A stretch of 61,998 nt of DNA, the filler included, from Hausera hauseri (Eukaryota), in the NCBI GenBank assembly GCA_046269625.1. It is 11 parts of 11 records of this genome, joined end to end, with 100 filler letters (N's around TTAATTAATTAA, not from the genome) between each part and the next. Parts side by side here need not be neighbours in the genome. Positions count along the whole stretch, not along the records: positions 15,040 to 21,266 come from JBJURY010122651.1; 10 more parts are not named here. One strand, 5' to 3'. This document shows positions 1 to 61,998 of this stretch, one piece after another. How positions within the stretch are numbered: position 1 is the stretch's first letter; every line of letters starts with the position of its first letter. The translations under genes and the position numbers were made by a program. The notes beneath the pieces are model-generated. The model searched no databases. It was not told where the DNA came from and was given only the letters and a program-made list of their open reading frames with translations.

Positions 1-256
1 GGGAAGAATATAATACCCGATTTTGCAAAGATTGCTTCATGCGAAACAATGGAGTGGGTGTTATATACTTGAGGCCACGTTCTACGTCAAGAATCATGCT
101 GATGGACATAAGAAGATATTTTATATTACATTTCCAGAATTACGAATATGTGCACATGAATATGGCAAATTGGTATCCATACCATTGAACATAACATGTA
201 TTTATCGTGAACATGGTTCACATTGTGCTTATAAAAAGCGTTTAGCGTTATGTTAA
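1..256 (+). CDS. 3' part of an unknown gene convergent with pPolB, belonging to the element
   Basis: Open frame ending ...CIYREHGSHCAYKKRLALC* with AATAAA at about 273. Copy 2 has the homologue at 21201-21266 (minus strand, HGLHCAYKKCLALCQSYVAAK*), so the stop at 254-256 is probably a CAA>TAA mutation. Confidence 0.5.
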
Positions 257-424
257 AGTTATGTTGTTGCAAAATAAATGTGTTATGAAATTAATTTGTC
301 TTATCCTGCATAGTATTTACTTAGTTTTACTTGGCCTTATCCTATATCTCACATTACTTGATCAAGAAGACAATGAGATATTTTTATAAATTTTATTATT
401 ACAAAAAATACAACGCAAAGATAT

Positions 425-2975
425 TTACATTAATGCAACATTCCCGTAAGCTAGTGTGCTTATTCCATCACAGAAGATCTATCTTTTGCCATCCATCCAA
501 CCTAGGCTCTTCTTTTTTAATGTTACTGTATCAATGTTATGAGCCCTAGACTGGATCCTTTGCATCTCTGATATGATATACATCTGCTCATGCAGAACTC
601 TCACATAGTCATTAAAGCCAATCTTCTTGGCTAAGTTCGCCCTTTGAACCACTTTAGTCCGCTTCTTTACTTGGCCACATACATTAAGGGCATATATTTT
701 GGACCTTAGAGCCCCAAATCCCAAGATGATTGCCCCATTCACTACGTCTTTGAATTTCCCAAGGAACGTTTTGTTGATAATTCAATAGTTGGAATGCTCC
801 TTAGGACAGTCAGATGTATCCATATGCTGAGCCAACTTAGCAAAGTCTCCATAGACGTTCTCCGTAAGGATCTGATAGATGAAGCTATCAGTATCCGTGT
901 ACATCAGCTGTATGGACTTGAATGTTGGGACCATGATATTATAGTTGAATTTGTACATCAGGGATTTTGACAGATCTAGTCTCGCTATACACACATACAT
1001 TGGCGTGTTAAACTCAAGCGACGTTTTTACCATATGGATGCTGACCGATTTCTCCGCGTATACGGAGATGCTGTAGAAGTTCGGCCTAGCAATGAGATTC
1101 TTTGCCCGCTTCCACTCACAGACCAACTCGGCGTTAATCTTATTGCGGATATTCTCCATGGTCTTGCCAAAAACACTGTTTGTTGTAAAGCTTGAACTGG
1201 TCTTTTTCAAAGTCGTTCTTGGCATTTGTCCGCAGCTCCGTATTGAGATCTAAGTAGAACAGCAGCCAGTTTGACAGGCTGAACTGCAGGACCCGATGGA
1301 TCTTAGTAATGCGGAGTCCATTCCTGACAGCTTACTGGAGATTTATGTAGCGGACTACATAGTCTCCCTACTATCCAGATGACAAAGCAGCTTTCTATGC
1401 TTTCCATATGGCGCAAGCTTGCTCTTAGGGAGGAAAGGCAGCTGTTGATACTTTGTGTGGATAGAATCCGGATATTCCATATTCACCTCCAGTATGTATG
1501 CCGTATCTTCAGTGGAATTCAGGTCCAGTATAGGGATGTATTCAGGATGCTCGACCAACTTGATGTTATCATATGACAATGGGGGCTCATTGCCTATCCA
1601 CGTAGGATGTTGGCATCCAGATATGATATATATGAGGATTCCTTGGATGGATTATACTGGGCTATATACTTGTTGGCCTCGTTATACCGGTGGATGGCCT
1701 GGCATATTCCACCTCTAATGCATCTCTCGATCGTGAGGATCATGTCGTAATCCTTTATGATCTTCAGCCTGACACCTGTATACCTCCGCATAGCTGCCCA
1801 GCTCATCCATAGAGCCGTAAAAAAATGAGCCGGATCCAGTTCATGACTGTTTATCGTAACATCCCTGAAACTATCAAAGACATCAGTAAGCAACAACACG
1901 TCCGTCTTGAGGTACATATCTCTGCATTCTCCTAATGTTCGGCATTGCAATGCATGCCAGACAATTTGAGCATGATGATAGTCCATATCACTGATATCAC
2001 AATGAGTGAAGATATTGTAAAAGTCCTTCTTGGCCGGCAATGAGGTCTCATACAATGTTTCCCATGATGTTATATAGTGATAGGGAAGCACGCCTTTCCT
2101 CTTGACGAGGACAAATGTAGTAGGGAAGAACTGTTTCGTCTCCTTGAGCCTCTTCATCAGTTCACTAAACTGTCAAGTGAAGACGACATGAAACGGAAAT
2201 TGTTTACGAAGCGAAGCCTGTTTTCCCAACATGCTTCGTAAAGGTGATGCATTTTTCCTCACTATTATGGATTACATCAATGTTTCCTTCAATGCTGCCC
2301 AGTTCCCGAACAATGAAATGGGAATTATAGCCACTGAGACTATGGAACATTACATGCACATATGTACATTTTTTGAAACGTAGATTGAAATTGTTGCATG
2401 CTGTGCCCCTATATGTACCTGTAAAATGGCAATGATTCCTAACTTTATAATTCTCCTTAGTAAATGATTTGGAGTACAAGTAACATGCTGTTGCCTTGCT
2501 GCATTCTTTAACTTGCTTCTTCGACATGTTCATTGTATTCTTATGCTGCTGCTGCATATCTCTAATCCTATGAGCCATATTTTCAAGTCATTTCATAAAA
2601 TGAACTGCTGCGCCTGGACCACTGAATAGATATGGTTCACTGTCCAGTGCTTTGGCACACATGCAATATGATGAGAGCTCATGATATTGGTATGCTGTTG
2701 TGCTGCTATGTTGGGGATTAAGATTGCAACTCTGAACTTGAAGCAGAATAGCCTCCAAGTCGCAATAAATAACTATTGGGACCTTGATCTTCTCCTCGAA
2801 CTCCTTAAATTCGATGCAGTTCTCCTTGGGAAATTCTATCCTGAAGAATTCCCTCTGTCTCGTCCTTTGTGTTTAAGAGGAAGACTTGGAGGGCATTTCT
2901 CTTTAATGCTGTCGCATCAACTGGCTGCTGTCTTTGACTTTTTGATGGACATCTGCTGCTGCTGCTGATATGCGT
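425..2975 (-). pseudogene. Protein-primed family B DNA polymerase, frameshifted and missing about 0.8 kb of N-terminal coding sequence
   Basis: EndoVII-like insert (VRNHCHFTGTYRGTACN), ExoII FHSLSGYNSHFI, ExoIII YLKTDVLLL, motif A YLDAN, motif [11 protein letters not shown] and motif C YTDTDS, spread over several frames. Confidence 0.92.
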
Positions 2976-3085
2976 TTTAGTCCTGCATCGGGCTTTGCTG
3001 CCAAAGCAGGCTATACAACTGGCTGTGCTGTCGAAGCAGTCTGTGCTGCTAAAGCAGAATGTTGCTCATTAAATATGACTTTCTT

Positions 3086-3544
3086 TTACTTTGACTTAAA
3101 GTCTATCAAATGAGCAATATGATCTTCGTAAAACGGCATGTATTCTCCATTACATACAGCCTCACTTCCTTGGCAAATATAATAGAGGATCCTATTGAAT
3201 TTGTATCCATAATAGGTCCTCATGGTATTATGACAGTTCTGAGGGTTGTGTATTGCACATATACAAAACACATATGAACTGCATCTTTGATTTTGCTTAG
3301 ACATGGAAGTCATTATTTGCATAGTGGTATTGAATATTTGTTTTTTCGACTTGGTGAAGGAAATCAGGTGTTGTTTATGGGCATTGTAAAAGTCTTCATA
3401 TTTGGTCTGGCACACTACCTCACATGTAGGGCATATATAATACTCAGCCCTGCTGTATAGATGGTTGAAGTATTTCTGCATAGTATTGTGGCAATTTTCA
3501 GGCTCGTGGATTTGAGCCAAGCACTGTTTGTATAGATTGCACAT
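3086..3544 (-). CDS. 152-aa protein with two tandem Cys/His-rich (putative Zn-binding) domains
   Basis: Internal repeat C-x2-Y-x2-C-x3-IH-x-P-x-NCHNTM...YYIC-x2-[CS]E-x-VC...FY-x2-H-x2-HL occurs twice. A homologue lies at 17153-17610. Confidence 0.8.
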   Translation of the reverse strand: MCNLYKQCLAQIHEPENCHNTMQKYFNHLYSRAEYYICPTCEVVCQTKYEDFYNAHKQHLISFTKSKKQIFNTTMQIMTSMSKQNQRCSSYVFCICAIHNPQNCHNTMRTYYGYKFNRILYYICQGSEAVCNGEYMPFYEDHIAHLIDFKSK

Positions 3545-4469
3545 CTAAAAATCAACCAATTATTTGAGGCGCATAAATAAAAATCTCATTATTCGTGGAA
3601 GTGGTTTTGTAAATAATGAAACATGTAGCCATATCAATGGATTTTTTCGAACATTCTAGAACACTTTGTTTTATTGCATCAAATAAATTAAATGCCTGTC
3701 CGCGCCAAATAGGTTTTCATACATGGGCAATCGAATGGATTGATCAGATTGTTCTAATAATGCATGATTGACCGGATATTATTGAATTTTTCAAGGTTTT
3801 ATTCATTTCGAGACTGTTCCAAACACTTTGCACACCAAATTTTGGTCTGCAAAGATTTTCGGACATGGGGAATTTGATGATACTATTGGAATATTCAAAT
3901 TCGATCGAAAAATCGGCTTTTTATTTAAGCCTCTTTTCAAATATCTGACGTCATATTCGGATTCTCCATATATGGGTTTCTATCTCTCCACGCTTTTAAA
4001 TTTTTCGATTTTTGCTCCTATTCGAATAGAAAATCAATTATTTTAATAGCTCGACTTGTATTCGAGTTTTCGAATATCTTATGTGATAATTCGATACAGC
4101 ACATGTTAATTTCTCTGTGTGTGCTTTCACATTTTTCGATTTCCATTTGCCTGTGTGCTAAAATCAACTTTATAGGTTTTAACGGAAAACCGTTATTATT
4201 GATTAAAGCACACTTGCACATGTGCGGCACATCGGCAAAGTGCTACTTAGATGCATTAAGACTTGGGGAATCGACTGGCGCTCTCAGATTCCTCAAAAAA
4301 TTTATGGGTGTCAAGATAATTGATACTCCGATGAAAATCGAAATTTATTCGAGTTGTGCACCGAATTTGTGAAATATGAAATGGAAGACCCGGGTTACAA
4401 TGTGGCACTTCCTATCTGTTCCCGCTTAAACATTTGTCGAATTTGGACTCCCTTGGACCTAAAACACCT

Positions 4470-4910
4470 ATGGGAAGTCTGCACCAGTTGCACTTTGGAT
4501 CGATATTATTCGAAATCCACTCGATCGATCTAAATTCTAATTGCACATTCACATAGTGCACCGTACTTCCAATCGATTGCCCTCTGTGCCATGTGCTAAT
4601 CATCAATATTGGACCTATCGGAAAACCGGTATTATTGATTTTTGCACACTTTCACATGTGCTGCACACCTACACAATGAATATAAAAATGCGAACTGATG
4701 TGTACTATCGATTAGCACTTTGGCCCGATCGATTCGATCAATTGTGCAATGTGCAGTCATCGATTTGTGAAATGTGCCTAACAACGGTTCCTAACTGCAC
4801 CGTAGCCTAGTACATTACCGATCGATAGTGCTTCACATGCATTATCGATTGGCACGTGTTATATTGATTTTATTGATTAGCATACCCGGTGGGTGGTGCA
4901 GACTTCCCAT
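4470..4910. repeat. Perfect 17-bp subterminal inverted repeat (arms 4470-4486 and 4894-4910)
   Basis: ATGGGAAGTCTGCACCA and TGGTGCAGACTTCCCAT are exact reverse complements. Confidence 0.95.
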
Positions 4911-4972
4911 TTTTCCCCTACATTTCTGGCCAACTATTACAGTAACTATTGCAGCGTCGTTGCTTCAGGCTT

Positions 4973-5072
4973 NNNNNNNNNNNNNNNNNNNNNNNNNNNN
5001 NNNNNNNNNNNNNNNNTTAATTAATTAANNNNNNNNNNNNNNNNNNNNNNNNNNNNNNNNNNNNNNNNNNNN
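4973..5072. other. Artificial contig linker; same linker at 9970-10069, 14940-15039, 21267-21366, 29330-29429, 33656-33755, 39115-39214, 47311-47410, 51954-52053 and 57074-57173
   Basis: Identical 100-nt N/TTAATTAATTAA/N block with stop codons in all six frames, repeated ten times. Confidence 0.99.
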
Positions 5073-7242
5073 TAATGGCACCGTCGAGGCGGAACTGGCA
5101 CGCCTGATTCTGTCCGGCCGAAAATAGGTCAGGGTGCGTCAACGCTCGAAAGGCGCCACACAAGCGTTGCGTAAGAAATGAATTGTAAAAACGGTATCAA
5201 CACCAAAAACACCAAATATCATCATTTCTTAAATATCATCTAAATATCATCAAAACTAATAATTAAATATCATTCAAGTATCGTCAAAATTAATAATAAA
5301 AATTCGTACTTGTGTGTAAGGCCGATCGAGAATTTTGCAATTATTTTAATTGCTGCAGTTAACATTAAATAGTTGCACGACAATCTGAAAATCGTCGGCA
5401 GTCCAGCCGAATATTTACGTTGAGTTTTCCAGAGCAATTTTCATAATTGCCAACCCGATAGTAAGCTCCGAATTTCCAAAATCTAATTTTGGAAACTCAT
5501 ACATCTGTTCAGTGCTCACTAATTCAAGCTGGGAGAGAGTTACTAATTGGACGTGTGTTGAATTAATGGGGAGAACAAATTTACTTCGATAATTGTTTTT
5601 AGCGCGTTGAGGAGGGCGAGACAGACGTGAGAATCTTACCTAACTCTAACTTATAGGTAATATGTGGGGAGGTAGTGGTCGTTGAAGCTGATTTTATCTT
5701 ACTTTGTACTTTTTACCTTGTACTGGATTATTGAGAATTAAACGGGCCGACGTCACGTAGATTCGATCTGGACGGTGAAGTAACCACATTAAGTAGATAG
5801 TTACTTAGTTACTGAAAATTATTTACGAAAAAAAGCGTCTCATGGATACAAATATAACAATATGTAATTATAGAAACGAAAACATTCACAAACCAATGCA
5901 TAAAGGAGAATGAAACGTCATTTACAAATGATATCAAATGTATGATAACCGTTAACCGCATTAGAAAACGCAAAGAAAAGAACGCTTACGTTAATACAAC
6001 TGTTCCTGTAATACAATTCTATCACAAGGATGTGTCAGTGCTATTTTTTGTCTTTTTACTCGGGTATTTGTACCCCATTCTACAACCAATCCATTACCAA
6101 TATTCATTAAAAATATACACCATCAGACAAAAGAAAACAAAAAGTCTGGGTAATAATTGATATACATGTTTAAGTAAAGATAAATTTTGTAGATTAGCAC
6201 TTAGAAAAGATCGACTGCCAATTTTGTGGATCACAGTAAGTCTTTATTTATTTAAAGTGGCAGACACTCCAAACGATCATTTATTTATTTTCTAGATCGC
6301 AGGCACTTTTTGATTGACAGGTACTCCAAACGATCACATCGAGCCGAGTCTAATTTAAATAATAGTCAGAAATCTTCTACCAATTTCCCGGCCATCCCGA
6401 TAGACTCCGAAAAACATTTTGCGAAATCACCGTCAATTTACTAAAATCTGAACCAGCCACAATGATAAACTTCTAGAAGCAATTTGTATAATTTTTATAG
6501 AAACAAATTTTCCACTGCTTTTCTATAGTAAATTGCAATATCGAACTGTATCAGAACGAATCCGTGAAATATTAGAGGAGCAAATGATGACGAGCCAGTA
6601 GTGGTAAAGGATTCTACTGTTTTATTTAAATTGTGTTTATTGGTTTATTTATCCTAAAGTTATAGACGGTAATTAATGATAATCGAAAAACAAGTTGCTG
6701 TTGTTCCTTGAGTAGTGGGTAATAATTATAAAACGTAATTGAAATATGTATTGCCAGTATTGTTATCTTTAGTCAGCAGCTAATAGCGAATAGTNNNNNN
6801 NNNNTATTTACCTTGTCATCATGAACCTTAACGAAATGGAAGAAATGATGTGAATCTAGTAGCTTTTCATGCATTTAAGTTACTGGATTAGACATTTCTG
6901 TGCTGATGGACAAAACAAAATGATGCCCGGAAGGGATTTACAAAATTATTATTAATACTCGAAGCTACTGAATTGATAAAACCTATATCCAAACATTTGT
7001 ACCGCTATTAAGATGACTGAACTAGACAGATAGGCCGAATTTAAGTATAAATAAATGCCGCTATACTAAATGTAAGGTAATTAGTAAAATAAACATTTCC
7101 TATAATAAGTGGAATATGATATGTTCTTGGCACGAGTTTGGTAGTGAAATCGAAAGTTTACTATAACAGATTTATGTTCTCGACAAAATAAATGTTCCAT
7201 GAAATAATACCGGTTATGTTTATATTTATCAATATTGTCATA

Positions 7243-8724
7243 AACTCTGTCCCAAAACTATAAAAATATTGAAAAATCATCTTTCACGAAATTAAATTGT
7301 TTAATATAGAAACAAATTGGTACACAGAATAAGACATACTTACTGTTATAAAGTAATTAGGTGAAATAAATACAGTCGTTGAATATCTGCAGTAATTCGT
7401 ATTTATTTAATTTTAGCTGACCAAAAACTTTATAAAAATTTTTAGTTTTTCATTTTAAAGAAATCTGAAGAGTAAGACTTTTATTTTTAATTATACATAT
7501 CAATAAAATATAGATCTACAGAAATGCCACAAAAATGCTACTTAAACAATGATGAACGGGATCAAATTATCCAATTAACTAGATATGCGAAAACCCGTAA
7601 AACAATTTCCAAATTATTAAACGATCACCAGTTACAATTAAAAGGTATTTAGACAAACCATCTAAATATGGCAAAGCTATTCACAAGTCCGGAAGGAAAC
7701 CAAAACTTAATTCTAGAGTCGAAATAAATATTATTCATGAGGTTTCTGTGAAACAAATCCTTCATATAAGATCAAGAGAGTCTGTCAAAAATAGTACTAA
7801 GTCAACAGTATGCCAAGTCATAAGTAAATCTCATGGTAAATATGAGAAAATGAAGAATGCTCCTACATTTAAAAAATGTCAAAAAGAATTCAGATCTCAA
7901 TTCGCTAAAATTACCGTCTTAAAAGGTGAACCATTTTGGAGTCAAATTATTTTCTCAGATAAAAAACGATTTTGTCTCAATGGACCAGATAATTGTACAT
8001 ATTATCGGCGTGACTTACGCAGAGAAACAGGTTCCATGTACTGATACGTTTTCCAAATCTGTTATAGTTTGGGGTTGCGTTTCAAAATCAGGGTTCAACA
8101 AATTAGTATTCATTAATGGTAACCTGAATTCTGAAAAATATATCGAAACTATCAAGGAAAACTTCTCACCTATATTGAATTCACATAACATGATTTTTCA
8201 ACAGTATACTACGTCGTGTCATAAGAGTAAGGCTACAAGGACATATTTGAGCAGCAATAATATTGAGTGTATTGATTGGCCATTGAAATCTCTTGATCTA
8301 AATTTGATTTAAATGTTTGGGGCATAATTGCGAAACGTATCTATAAAGATCAGCCGAGTTTTGAAAACGTTGAACAATTGAAATAAGCAATAATAAAAGA
8401 ATGGGGGAAGTTGGACATGGACCTTCCTAACCGCATTTTCTCTGTAATTGAGGAGAACGGCTCATTTTATTATAAATAATTAATTGTACATGGTTTAGAT
8501 AGTGAAAATATACATGCGATTTTTATAAAGTTTTGGAACAGCTTAATATTTAAAAATTTTAATTACTTCAATTACAGAACGCATTTATCACTTTTTCATA
8601 ATTTTGTCTAGTGATTACATAATAGTAAACAAATCTTACTTTGTATCATTTTGTTTTTAAATTACACAATTTTATTTCGTGAAACATGAATTTAGCAATT
8701 TTTATATAGTTTTGGGACAGGATA
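7243..8724 (+). mobile_element. Tc1/mariner (Tc1-like, IR-DR type) transposon, full length and decayed
   Basis: TA flanks at 7241-7242 and 8725-8726. Long imperfect TIRs (CTGTCCCAAAACTAT / ATAGTTTTGGGACAG) with inner repeats near 7417 and 8520-8540. Confidence 0.92.
7524..8475 (+). pseudogene. Tc1-type DDE transposase, frameshifted
   Basis: WSQIIFSDKKRF, SVIVWGC, FINGNLNSEKY, IFQQ(DN>YT), WPLKSLDLNLI*NVWG (catalytic E replaced by a stop). Confidence 0.9.
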
Positions 8725-9649
8725 TACCTGTTATTTAAGAAATAAAAGATGAAGAGAACCAAAATAATTCAAGGTAAGTTTTACGAACCTGTAATATGTT
8801 TATGTCCAAATGGTGGTATTTGAGTATCAGATAGCTTTAGCACTTGGTCAGAAGTATGAAAAGAAATGAAGAGGTTGCCATTCACTAAAACCAAATAATG
8901 CATATAACCATATAACCACATATTTATTCCAGTATCGTGGATCCAATAATTGTAGGGTCAGTTTGTGCACCATTTTTGATTGTTCATGGGTCGATAGTAC
9001 AAAATATGAAAATGATGATGCAGTATACATATCGGTAGAACACCCTGTGTATTTATCTATATCTGCAACATATATAAACACAATATCCGTGATGATTCAG
9101 AATAACTGTTGAAGTTTATTCCCGGTTCAAAATCTATATTGTGGCCGAGTGAAATTTTCCAAAATAATATTTTTTAAGACATTAAATTGTTGCAACGCAC
9201 ACGGAATAAAATTGAGGGAGTTGTGAAGAGAGGAAAAATTAAATAAAATTTATTTAAAAAATACTGAAATTCAATAATTACATAATATTAAAACTTTTGT
9301 TTTAAAATGACTATTTCTTGCTTTTTGGACTTTTATCGAATAACAAAATGGAGAAAAAATACCGTACAAACGTGCACCGGATTCACTGAAAAGTCAATTG
9401 ACCAAGGAAAGATTATTTCCAGCATTGATTGAACAATTACATATTCAAACAAATTAGCTCACCGTCATTAAATTGAATGACAGCTATTATCCATGTCTGA
9501 ATGAAATTACGTTGCTGATGCATTTACAGAAGCAGAAAAAAGAAATGAAACAAAATTACCTCAGTGACGTTTTCCCAGATAATGATCGAAATTTTCCCAG
9601 TTGACTCGAATTTATATTAAGGAAATTATGAGATTCAGATTTGGGGTTC

Positions 9650-9969
9650 CAGACAGACGAACCTAAAAATAGCATACGTCATGAAGGATTACTTAGCCGG
9701 CGAGATATCGCTACCCCTCGAACACGTCGACAAAAGTCAATTCCGCAACCTCGTCCAATAATTATGTTCACCTAATGCCGTTCACAGACTGTTGCAAATG
9801 AAAGCCGCAACAGAACGGCGCCCGATTGTATTCTATTTATAGGCGACAACTCAGTAGCATTCGAATGATCCCTGCCATTCCTCTGACGATATCTGGTAAA
9901 ATCTACAACGATCGTTATCATCACGAAAGTCGGAATTCTATTCGAATGGTCTACGGTACGGCAACCCTG
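9650..9969 (+). pseudogene. Possible non-LTR retrotransposon ORF1 remnant
   Basis: The only support is a ...KSIPQPRPIIMF motif at about 9735-9770, which resembles the PRPIIVRF motif of CR1/L2/L1-type ORF1 proteins. Confidence 0.3.
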
Positions 9970-10069
9970 NNNNNNNNNNNNNNNNNNNNNNNNNNNNNNN
10001 NNNNNNNNNNNNNTTAATTAATTAANNNNNNNNNNNNNNNNNNNNNNNNNNNNNNNNNNNNNNNNNNNN

Positions 10070-13000
10070 CGAACGTAGAACAAAATAGTTTGAGCTAACT
10101 ATGTGGTCTTCGTATGTACAAGTCGTTGTATTCCATCAGTATTTGGCACTCTACTATAGGTACTGAAAGTGACCGATTTGTATTCTTTTTGTATTGTTGA
10201 ATCTGGCTTACAAGTTGGTGGAGGTAGAACTATGTCAGATGTCGTAGTTGAAGTTGGTCTATTATTCAGAGATGAAGAATGGACTGGAGGTGAAAATGTA
10301 GTAGAAAAAGGAGGAAAAATTGGGAGATTAGTGGAAGAAGTTTGAGGAGTAAATTCTAGCAATGGGATAGGTGGAGAGTTTGGAGTAATATTAGGTGGAA
10401 AAAGCGGTGGCGTCAGAGAAGGTGTAGCGGGTTCGGTTTGAGGTATATCATCGACGAAAAAGGCGGGCTTAACGTTGTTGATGTGCACCACTAGTTCCTT
10501 GCCGTCTTTAAGAATAATGACATTGTGGGAATGCAATTGCATGAGTTTGTAAGGCCCAGAATATTGTGGTTGAAAACCGCACGGCGTTTGGTTTCTCAAC
10601 CAGACGAATTTTGCAGAATATAGATCCTAAGGTAAGTATGTTCTATTGTTATCCAAGATCCTACAGAAGGAATCTTGACTGACTGAAACAAAATGTTCTT
10701 GTATTGATCGAATATCTTCGTCTGTTGGTGTATCATCTAAGGCTGTTAGTTCAAACAACAAACATACAGGTGTTCCGAAAGGGGCTTCAGTAGGTGAACA
10801 ACCTGTAGCGGTAGAAGGTGTATTACGCCAACCCTGAAGAACAAGAGAAGGACAGTAGTCCAACTGTTATTGTATTCTGCGAGGATCTTCAGTGACGTTT
10901 CTAGTGTTCTATGGAATCTGTCTAGAAGAACATTCGATTGAGGGTGAAACGGTGTCGTGTGGATGTGACTGATTCCTAATCGGTTAACGACAGATTTAAA
11001 AAGATTGGACTCGAACTGAGTGCCTTGGTTCGTAATAATGAATCTAGGGGATCCAAATCTACTGATCCACGTGCGTATAAAAACATCGGCTATCGTGTCT
11101 ATGTTAGTACTCGGTAGAGGGACAGCTTTTGGCCAACGTGAGGCGCGATCCATTATGGTCAAAATGAATTGATGACCGTTGTCAAGAGGAAGAGGGCCGA
11201 CTAGATCAACATGAACAGATTCGAAACGTGATATGCAAAAAAATGATAAAGTGGTGGCTTCAAATGCTTGGTGATTTTAAATGTCTGGTAAGCTACGCAC
11301 TCCTTAACCGCATGCTTGCACATCGGAACCCATAGTCGGCCATATTACTTGCCGGTGGAACAAACGAAAAGTTGCCTTAGCCCCAGGATGATACAGCGAA
11401 TGTACACTGTTAAACGCTTGCCGTTGTAAAGGCGATGCGAGAATTATTACGGAATGACCTTGTTTGGAAGTGTCGAAAGCTACGCCATCAATGATGTTGT
11501 AAGATCGAAAAGATTTAAGCATGTCTAAAGGTGGTTGATTTTCTTGCAGCTGATCTTGTGTAAATATAGGTTTAAAATTGATGGAGTTAACGTATCTCGA
11601 AAGGAAATCGGCGACTAAGTTGTATACACCGTTAATGTGTTTGATCTAAAAATTTAATTTCGACAAGTATGATATCTGACGTTCCTGCCTAGGTTATTGA
11701 TGTTTCATCGTCATGATGTTGATTAAAGGTTTGTGATCGGTCTGTATGGTGAAACGCCGAGCAGTTAGTAAATGTGACAAGTGCTTTAAAGCAGGAACTA
11801 TCGCCAGTAGTTCTCGGTCGAAGGTGGAGTATTTAGTTTCGGGAGGTGTTAACTTGCGTGAAAAAAAATTCCAAAGGTTGGTTCTATTCCTTATGGATTT
11901 GATGAAGTACGGCGTCAACAGCGGTGGTGGAGGCGTATGTAGTGAGGGTCAGTTGTTCATCGTGCTTGGGAAAAGCTAATATTTCCAGTTTTAAAATCTT
12001 CTCTTAGCTTTTCGAATTTGTTTACAAGTTCAGGAGTCCATAGTATTGGGGGTGCTTTTTTTCCACCACTAAGGTGAGCAAACGGTGCGGTAAGTTCGGA
12101 GCAATATGGCACATACTTGTGGACGAAATGTAAGGTGCGCAAAAAGCTTCTCATTTCTGTTGTTGTACGAGGTAGCTGCACGCTTTTAAGGCTTTAACTC
12201 GGTCAGACTGAGGTGAGTGACCTTCAGCAGAAATAACGTGGCCAAGAAAATGTATACGCTTCTTGAAAAGATGGCCTTTGGCGAAATTTATCTGCACGTT
12301 ATTCTGGTGTAAGCGTTGAAAGATTGATCTGAGATGTTCTTCGTGTTGCTTGATTGAGGAAGAAGCAATTAATATGTCATCGATATAGGGATGAGCTTAT
12401 GGAAAATCGGAAAGAATAGTATCGATGTGGCATTGAAAAGTTTGCGTAGCATTCCGTAAGCCAAAAGGCATGTACAGATATTCGTATAGGCCAAAAGGTG
12501 AAGTGACGGCTGTTTTTTCGATATCCTCAGGTGCCACAGGAATTTGATGGTAGGCTTCGGATAAATCGATGGCAGAGTAAATGGTAGTTGAGTGAAGAAG
12601 ATGTAAGATATCCTTAATGAGTGGTAACGGATATTCATCCATTATTGTCAGTGTTCAACTGACGATAATCGCCACATGGTCGAAAATTTCCGTCCTTCTT
12701 TTGTACGACATGTAATGGTGACGACCATGGGGATTTTGAGCGAGGTACAATTCCGGAACGTTCTAGTTCTAAAAATTCGGTTTCAACTGCCTGTCTACGA
12801 CGAGGAAATAAAGGACGCACCTTTTGGCGGATAGGCCGTTGATGTTGTGTCACAATATGGTGAAAAGTGGTATTTGCTGGTGTAAAAGACCTATCTTTTT
12901 GAATAATTCTGGGACAAGATACGTGGATGAATTGCTGCAGACTTGCCGGTAATTGTGAAAAATTTGGTGGTAGCGAAGAGGTCTTACCGGTAACTTTGGC

Positions 13001-14939
13001 TGTATCAGTAACAGTAGCAATTCGGACTTTCTTTGATGGTCGAGAATGAAGTGGTATTCGATGCAGGATAGTAGTATTGAAGATGGTATTGTAGTTTATA
13101 GTTTTATCGAAGGATTTGGCAGTGGTAACAGAATCACTTTCATCGCTGTACAAATTCCAATCGTCAAAAACATTGTTCGTTAGTGATTTATAAATCAAGG
13201 TGCAATGATTGTAAGAAAAGGTTTATTTAACGATTTTTTATTGTCGACTTTTGAGTTGCGTTCATCCCTACGACAGCCGAAATTGTATCGTCGTGATAAA
13301 ATCGCTCTTTATTGCGATCACTTGTTAAACAGCATTGTTTGCAATCGACAAGGAGGTTATAGTGCGAAAGAAAATCAAGTCCTAAAATGGCTGCTTGGGC
13401 ATTTGCGACGGTAAATGTCCAGTGGAACGTTTCAGTAAATTTCCTTTCAGTAAAAGCCTACATGTACCGGAAACATATAGTGGTTGTCCCGAAGCTGTAA
13501 ATAAAGGTTTGATTTTTGATGGAGTTTGTTGAGTTGTAAAGCTGAGAGGTAGTAAAGAAGTCACTGCACCTGAATCGATGAGAAAATCTGTGTTGAGATG
13601 TCGGTTCGATGGTGGAGGCTTTTAATGTGAACCCGGCGAAAGAAATTTTTTGGCTATTAGGAAGTGAAGAGCTGCCTTCGCCAATGCTTGCCGAAAACTC
13701 TGGCGGCGAAGTTAATTTTTTGAAAACGGAGAACCTGGGCAACTGTTAGAAATGAAAGTTGTACGTTCGTTAATTGCATAGTGGGGGTTGTTTTTAAACG
13801 TGCAACCTGGAATGCACTTGAGTGCATTATGTCTGAATTTTGCATGATAAATGCAAATGACGGTGTCTGTATGGTGTCTTTGATCATAACGTTTGCACCC
13901 TAGGTGGCATTTTTGTGCTTTGTTGTCGAATCTACCATGGTAATAGCAAATCGGTGGTCGTCCAGGTGAAAGTGAACGATCACGAGATACTGAACGGTTA
14001 CGGTCACGTATGAAACACTCACGTCGAGTCAATGAATTCTCGTTCAGTTTATTGTTGATGGCACTGAATGTTTGTTGCAGTGCTACATTTTCGGCACGTA
14101 ATTGATTTAATTGGTGTTCGATAGATGCATGTCGTTGATCGTCATCATTCATTATAGCGGCTGATATAATAGGTTATGATTGGATTTGCAATACTTCGTG
14201 TGCTTTATTGGTCAATTCAGCTAGCTTATCTAGGGCTGTAGAATCTTCAACAACGGTAAGCAAAGCCCTGATCTGAATTGGTAAAGCATTAAGGAAATAT
14301 CGTCGAAGTAGATCAGGGTTATATTCCTTGGTGACGCCTAAAGTACGTAAGTGAGCCAACGAGGTGCGTAGGAAATCGCTAGGTTTTTGTGTCTCCATTT
14401 CGTTTTCATTAAAGAAACGCTGCATTATTGAATCAATTGATGGTTCTGTCTGTTTCAACACAGCATTGAACAACTGTGTATAAGGGTCAGGGTGTTGAAA
14501 GATGTCCAGTAAGTTATGGATTGAGGCTTTTATAGAGTTCGGTAGAAGATAAAGTAGGTTATGGGCTTTGGATAACGATTCTGTGATACTGTTGGACTGT
14601 AAGCAGAGTTTATGGGAGTGCAGCCAGGTTTTACTAGACTTCTCATTGTCTATAAAGTATTCAGTGCAATGAGATTTAGTATTGATAGGGTTTTTATAAG
14701 AAGAATTTGCATCGGTTGGAGCAGGTAGATGATTTGGTTTGGGGTAGTAGAGAATCGGTTTGGGATTTGTGGCCGCTTTGTCGGTGGTGTCACTAGTTAG
14801 TGGAGTAATCATACCGCCGCGAATTCTAGGATTGATATGTAGACACAGATGGTGATGTGAAGCCATGATATGTGTAAGGTCGGTTAAAATAAAACCGTTG
14901 TGAGTCAGGTAAAAATCTGCATAGGCGGTGGTATTATAA
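10070..14939 (-). mobile_element. Ty3/Gypsy LTR retrotransposon, CsRn1/Kabuki-like, copy A (UBL-gag, PR, RT, RH, INT); decayed, LTRs outside the contig
   Basis: Gag with tandem CxYHxxF...CxxxC knuckles; FLIDSGA protease; RT SPWSSPLHVV/RPCGDYRQLN/MPFGLRNA/YIDD; RH YSTFDRELLAI; INT DRASRWP/QGTQFES/HPQSN..DRFHRTL; domain order PR-RT-RH-INT. Confidence 0.95.
14813..14938 (-). CDS. Ubiquitin-like domain (C-terminal half, cut by the contig end) in frame with Gag
   Basis: YNTTAYADFYLTHNGFILTDLTHIMASHHHLCLHINPRIRGG|M; the frame stays open into gag as far as 14174. Confidence 0.75.
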
Positions 14940-15039
14940 NNNNNNNNNNNNNNNNNNNNNNNNNNNNNNNNNNNNNNNNNNNNTTAATTAATTAANNNNN
15001 NNNNNNNNNNNNNNNNNNNNNNNNNNNNNNNNNNNNNNN

Positions 15040-15785
15040 ACGGCGCCTTATCAACATCAGGCAAACGGCCTGGCAGAAAGAACGATACGGACAATAAGAG
15101 ACATGATTGCTACGACCTTGAAAACAGACGAGGAGAAATCAAGCTGGGACACCATAATCACGAGAATAGAGTTCGCCATAAATACAACTTGGCAGGCAAC
15201 AATCGGAATGAGCCCCTTTGAAGTAGTGTTAGGAAAGAAACTGTCTTTGCATGGATTGCATCAAGATGCGGGAGTCCAAAACAATCCGACAGTGGAACAG
15301 AATAGTAAAAAGGCAGCCGAAAGATTACTACTATTGGAAGATCAAAAGCGCGAACATCGAATGTTTCAAGTGAGGGAAGAGGTATTAGTAAAAAAAGACC
15401 CACACAAAAGAAAGAAAGATGGGGATAGATACCAAGGACCATGCCGAATAGTTCAATTCCTTACTCCACATCAGGCGGTACTACAATTTCCGAAGAGACT
15501 GAAACCCAGGCAAATCGAGTGGTTGAAAACAGTGACGTCAAACAACAAAACGGAGAGAGGGAAGTTAGAAAATGTGATAATTTGTTTAAATAATGTCAAT
15601 GTTATATTTGATATATAATTTGATATGGAATCTTCTAGTTCTCTTACTTATATATTTAAGAAAAGCGAATGAAAATATGCTTCTTGTATTCCTTCGTTAT
15701 AACGACCAATTTTTCAGTAATATTCGATTTCAAGTATACTGTAGTTCTGTCAAACTAAGAAAATCATTTATAATCGTTTGGAGTA
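15040..15785 (+). mobile_element. Gypsy integrase C-terminus, polypurine tract and probable start of the 3' LTR, interrupted by the pPolB element
   Basis: APYQHQANGLAERTIRTIR, WDTIITRIEFAIN, GMSPFEVVLG and RYQGP; purine run GGAGAGAGGGAAG at about 15552-15564. Confidence 0.85.
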
Positions 15786-15792
15786 AGGGAAA

Positions 15793-16198
15793 ATGCGGGT
15801 TCTCTCTCACCCCCGATTGAGTCGCACAGTGCAAAATCAATAGTGCACATGTGCTAATCGATAGTACACATGGAACACTATCGATCGGTAATGTGCTAGG
15901 CACATTTATGCACTTTTCACAATTGATCGCTGGACGGTGCAGTATTGGTCGGAATCGATTTGTATAAAGTGCTAATCGATAGAGCACATCGAGGCGCATC
16001 GATAAGTGCACAGTGCAAGTGTGCAAAAATCAATAATATCGGATTTCCCATAATTCCAATATTAATGATTAGCACATTTAAAGAGCGCAGTTCAAACGAG
16101 TTTTTGATTGGCTACAACACTGTGCGCTTAGAATTTAAATCGATCGAATAGTTTTTGAATAGCATGCGTGCCAAGTTCAACTGAGGGAGAACCCGCAT
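15793..16198. repeat. 17-bp subterminal inverted repeat (arms 15793-15809 and 16182-16198)
   Basis: ATGCGGGTTCTCTCTCA pairs with TGAGGGAGAACCCGCAT: 16 Watson-Crick pairs and 1 G-T pair. Confidence 0.93.
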
Positions 16199-16527
16199 AC
16201 GTTTTTTAGGCCCTAAGGAAGCAAAATTCGACAAATGTTTAAACGGGAACAGATAGAAAGTACCACATTGTAACCCGAGTGTTCCATCTCAGATTTCCGA
16301 AATTCGGTGTACAACTCGAATAAATATCGATTTCCACCGAATAGTATCGAATATCTTGACACCCATAAATTTTTTGAGAAATCTGAAAGCGCCAGTCGAT
16401 TTCCCATGTCTTAGTGCATCTATATAGCACTTTGCAGATATGTTATACATGTGCAAGTGCGCTTTAATCAATAATAACTGTTTTCCGATAAAACCCTTGA
16501 AGTTAACTTTAGCACATAAGCAAGTGG

Positions 16528-16738
16528 AAATCGAAAAATGTAAAAGCGTACACACATAGAAACTAAAATGTGCTGTATCCGATTATGACGTCAGATATTC
16601 GAAAACCCGAATACAAGTCGAACTTTTCGAAAAATTGATTTTCTGTTCGAATAGAAGCAAAAATCGAAAAATCTAAAAGCGTAGAGGGATAGAAATCCAT
16701 ATATGTAGAACATGAATATGACGTCAGATATTCGAAAA
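16528..16738 (+). repeat. Two imperfect direct repeats of about 77 bp, spaced about 133 bp apart
   Basis: AAATCGAAAAAT.TAAAAGCGTA...TATGACGTCAGATATTCGAAAA at about 16528-16605 and 16661-16738; counterparts in copy 1 at about 3935-4145. Confidence 0.8.
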
Positions 16739-17152
16739 GAGGCTTAAGTAAAAAAGATGATTTTTCGATCGAATTCGCATATTCGAATTGCGACATCGGA
16801 TTCCCCATGTTGGAAAACCTTTGCAGACCAAAAATTTGATGTGCAGTGTTTGGAACAGTCTTGAAATGATTAAAACATTGAAAAATTCGATAATATTCGG
16901 TCAAGCATGCATTATTGGAACAATCTGATCATTTCAATCGTTTGTATGAAAACCTATGGGCGCCCAAGTGCATTTAATTTATTTGATGCATTAAAACAAC
17001 GTGTTCTACAATGTGCGAAAATTCAAAATTTAAAAAATCCATAAATGAGGCAATATGCGTTGATATGGTTATATGTTTCATTATTTCCAAAATTACTTCC
17101 ACGAATGGTAAGATTTTTATTTCTGCACCTCAAATAATTGATTGATTTTTAG

Positions 17153-17610
17153 ATGTACAATCTATATAAACAGTGCTTGGCTCAAATCGAAAAGCCTGAA
17201 AATTGCCACAACATTATGCAGAAATACTTCAGCCATCTATACAACAGGGCTGAATATTATGTATGTCCTACATATGAGGTAGTGTGCCAGACCAAATATG
17301 AAGACTTTTACAATGCCCATAAACAACAACTGATTTTCTTACCAAGTCGAAAAAACAAATATTCAATACCAATGTGCCAATAATGACTTCAATGCCTAAG
17401 CAAAATCAAAGATGCAGTTCATACTTGTATTGCACATGTGCAATACACAACCCTCAGAACTGTCATAGTACCATGAGGGGCTATTATGGATTCAAATTCA
17501 ATAGGATCCTCTATTATATTTCCTCAGGATGTGAGGCTGTATGTGATGGAGAATACATGCAGTTTTACGAAGAATATATTGCCCATTTGATAGACTTCAA
17601 GTCAAAGTGA
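17153..17610 (+). pseudogene. Tandem Cys/His-domain protein split by a frameshift (orthologous to 3086-3544)
   Basis: ORFs 17153-17383 and 17374-17610 together match the 152-aa copy-1 ORF. A possible 45-nt GTAAG..TTTTAG intron lies at 17108-17152, immediately upstream. Confidence 0.82.
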
Positions 17611-17635
17611 AAGAAGGTCATATTTAATGAGAAGC

Positions 17636-17695
17636 AGCCTGCTTTGGCAGCACAACCTGCTTTGGCAGCACAAACTGCTTTGGCAGCAAGGCCTG
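17636..17695 (+). repeat. 18-bp tandem repeat, three units (translates as QPALAA)
   Basis: CAGCCTGCTTTGGCAGCA / CAACCTGCTTTGGCAGCA / CAAACTGCTTTGGCAGCA; a related array is in copy 1 at about 2990-3060. Confidence 0.85.
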
Positions 17696-17708
17696 ACGCA
17701 AGACTAAA

Positions 17709-20700
17709 ATGTATATCAGAAGTAGCAGTAGATGCTCCATAAAAAGCCAAAGACAGCGGCCAGTTGATGCAGCAGCATTAAAGAGAAAATGCCGCAGATA
17801 TGTTATTGATGCAACTGGCCAATCAATCTTCAAAGATTTCCTCTTATACACAAAGGACTAGACAGGGGGAATTCTCCAGGACAACATGTCGAAGTTGAAG
17901 GTCCTTAAGGTGAACTTCAAATTAGAAGCCACCTCCACCAATATCGAAGAAGAGCTGTCTAGTAGAGCCTATAAGACAAAGAACAAGCCACTATTGAAAT
18001 TCTCTAACATTAAGGATTTCATTACAAAGAACTATGCAAGGCTTATGCGCGAAGCCGAAGAAAGCTAGGACAAGAAGAGTGGTTGGACTTTAGCAACAAT
18101 AAGGGGGTTACTTGTGCATGTGCACAAGTATTCTCCCATGAGAGGCAGCTCTTACTTACCGCTTCCTGAATGGATATTTAAGAAAAAAGCATGCATCAAT
18201 GTCCATAATGAGGACAACATGTGTTTTATATATGCTATTTTCTCAAAACTTGTTCAGGATTAACATAATGCTTTCCGAGTTTGAATATATGACAAAGTGC
18301 AGCACACATACGACTTCAGCTGCATTTCATTCCCGCGGAGCTTAGATGAAGTCGCAAAACTTGAAAGCGTGAACAACATCTCAATCAACATCTTCGGATT
18401 GGAGGAGAACAAACTTTACCCCTTACATGTGTGCAAGGAGGAATTTGAGAATCATAGGGATCTGCTCCTGTCAGATGATGGAGAAATGAGGCATTTCATG
18501 TGGATTATAATCTTTGAGCGCCTTGTAGGATCACAAATATCGAAGCATAAGTCAAGGCTGGAAATCTGCAAACGATGTCTATCCCATTTCAGTGGTGACA
18601 TGGCCTCGGCGAAGCTTGAGAATCATAAGACGTATTGCAATACAAACTATTGCATCCGAGCAGAATTCCACAAGGAGTATTACCTGGAATTCAAAGAGTT
18701 TGAAAAGATGTTGAAGGTGCCGATTGTCATATATTGTGACTTTGACACCATCCTCAGCCCAGTTCACAGCTGCACTCAGAATCCGCAGCAAAGCAGCACG
18801 GCAGCTTACCAATATTATGAGCTCTTATCATACTGCATGTATGCATTAGGAATGGACAAGAGGCCATTCCTATACTGGGGTTCAGATGCAGCGCTTCATT
18901 TCATGAAGCGCTTGGAGGAAATTACACATAAAATCGAAAATATGAAGCAGCAATGTAAGAATACTATGAAAATATCTTAAAAGGAAAAGTGTGAATTGCA
19001 AAATGCAATACAGTGTTACTTGTGTGAAAAAGCCTTCACATTAGACAGTCACAAAGTCCGAAATCATCGCCATACAATAGGCATGTATCGAGGCGCAGCG
19101 TGCAATAATTGCAACTTACGCTAAAAAACATGCACTTATGTTCCCATGGTATTCTACAACCTCAGCGTGTGTGATTTCCATTTCATAGTTCGGGAATTTG
19201 GTGCTATTGAAGGAAACATCAATGTGATTCCAAACAGTAAGGAGAAATATGTCACATTCATGAAGCACGTGGGCAGAATCCGCCTTCGTTTCATAGACAT
19301 TTTCCGACTCATGAGCTCATCCCTTGACAGCCTGGTCAAGAATCTTCCAGCTGATGAGCTCAAGGAAACGAAGCGGTTCTTCCCGGCAACATTTGATTTA
19401 GTCAAAAAGAAAGGAGTATTCCTCTATGACTACATAACGTCATGGAGATCTCTTGAAGAAAGAGAATTGCCTGCTAAGAAGGATTTTTACAGTAGGCTTT
19501 CAGACACGGACATCAGCGATGCGGACTATAAGCATGCTCAAAATATCTGGAAAGCATTCAAATGTAGGAAAATAAGGAAATATGGTGACATCTATCTCAT
19601 CACAGATGTGCTGCTGCTAACGAATGTATTTGAAAGCTTCCGGGATGTCACACTTAAGAGTCACAAATTGGATCCAGCTCATTTTTTCACAGCTTCAGGA
19701 ATGAGGTGGGCAGCAATGCTACGCTATACAGGCATATGGCTGCAGATCTTGAAGGACTGTGATATGATCCTGATGATCGAGTGAGGCATTCAGGGCGGAA
19801 TCTGCCAGGCCATTCACAGATATAGTGAGGCAAACAATAAATACATGGCAGAATATGATACATCCAGGCCATCATTTTATATAACATACCCGGATGCAAA
19901 AAACTTATATGGTTGGGCAATGAGTGCCCCATTGCCCTATGATAATTTTAAATGGGTGGAGCATCCCGAAGAGCTCTCAATACAAAATATGGACCTTAAT
20001 GGAGATACGGGACACATGTTGGAAGTGGATGTAGAATATCCCCATAGCATCCACTCAAGGCATGAACAACTGCCTTTTCTCCCGGAGAGCAAGCAACCAC
20101 CAGATAGAAAACGCAAGAAGTGGCTTTGCCATTTGGATGATCGGAAATATTATGTAGCCCACTATATAAATCTCCAGCTGGCTATGAGGAATGGTGTAAG
20201 AGTAACAAGGATCCATCGTGCCATATCATTTAACCAGTCTATGTGGTTGCAGCCCTACATAGACTTCAACATGCAGCTGAGGGTTAATGCCAAAAATGAC
20301 TTTGAAAACGACCAATTCAAGTTGTATAACAACTTGGTCTTTGCAAAACGATGGAGAATATCCGCAATAGTATAAATATCGAGTTGGTGTGTGACTGGAA
20401 GCGGGCAAAGAAGCTCATTGTCAAGCCCAACTTACATTCCGGCACAATATATACAGAAAACCTGGTAAGCATACATGTGCTCAAGACATCCCTGGAATTT
20501 AACAAGCCGGTCTATGTCGGAATGTCAATCTTGGACTTGTCAAAGACCCTGATGTATGATTTGATTACATCATGGTCCCCACATTCAAGTCAATACAGCT
20601 GATGTATATGGATACTGATAGCTTCATCTATTAGATCCATACAGAGGACATTTATGAGGACTTTGCAAAGTTGGTTCAGCATATGGATACGTCTGATTAT

Positions 20701-21081
20701 CCAAAGGATCATCCCAACTATTCAATTACCAACAAAAAGATCCTTGGGAAATTCAAAGACGAGGTGAATGGGACAATCATCTCGCGATTTGTGGCTCTTA
20801 AGTTTACAATGTATGCCATTGATGAATGTGGTCAAGTAAAGAAGCGAGCTAAAATTGTTCAATAGGCAACCATAGCCAAGAAGATTGGCTTCAATGACTA
20901 TGTTAGAGTTCTGCATGAGCAGACTTATATCATATCAGAGATGCAAAGGATCCAGAACAGGACTAATACCATGGAGAGAGTAACATTATAGAAGAAAAGT
21001 CTAGATAGGATGGATGACAAAAGACAGATCCCGGGTGATGGAATAAGCACACTACCTCACGGACATGTTACATTAATGTAA
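17709..21081 (+). pseudogene. Protein-primed family B DNA polymerase, near full length with several stops and frameshifts
   Basis: RGSSYLPLPEWIFKKKACINVHNEDNMCF; C2H2-like CKRCLSHF..H..YC; ExoI YCDFD; EndoVII-like insert; ExoII and ExoIII; motif A DAKNLYG, motif B KLYNN.VF, motif C YMDTDS; DDKR; ends TLPHGHVTLM*. The start position is uncertain. Confidence 0.94.
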
Positions 21082-21366
21082 ATATCTTTGTTATGACGTG
21101 TTGTATTTTTGTATTAATAAAACTTATAAAAAATATCGTGTTGACTTCTTGATCAAGTAATGTGGGATATGGGATAAGGCCAACTAATTTTATAACACAT
21201 TTATTTCGCAGCAACATAACTTTGACATAACGCTAAACACTTTTTATAAGCACAATGTAAACCATGNNNNNNNNNNNNNNNNNNNNNNNNNNNNNNNNNN
21301 NNNNNNNNNNTTAATTAATTAANNNNNNNNNNNNNNNNNNNNNNNNNNNNNNNNNNNNNNNNNNNN

Positions 21367-23622
21367 AAAGAGAGAAAGAGAGAAAGAGAGAGAGAGAGAG
21401 AAAAGACGGCGAAGAGGGACAAAACGGAAGAGAGCAAGAAGCTGAAGAAGGCGAAGGAAAGTAGTAGGAAGGTGGTGTGCAAGAGGTTAAAATGATGAAA
21501 GGAATAGATGGAAATATTAGTGAAGTCGAAGTGGTGTCTGGCAGAGGAGGTGTTGTAAAAGGAGAAAGAAGGCTGTCATCAGGAGATGAAGGTGTGAAAA
21601 GGGTTGGAGGTGCAAATTCGGATGGGAAAGAAGAGGATGAACTGTCAGAAGAAATTGAAGTAGAAGTCTTGGGAGAAAGCGTAGGGAAAGTGGATTAAGA
21701 AATTGAATAGACATTAGGGGTGAATTTTTGGATTGCTGCGCGTCGTGTAAAGATGTTGGTGAAGAAGTGGTTTCGATGGGAGACGTATCGTCAATGAAGA
21801 AAGCCGGCTTAGCATTGTTGATGTGGACTGTTACTTCTTTGTCGTCTTTGAGGATGACGATGTTGTGGGAGTGTAAACGAATTACTTTGTAAGGGCCAAC
21901 ATACTAAGGCTAAAAACCACACGGCGTATGGCTCTTTCGCCATGCGAACTTGACAGTATATAAATCGTCTGGTATGTAAGGTTTATTTCCGTGTAATAGT
22001 CTACAAAATTAGTCTTTGCTAATCTCAATAAAGTGTCTCAGGGCCGCTTGTATGGTTTCGTCTGTAGGAATATTGTCCAGGTCAGCCAGCTCGAATAATG
22101 ATCTTATAGATTTCCCAAATAATGCTTCTGCAGGTGAACAGCTTGTAGAAGTAATGGTGTGTTCCGCCAGCCAAGTAGAACGTACGGAAGGAGTGTAGTC
22201 CAACTGCCATTGGACTCAGCAAGGATTTTGAGAGACGTTTTCATTGTTCGGTGAAAGCGTTCAAGAAGGCCATTAGATTGGGGATGATATGGTGACATGT
22301 GAATGTGGTTAATTCCCAATCGATTGACAAGAGCTTTAAACAGGTTGAATTCGCACTGTGGACCTCGGTCCGAAATGATATGGTCAGGTGATCCAAACCT
22401 GCTGATCCAATTGCGAATGAAAAAGTTTGCGATTGTTTCTGTGTTGGTGTTCCGAAGCAGGACAGCCTCTGGCCATCGCGTGGAACGGTCAATCATTGTG
22501 GAAATGAACTGATAGCAGTTGTCTAAGGGTAGTGGGCCTGCAATGTCAATGTGAACAGATTCAAAGCGAGAAATAGTGGTGGGTTTAGGTGCTTAGTAAA
22601 TTTGTATTTTTGGTATGCCACGTACAGCCTAACCCATGTTTGCACATCAGAGCGCATCGATGGCCATACTACTTGGCGTTGTAAGAGTCGAAAAGTGGCC
22701 TTGGCACCGGGATGATGCAACGAATGGATGCTGTTAAATGCTTCTTTTTAAAGCGATTCAGAAAGGATGACTTTAGGATTATTAGGTTTGGAAGTATCAA
22801 AGGCCACACCGTCGATGGTTTTGCATGATTTAAAAAATTTAAGGATGTCAGGAAGTGGCTGGTTTTGTTGAAGTTTGGATTGAGGAAAAATTGGTGTAAA
22901 ATCAATCGAGCTGACCGATTGGGAGAAAAAGTCAGCTACTAAATTGTTGACTCCGTTTAGATGCTTAATTATAAAATTAAATGTGGAAAAATACGATATT
23001 TGCTTCTCCTGACGTGGAGAATGCGATTTCATGGTAAGAATTTGAAGCAAGGGCTTGTGGTCCGTCTGTATTGTAAAAGTTCATGCGGTTAGCAGATGCT
23101 TGAAGTGTTTTACGGCAAGGACCATTGCAAGCAACTCTCGAACAAAGGTGGAATATTTTTACTCTTGTGCCGTGAATTTTCGAGAAAAGAATTCTAATGG
23201 CTCATGGGATCCATTTTTGACTTTATGGAGTACAGCATTTGCAGCTTTTGTGGATGCATTCGTGGTTAAGAAGAGTTCTGCATGGGAGTCGGAATAGGCC
23301 AGGATTTCCACGGTGTTTAGATTATCTTTAAGGTGATCGAAAGCGTTGACTAGCTTGGAGGTCCATTGAATAGGCTGTTTTTTCTTGCCAGAGCTTATTC
23401 ATGCAAATGGAGCGGTTAGAGTGGAGCAGTGTGGAACATGTTTATGAATAAAGCGCAAGGTTCCGAGGAAAGAACGCATTTCTGTGGATGTACGTGGTAG
23501 CTGTATGTTTTTGAGCTGTGTGAGGCGCTCTGACTGAGGTGAGTGGCCGGATGAACTAATAACATGTCCTATGAAGTTGACCTTATGTTGAAAAAAAGAG
23601 CATTTGGCGAAATTAATTTGCA
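21367..23622 (-). mobile_element. CsRn1-like Gypsy copy B: RT C-terminus, RH, INT and S/P-rich tail; 5'-truncated
   Basis: KCSFFQHKVNFIGH, YSTFVRELLA, HHPGAKAT, DRSTRWPEA, SDRGPQ and YHPQSNGLLERFHRTMK; an (AG)n tract lies at the contig start. Confidence 0.93.
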
Positions 23623-25117
23623 AATTGTTTTGATTATATTTTCCGGTTTCGCGGCTCTGTTAACTTTTGTTCGCCTTGTCCGGCTTGACCTATTGGTCTC
23701 GGTTCAAAGTCCATTGCTCAACCTTCTTCTTTCCCTGGAAGGGGCGTCTCCGACCTCGAGACATGAAATGCTCAGAATTGCGAAATAGGTGGTGAAAACT
23801 AGGTCCGAGGTCGATCTGAACACTTTTGGGAAAGTGGGCTGAAACCCACACTTCTACCTACTCAGGCATCAGAATTTCGTATCTACAATCGGAAAATGTT
23901 GACAATAAAATTTTGAAGAGTGAAAAGACAATAAAAATATCCCATATTCATTATATTGAAGTTCTGTATGTATAGAATAATTGGAATGCATATGCTTAGT
24001 AAGTATTGGAATAATTTTATGCATTTAAATAATGAGTGTCGTTTCCAGGTATATTTTACTTGACATTTTGTGACGAATATATTTCCCATTGTGGATATTT
24101 TAGTGATGTATTTGTCTTGTGGGACATGTATGGTAATTTGATCCAGTTTCTAAACCAAATAATATAAAATGACGTATGTGCATGAATATTATATTTAAAC
24201 TACATGTGATCAGCAAAAATAGGATATCAGTTAGTGTAAATAGCGGACACTAATATCCGGTTTTTGATTATCATCCTGTATATTCACCCATAATTAATCC
24301 AATTATGTATTACTTTTTGCTTGTCTAACACAGAATCCGTATATTTTTGACAACTTCCTGACTTCATTATCATTTTTAAAATTTATATTATCTACGTGGA
24401 CGTTGATCGCTACAATGATTCCTACCTAGTAAATGTAATCAATCACTTCATCCAACAGAAGCTCATTAATTTAATTAGTAGTACTTTATTTACGTAAACC
24501 AGTACATGAATAAGAAAAAATTTAATTGATAATGTATCTTACTCAATTCAGCTTCATAACACATTGATTAGAAACAAGGGGTTAGTAGTGCTTCTTATTC
24601 ATCGAATTATTTGAAGTTTCAGAAATTATTTCCTCTAACCCTTTTAAGTAGCTGATTGAGATATGTACTAACATTATTTGCAAGGTATCGAATTTCTTTT
24701 AGATCCGAATTGAGTGTTTCTCTTCAAAACAATTAACATCAATTAATATAATTTATTTATAAATCTTAAATTGCTATTATTAATAAATTACGTAATTGAT
24801 TATAGCAAAATGACTCATTATATTGAAACAAGTGTGCAATTCACGAATTAGATTCATCGATGAAATGTCAAATTTTTTATATATAGAAAATTTTGAAAAT
24901 TTGTCACAATATCTAGTATGCGAAATATGACACGATTGTATTAGAAATCCAACACACATAAATAAGTTACGAATCATTATTTCTTCAAATAATTCTGTGC
25001 AATTTTCATTTCACGAATTTGTTGACCATGCAAAACATGAAATCGTTTCTATTTTTATAAAAATGAGTTTTGTTTTACTATTTCAAAATCATAATTGATC
25101 GTTTCATTTTACAAATC

Positions 25118-27170
25118 ATGACTGATGATGTTGATCTTCTGCAGAGGGCTGCTGATCGAATTCGTATTTTGAGTATAAAATCAACAAATGTTTGCAATTC
25201 CGGGTAGAAATCTTTGTCAAATGAAATAATTTGTGATGTTTGTTCGTTTGTTTGTTCAGTCATCCTACTTCTTGTGCATCAATGGCGGAAGCCATATCGG
25301 TTTTGTTTTTCAATGTGATGCGTTATCACGTTGATGATCCACATAATCCGAATAACGATCGATTTGTGTTGTCAAAGGTATTTTTGTGTCTGTCTGTTTT
25401 GGTTTGTGGTGATTAATTGAAATTTCATGAAGGGTCATGCAGCGCCTGGTCTTTATGCAGCTTGGGTCGTTGCTGGGCTGGTGAAGGAGGAAGATTTGAT
25501 GAAATTGAGGAAAATTGACAGTGATTTGGAGGGTCATCCGACTCCTGTTGGTTTTCCTTATTTGTGATTTTTTGGATAAAATTCCGAATCATTAATTAAC
25601 TAATTATCCATAGAGACTGCCATTTATCGATGTTGCTACTGGATCATTGGGTCAAGGACTGAGTTGTGCAGCTGGAATGGCATACACGGGCAAATATTTC
25701 GAGGAAGCCGATTATCGCGTATATTGTCTCATCGGTGACGGCGAATCGGCCGAAGGATCAATTTGGGAGGCGATGTCATTCAGCGGTTATTACAAATTGG
25801 ACAATTTAGTGGCCATCTTTGACATCAATCGATTGGGACAGAGTCAACCGACGATGTTTCAACACGATTTGGACATTTACCGGAACAGAGCAGAGTCTTT
25901 CGGATGGCATGCCATTATTGTTGACGGACATGACGTACGGCAACTCATTGCAGCATTTGAAGAGGCAGCCAATCACAAAGAAAAACCGACAGCACTTATT
26001 TTGCGCACGATGAAAGGCGCAGGAATGAAGGGAATTGAAAATGAGGACAATTGGCACGGCAAGGCATTGGGGAATTATGCAAATGATGTCATTCGTGATC
26101 TGGAGGCGAGAATCAACGCAAATAAAGTCAGCGGTGCAGGTGACAGTGCGTTGGTGTCACGACGGCCCTCAGACGTGCTGAAGGCTGTGCCGGACATGCC
26201 AATCTGTCTACCAGACAAACCACAGTATAGATTGGGCGAGCAGGTGGCTACGAGATTGGCATACGGAATTGCATTGACGAAATTGGGTGCCAGCAGCAAC
26301 CGAGTCGTGGCAATGGACGGTGACACGAAAAATTCGACGTTTAGCATCAAATTCATGGAGAAATATCCGACAAGATTTATCGAATGTTTCATTGCCCAAC
26401 AAAATATGGTTGGTGTCGGCATCGGCTGTGCAACTCGTCGACGGACTGTGCCGTTCGTCAGTACGTATGGTGCCATCTTCTCTCGTGCATTCGATCAGTT
26501 GCGGATGGGTGTCATTTCACAGACGGACTGCAATTTCGTTGGGTCCCATGCAGGAATTAGCATTGGCGAGGATGGACCGAGTCAAATGGCGTTGGAGGAT
26601 CTCGCTTTGTTCCGATCGCTGCCAGGCGCAACTGTGTTCTACCCGACTGATGCCGTCTCAACGGAACGCGCTGTCGAATTGGCGGCGAATACGAGTGGCG
26701 TTTGTTACATTCGAACAGGTCGACCGAATGCTGCAGTGATTTACAGCGGTGACGAACAATTCGCCATTGGCCATGGGAAAATCTTACGACAGAGCGACAC
26801 TGACAAGGCGACGATCGTTGCTGCTGGCGTGACGTTGTATGAGGCGCTGAAGGCTGCCGATAAATTGCACAATGAGGGAGTGTCTGTGCGAATTGTGGAC
26901 GTATTTACCGTGAAACCGATTGACGGACAACTGCTGCGTGAATGCGCATTGGCAACGGGTGGCAACGTGGTCACTGTTGAGGATCATTACGCTGATGGGG
27001 GCATTGGCGATGCGGTAGCCAGTGCGTTGTCCATGGAGAGAAATGTCCGCGTCATGAAATTGGCTGTCAATAGCGTCCCGCGTAGTGGCAAACCAGAGGA
27101 ATTGTTGGCCATGTTCGGCATTGATGCGGATGCGATTGTGGCTGCCGTGCTTAAATTGGTGCGTTCATAA
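25118..27170 (+). CDS. TKT: Transketolase, metazoan type; exons 25118-25203, 25260-25377, 25433-25546 and 25614-27170; 624 aa
   Basis: Three GT-AG introns (56, 55 and 67 nt) restore SGHPTSC, LSKGHAAP and LEGHPTPRLPF. Also [41 protein letters not shown] and TVEDHY. No stops in the spliced frame. Confidence 0.97.
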
Positions 27171-28600
27171 CTATGACTTTTGATTAATAAATCATTGACT
27201 TTTTTCTATCGGGATTTACTGTTAGTTACTGTGCAGTGCAGGAAAATATTTCGGGCGCGTAGGGGGGGTTGCTAATTATTTTGCAAAAGGTCATATTTGG
27301 AAATGACGTCTAGCAAAATTTTCGTTTGAAAATTATCAATTTTTACTTAAAGGGATTCTACCTGACTTACTGATCATTGTTTTACGTGATTCAGTTCGTT
27401 GACCAGAAAAATATTTTTGGGGCGGGGGCAATTTATTTTTCAAAACTGATTTTTGGAGTGTGCGGAAGTTTCAAATGTTGAAAAAGTAGCATGTGAGAAA
27501 AATTGTAATTCATTCGTGAGATTTAGCATCTGATTTTCGTAAGTGAAATCGAAAATTTTCCCAATCAATATTATTGCATAATAAATATTTTCACTTATTT
27601 TTACTCATTTTCCGAATTAAACATTCGCACAAATTCTCTACGTGATTGACGTCAACTGTCGTATGAATCAATCAAAATTCAATCATTCTGTTATTGTAAA
27701 ACACATCTTCATTCAATCATCAAATTCATTTATAAATAATTATTTCGAATATTCTACTGTTTTCAACGGTCGTTTCGAATATTCCATCAATTAAATTTGT
27801 TGAAAAATCAAATCAAATTTAATCCAGTGCAGTCAAATTGATAAGTTCACAGTACGTATACAAACCATATTCAAACACCAGACAAAAACTATTTCGTACC
27901 AATAACAAACTCGATTAGTCAATTGGATGACGTCATCAACTAGTCCTTGTGTTGTAGATTATCCAAGTAACTTCTATATGAAGTACTGTTGCTGCAAATG
28001 AAAATTCATTGGATGTTTGTTTGTTTTAGTACAATAAGTTTAGAAAATTATTATTGATTATATCTCATTATTGATCGACCATAGACGTGGAAAATAACCA
28101 TACCTGTAGTAGAATATGAATTTATCATTGTGATTTTTTATGTGTTTAGTAAAGCTCAGAAAGTTTGCATTTTTACGTACCATCTGTAATTATTTTTTGT
28201 GTGGTATTGTAAGATGTTTATAAAGTGTAAACACAACCTGTACAACACACAACTTACGTTACATTGCATGGACCTACGAGAGACAGTTCTTGTAGCATAT
28301 TTGGTTGAATAAAGTTTATAAGTTCTGCGTCTTCTGTACTATGCGCGGAAGAAATCACTATCGAAATGGGAGTTGGAAATCTAACCGTTTAGTATTGTTG
28401 TTGTTATGTACGTTTGGCAATAGAATCATCAATCAGAATCAAGTCGGCTATCATTTCTCTTTTCTTTATTTGACTTTTTTTAAATATTGATTTTTGGCCT
28501 CTAACATCGTTTGTTTGTTAAATATCCATAAAAAATATTCATAAAATATCCATAAAACTCTGTTAATTTCTCATTGTGACTACGTACTCACACACCCCTA

Positions 28601-28856
28601 CAGTACTGGAAAAAGGTTTATGGATTTTTCAATTTTTTCACCTTTTTTTCTTCATACATATGTTATTTTTGCCAATCGAAATATGTTCATAACTGTCACA
28701 ACGTTTGTAGTAAGTTGTAATGCACGTCTTTCATAGAATAGGTTTGATAAAACTGTTATACAGAACAAAATTAAACATATTTCGACTTAGAAAAATAACA
28801 TGTGTATCAAGAAAAATGAAAAAATTGAAAAATCCATAAACTTTTATCCAGTCCTG
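28601..28856. mobile_element. Tc1/mariner-type MITE, 256 bp with TIRs of about 90 bp
   Basis: TA|CAGTACTGGAAAAAGGTTTATGGATTTTTCAATTTTTTCA ... TGAAAAAATTGAAAAATCCATAAACTTTTATCCAGTCCTG|TA. Confidence 0.92.
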
Positions 28857-29429
28857 TACGGTCGGTTTGCTATGCAAGATTGGCAGATCTAAATCCGGAG
28901 TATCACTGGATATTTCATCACACATTTACAAATTTTCCGTTTATTAAAAATGAATAATAATTTCAATTACTATTTATTTTTCAGTCATTACTAGACTACT
29001 TTCTGGTAATTAATTTTTACTTCTGAGAGAAAATAAAATTACCGTTTGGAAATTAATTATTCAATTTTTATTTTGATTGATTATTTTACTGCCTTGGATA
29101 ACAACAATGTACATTTTACAGGAATGATGGAGACACCAATCAAGGAGTTTAACATAATCGAAAACCAGAAGACATTTAGATATACACAAGAATTTATTAC
29201 TTATGGAGAAATATTGTTATAGACAGTTGTTTATATTGTAAGATTTCAAATCACAATTGTAGTTATTAATATCATTGTTTCAGATCACGCAAATAAATGT
29301 TAATAGGTATTCGCTTTCGATTCAATTCTNNNNNNNNNNNNNNNNNNNNNNNNNNNNNNNNNNNNNNNNNNNNTTAATTAATTAANNNNNNNNNNNNNNN
29401 NNNNNNNNNNNNNNNNNNNNNNNNNNNNN

Positions 29430-32400
29430 TTTTTTTAGTTTTTGTATTGCTGCAAGGGCTATTTGTAGTGTCTTCTGACTTTCTATTATCAATGGTATAT
29501 AATATTCCACTCACGTAGTTTTTAAGTATTCGTCTAGATATCTTTGTACCATAATTTCTGAGTTATAACAGGGTATGGGTCTAAACATTTGTCAGTTCTG
29601 TTGGTTTGTGTCATATCGTAAACAACTATTAGATTTACTGGATTTAATTTCAATGTATTTAATATTTCTGGCAATTGGCGTACGATAATTACTTTTCCTC
29701 GTAAATATTTATTCATTAATTTACTTATCGACTCTTGTTGTTGAGAGTTGGACCGTCTACTGTATTCGGTATATTTATGGTATCTGCTATATTCGGATAC
29801 ACATGGATAATGAGAATGGTCTTTTCTTTTAAGTTTTTGGCAGTGACTTGAGTAAGTCTTTTTTGATCTCCTTTGGTTATGCATCTGTGAGTATTGTTTC
29901 TCTATCCTGTGTTACAGGTTCATCCACAAATAATATAGGTGTTTCTTTAAGCAATTGTATTAAGTATAATAAGTTATTTAGTGGTTGGATTTGACAATCG
30001 CTTTCGTAGGGATAATTGGGGAGTATTATAGTTCTTTTGGAAATGATTACTGCTTTATTACTAACTTGTAGTTCGGCTTCTCCTTGATTGTTAAGTATGG
30101 CATATGGTGGGTCGTTCCTTTTAATTTGGATATCTGTATTTTTTACGTATGCTTTATCGATACCTTCCATACAGATCAATCCTTGTTTGACAATATCTTC
30201 AAACTCTATTCGGCTGGACTTTCTGCTAGTAAATATTTTATCCCAGTTTGGAACTGTATCTATGTCCATATGCTGTAATTTTACTTCCGAAATCAATATG
30301 GTTTTACACGTTATTTCTCGTTGGAGGTGTCTCTCGTCCTTATACAAGAATCTGCTTGGAAAAATATAATAGGAGGATCCCTGACAGTTAAGTTTAATTT
30401 CGTATTCCTGTCGTAGGTTTGTTAGTTGCTGGGATAATATACCTTCCCTTTCCCATTGATCATTTGGTAAGTTAAAATTCTGATCTACACTAAACATGCC
30501 GAAGACATCTGTTTCCATTAGCTGTATTCCAACGACAATTTGTCCACAGAGTAGCTGTCTGAGATTCTCAGCGTGTTTCTCCATTTCTAGGTGTACATCT
30601 TTTAACTTAGCTGTCAAATCACCTTCGATATTCTCCATTCTTATTCGATTGATTTCTGGTTTCTGTTCGTCTTCGATAATTTTTTCTACTGCTACATAGG
30701 TTACAAGAAAGTTTTTGATTTCTTTTCTTTCTGGCCATGACATACGGAAACATATTATTTTGGATATCTGGTACTTTTCTTTCTGCCAGATTCAGGTAGT
30801 TTTTCATTATGAAAAGTTTTTCTAAAATACTTATGTTGGGTGTTGGTTTGGATGTGACTGGTTGGTGTCCTATTATTGGTTTGGCCATTAATAGTTCCGT
30901 AAAGACTGATTTAGTTTGTTTATTGAAAGTTATTGAGCGGCGGGTGAAACACTCCTTTCGTCGATATTACTTTTTTTATTGTTTAAGGAGTTTCCTCTTT
31001 TGCGGAACTGCTATATAGTGGTATTGCTGAGTCCAATTTTCTTTCATTTGAGTACTTATGATATTCTGGTGCCGTATTTCTATCGTACCTAGATGAGGAC
31101 GTATTTCTGTTTGACGGTGACTCTTTCATCTGGACCTATAATCTGGTGATACAGCATATCTGTCATTATTATTGCTTGATCTGGGAGAAGGGTTTCGATT
31201 TCGGTCTCTGAGGATATGGACTGGGATTCCTAATATATCTATCCGATTCTCGTTGAGGTGGGGTATAGTTATATCTTCTGTCATAATTTCCAGGTCTCGG
31301 ATAGTTATACCTATTTCTATTATTATTTCCTGAATTATATCTGTCTCTATTATCACGTCGTCGGTTATCTCTCTGCTATCATTCTTGTTGACCTTACCGT
31401 ATCGTTCTCGGCTATCATCTCTTCTAGACGTCTCTCGACTTCTGCTTTGTCTGTCGTTGGGATAGTTCTTCCGACCGATTAATTGGATATCGTGTTCGGC
31501 CATCATCTCGTCTATAATATGACTTCACTTGATCATATCTATTATCATAGAGATTTGAGTTTCTATCATTACTGTACCTTTCTCTACTAGGAAATCGATT
31601 TTAGTTGTCAGTTCTGCCTCTTGAGTGGCCTCATGATTTATCATATCTTGCATCAATCCGCTGTCGATCATCATAGTGTCTTCTATTTCTTTAATGATGT
31701 ATCTCTGATTATTGTTGTAGTCTTTGGATGATTGGTTATAATTCCTTCTTTCTGGAATATTGCATCTGTGGTATATTACTGCCTTGTCGATTCGCACTTT
31801 AGCTTCTCGAAGGATCTCGCCAAAGTGAACTATTGCGGTTTGATACATCTGGTCTTACTAGTATTGGTGTCGTAGCTACTGCTGCGATTTATGCCTGATT
31901 AGTCCAGACAGGTGTTTCATCTATCCGAGTTGCCATTCGTCGAGTACATTCTGTCAGCTCGTTAAAATTGTTTTCTGAAATTAGACTCCTTCTCGTAAAG
32001 GCAGTAAAAGTCCAAGTACAAATTGTTTCTTTATCATAGTCCCAAAGGCTTGTGCGTTCAAACTCAAATATCTATTCATTGCGGTTTTAAATATATGTTA
32101 AGACCTCTTCATTTTGTTTCTGCTTACAATTTCGAAATTTTAAACATCAGTTTTCTTGTATATTAACCTGTTGATTTTGTCAAATTCTTTCTCGATATTG
32201 TGCCCAGTTTTCGTCGACACGTCTGGGTAGGCGTGTTATTGCCATCTTCAGATCATTATTCACATGCACTGGTAAAAGGGGTATTTTCTTTGCTCCATCC
32301 CAATGCATGGCGGTCCCAAAAATCCTCTAAGTCTGATAGTCGTCCTTCGTATGGCTGAAGGCGAGGGAGCATTTGGTACTTCTCGTCTCTCCTTCTTTCA

Positions 32401-33655
32401 TTAAAGTTTAGTGGGTCGTAACCGGCATTATTACTTATATCCCTCTGTAAACCACAGTTGCGCTCACCATGCTGAGCCAACGGCTCTTGATTATTCCGTA
32501 GCGGCACCGTGTTGTTGCTATCGGTGTCAGAGGTTTCACAAGGTGTGGAACTTAGTTCCGCTGAACATTTTGGTTATTGCACATTTTCTAGTCGTCCACT
32601 CAGTCGAGCTATCAATTTTTCTGTCCTTACTTGTTCGAGACGTTCGTTCAGTTGGTTAATGTCTCTGGCTACAACATCAATTTAGTCGCTGGTAAGGTTA
32701 TGTTCTGCTTGTATCTGTTCTTGTTCGCATACTATAATTGCTACTTGATTTTGCATTCCATTTAACCTTTGATTCGCTTGTCTTTCATTATTTTCGATCT
32801 GTTCCCGATTTCTATGTATTGCTGCTAGGTTGTTAATAGTTTGCTGTTGTCAATTATGTATTTGTCTAGCGTGGACATCTATATTTTGTATTATTTGATC
32901 AATTCTTTCTTCGAGTTTATTTAGACTTGTACCATTACCATTTACTTTTTTTATTCGTGTAGTTTTTTCTTCGACTCTGTCTAGTCTGACAATATTATTT
33001 ATGATACTTAATTCTACTGTGTCGTCTACTCTTTGTCGTGGTATATCTTGTATTTCTCTAATTAGCTGTTGAAAGCTACCTTACGTCTGATTCTGTCTTA
33101 TTCTTAGATCATCTACATTTACCTGATGTACTTTGTAACGTGTTCGACATTCTATTTCTTTGTTAATAATTGTTTGTGCTAACTGGCGTAAGTTAGGTGC
33201 ATTGCGGTATTGACCTCTAGGCGGTATTTATCGTCCATTGACCCCTCGTACCCAATGATGTTGAACCTGATCTGGCGATAATTGTATAAGGTCTATATCG
33301 AGTAGAGATTCGGGGCTGATGCTGTTCTTAGAGCATTTGAACTATGAGTAGAACTAGTGTTTTCTTCGTTTGAATCTACTTCATTAATTGCAGTCAATTG
33401 ATTTTGCATTAGTCGTTCTCGGGGTCGAGAATTGCATTGATGTCCCTGCGCCATTGTTATTAAACGAGACTAAGTTGCTATCCATTTTATTACGTATATA
33501 TGGTACTAGTTTCTTCTATGGGTTATTCACGCACAGTACATTTCAATAACATCGAATGTTTAGTTACACAAGCTTTACAATGGATAATGTGTCTGCATGG
33601 TAGGTGAATCGTATTTGACTGGCTTTTCCTACAGATCAAACAGGTCCAAATTGCA
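29430..33655 (-). mobile_element. Decayed LTR retrotransposon 5' half: LTR end, PBS, gag-like region with coiled coil and RS-rich tract, and an unknown downstream ORF
   Basis: Minus strand reads AATAAA...AATAACA-A-TGGCGCAGG (PBS-like, starting at 33453). Then a coiled-coil-like coding stretch at 32700-33200, capsid-like LPRLQPYEGRLSDLEDFW and RSRSRETSRRDDSRER repeats. No RT is present in the contig. Confidence 0.6.
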
Positions 33656-33755
33656 NNNNNNNNNNNNNNNNNNNNNNNNNNNNNNNNNNNNNNNNNNNNT
33701 TAATTAATTAANNNNNNNNNNNNNNNNNNNNNNNNNNNNNNNNNNNNNNNNNNNN

Positions 33756-36700
33756 CGATTTCGATATCCTAAGACTACTTCTCTTTACCTTGTCCAGTAA
33801 TCACTAGCCACTTTTTGTATATATCGCCAACGCGCAGCCAAACTTTGACTAGTACCATTAACTTCACTATTAATTTCTTCATTATAACCTGGTATGATGA
33901 AATGATTTGGTGATCATATAATATCATCTTTTGTATTCATTACAGTACTCGCAATAGGCCTAGAGTTAACAATTCCTTCCACAATAGTTATCATCGCCCA
34001 TAATTCTTCCTCAGTTGTGTTGGCGTTCGTTAGGATTTTATATATGGCTTTCTTTGTGGCCTTTATCATGATTTCGAAGATTCCACCAAAGTGCGGAATT
34101 CCCGGCGAAATAAAAATCCACCGAATTTCTTTCTTCTACAACAGTTGTTTTGCAGTATGTGTCGATTTTTGCTTCACAAATTTCCTTATTCGCCCCTACG
34201 AAGTTTGTTCTATTATCACTTACAACAGCATTTGACTTTCCAGTGCGATTTATGAACCTTAATAGGGCCCGTATAAATGAATCTTTAGATAGGTCTACTA
34301 CTAATTCTAAATGAACTGCTTTGCACTTTAGGCACGTAAATAAACATGTATATCGTTTTTCTCTCGACATGCCTCTGCCTTTCTCAATTGGAATTGGGTC
34401 TGCGAAATATATTCCCACGACACTAAATGCTTTGAGTGGTTTCTGAAAACGGAATTCCGTTAATGGTGCCATTGGTTTTTAAACTCTTTTGGCATTATTT
34501 TCACGACACACTTTACAGTCGTGCTGAGTCTTTTTTATCAGCCTCCTAAGTTTGGGGAACCAATATGATTTGCTTATCATAGCATATATGTGGTTGATTC
34601 CAGCGCAATGACTTTGTTGTATATGGTATGTTCTATTATCCACTTAGTAATTTTCATATTGTCTAATAATATTATTAAATACTTGACGGATCAATCGATA
34701 TATTGTATTTGCGATAAACGGATATTGCTCGTAATTATTCTATTACTATCTAACATAGGAGCAGCTTGGTGAATTTTGCTACTTCTTTTTATCTCTTACG
34801 GGTTTTTGAGTTGGTTGATTTCCACTTTGAAATGTTCTTCTTGTTCGTTCCTTATAACACTAATAACAACATCGTCTTTAGATAAATCTTTATTACATTT
34901 CTTTAACATTTGTTTATGGACATACCTATTCCATTCACAATTTCTATTTTCAATATCTATTAGAGTTGTATTTATATTCTCATTTGTTTGGATGGAAAAT
35001 GTTTTTATAATTTTCTTTTCCTTCATTTCTGTTTCTTCTAAAACTTTTGGCTGTTCTGGTCAAAGTTTTTCTTCTAACTTTAGAAAAATAGATCCTTCCC
35101 ACCATATATCCAATTTTATAACTTTTTCCACAGTGGTTCCGCGAGAGAGATAATCTGCTGGATTCTGTTTAGTGTTAATATAATTCCATTTAACCCTTCA
35201 CTTTTCTCTAGGATGAAACCTATTCTATTCGCAAGGAACGGTTTGCAGTATTTTGAATATTATTTGATCCAAAAGAGTACGTTCATACTATCACTCCAGT
35301 ATGTTATTTTTTCATTTGTTATTTGCAGAACCTTCGACACTTTCATACACAATTTCACTCCCATGCACGCAGTCATTAACTCCAACCTGGGGATTGATAT
35401 AGGTTTTATAGAGGCGACCTTGGATTTTGCTGCTGTTATATTTGTTTACGTTTCGCTATTATTTTTACATTTCATATAAGCCACGACTCCGTATGCCGTA
35501 CTTGATGCGTCACAAAATATGTGAATTTCTTTATCATTTTTCCGTCCATCCCTAACCATCTTTTAATTTTTATTTTGTTCATTTCAGCTAATTGATCCAA
35601 CCATGTCATTGTATGACTTTTCAACTCATCGGAAATCATCTGATCCCAGTCCGATCTGTTTAACCACATCTCTTGTAGTAAACATTTACATACTATAGCG
35701 ACAGTGCTCACTAGACCCAAGGGATCAAATATTTTTGCTAAGGCGCTTAGAACATTCCTTTTGGTCAATTCGCTTTTGTGATTTCCTCCACCATCGAAGG
35801 TTAAACGATCTTCTTTCACATTCCACTTAAGTCCTAAGGCCTTCGATGTACAGTTAACCTCACTTTTAAAGGCGTATTCTTTTGCATTTTCTCTTTCTGG
35901 TATCTCATGATGTAACTGCTCTGACTTCGATAACCATTTATGGGTTTTCATTTTTGCTCCACCTCAAATTTCTTTCAGCTGGTAATAACTTAATAGTTTC
36001 ACTTTCTGTTTCAACGGAGTCGATACAATCATCCATGTATGTTGACTATCTAATTGTTTCAACTGCTCGTGGATATTGATTCTCAAATGTATCTGCGTTA
36101 ACTTGACTCACAAGTTGTGCTAAGAATGGTGAAGCATTTAATCCGAATACGAGCCTTGTGAATTGATATGTTTCAACCTTACTATTCCTTCTCCATAAGA
36201 ATTGTACGAATTTTCTGTCATCTGGTGATATACTAATTTACAGGAACATTTCGGCTATATCGCAGATTAATACGATTTCATATCTTCTCATACGGATTAA
36301 AATGTCTATTAGATATTGCTGTAACTTTGGGCCTGGGTGCAAGTCATTTAAACTTTTCCCTTTTACCTTCGCAGCTGCGTCGAAGACTACCCTGACTTTA
36401 GTGGTAGACCTATCTGGTTTCAAAACGGCGAAATGTGGCAACATCCAGTAATTTGTTTCGTTTCCCGTCTTTTCTACCAACTCCACAAATCCTTTCTTAA
36501 TATGGTCTTCAATCACTTGCTCATAAGCTATATTCATTGAACTGTCTGACTTTAATTTCTTTTCTAGATACTCAAGTCTTTTTTCTGCCATGTGTCTGGA
36601 CTCCGGTATATCTTCCATTTTATCTTTCCGGGGTAGGCAAGTTTCGTATCTCCCGTCTTCGGTTTTCTTTATCTTATTCTTTGTAAATTGAAGTATTTCT

Positions 36701-39114
36701 TTGTCTAACTTTGACTAGGGTTCTTTCTCTTCAACCGAATTCTATATTTCACATAATCTTTTTATATTTTCGTTCACTTCATCTATCCTAGTCCAGTATG
36801 TTCGTACTAAGTTATTACGTATTAATCCACCTTTTCGTTCATTCAAAATTCTGACGCACGTCCAACCAAGATGAGTCAGTCTGGCTATTGGTCCTCCCGA
36901 CTTTTCTGGGATTTCTTTTATAGATCTGTGAAGGTGTATGTAATTAGCATCTATAATTCCGTCTACCTGTTTATTTTCTCCAACTTCTACAAATTTAATA
37001 TCTCGTAAGTGTGGCCACCACCTTCTTTCTATAGTCCAACCGACAACGTTCATGCTTCCTGTCGGCTTTTCCATGGACAGAGCATCGAATTGCACGCAAA
37101 TGTTATTATCCAAACTTTGTAAGATCATGTGAACTCTTGTCATTTTTTGTTTTCGTTGCATTCCCCCAACTGCTGCTACTGTGACATTCTCTACTCCACT
37201 GATTCTCAATTGTCGTGCAACGTCTTCTTCGAGGAAACTCAGTGCTAGCATCGTCTAATAACATATTCACTTTAATTTTCATATTCCCGTTAATTAAATA
37301 CACTTATATGGTCCTCAATGCTATTTTGTCTTGAAATTCGAATTTCTCGTTCGCCATTTTCATCATGTAAGTTAGTCTTTCTGATTTATCGCATTCATTT
37401 GTTTGGCAGGAAGTATCGTTTGATTGTGATTTAGCTTTGTTAATATCAATTGAGGTTTCAGATGTTTCGTCCTTGTGTAAATCTCTATCAGGAATTTTTG
37501 AATAGTTAACTCCTGGTTTTAAGACGTTTAGATAATTTTCATGTTTAAACCGACAATTTCTACCATACTTGCAATTCCCGTTTTGGAAATATAGGCAAAG
37601 TTTTTGCTTTGTACTTTTATAATCACTTTGATCTCTTCGTGTCAAAATGTACAAGATTCGCCAAAACGGCACTTTCCTGCTTAGAAATATTTGCAAGGTC
37701 TCTGTTAAATTTCCACGTCTCCTCGACAGTTATTACGCCTTTCATTTTCGTTTTCTGCAGTATTGAAGTCAATTTAATTTGTTGGCTTAGACTTTTCCTC
37801 TTTCCTGCAAGTAAAAAAGGAACTTTTCACTAATTTTTCGGAATGTCTAATTTTGTTTGGCATTAAAGCATTTATTACGTGAACTCCTGCAGCAATACGT
37901 TTCAGTTCCGCTTCTTTTTCTACCCATGCTTTTAAGTTCTGCACATTTCGGATTTTGTCTTTGTCATCACGATAACGTTCATACGTCAATACCATAACGT
38001 CGGGTAGCTTGGATCAAATTTTGGTACAATAGACCACCTTCCAATTCTGTTTCACGGTCTGAATGTTTAAGTCTTACAATAACTGAGTCCAGGAATGTGG
38101 CGAAGGAGTCCAATTCTTTTATACTCTGTACACATATTTTTTGAAACTCCATAATCTCTGACATGAGAGAAGCGTAATTCCTCTAATTTTCTCCATAATA
38201 ACCTTCCGACTTTTCAATGGCTGCCTTGTAAGAATCTTCGGAGACGTAATAGTTTTGAACCAAACGCTTTGCTTCTTCATACAAACAGTTAGCTAATTGA
38301 ACTTGTTAGCTAATTAAAAATTTGTCGCCATTTTTCAAATTTCGCGACATTTCTACCAAATTTCGGAAGTTCCATGCGCTTTAATTTTGGCTCTAAGTAT
38401 TCATTACGCGTTTTTGCATCAGATTTACCATCTAATGTTACAAGACTTCTCATCTAAATCATCTTCACTATGTCTTCATTTTGTACTTCGATGGTTCTTG
38501 ATTCGTCATTTAATTCTGCCAGTTCTTCCTTTTCTTTAAATTTCTAGCATACAATTTCAATGCGCTGATTTCCATTGACAAATTTTTGAAGTTTTCATCG
38601 TATCGATCATTTTGAAGTTTAAATTCGTTTTCCGTCAATCCTCTATTCATCAATGACTTTCTTTGCATCATTAATTCATACTTCAACTCATCTTTGGCTA
38701 GTAATCGGTTTTCAAACTCTTCATTTTCACTTGTACTTCCTCCCTGTAACCCACCACTGATGTTTACAGTTGCTCCTTGCGGATCTTCTGTAATGTTTCG
38801 TCACCATTCCATTTCTTGTTCTTGTATATAATTACGAATTTCTCCATTCCCATAGTATATTTTTCGGATCTTTCCTTTTAACGCTTTTATGGTTTCTATT
38901 TCGTTAATATCAACAACAACTAACGGATTTTTATTTACTTTCACAATTATTCGTTTTAATTTAGATCTTCCGAGCTTTGTCTTCCTTTTCTGAATTTGTT
39001 TTTGTTTTTTCTGTTTTTTCCTTTTCTGTTTTTTCTAAGTTTTGACCATCTCCATCTTCTTTAATAATGCCCCTAACTGTTCCAATTTCCCTTTGAAAAT
39101 TGGTATACTTTCAC
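33756..39114 (-). mobile_element. BEL/Pao LTR retrotransposon gag-pol, decayed
   Basis: Protease LLDDAS; ARLTHLGW; LPHFAVLKPDRSTTKVRVVFDAA; DIAEMFL; YMDD at about 36030; KALGLKW; TKRNVLS..KIFDPLG; NPADYLSRG; INT AVHLELV/SDNRTNF. Confidence 0.95.
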
Positions 39115-39214
39115 NNNNNNNNNNNNNNNNNNNNNNNNNNNNNNNNNNNNNNNNNNNNTTAATTAATTAANNNNNNNNNNNNNNNNNNNNNNNNNNNNNN
39201 NNNNNNNNNNNNNN

Positions 39215-39875
39215 CCTTCAAATGATCCTGGACCGAGACTCGAAAACTCAAAATTGTGGTGCTGTTTTCAGAAAATGACTTTTTCGCCACATTCGAAAAA
39301 TTGTTGCTGCCAAATGTTGGTATTACGCCATTATGTGACCAGCACCTTACGTAGACTGTTTGATTGGGTAGTAATCCATCATTGATCAACGTTTTTTCTG
39401 GTTCCATTATCAATTCCAAAATTGAGAGGGGTAAAAGAGTTATCTTTCGACTGAATATTCGTTTCGTTAAGTTGTCGCTCAAATTGACAAATTCCAGAAT
39501 ATCATGCCAGAGTTCAAGAAACAAATTATTCGATAAGTCATTAAAGTATATCCGTAGAATTTTCAATTGTCGATTTTCTGCATTTTCAAATTGGATTTCC
39601 TTGATGAATTTCCCCTTGAAAATGGCATAATCCTCTTTGCCAATGTTGAATGTAATGATTTCATTTTCCGGTTCGTGGGCGTTGGGATTTTTTATGAGTA
39701 CTGTTAGAATGTTCCAGAATGATTTCGATGATTTTTCATTGTTAAAATGAATGATAAGTGGTTTATTGATTTTCAATGGAAAGTCGTTTTGAATTTCAAA
39801 TTTGTATGACACGATTTTTGGAATGATGATTAACAAAATGAATGAACTACTCAATGATCCAAAAAACAAATTCAT
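39215..39875 (-). CDS. Unknown protein with a signal-peptide-like N-terminus, 3'-truncated by the contig end
   Basis: About 220 uninterrupted codons in AT-rich DNA from the ATG at 39875 (MNLFFGSLSSSFILLIIIPKIVSY...). No family recognised. Confidence 0.55.
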
Positions 39876-40129
39876 GAATAGGATAGGCTGAATTAACGTG
39901 AATAAATATGTTGAATATTCACAACTACAATAGTAATATGTTATCAGTAAACCGCTTAAATAGATAAGTGACAAGTATGGCTTATATTCGGTGTCAAAAA
40001 TAATACCTCTTATGATAACAGATTGGGGCACACCATTACTACAGTATGTCGCATAATCGGTGCACCATTTTGTGAATATGACTCTCAATCAGTGTTTTCA
40101 CATAAAACTGTAAAACAGATGCCTGATTC

Positions 40130-42370
40130 CAATACTTACAAGCCTTAATCAACGCAGTATTTCTGATTCTCTGGACCACGCATCGGACGTCAAGACCGGA
40201 CATTCTGGGTTTGGTTCGATGCTCGAAGTTTGGATCGATTCACTGTACAGAAAAATCGCTGAATTTTGGTGGTAAATTTTTGTTTCAGTCTTTTTGAAAT
40301 TTGTACTTTTTGATTTTCATTTGATGTTTTTTTGGATTTTTGTTATGTGGCTTTTTGATTTGCTTTTTGTGAACTGTTTCGGTTTGGATTGTTATTTTTA
40401 ATGCGGTTTTCGAATTTGTTTAACTGGACTCTTGGTCTTCAAGATCATATTCGATTTTTACTTTTTGGGATTTTTGTTGATTGGGAAAATGGTTATTTCT
40501 CTCACAGGTTTCAAATTCAAAAAGGTCAGTTTGGGATTCTGATCGATTTTTTGATTTTTCAATTTAGATTTTTTGGTAATTTAGAAATACTAGCATATCT
40601 GTAGTAGTAGTTGGCCTAAAAATTTTACACGGAAGGAGAGAAAAGGCAGCTCCTGAGTCTATAAGGAAGTCTATATGTGATGTATCACTGCATAACAGTG
40701 CAGCCTTCAACAGAATAACTGCATAGGCGGTGGTGAAACGGCGGGAAGTTTGAGCAATGTTGCTTGCGCCAGAAGGTGCCGTAAAATCTGGATGCACTAT
40801 TAGCTTTTTGGGGGATTTGGAGGAATGGAAGAAGAGAAAGAAAAGCTCGGAGATTTTTTGTTGCAATGTCTACAACCAGGCACACATAATCTGGCCTGTG
40901 ACTGATATTTGTTGTGGTATATACAAATAGGGTTGTTTACAGCGTATCGATCACTAGAGAATCGACAGCCCAAAAAATATTTCCTTGCTTCCTTTCGAAA
41001 ACGCGTGTGGTAGAAACAAGTCATACGTCCGCCAGGTGAAATGGACTAAGAAGAGTGCCTTGAAATATTTTGTTTCCTTGAAGGTCTGGTTTCACTTAAT
41101 CTAGGCCCATTAAGATTGTTTAGTTGGGTAGTAATGGGTAAAATCGATTGCTGTAGCTTGTGAAACTGTTGCTGCATCATTTGTAATTGTTGAGTAACAA
41201 ACGTTGTATCTGTACTTGAAGCACATGTGGTTGCAGCCGCAATTGGGAGAGAGCTGTTGGTATGAAGAATCTCAAAGGATTTGTCAGTCATTGTTGCCAG
41301 TTTTTCGATAGAAGTGGACTCATCGACAACGGTGAGTAAGGCTCTGATTGAGGTTGGTAAAGACGATAAGAAATAACGGCGAATTAAATCCGCGTTATTC
41401 GTAAGTGTCACTCCTAGAGTGCTGAACTGCAGAATGGCCGGTTGGACAAAATCGGATGGCTTTTGGCTTTCTATCGCGTGGTCGTTAAAATACTTTTGTA
41501 TTATATTGTCAATTGAAGGATCCGTGGCATGCAGTACAGCGTCACAGGGTGTCTCATAAGGTGTCGAGGATTGTAGCAGCTCGGAGATATTATTAATTTG
41601 CTGCTTGACGTTGGCAGGCAGAAGAATTAAAAAGCTATTGGCTCGCACAAAAGAATCAGTGATATTGTTCGATTTTAGCCACTGTTGGTGGAATTGGAGT
41701 TATGGTTTGCTGTAGTTTTTTTGTCGAAAAATTCAATACAAGGTAAATTTAACGAACCTCGTGACTGTTAGGAGTGTGGCAAACGACAGACCTTGCCCGT
41801 ATTTATGGATTTATCATCCGAGTAGGATGGATTTGGATCCGGTCCACCTCGGAGACGAAAATGGAGCATAAGATGGATAAATGGACATTCACGGTAGATG
41901 AAAGATAGGAGTGAGTCGACTGGTTGTACAGCGGTGCCTTGATATGTGAAATAGAAGTTAGACATGTTGAGTAAGGAGGACAAAAAGGTGTATAGTAGTT
42001 GAACTGTGACGTTGAATGGAGCTATAATGGTTGTAAGGTACCGATTATTTCTGAAGACAAAGAAGAAAACTTGCAGCGAAGTAGTCACAGGAGAATGATA
42101 AAGTACAGGGGAGCTTGTGTTTCCATCTGTGTTAACAAGAGGTACGGACACGCAGCCAGGGTAGCAGTGACAGTATCCAAAGACACTGAGCTCGAAAACT
42201 CTTTGAAATGAAAAATGGTGTTAGCCACGAGAGAACTGCATAAGCGCGAAAGGTGGCCGTACTGGTGGGCATGAATCACCGAAAAAAAACTCACCCACCT
42301 GTGTCCGAATGTGGTTCTTCTGAACGTCACGACGGTGTCCACATTGTTTCCGAGCATTGACGATATGATT
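40130..42370 (-). mobile_element. CsRn1-like Gypsy copy C: 5' region, complete UBL, gag and protease; truncated before RT
   Basis: Gag matches copy A (QKPSDF, LIRRYFLSSLPTSIRALLTVV); two CHCC knuckles; DFLIDSGAAFSLLP. Boundaries are approximate. Confidence 0.9.
41843..42076 (-). CDS. Complete ubiquitin-like domain (78 aa) ahead of Gag
   Basis: LQVFFFVFRNNRYLTTIIAPFNVTVQLLYTFLSSLLNMSNFYFTYQGTAVQPVDSLLSFIYRECPFIHLMLHFRLRGG aligns by eye with ubiquitin (MQIFV...SDTI...LIFAG...LHLVLRLRGG). Confidence 0.8.
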
Positions 42371-42381
42371 CCAATATAGAA

Positions 42382-43140
42382 CTATTGCGCCCAACAATTC
42401 TCACCGGCACGGAAATGTTGACTTCCCAGGTGCCAGGTTTCCTGATGATTCTTTCTGTAGCTTGCTAAGGTTTCTTCGATTGTACCACTTGTGAGTTCCG
42501 GGCGATTAATACACCGACAAAAAACTCTCAATACTGCAGATAAATATGACGGAATATCAAACGGGTGATCCTGGATGAAGGCACATAAACTCAAAACTTC
42601 ACTATGTGAGTCAACCACATGGCCCAGCTTCATTTTTATTGTTTGGAGCCCTTTGATTTTATTACACGTTTGTTGAATGAACTTTGAATTAATAACAAAC
42701 AGAAGGCACTGAATAAAACCGGAAAGGACATTTGGCGCTTCCTTGCTTCTTTCAATCTGTGATTTAGACAGTTTTAAAGACAGAATAGACGAGCGGTTTC
42801 AAATTTTCTGATCGAAAAATAACAAATAGATAACTGTAACTGATAATCTGCATCATTTTTGCAACAACATTCCGAACTCTCAATGTTCTGTGTTGTACGG
42901 CATTTTCCACGAAAGACAGCAAGGGTACAACACTGATTTTTAAATTATTACTCTGCATTTCAGACAACAGAATACTAAACACAGCTAGTGTGCAGTATCG
43001 AAGATGAGAATACAATGATGTTTCTTCTCTCCTCGGAATGTAATCAATACAAGCCGTAAATATGGCAAATATGTGAAAGATAAAATTCACAAAATCTACA
43101 AAACATGTCCGTTGGTGACTGCCATGGCGGTGAGAATTTC
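42382..43140 (-). pseudogene. PSME4: Proteasome activator PA200/Blm10 C-terminal fragment
   Basis: HSEVLSLCAFIQDHPFDIPSYL...TIEETLASYRKNHQETW matches the PSME4 C-terminal pattern HAGVLGL..PYDVP..VKKTLSNFRRTHHDNW. Frameshifted. Confidence 0.75.
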
Positions 43141-45350
43141 ATGAGCCGCAGTCGCGTCCCTAAATGATCGTTTTCTGGTTCGTTTGGAGGGCTGTGGACC
43201 AGAGTGTTCACATCAGACGGAATATCGATGCTTGAATCTAATGACTCCACGTCCGATATTTCGGATTCTATTCGGTCGGTTTGATTGATTCGGAGAGAAT
43301 TAATTATCAATTCAAATGCCTCTAGTCCTTTCTCTTTCAAAACAAGATGGGTTTGGGAAGCAAACACCTGAGTTAATTCTAAAGGAGATTTCGAAAAAAG
43401 TTCCTGATTACCAATCAGAAAATGTTTGAAATTACCACCATTTTTGGTTTCCATTCCTTCAACTGTCGATAGTACTTTGCACAATGGGATTATTTCTTCG
43501 CCAATGATTTTAAATGAAACTTCTCTGCCATGTTGATCTTTAATTTCGGCATGTGGAGCTGTAGTGTTGATGAATTCCAATAAGCTATCGTTGTTCAGCT
43601 TTTTACTATCTAATGTACAACTGAGGACGTAGCCAAGATGGAATTTCCATTTTAAAAATATGGATGTTCCATAACACAACTTGACCTTTTACCACTATGT
43701 CTTTCCAGTCAGCTGGGAAATCAGCTTTGTCCATGTAATGCGTACTTAACAATACAACTCTGTTTTCCTTAAAATCTTTCACAGCATTCCAAATATATCG
43801 CCTGGAAATTGGATCGACTCCATTGGCTGGTTCATCAAACAATAGTCTTTGGATCACCAAGAAGAACTATAGCGACACAATTTTATCTTTTGTTTCCCAC
43901 TTAGAGCCGATGCTCTCTTATTTCCTTCTTCTATTAAATGAAGAACAGTGAAAGGTTTATTTAACTGATTTAACACCTCATCTTTCGTCAGTTTCTTTAT
44001 ACTTTCAGATAGTCGCATATGTTCTAAACAAGTTAAGTTTTCAATTAAAATGTCATTTCCATGCATATACTAGTAATATTGTTTAATACCATTCTATCCC
44101 AGGGATAATCAGGGTCCAAATTGTACACGGTGATTTTACCAGCAGTTGTGCGGAGTAAAGCAACAATTATACTGAATGTCGTACTTTTACCGGCTCCGTT
44201 ATGACCTAAAACAGCTGTTATCACCTCTTCTTGAATATCTAAAATAACGTCCCTAACTGCCTTTAATTTGTGGGTTCGACAACATTTTGAGGAATGAAGC
44301 GTTTTCCCAAGGCAGGTTAAATGTACCTTAACTTTACTCAGGTTAACTTGTTCTACAAAATTGTCGTTTTCAGCATTGCTTTGATCTGTAACTTGTTCAG
44401 AAATAAGATGTTTCGGATAAATTACCCTTTTGAGGAAAGAAAAGATAAAATACCAAGGAAAAACATTATCAGTTCCTGTATCAATTATACAATCAAGGTA
44501 AACGGAAAATACACAGAGTAATAGCGAAGTAACAAAATTATATACCAATTTATAAGCCAGATCAGCATGTTTACTGAGTACTGTTAAGTTGGTTAATATA
44601 TCAATCTGTTTGTTCAAGAATCCAGTTACTGGAAACATGTATGCATACAATTTATGATTATTCACAACATCTGGAATTAATTTGCTCTCCAAAAGATATA
44701 TTATTATTATTATTAATCCAGTAACTATTTCCACGCAACTAACCAGAAGAACTAGAACTGTGACAACCCGTACAGACTTTGTGAGGGTTGTGAAGAAAAC
44801 TTTCCGAGCAAATAAAAATGATCCGATAGTAATATAATTACAAAATAACGGAAGGAAGTGACTAACCGTTCGATATTGTTCTGTTGTGAACGACGGTTTT
44901 ATTAAAACTACTTTTAGTCCAAATAATGAAAGTAATATGATTAAAACGGCATGGACTACATTTTCTTTGGATAAAGGCTTGGAACTTTCGATCCATTGCC
45001 AGACTTCATTGTTGGTCAGAATCTGGTCTAGATAGGTGATAAGTTCTAATTTGCTATCGATAGGCATTCCCTTCGTTACAATGCCAATTAAGCAGTTCCA
45101 TGCAGAAGATTTAATGTTATCTTAGACATTTAATGACATGTCAAGTGGTCGAATTATGCCGTTCATTACACCACTCCGTAGAACATAACGTATATCGATC
45201 CATTTTAATATGAAAATATGCATCTGATTTGTAGTACTTTCATCGCATTCACGATAACAATTGTTTATGAATTACTCAACCGCTCGAAAACAAAAGAAAT
45301 TTTCAACATTAATATCAGCAGTGTGTTTGTAGACTTCATTGAAACTTTGA
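43140..45350 (-). pseudogene. ABCA-subfamily transporter fragment (TMD1 and NBD1)
   Basis: Transmembrane helices, PWYF, Walker A LGHNGAGKSTT, LTCLEHM, signature LSGKQK, Walker B DEPANGVDPISRR..W, H-loop LLSTHYMD. Frameshifted and lacking the second half. Confidence 0.92.
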
Positions 45351-46800
45351 TCTGTCAACAACATGTGAGTATGTTCCAGAATACCTTCTTGAAATATATG
45401 CATTATGCTTGTTTCTAAATCCTTTATATCATAAAGCATGTCTTCGAATTCTTTATTAAGTTTTCTTGTGGTATTATTTTTTAAAATATGCTGCGTTATT
45501 CATTGAGAACAGATATTCTGCATTTTCAGGCAGATGAGATGCATCAGGAGAGTTTTCGACTATTGAACTGTGAGAGGGTAGCCTAGCTGAGGAAGATAAA
45601 CTATCCCGCACACTAGCACATTATCTCTAAATTGACGTAGCACTTCTGCCAACTTCGTGAGTAGTTCGGGTAGATGCAAAAATCTACTTCTTTTGTCGTC
45701 TAAATTCGAATCAACTCCTTCCTTTACAATAAATCATTTTTGTTTAGGTACTACGTCAGAGTCGATTATACTATTCAACCAATAAGCTATTATACACAAA
45801 TCATCGGTAAATTTCTTTTTGATTTTCATGGATATTTCTAATGTCTGTTCAACTTCACCGAATAGTTCTCGAATATTTATAAAATTGTATGCTGTCTGAT
45901 TTAATACACCCCATTTCGTGTCTTGCAATGACGACTGTTCCATATGGAGTAAAATTTTCTTTAAATTTGCAATATGTTTAAGACAATTCTGTATTAGATA
46001 ACGAATGTCGCTTTTGAATTTCGACTATATCAGTTAATGGCCGTTTGATCCAGCTTTTCAAAAGAATCAATGAAAATTTGTTATGGCAGTTATTAAGGAG
46101 ATTGAATACGCTAGGGTCCTCTTTTATGCCATGCTTGATACCGTGTTTAAAACCTGTTGGATGACTCACTTTATTAAAAATATCAAGAGACATCAAACTG
46201 TTATTGTCAGCATGCATTGTATTCGTCAGTGTACACTTTAATATCCAGTACGGGAATATTTGAAACATCTAATTCAAGTTCAATGCCGATTTTCCTTTTG
46301 TTTATGAGTTTAAGTAGTCCACCAATGGACCTTATCTTTATATACTCATTAATTGGAATAAATGATTTCATAAAGATCATCTTCTGCTCGGACATATACT
46401 TCGTTGCAAGCAATGAAAACTGACATTTTTCTCCTAGTCAAATTGTACGAAATATCGATATTCGTAACAAATGAAAATGCATCTTCATTGAGCATGGTTT
46501 TATCATTTGTCTCACCATCCAATAGATTTTTAATTTTCTCATAAATATCCTTTATCACAATGAGACGATTCGGTTGGACTACGAGCAAGAATGATAATAA
46601 ATCCCAATTGTCATCGCATTCAAAATCTGGTACCACATACACTATGTTTGACTTGACGTCATAACATGACGAACCCACGGTTTTGTTCTGACTGTATAAG
46701 AATAGAATAATTTCATGATTATTGTTAAGATCAGATCTGTCAATATTGTGGCTATCTTCGTTGGTCAAAGAACTCAATCATTATCTTCGTGAAACATCAT
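45350..46800 (-). pseudogene. MSH5: MutS homologue 5, N-terminal about 60%; no ATPase domain
   Basis: SLDIFNKVSHP..KE..SVFNLLNNC..LLKSWIKRPLTDIVEIQKRH, GVDSNLDDKR, IVYLPQLGY, YFKNNTTRKLN..DIKDLE. Frameshifted with no obvious introns. Confidence 0.85.
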
Positions 46801-47410
46801 TTCATGAGCCATTCAAAATGTGAATTAAAAATAAGTGAACAATCTGACACCAATCTGTGGGTTGTGAGTGTCTTGGATAACAATAAATTCCAAAAAGACG
46901 AAAGTTTCAGTCAACTTTGTATTTAAATTTTCAATCAATTTATAAAAAATCAGTTTCAATAAACTATCAATGTACGCATATATAATTTTATATACAGTTC
47001 ATAAATATTTTCTTTTTTGGCTGAACACCAATTCATTTTTGACAATTAACGTCCGATGTATGTCTGCTTTGACAGAACAAAATAAATAACAACAAATTTA
47101 ACTTGTCTTCCCAATACTAAATAGTTCGTTTACAACAATTATCCTTAAGTTTAGACAGTAGTTAAATTGTGTCAATATTCTGGCAGCCATTTATAAAATC
47201 GTCTTTATCTTCATTTTCCAGGTAACAAATTTGTTAAATATTTCGGAAATACTCTCTAGCTAATACATTAACTTGTTATTGTCGCTTTTTTCTTTCCTTC
47301 TTTCTAAGTTNNNNNNNNNNNNNNNNNNNNNNNNNNNNNNNNNNNNNNNNNNNNTTAATTAATTAANNNNNNNNNNNNNNNNNNNNNNNNNNNNNNNNNN
47401 NNNNNNNNNN

Positions 47411-50400
47411 AAGAGAGATAGGAATAGAAGTAGAAGGTGTAGAAAATGATGAAGCAGAAATAGGAGCAGAAGGAAGAGGTGGAACAGGTGTAGCAATAGT
47501 TATGGTAATAGTAGGAAGTGTAGGAGTGAAAAAAGAGGTTGACGTGTCGATTGAAGAAGTGTGGTCGACAAAGAAGGCGGGCTTTAAGTTGGTAATATGC
47601 ACTGTAAGTTGAGCAAATGTAGTTGTACCAGTGTATAAGTCTCCAGACACCGTGATTGAAAACCGAACGGCGTTTGATTTTTCAGCCATACAAATTTTGC
47701 CGAATACAAGTCTTCGGGTGAATATATTTTGTCTTTGTGAAGCAGCCTGCCGAACGAATCTTTGCTGACCGTAACGAAGTGATTTTGCGCTGCCCGTATG
47801 GTTTCATCTGTAGGAGTGTCGTTTATAGTAGTTAGTTAGAATAATGATCGTACAGGAGCTCCGAATAAGGGTTTAGTAGGTGAGCATCCCGTATAAGTAG
47901 ACTGAGTGTTCCGCCAGCCAAGCAGAACAAACGGAAGAAGAGTCGTTTAACTAGTGTTGGACTCTACAAGGATTCTTAGTGGCGTTTTCAATGTTCGATG
48001 GAGACGTTCTAGAAGGCCATTCTATGGAGTGCGATAAGGCGTAGTATGTATGGGATGGATCCCCAATCGGCTAACAACGGATTTGAACAGGTTGGATTAA
48101 ACTGTGGACCTTTGTCCGTGATGATGAAGCGAGGTGATCCAAACCTGCTAATCCATGTACGAATGAAAACGTCAGCTATGTTGTCGGTATTTGTGCTCCT
48201 CAGAGGGATGGCTTCTGGCCATCGCGAGGAACGGTCCATCATGATGAGAATGAATTGATGAACGTTGTCTGTAGGAAGACGGCCGACGTTGTCAATATAC
48301 ACGAATTCGAAACGCGATGTGCAGGGAAAGTTGAATAGTGGTGACTTTAAAGGCTTAGTTGATTTGTATTTTTGGCGAGCCACATATTTCTTAATCCATG
48401 ACCGCACATCAGAATACATTGGCGGCCAAATTATTTGTCGGTGGAGTAAATGAAAAGTGGCTTTAGCACCAGGGTGGTATAGCGAATGTGCACTATTGAA
48501 TGCTTGCCTTTGCAAAGATGGTGCAAGAATTATTACGGAATGACCTGGTTTGGAATTGTCTATAGCCACGCCATCAACAATTATGTAAGACTTGAAAGAA
48601 TTAAGCATGTCCTGAGGTAGCTTGTTCTGTTGAAGTTGTGATTGAGTAAAGGTTGATGAAAAACCAATCGAACTAACCGACCTAGATAAAAAATCGGCAA
48701 CTAAATTATTAACCCCGCTAATATGTTTTATGTCGAAGTTAAATGTCACCAAATATGATATTTGTCGTTCTTGGCGTGCGGAAGGATGTTTCATAGCTAT
48801 AATGTTAGTTCAGGGCTTGTGATCAGTCTGTATAGTAAAATGGCGAACGACAAGTAGGTGGGAGAAATGCTTTAAAGCGAGAACGATGGCCAATAATTCC
48901 CGATCGAACGTTAAGTATCTAGTTTCAGGGGACGTTAGCTTAAGAGAGAAAAATTCTAGCGATTGATTTTCTATTTGTGGATTTGATGAAGCACAGCACC
49001 TACCGCAGTGATTGAAGCCTCTGTGGTAATGATAAGTTCTGCGTCGGGCTTGGGGAAAGCGACAATGTCGACGGTCTTAATTCCTTCGCGTAGCTTATTA
49101 AACTTATCAACCAATGCAGGTATCCACTGAATTGGCTGATGTTTTTTGCCGCCGCTTAAGTGTGTGATGGTGCTGTAAGTTCAGAACAATATGGCACATA
49201 TTTATGTATAAAGTTTAGTGTACCAAGGAAGCTGCGCATGTCGGTGTTAGTACGTGGTAACTCGATATTCTTAAGGGCTTCAACTCGATCTGGTTGGGGA
49301 GAGTGGCCGTCTGATAGAATAACGTGTCCCAAAAAGTTGATGGCGTTGGAATACTGCACGAAGGTGTTCCTCGTGTTGTTTGGCTGAAGACAAAACAAAC
49401 AGAATATCATCAATGTAAGGGTGCGAAAACGGGAAATCTGAGAGAATTGAGTCGAATGTGTCGCTGAAAAGTCTGTTCGGCGTTTCGCAAACTGAAGGAC
49501 ATAAACAGGTACTCGTAGAGACCAAAAGGAGTAGTGACAGCAGTCTTTTCTATGTCTTCGGGTGCCACCGGTATTTCGTGATATGCTTTGTCCAAATCAA
49601 TGGTCGAATAAATTGCGGTTGAATTAAGTCGATGCAAGATATCTTTTATGAGTGGCAAGGGTACGCATCCATAATGGTCAAGTTGTTCAACTCTCGGTAA
49701 TCACCACATAGTCTAAAATTTCCGTCCTTTTTTGTAGGATATGTAAAGATGACGACCAGGGAGGTTTTGAACGGCGTACGATGCCGGGGCGTTTTAGTTC
49801 AAGAAATTCGGCTTCTTCGGCCTGCCTACGACGAGGTGACAGTGGTCGTACCTTTTGGAGTATTGGTCGTTAATGCTGTGTAACTATGCGGCGTAAAGTA
49901 CTGTTTGCAGAGTAAACGTACGATCTTTTTTAAGTAGGCGTGGGCTGGATATGTTTACGAATTGCTGCAAAGTTGTAGGCAACTGTGAGAGATTTGACGA
50001 TTAGGGTGAAACGGCTTGAGTAGTAGCGGATGCAGTTTGTGAATTGTTTGCTGATATAAAGTCAATTGGTATTTGGTGCAAGATAGTGGAATTGAAAAGG
50101 GTGTTCGATGAACTGATTTCGTTGAGTGAATTGACGTTGGTGATAGTACCACAATTAGCGACATCAAACCTCGACTGAATATCAGTATTATGATTTAAAA
50201 ATTTACGAAATGAAATATTCTTACGGAAATTCGAAATAGTTTTTGATTTCCCTAAAATTGATCTCCGCGTCTCGATCGACTGCGCAATAGTTGAAATGCT
50301 ATTTATGTTCTTGCTAACGCTGCCAGTAGTGTCACTCCTCAGACATCGTTTTACTGCATTTAATCAATAAATTATAATGCGATAAAAAATCAGAATCTAA

Positions 50401-51953
50401 AATTGCCGTCTGGACATTAGCAACTGTGAACGTCCAGTGGAAATGTGAAAAAAATTTTGGTAAGATAAAAGATGGTTTAGCTATGCCAGAAATGTGAAGC
50501 GGTTGACCTGAAGCGGTGCATAAAGACTTAATTCCCAATGGTGAATTTTTTACAGGAAAAGTTTGTAGCAATAAAGAAATCGCTGCACCTGTATCAATGA
50601 GGAAATCAACGGATTGCGTTGTAGGAACGGTGATTGCAGCCTTTAGAGTAAAAACAGCAAAAGAGGCGTGTCGGCATTTAGAATGTGAAGCAGTGTCTTT
50701 GCCAGAGTTTGCCGTGACTTCTGGCGGAAAATTTAGTTTTTTTGAAAAGGCAAACTAGGACGACTATTAGAAGAAAATGTTTCACGTCCATCGTTTGTAT
50801 CTATTTTGAAAGTGCAGTCTGAAAAGCATTTACGAGCTTGATTTTTAAACTTTGCGTAATAAATGCAAACAAGGATGTCTGAAAAAAAATTTTATTGTAA
50901 AATCTGCACCCTAGGCGCATTTTTGGCACTTTTGTTGAATCTGCTGTGATAATAGCAGATAGGCGGCCGCGCGGATGATGGTGAACGGTTTCCAGGTACA
51001 GAATGGGCGCGATCAGTGACAAAATCGCATCGACGGGAGAGCGGAAGTTCATTTAATTTGTTATTAATATTGTTAATGGTTGCGTGTAGTGCTGTATTTT
51101 CGGCATGTAGCTGATTTAACTGTGGTTCTATCGATGTGTTGTTGCTTTGAATACCATTTGCAGCTACTGGCGGAGAAACGATTTATGGGATGTTTAAGTG
51201 TAGAACGTCATGTGTTTTATCGGCTAATTCGGTCAATTTTTTAAGAGCCGTGGAGTCCTCCACCACGGTAAGTACAGCCAGAATTTAGATGAATAATGCG
51301 TTGAGGAAGTGGTGGCGCAGTAGTTCTGGATTGTGTTCTTTAGTGACGCCGAGGGTTTGTAGGTGTGCCAAAGAAGTACGTAGAAAGTCTGATGGTCGTT
51401 GCTTACCTATGGCGTTGTCGTGAAAGAAGCGTTATATGATAGTGTCCACTGAGGGTTGTGTGATCTTAAGAACAGCATTGAAGAGTTGTGAATACGGATC
51501 AGAAAGTTCGAAGATTTCAATAATGTTGTAAATTCGTGTTTTGATACTGTTAAGGAGTAAGAAAAGGAGATTGTGAGCTTTAGTTAAGGAATCGGTAACC
51601 TTTTTTGCTTGTAGCTACAGTTGCTTGAATTGCAACCCAGTTTTGCTAGAGCCTTGGTTATCAATAATTAATTCAGTGCAGTGAGGTAAAGGAGCGGAAG
51701 ATGTAGTAGGTAAAGGGTTATTAGCGGGAATAGGAGTGGGTTTTTGAAGCAGTATAATATATTTTGGTTTCATGTTGGTTTTATCCGTGGTGCCTATGGT
51801 TGGAGAGGAATTCATGCCGCCACGGATGCGAAAGTGTACATGGAGGTGGATATGAGGCGAAGAAGGATGTAGGGTTGCAGAGATATGTACTGTAGAGCCG
51901 TTATAACTGATGTAAAAATCGGATGAGCAGAGAAGATTGAAGATGGTGTTGTA
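47411..51953 (-). mobile_element. CsRn1-like Gypsy copy D (UBL-gag, PR, RT, RH, INT), decayed
   Basis: FLIDTGAA, KTAVTTPFGLYEY, YIDD, TFDRELLA, HPGAKAT, DRSSRWPEA and TDKGPQF; collinear with copy A. Confidence 0.95.
51816..51953 (-). CDS. Ubiquitin-like domain (C-terminal part, cut by the contig end) in frame with Gag
   Basis: YNTIFNLLCSSDFYISYNGSTVHISATLHPSSPHIHLHVHFRIRGG|MNS. Confidence 0.78.
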
Positions 51954-52053
51954 NNNNNNNNNNNNNNNNNNNNNNNNNNNNNNNNNNNNNNNNNNNNTTA
52001 ATTAATTAANNNNNNNNNNNNNNNNNNNNNNNNNNNNNNNNNNNNNNNNNNNN

Positions 52054-55000
52054 GCAGTCTGTATGTATTTCTTTTGGTTCTTTGTATTTCAGGACCCTTT
52101 TTTTTCTATCTCTGCTTTGATGGTTTCTTCGTCTTGCCTCGGTATAGCAATTAGAGTTAGGTATTTACTGTACTGATTAATCATTGCTAAAATGTACCTT
52201 TTATTCTCCATTTCTCCTTCATTGGTCCACAGATATCTATGTATATTTTGTCGAATGGCTCGTTTGCCGATAGGCTCACTGTTCCTTCCTTCGTGTTCGT
52301 TGTCAAGATTTTGCTTTGCTGACAAGCTTCGCAATGCCAAACTATTGTCTGAACTGCTTCTTGTAGATTGTCCATGTCATAGTTACGGTCAATGTAGTTT
52401 ATTACCTTTTCTGATCCTGCATCAGAGAGCACGACATGGTTATGCGTTATCATTTATACTCGTCTGTTCGTTTATATCTAAATTTTACCTGTTCGTGTTT
52501 TTATTATCCCATCTTCTAGTATAAACCTTCCTTGTTTTCGTCGGATAATGTCTTCTTTTATTCCTTCGATTTCCTTGCTGTCCTTTTGTTTTTGGTGTGT
52601 GTCTGCTGTTTCTAAGACATTTATCCACCGCGTCTTGCTTTTATGCATTTTGGCGTCTTCGTGGTATTGCAGACATCGGTTGCATGTTTCACAACTCGTG
52701 CGATACGGCATATCTGCGTTCGCATGATCTGTGCCTTTTCTGTCCTCCAGATTGATGTCTAGACTGGATAGGTAGTTGAACCACGTCTGAAATTGGGCCG
52801 TTATCGGTTTTTTGTCTTTACCATGAACGTTATTGCCTTGTGCTTCGTTCATAATGTGAACCGTTTCCCGTATAAGTACTGTTTAAAATGTTGATAGAAA
52901 TAATAAATGGGCAGTAGTTCCTTCCGAGTTATACAATATCCCTTTTCATGGTTGTTTATTGCATGTGATCCGTACTCATCACTCTCTCGCGCCCCAAGCT
53001 ATCTTTTGGTGACAATACTGCTCCAATTGTGTCGACGCTTGGGCCCTTATCGAGGATAAATTCTCTGTTGAAATCAAAGAAACATAGTATTGGCGGTGTG
53101 GCTAAGGCTTTTTCATTGACTCGAAAGCTTCATTACCTTGCTCGGCCCATATTAGTTTCTTGTTATTCAATCTGCATAGTTGCTCCAATGTCTTGGTCTT
53201 TGCTAGAAACCTGGGATAAATCTTCTGTAATAGTTGCAAATCCCTAAGAAACTTCTCAAATTCTTGATACATTTTGGCTTTTCAAAGGACTTAATTGCTT
53301 CCAGTTTTGATGGATCTATCTGTATCCACTTGTCATTCACTATGTGCCCTAAAAATTTTACTTCTTTCTTGAGGATGTGACATTTCTCTGGGTTTATTCT
53401 GAGACCTGCTTGCGTGATCCGCTGCAATACCTTTTCTAGTATCCTATAAAGCTCTTCTAGAGTCTTAGAGAAGATTAGTATATCATTTAGGTATACCACT
53501 GTTTGTTCAATATCCCCTAGTACTTTCTTCATTAGTTCTTGGAAGGTGCCCAAAGCTGATGCTATACCAAATGGCATCCTGCTGAAACAGAACTGCCCTA
53601 ATTTGGTTGAAAACGCAGTCTTCAATTTGGAGTCTTCCTCTAACTAGACTTGGTAGTATGCATTTCCAAGGTCGATTAACGCGAAAAACTTGGTACCGTA
53701 TAACCTGTCCAATATCTCTATCACGTTAAGTATGGAAAAGGCCTGCCGTTCCGTTATGAGATTCAACTGTCTGATGTCCAGGCATATTCTGACATCGTTC
53801 TTGTCTTTCTTCCATACGTATATCATTGGCGTATTCCATGCTGAGTTACTATTTCTGGGCATAATTCCGATACTACCAGAAATGTCACACGTCTCCTTAG
53901 ACCATTAATGTCTACTTCTGTTGTCAGTGTGCCCAGGCACTCTAAGGTGCTATTATTCGCACATCGTAGCGTGGTATCTGATTTCTCTGTGTTTGCAAGT
54001 TTATCTACGGTCTTCTTGCTTATGACGTTTACCCTAGTCCCCGTGTCAAATAAACAATCTTCCCATCAGTCTTGTATCTTTAATTTGATTCCTGGTTGTC
54101 CATTAAACTTCCTGTATAATATCCCTTCGACGTACAATTATTCTAGCGCGAAGATCGGCGTATCGTTCCAACTTTCCGCCATTCCGTTAAACGATACTTC
54201 CTGCAAGTTTGCCGTTTTCATAAATTTCCGTACTTTTTTCTGTGTCCTTTTATCCATCACTGTCTCCGTGTCCCCTTCTTCCTGATCCATCTATACTGTT
54301 TGATATAATACTACTATTATACATAACAATATTTTTGGATATTGAATCTATTACAGTGCCCCGATTTGCTCCACTTCTATAAGGGCAACTGACTCCTGTT
54401 CCGATTGTTTATTCTTCCTCTACGTTTGCGACGTCCCTCCGTCTTCTGTTCAGATTATCCCAGTACCTGCTTTTCACTTTGTATGTATCCCATCTTGGTT
54501 TTCTTTTCCCCTTCAGCCTGGTGTAGCACTCCTTTTCGGTATGTCCGCTATGGTTGCATCTAGCACAGCTAAGTTGGTACAATTTCGTATGTGCCCTAGC
54601 TGAAAACATACGTAGCATCTTGTTGGTTTCTTTTCGGGACACTGCCTGCTTATGTGTCCTTCTTTTCCGCATCCAAAATATTTTATCGGTCTCCGTACGG
54701 TGCAAGATCTGCTCGTATGTCCTTCTTTCTGGCATGTCCAACACTAATCTATTATTTGATGTTATAGTTGGGGTCGTGTTGATTCTAGAAACGGGTTTCC
54801 TGATATTTTATGCTGCGACTTCCTGGTAGCTTCTTCCACCGATCCCCGGATACTCCTTAACCATGTTGACTTCTTCTGTCTTAATCTTTATCTCGTGTAT
54901 CTTCCGTATTTTCTCCTTTATGATTTCCACGTCTCGTTTCTCACTAAGGCATATCTCTCTTCTCATTTCTCTATTGTCACAATATTAAAACAATTGTTCC

Positions 55001-55500
55001 TCTTTCACAGCCTCGCGTGAAAAATTGTGCTTCAAGACTTTATCCAGAAGTTTCTCGATTGCCTCAATGTAAACCTCCGATTCCGCTCCATTCATTCTGT
55101 AATCCAGTGCTTCTTTCAGATCTTCGCACAGCAGAGGATCGGGCAAAATCCTTCCGTAGTCTGTTTTGATATCCCGTTATCGTTACATCTACTGCCTCGT
55201 ATCTTTCTAGTGCATCTTCCTCCAAGAGGCATTCAACCATGAATTCCCGTTTCGCCGCCGAAATGTTCATATATTTAAAGAATTTTTCACATGCTTTAAT
55301 AATTGTCTCCACAACGTCGCCTTTCCTGAATTTGTTGGGCAACAATTGGTTCGCGAAGATGCCCATTGTGGCGTAAGTCGCCATGTTGGCTGCGTGCACA
55401 TCCACATCGTCCACATCGTCGCCCAGCTTGGAGGGATTGGGAAATTCCCAACCCCTGGTATGTCCCCAGAAGCGGAATTAGATCGTTTGTAGTTACTCAT
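52054..55500 (-). mobile_element. Ty3/Gypsy gag-pol of a different lineage (CCHC knuckles), decayed
   Basis: CARCNHSGHTEKEC; LFDTG protease at about 54045; SAWNTP; IDLGNAYYQV; MPFGI; YLND; RSFLGICNYYRRFI; HANAD; INT IYIDICGP. Confidence 0.93.
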
Positions 55501-55609
55501 TGAAAAGTTAAGACCAGTTTTTGAAAATTTTATAATCCAAAATACTTATTTGGAAACAAATTATCCAAATTCTAAATTTAAATTATACTTTTAGTACTAT
55601 GATTTTAAA

Positions 55610-56929
55610 TTAATTTTTAAAATTTAAAAATGTTTCTAATTTAAATTTAGAATTTCCATTCTCGATTATATGCTCACAGCTACCAACGGCCACAATCTCG
55701 CCAACTTGCACCTCTGCATCAACAGTGTCTGTCATCGCTTGCATCTCGATTTCTGCCACGTCTGCGTTCGTCTGCACATCCATTTCTTTCATTTTTCCGA
55801 CCGTCTGCACCTCCATTGTTGACGTCAACGGTTGCCTGCAGTTCTTTCCCTGAAATGTCAACGATCACCTGTTGTTCCTTCTCTACCATGCCAACAGTCG
55901 CTAAATATCCTTCACAACCACGTCTTTCGGTGCTGCTTCTGGATCTGTTGTTTCTGGTACAACTGGCGCCTTATTGGATGACAGAATTACTTCCTTTCGC
56001 GGCAGTTGAATGGCAGCACTTTGATTCTCCATAATTCTCTCTTTGTGCTCTAACTGCAACTGTTGCCTGTCAATTTGTTTCTGCAACTCAGCCAGCTTTC
56101 TGTTATCCGTTTTGTTCTCTTTTGCTAGCTGCGCCAACTGATCCTTCCTTTTGATCAAATACCTCTTCTCTAGGTTTTTATGGACCTCCGGATTATCAAC
56201 TGCATCTACCTGCATTTCTTCATAAAATATCCCTTGTTTCAATTTCTTCGGGCAATTATCCCTTCGCCTATCGCTTTCCTTTTTGCCATTTTTCACCAGA
56301 CTGCTTAACGACAATAAGCTCCTGTGTACTGTCGGCTTCGGATATTGCTTTAGCTAGTTTTTCATGTCGTTGTTTTGTCATCTTTATTTGATGACTTCCT
56401 GGCTCAGTAATGCGCTGGATAGTTGCTGCTGGCCTTTTCATTTTCTTTTGCTTAGTTTCAGCTCAAAGTCTGAATCTGAATCGGTCAGTTCCATATCTCG
56501 ACGTAGCTGGCTCATCGAGACTGACCGATTGTCACTGATGCTGGGAGCTGACATTGGTTGATCCTGTTATTGTTATTACTGTTGTGCATGATAGCTGATA
56601 CTGGGCACTGGAGACTGAGCAAAATCGACTGGAGGTTTGTCTGAAAATAAAACAAATTTGCTTGGAAAATAAAAATAAACCTTACCAATTTTAATAGCGA
56701 TTTCCACCAACTCCTGCGTTATCGATGGAATGTAGTCCGGTACGTCACTTGGTACATTTAGAACATAATCTGTCCCATCCTTCAGTTGCTGCTCTAATGT
56801 AGTAACAATCATTTGCTGTTTTTGCGAATTGGATACTGCAAATTTCGGATTTGAAAAAATAATGGCAAACTCTGCCTTATATAATTTGGCGTACTCCTTT
56901 TCTACGGACATCATAGTGAGTGTGCGCAC
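55610..56929 (-). pseudogene. Decayed extra ORF upstream of gag: probable 45-nt intron, coiled coil and 11-aa xVQT-type repeats
   Basis: GTAAG...TTTTCAG at 56685-56641; QLAQLAKENKTDNRKLAELQKQIDRQQLQLE; MEVQT/MDVQT/IEMQA/AEVQV. Confidence 0.55.
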
Positions 56930-57630
56930 ATAATTTTAAATATGACTACATATCAAAAAAATTCCACATGATTTTTCGCATACAAGCATTCACACATGAT
57001 TTCCTTACCATATACACATGCACACATTTAATATATTAAGTTGCGGCTTATTATTTATTTACTAGGTTACTAGNNNNNNNNNNNNNNNNNNNNNNNNNNN
57101 NNNNNNNNNNNNNNNNNTTAATTAATTAANNNNNNNNNNNNNNNNNNNNNNNNNNNNNNNNNNNNNNNNNNNNATGATGCGATTTAAAGTAGTAAACCTT
57201 AGGAATCTAAAACTTTACTTGAAGCCAAATTACCGACAGCCGTAGGAGAACATATTCAATTATTCGCCCAATGCATGATTATTTATGATGTTTTAATAAA
57301 ACTTGGTACTAAAGAAATAGAACGAAAAAAATTCTCCATCATTACAGGACTAACAGTCATCTTTGCATGTACAACATATTTATTAATAAACTGTTGTACG
57401 TAGTTACATGTTGTTATAAAATAAACGAATATGTAGTGTGTTTCATTTTTACTTAGATAATTTTTATCGTATTATGAAAATTATCATTTAATCGTGATAA
57501 AGTTTCTATTATTCGTAATAAATATGTATTATTTCCGTTATGGTGCATTTATATTCCGGACATTGTGTTACTTTGGAACATTCGCGAAATACAACCAGGT
57601 AATTGCACATTAGGAATACAGTATCAACTT

Positions 57631-60400
57631 TAGGGTGGTCCTTGACCATATGCTGCATATCAAAGTTTGCATTATAAATGTTCTCGCCCCTCAATATTTT
57701 GCATATATATGCAAGTAATTAGGATGCAAAATTATTTAGTGATATCTTTGTATTTAGAGGGGGCTCAAGACGTCTGAATTCTGCATTAGTATGGAATTGA
57801 ACAACATGTATTTGTTAGAGAGTATTTATTTATTACAAACGTTACAATATGCAGTCAGCTTACATTCTAGATAGGCATATGTCACGTTTAGAATAGGTTA
57901 GTCAGCATAGTCCATTTCACACTGAACTAGTATCTGTTTTCGACAATCAGGAAACAATTTTTATGTTCCTGAACAACCCGAAGCAAGTACTGTTTCTGGC
58001 TTTTTTGGTCGTGGGGCTGTTGTATTTACCAATAAGGGCTACAGCTCTCTCTGCGTTATCATTCACTACTCCAAGTCTTTTCACTATCCTTAATCCATAT
58101 TGACATTCACTTCTTTGATGCCACATATCAGGATCCGACTGAACAAAATCCATTGAAATGTTCAAGTGCTGGAAAAACTTCTGTGTGTTTTAGGTGATAA
58201 AGTTCGCAACTGTCAATTTACGGCTGCTCCTTATAGACAATTCACGCCGTTTTGGATTTGAATCTGACCCTTCTGTTTGAAGCAGTGCTTTTACCATTTC
58301 ACTCTTTGTGTTCACTGGGCTGTCTGCATCAAACAATGATAACCTAACGAGTTCTTCACTGAGATACCATAGATACTTACAAAACTTGTTGCCAGATGCT
58401 TCAGCTACGACTGCATTTTGTTTATGGTAATCATCAAGAGACTTCAAGAGGATCAGCTCATTAATAGGAGCAGAAATCGTAACTGGAGCTGTAAACCAGG
58501 CTCTAACATATATTTGGAAGAGGAAGATGCACGTGTTATATAATGCACTTGTTTCATGAACGGTCAACGTCAACTGATCATTGAACATCTATATTTTAAA
58601 TGCATATAACGCTTTCCCCATCCATCTCGCACGATGAACAGCACCAAGACATGACAAACGAAAAACTCTGGGTGGCACATCACCAGCAAAAATGATAGCT
58701 AATTCTAGTAGCTCTCTATAGTCGTGTATAACCTGACGAAATTCTAGTTGACGTTTAGCGAAAGTTATTACGGCAGCTCTGCAAACTCTCACTGATTCAG
58801 CGTTACAACTGTCGTATTTGGTTTTATCGAAAGACTTCCACATTTTTCGAAATCGAATAAAAATCGCAATATCTGGACCACTTGATGGTCCCATAAACCT
58901 GCAGCTTTGGATAACAGCTGTTAACATAATTTCTATAATGTGGTTGCTGCAAGGAAAATACAGCAGCAGTATGTTTAACTTTTGCTCCAACAAAACACAT
59001 GCCCCATCATACTGACCAGTATTACTAACTGTTGTATCGAAGTACATCGCACAGACTTTGTCAGTTAAATTCCTTTCCTGTAAAAGATGTGCAACTGTCT
59101 CAGCTTGGGCTTCACCGATACTAGCTTTTAATTCGGGAATACCAATTAACTGGTGAACATCTGCACCCGAAATTATTACTGGAAAACGCTCAACCTTGTC
59201 ATGTCCAACTATATCGCTCAGTAGCTTTCCATCCCAGTGCACAACTAGGCAAACTGATGGCTGAAACGAATCTTTTAATGAGTTTACTACTTGAGTATGA
59301 ATTTGCTATCGAGCACTTTTGATAGAGAAGCGATTGATGGAATATTTTGCTGCGCCATGACCCAGTTAAATAAATGCTGCCTGGCGATTAGAGACTTTTG
59401 ATCTATCAAGGGCTGCTGTCAAGTCAGAAGTAATAACAGCTTTAGTTGCTATTCTTTCCTTTTGCTTTACTACATTCGATTCTGTAATGCTCTTATCACT
59501 GTCAGCGGTATCAGTACTAGACTCCTGAGTACTTAATTCACTGTCTGATGTACCACCAATTTAGAATTGTTACTTATCTAAACTTGTTCGACACTCTCTT
59601 TTATCGTAGTTATTTTCAGATCAAATTGACGTTTCTTCAGATTTTCTGCTCTTTTCCTTAGCAGCCTGCACATTGTCAAGCTTACCCGTACAGCCTTGTC
59701 GGCCTGTCTCTCTGAGCATTTAGAAATTCCTTATCTTCTTGAATCTTTAGCACATTCATATAGTCTTTATGCGCTATATCAAACAAATTATCTAGATTTT
59801 TCATGAAATCAGCACCTTTACCTTTCTGGCTATCAGTTCTTCTTTTTGCATTCTTCTTCAAAAGTTTCCATCGCTAGTGCAACCTTTCTAGCTGTTGAAC
59901 GTAATGATGTTTGGGACGAATCGGAATTCTTGCTTTTTCCAAAAATTCTATTAATTCTTCTACAACAATCCTTGCACTTTCATGAACTGTCTGAAGGACT
60001 GTATTATGTTGATAGATGAATCGAGAAAATGCATGTCTGATTGAAGGAAACTTGCACCCTTTAAAGTCATTCTCTTCTTGGCCTACTAGCCATATGACAG
60101 TCGAACTCCTTGTACATTTTGATGTTGTGGCCATTGTTAATTTGATAAACTGATAAAATGGATTCACTTCACTGTGTAAGCAACAGAATGGCCGAAGCGT
60201 TAAAGCCAATAGTTTACTACTAAGGGCACAACAAACGCATTTCTAAATGAACTGCTACTAACAAGTAACTATGACTAAGTCAGTTTTATGATGGCGCCAA
60301 CTAAGAACATGACAACAGTTCGGTTTTGGTAATTTTAAGCGTTTTATAGCATTGCAGTTTATTAATTAACTCTGTCTGACTAGCTACGGACTATTGTAAA
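57631..60400 (-). mobile_element. hATm-type DNA transposon with decayed transposase (about 57900-60140)
   Basis: Terminus TAGGGTGGTCC at 57631. Motifs KARIP, LDNLFDIAH, VHWDGKLL, FDTTVSNTG, CxNHIIE, YRELLEL, HRARWMGKALY, LWYLSE and VVNDNAERAV. The other terminus was not located with confidence. Confidence 0.88.
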
Positions 60401-61998
60401 TCTTTATCTGCAAGTACGCAGTATGACCTTTTATCCGTGATTGAGTCACCTCTAGATAATGCAATAATGAGTTGATATTTACACAGAATATCACTAGGCA
60501 ATGTATACACAACTAGTAAAATTTCGATTTTAAAGATTATATATGTATATATAATATATGAACCACTACAAACCAATTAAAGTTCCGATCATGATAATCG
60601 TTGTACGTATCTCATGCCTCATTCTTAATAATCCAAGATTTTGAGCAAATTCCAAAAATCTGTCATCAGGATTTTATTCAACTTCCAAATCATCCGGATG
60701 TGAAACAATGGCATAAACATACGAGCAAATATGAGCAACTCGTCGTAGCTTATCAGGTCGCCGAAGATGAGATAAATGCACTAACGAGGTTAACAAAATA
60801 AGTCCACGGCAGGCACGAAATACAAGAATCTAGAAACAACACCCCATAACAATAAGGTAAGAAAATCCTGACCTTAACTTTCAGTCCTTCTTATTTGTGG
60901 TCTTCGAAACGCAATCAAAAATATAAACAATAACTTTCATTTATTTATCATTCATTAAACCCCACACAAAAACATAAAAGAATGTAAACGGCGTAATTTA
61001 AATTCAATAAGGTAGTTTTTTAAATTGTGGTTCGTCTCCATTTTGAAGTGAGAAACGTCAAGTATATGGAATTGAGATGTTACTCTCTTCTCATGATCGA
61101 GTGATACTTAAATAATTGCTTATTCCAGATTATTATTGGAATTCCGTGTACAAACTGATTTGAGTATTTACAGTTCACTGTTAAATATTTTCAAAGGCCA
61201 GCCTGTAACGAAAAACTTCAAGAAATATAATATTGAGAAAATCAATATTATTATTGATTTTCTTATGCAAAGGAAAAGAAAATCAATTCCTACAAAAATG
61301 TTAACTGAATAAATTTTTTTGGCAGTAACACATTTATACCAACTTTATTTTGGTACTTAGTAACCGAGAAATGCATGTTATGATACGAATCGGGAAACTA
61401 CGATTAGGAATAAAACAATTATCGATTAGAGCAGAGAATACTGGATTTTCAGTTTTATGAAAAGTCGTTTTATTTATTAGGGTTTTTTGAATGTTTTTTG
61501 TTCTAGCGAAGTCAAGACGACGCGATAAGCAACTTTACTTGTTATTAAATTTCGCATTTGTTCAATACATCTCCAGTAATTTGCAAAAGAATTTGGCACA
61601 TTGTAATATTGTCGTACATTTTCCGAAACAATGTTCTTTATATATGATGTTTTTTTCATTTACGTAGTTAGTTTTCAGACATTCGAAAAATTTGAGAGTA
61701 TAGGAAAATGGGCCATCTGGGATAAACACCTATCCTACTCCCATAAGGCCACGTAGGGTTAATGTCATTTAAGGTTGATGTCGGTTAAGGCAATTTTGAG
61801 ATCATGGTCATTTATGGGTTAAGGTTACTTAAGATTATTCATTGTCCAGGTGGCATGAGGACAATGGTATGAACGATAAAACTTAATATTTTTTGAAATG
61901 ATATAGTGTTTCGATCTCTATATATTGGGTTATAACATAAATTCGTTCGTATTTTTATCATTTATTCAATTAAATACAATATTTTTAAAAATTATTTA

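Follow-up and report, generated by a model that had tools for sequence, protein, structure and literature searches.

A co-varying 17-bp stem closes the end block of a Polinton-like pPolB element in Hausera hauseri

The window analysed here is the whole 61,998-nucleotide stretch of Hausera hauseri DNA (GCA_046269625.1), made of 11 unlinked contigs of 4-8 kb joined by N spacers. The same element is present in two of these contigs in opposite orientation, copy 1 running from 4921 to 1 on the minus strand and copy 2 from 15783 to 21266 on the plus strand (Table 1). Similarity between the two begins at 4921 and 15783, respectively, and continues until the contig end is reached, 190-440 nt past a pPolB gene. 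Copy 2 is adjoined at 15040-15782 by an integrase-tail-like frame and a purine tract, by eye a probable LTR retrotransposon (no Pfam match was found there). The remaining contigs hold pieces of LTR retrotransposons and of host genes, and positions 25614-27170 contain an uninterrupted 518-codon transketolase frame of 52% GC, higher than the remainder, which could be a retrocopy, an intronless gene or a contaminant.

Table 1. Features of the two element copies, in positions of the window
Feature	Position	Strand	Basis or remark
Copy 2 tip, 10 nt outside outer arm	15783-15792	+	Onset of similarity to copy 1
Copy 2 outer arm, 17 nt	15793-15809	+	Inverted match
Copy 2 loop, 372 nt, motif-rich	15810-16181	+	ATCGAT: 6/7 of the sites in the 1.37-kb non-coding end
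Copy 2 inner arm, 17 nt	16182-16198	+	Inverted match; divergence change-point at or just inside the arm
Copy 2 remaining non-coding end	16199-17152	+	16438-16715 is an old paralog of 16000-16275
Copy 2 duplicated Cys/His-rich domain	17153-17610	+	Forms the pPolB N-terminus in relatives P0162 and P0174
Copy 2 decayed pPolB gene	17772-21075	+	Terminal-protein region near 17862-18150; HNH insert near 19050-19120
Copy 1 tip, 11 nt outside outer arm	4911-4921	-	Onset of similarity to copy 2
Copy 1 outer arm, 17 nt	4894-4910	-	Inverted match
Copy 1 loop, 407 nt	4487-4893	-	ATCGAT: 8/8 of the sites in the copy 1 non-coding end
Copy 1 inner arm, 17 nt	4470-4486	-	Inverted match
Copy 1 Cys/His domain and decayed pPolB with Endonuclease_7 (HNH) insert	443-3544	-	No counterpart of copy 2 at about 17883-18660

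The polymerase was recognised by matches to DNA_pol_B_2 (E 7e-7 and 5e-5) and by 732 homologs, the best at 53%. The named homologs come from a leafhopper and a mealybug, and the host is therefore probably an arthropod. Compared with P0001, the copy 2 gene carries 10 stops and 2 frame changes, and copy 1 is likewise broken by stops and frame changes. An Endonuclease_7 (HNH) match was obtained in copy 1 (E 0.0014, below the curated cut-off) and in P0001 (E 2.6e-5, above it). Judged by sequence, the gene encodes a pPolB that carries an inserted HNH domain and is of the pPolB2 type set out in the available text of 10.1101/2023.08.22.554363. Residues 142-254 of P0162 fold like the little-finger domain of a Y-family polymerase (Pol eta; Z 9.5, rmsd 3.1, 110 aligned), and a little-finger-like fold is given as the signature of the terminal protein in the accessible part of PMC11071308. 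The terminal-protein region of copy 2 matches P0162 (52% over 66 residues); in copy 1 this region is deleted. A TcdB_N match in the same region (E 0.002, below cut-off) was treated as chance, and Atlas look-ups returned scores that were all below 0.8.

Word-based protein searches with the Cys/His domain gave no match, and a full HMMER search found 33 relatives of it; the domain is fused to the pPolB N-terminus in P0162 and P0174. Members of this pPolB clade (P0154-P0186) carry one to three copies of the domain (C..H...C.....CP.C.....F...H..HL..F) as an N-terminal cap, and no Pfam family reached its cut-off in the five relatives scanned. Third-position bias was observed in 4 of 5 blocks of the polymerase core (0.46-0.52) and was absent from the Cys/His domain and the polymerase tail; thus, these low-divergence blocks have been recently shared, differing mostly by decay. 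The core itself (18600-20540 against 2870-950 of the window) is 22-36% diverged between copies, more than its flanks, and this block holds the HNH insert. Homing-type conversion or module swapping of the HNH-containing core block is possible. Remains of a Cys-rich frame, at 14-256 (+) and 21068-21232 (-), converge on the polymerase gene in both copies. Among pPolB records, P0018 carries an N-terminal double-jelly-roll fusion (PF21738), with 2 full-length members in its cluster.

The traits used for Polintons/Mavericks were pPolB, a terminal-protein domain, HNH, the integrase, ATPase, capsid and protease genes, terminal inverted repeats (TIRs) of 100-1500 bp and a 5-8-bp target-site duplication (TSD). 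No integrase, ATPase, capsid or protease gene was found in the window, where both contigs stop shortly past pPolB, and no DDD/E transposase in the visible 5.5 kb of the element. As read from its pPolB end, the element works like a Polinton and is a candidate member, its integrase, TIR and TSD lying off the contigs.

The sequence-only reading had described two 17-nt arms per copy, about 370-410 nt apart and near the element end, perfectly paired in copy 1, the outer arms differing between copies at 8 of 17 positions. Each of these points was confirmed. The arms lie 10-11 nt inside the end, all 17 positions pair in copy 1, and copy 2 forms 16 Watson-Crick pairs and one G-T pair; 7 of the 8 differing pairs are changed on both sides, and the eighth, changed on one side, gives the G-T pair. 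By chance alone, all 7 inner-arm changes would fall opposite altered outer positions and re-establish pairing with a probability of about 1.9e-7, the seven counting as one comparison because just two full copies were compared. In 150 dinucleotide shuffles per 1-kb end, the best 17-nt inverted match did not exceed 15, against the 16 and 17 observed, and with the arm start fixed at 40 nt or less from the end, none of 400 shuffles per copy rose above 13 pairs. All four arms share 9 of the 17 positions and start with AT, inside the shared end, and 4 of the 7 double changes are transversions. Conservation of the arms does not exceed that of the loop (15/34 versus 114/369 differences; Fisher p 0.13). 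The converse idea, that the arms are hypervariable, was rejected on the same p value and on the finding that 38 of 1126 ungapped 17-nt windows have at least 7 differences.

Folding of the 0.4-kb end includes the stem on both strands and goes beyond shuffles (z -5.0 to -5.9). Four consensus folds were computed from two sequences each (copy 1 and copy 2): the 17-bp stem appears in all four with its 7 double changes, and other helices of at least 5 pairs carry 0-3. The RNA-parameter consensus fold retains the stem together with a few small helices with 1-3 double changes; no conserved hairpin was seen past the inner arm in the consensus folds. The single G-T pair of copy 2 may represent decay after insertion, because both copies are dead and copy 2 departs from the letter of run X1, which at 34 of the 40 best-supported of 436 variant sites is carried by copy 1 and not by copy 2. 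Among the 6 of 870 loose-end positions listed for run X1, one at 16161 (105 contigs, agreement 0.56) resembles the copy 1 inner arm over the first ten positions with one further difference; therefore, further arm types exist.

The block bracketed by the arms is 31-33% diverged between copies versus 13.6% just inside it. The change-point in the non-coding end was placed at 16224 (support 16196-16233), i.e. at the inner arm, and was reached in none of 300 permutations. Copy-copy divergence as a whole is a mosaic, with 24-39% over 15783-16202, 8-19% over 16203-17880, the polymerase core values mentioned above, and 10-17% after 20543. The coincidence of change-point and inner arm indicates that the arms bracket a module which is passed on or swapped as a whole, in the manner of a TIR. 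Positions 16000-16275 and 16438-16715 are paralogous on both sides of the inner arm (0/300 shuffles in each of 4 tests), the inner-arm slot being filled in the paralog with unrelated sequence. The inner arm thus lies within paralogous DNA of the element, which makes the block native and argues against a foreign MITE. This bears on the possibility, raised by the sequence-only reading, of an independent 0.4-kb MITE with its own TSDs: where tested, no target duplication was found beside the arms, copy-copy similarity runs on past both of them, and no second copy of the unit or of an arm was detected within the window. That reading had also stated that the arms are not a classical pair of TIRs, which is true of the two arms themselves and need not extend to the block that they bracket, probably the terminal inverted repeat of the element.

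No match to the element end was found in window positions 1-480 or 21040-21266. A candidate 5'-AG terminus is present in copy 2 (AG at 15782-15783) and absent at the matching place in copy 1; Kapitonov and Jurka are said to have reported such a terminus for Polintons in 2006. Blastn against the loci then collected returned no DNA-level relative of the end, a gapped motif of the end had 0 matches, phages gave none, and 19 pattern matches in viral contigs were set down to chance. ATCGAT, which we take to resemble the insect DRE promoter element, clusters between the arms in both copies (Table 1). A 78-nt direct repeat (16528-16605 and 16661-16738), with a TGACGTCA motif, presumably CRE-like, at each unit in copy 2, forms part of the enhancer-like non-coding end. 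A sigma-70 promoter scan was discarded as irrelevant to an animal element.

Together, these results show a native, sub-terminal, co-varying stem that closes, as far as two aligned copies reveal, a distinct end module of the pPolB element: the block is a divergence unit of its own, and its 17-bp stem drifts in sequence with complementarity kept. We read this block of about 420-440 nt, which runs from the tip to slightly beyond the inner arm, as the end module of a Polinton-like element of pPolB2 (HNH) type, probably its TIR.

In run X1, 22,065 of 15.5 million contigs fall on 15600-17800, and the element therefore belongs to a highly repeated, diverse family. The depth of the bin at 15674-15747 (11.4) equals that of a single junction contig, no other contig reaching in, which fits an element end near 15783; further out, 15600-15673 is itself repeated in this run. 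Summed depth over some stretches of the non-coding end exceeded that over the first ORF; nothing is concluded from this, as contig depth cannot rank parts.

Related pPolB loci were surveyed for similar ends. An rve integrase and an A32 ATPase lie beside relatives 40-45% identical to P0001 (L001, L003, L025 and L037), with a double-jelly-roll gene too in L007 and L021. An inverted repeat of at least 14 bp with a 200-700-nt loop was sought upstream of related pPolB at 73 loci, in most of which the element end is not visible, and showed no enrichment (2/73 versus 4/73 coding controls). One of the two, in L028 (2581-3368), is a TTAA-flanked MITE of 788 bp upstream of the pPolB gene, with inverted arms that are long but imperfect. 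A 28-bp repeat in L091 was set aside for its overlap with coding-like sequence and a 17-bp AT-rich repeat in L067 as low-complexity. No such stem was found in the end examined of L007, the relative with clear long TIRs, nor seen in L001, L003, L020 and L022, which are nearer in the quick tree (weakly supported near the window copies) and whose element ends were not located. The multi-copy elements of G001 gave no clear TIR or end stem where examined, and scans with P0001, P0162 and alignment A2 yielded no confirmed loci. L059, a metagenome contig with a distantly related pPolB, opens with a hairpin of about 90 nt (1-90) that resembles a parvovirus end.

The one parallel came from L120 (G002, unpublished), which groups with the mealybug protein in the quick tree. 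Its 15-bp stem (194-208/576-590) encloses a loop of 367 nt and begins 22 nt in from a candidate terminus marked by AGTAGT at 172, which we take to be a Polinton-like tip. All 11 TGACCT motifs of the contig lie within this loop. At 648, ahead of the polymerase match, a frame opens that has a zinc-finger-like start. With the tip fixed, 13 pairs were never attained in 400 shuffles, and 15 were attained in 4 of 1073 real windows; the stem is treated as a lead because the tip was picked after the repeat was seen. Five matches to the L120 tip extend over 17-25 nt only and were dismissed.

The co-varying arms suggest a fold-back of the single-stranded end during copying of the element. Specifically, we propose a fold-back stem on single-stranded DNA displaced in protein-primed replication, with one arm re-copied from the other, and hold this reading to be about evenly balanced between right and wrong. 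Protein-primed strand-displacement synthesis would leave the element end single-stranded; the arms would then snap together, setting a 10-11-nt terminal tail beside a short duplex, i.e. a local panhandle that could act as an origin or as an end-repair template, the tail being the place of priming or end repair. If the fold-back were trimmed and refilled, the inner arm would act as template for a new outer arm. Re-copying in this folded state, more than gradual compensation step by step, would be what mainly keeps the arms matched. Stepwise compensation generally slows change and favours transitions via wobble pairs. The four transversions, which have no G-T wobble route, and arms not conserved above the loop thus favour arm copying, seven events being few. 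The terminal-protein domain of the family supports the protein-primed reading of the end; against that reading, a stem of 17 bp has to hold its own against other folds when it closes 400 nt. The available portion of PMC4061559 records a proposal, citing Kapitonov and Jurka 2006, that Polintons replicate via a single-stranded, panhandle-forming intermediate. The sequence-only reading had left a choice between a panhandle and a binding site: the base-paired panhandle is supported, in that the stem forms in the folds of either strand and no other helix has many double changes, and a binding site alone leaves the matched variable positions unexplained.

Four other explanations were weighed against fold-back copying. 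The stem might act in RNA, a transcript from the tip folding the 0.4-kb block as a leader, small non-coding RNA or double-stranded RNA signal under ordinary compensatory selection. The block does fold well beyond shuffles and the RNA-parameter consensus keeps the stem and its small helices, but no Rfam match was found in the window, both strands fold equally well, and the transversions among the double changes sit poorly with this route. Moreover, the outer arm lies 10 nt from the end, upstream of the ATCGAT cluster, to which we assign a promoter-like role, and an element-driven mRNA would therefore probably lack it; we regard this explanation as unlikely. Improbable to a like degree is the view of the arms as recombination or hairpin-transfer sites, at which the segment is inverted (flip/flop) or cassette-swapped as at parvovirus hairpins, perhaps after HNH nicking, with mismatch correction equalising the arms. 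The block behaves like a unit open to exchange and bordered by the inner arm; this, the HNH domain in pPolB and the opening hairpin of L059 would all suit such a view. Yet the loop has the same orientation in copy 1 and copy 2, no strand change occurs among the 15 of 57 joints listed for run X1 (whose contigs drop rare forms), and the arms start 10-11 nt inside the end, not at it.

The arms could also be inner and outer binding sites for the integrase, the terminal protein or the HNH domain, subfamily-specific and gene-converted, their pairing being without function. The positions common to four arms are as expected of such sites, and the end block and the pPolB core are both about 30% diverged with the DNA between at 8-19%, as if end type tracked polymerase type. 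Binding would not, however, require the eight variable positions to match between arms, and a copying step would still be needed; moreover, it is usually the transposase sites that are best conserved within an element end, whereas here the arms are not conserved above the loop. Helentron subTIRs, for comparison, are near-identical between families less than 70% identical in the accessible text of PMC4067079. We consider sites of this kind a poor prospect. Least credible, and very unlikely in our estimate, is that the 0.4-kb unit is a separate mobile piece (a MITE, a Helentron-type HINE or a KolobokP-like long repeat with its own short TIRs) represented by differing subfamilies at the element end. 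Its size and short inverted ends fit such classes as portrayed in the available parts of PMC4067079 and PMC9587614, it is more diverged than neighbouring DNA, and a genuine MITE does sit upstream of pPolB in L028. Against this stand the missing target duplication, similarity that extends 10-11 nt past the outer arm, an inner arm placed in DNA paralogous to the element's downstream region, and the lack of any other unit or arm copy in the window; in addition, a passive insertion would not co-vary once inserted.

The stem is therefore taken as real and, on present evidence, not a MITE, a position that rests on two copies and one unconfirmed parallel, L120. Polinton replication has so far been inferred from gene content, with a single-stranded intermediate only proposed; the co-varying arms would be sequence evidence that such an end base-pairs as a single strand, and the defined 10-11-nt tail and 17-bp stem make this testable. 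The family is highly repeated, so that a many-copy test of the arms needs only a good assembly. If the structure were general, it would offer a way to find and type the ends of such elements. A broader conjecture, which we think rather unlikely, is an arthropod Polinton-like HNH-pPolB group with an undescribed kind of end: self-closing terminal repeats in which fold-back synthesis rewrites the outer arm from the inner one, perhaps accompanied by HNH nicking and by flip/flop or cassette exchange. If true, such elements would combine protein priming with hairpin-type end replication, and the arm would be a free-drifting subfamily tag on the origin.

Several known systems resemble the copies in part. 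KolobokP, in the sections available of PMC9587614, likewise has a 450-660-bp terminal block with its own 11-18-bp inverted ends and encodes a His-Me finger nuclease; it differs in its DDD/E transposase, its TIRs at the very ends with 5'-RR, its TSDs and its solo copies, whereas the copies carry a pPolB gene and sub-terminal arms starting with AT, with no TSD beside them. Helentrons/HINEs and DINE-1 (PMC4067079, in its accessible part) share short, family-variable inverted repeats a few bases inside the end, and high copy number. Helentron subTIRs, however, are conserved, 12-15 bp long and set 2-4 nt in from a 5' end flanked by T; a 3' stem-loop and the end of the element come 38-60 bp after the second subTIR (same source); the arms of the copies are 17 bp, 10-11 nt inside and after G and A runs, homology runs more than 5 kb further, and no Rep/helicase was seen there. 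Bidnaviruses, according to the portion of PMC4061559 available, also have a Polinton-derived pPolB, and are insect elements with long TIRs and a single-stranded stage; unlike them, the copies have an HNH insert in the polymerase, and no parvovirus-type capsid or SF3 helicase was identified here.

Close in gene content are Polintons/Mavericks with pPolB2, which in the available text of 10.1101/2023.08.22.554363 and PMC11071308 share the HNH-insert pPolB, an N-terminal terminal-protein-like domain and a long non-coding end by the pPolB 5' end, and whose TIRs are typically 100-1500 bp. The copies differ by the internal co-varying stem in their end; no such stem in Polinton ends was described in the full-text literature covered, which leaves out most subscription papers, Repbase entries and supplements, where TIR sequences could hold such stems. 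A parallel in operation is offered by the telomeres of Streptomyces (PMC4513846, in the part available), also a protein-primed linear replicon, where a single-stranded end of about 300 nt folds back, as proposed for the copies; there, the terminal 13-nt palindrome I pairs with the inner palindrome IV, and the fold-back is able to prime fill-in in vitro. Streptomyces telomeres differ in being bacterial, in their short conserved palindromes packed from the last base, and in using an internal origin with end patching. The copies have instead one 17-bp stem across 400 nt, which begins 10-11 nt inside and whose sequence drifts, and the likeness would thus be one of working principle only.
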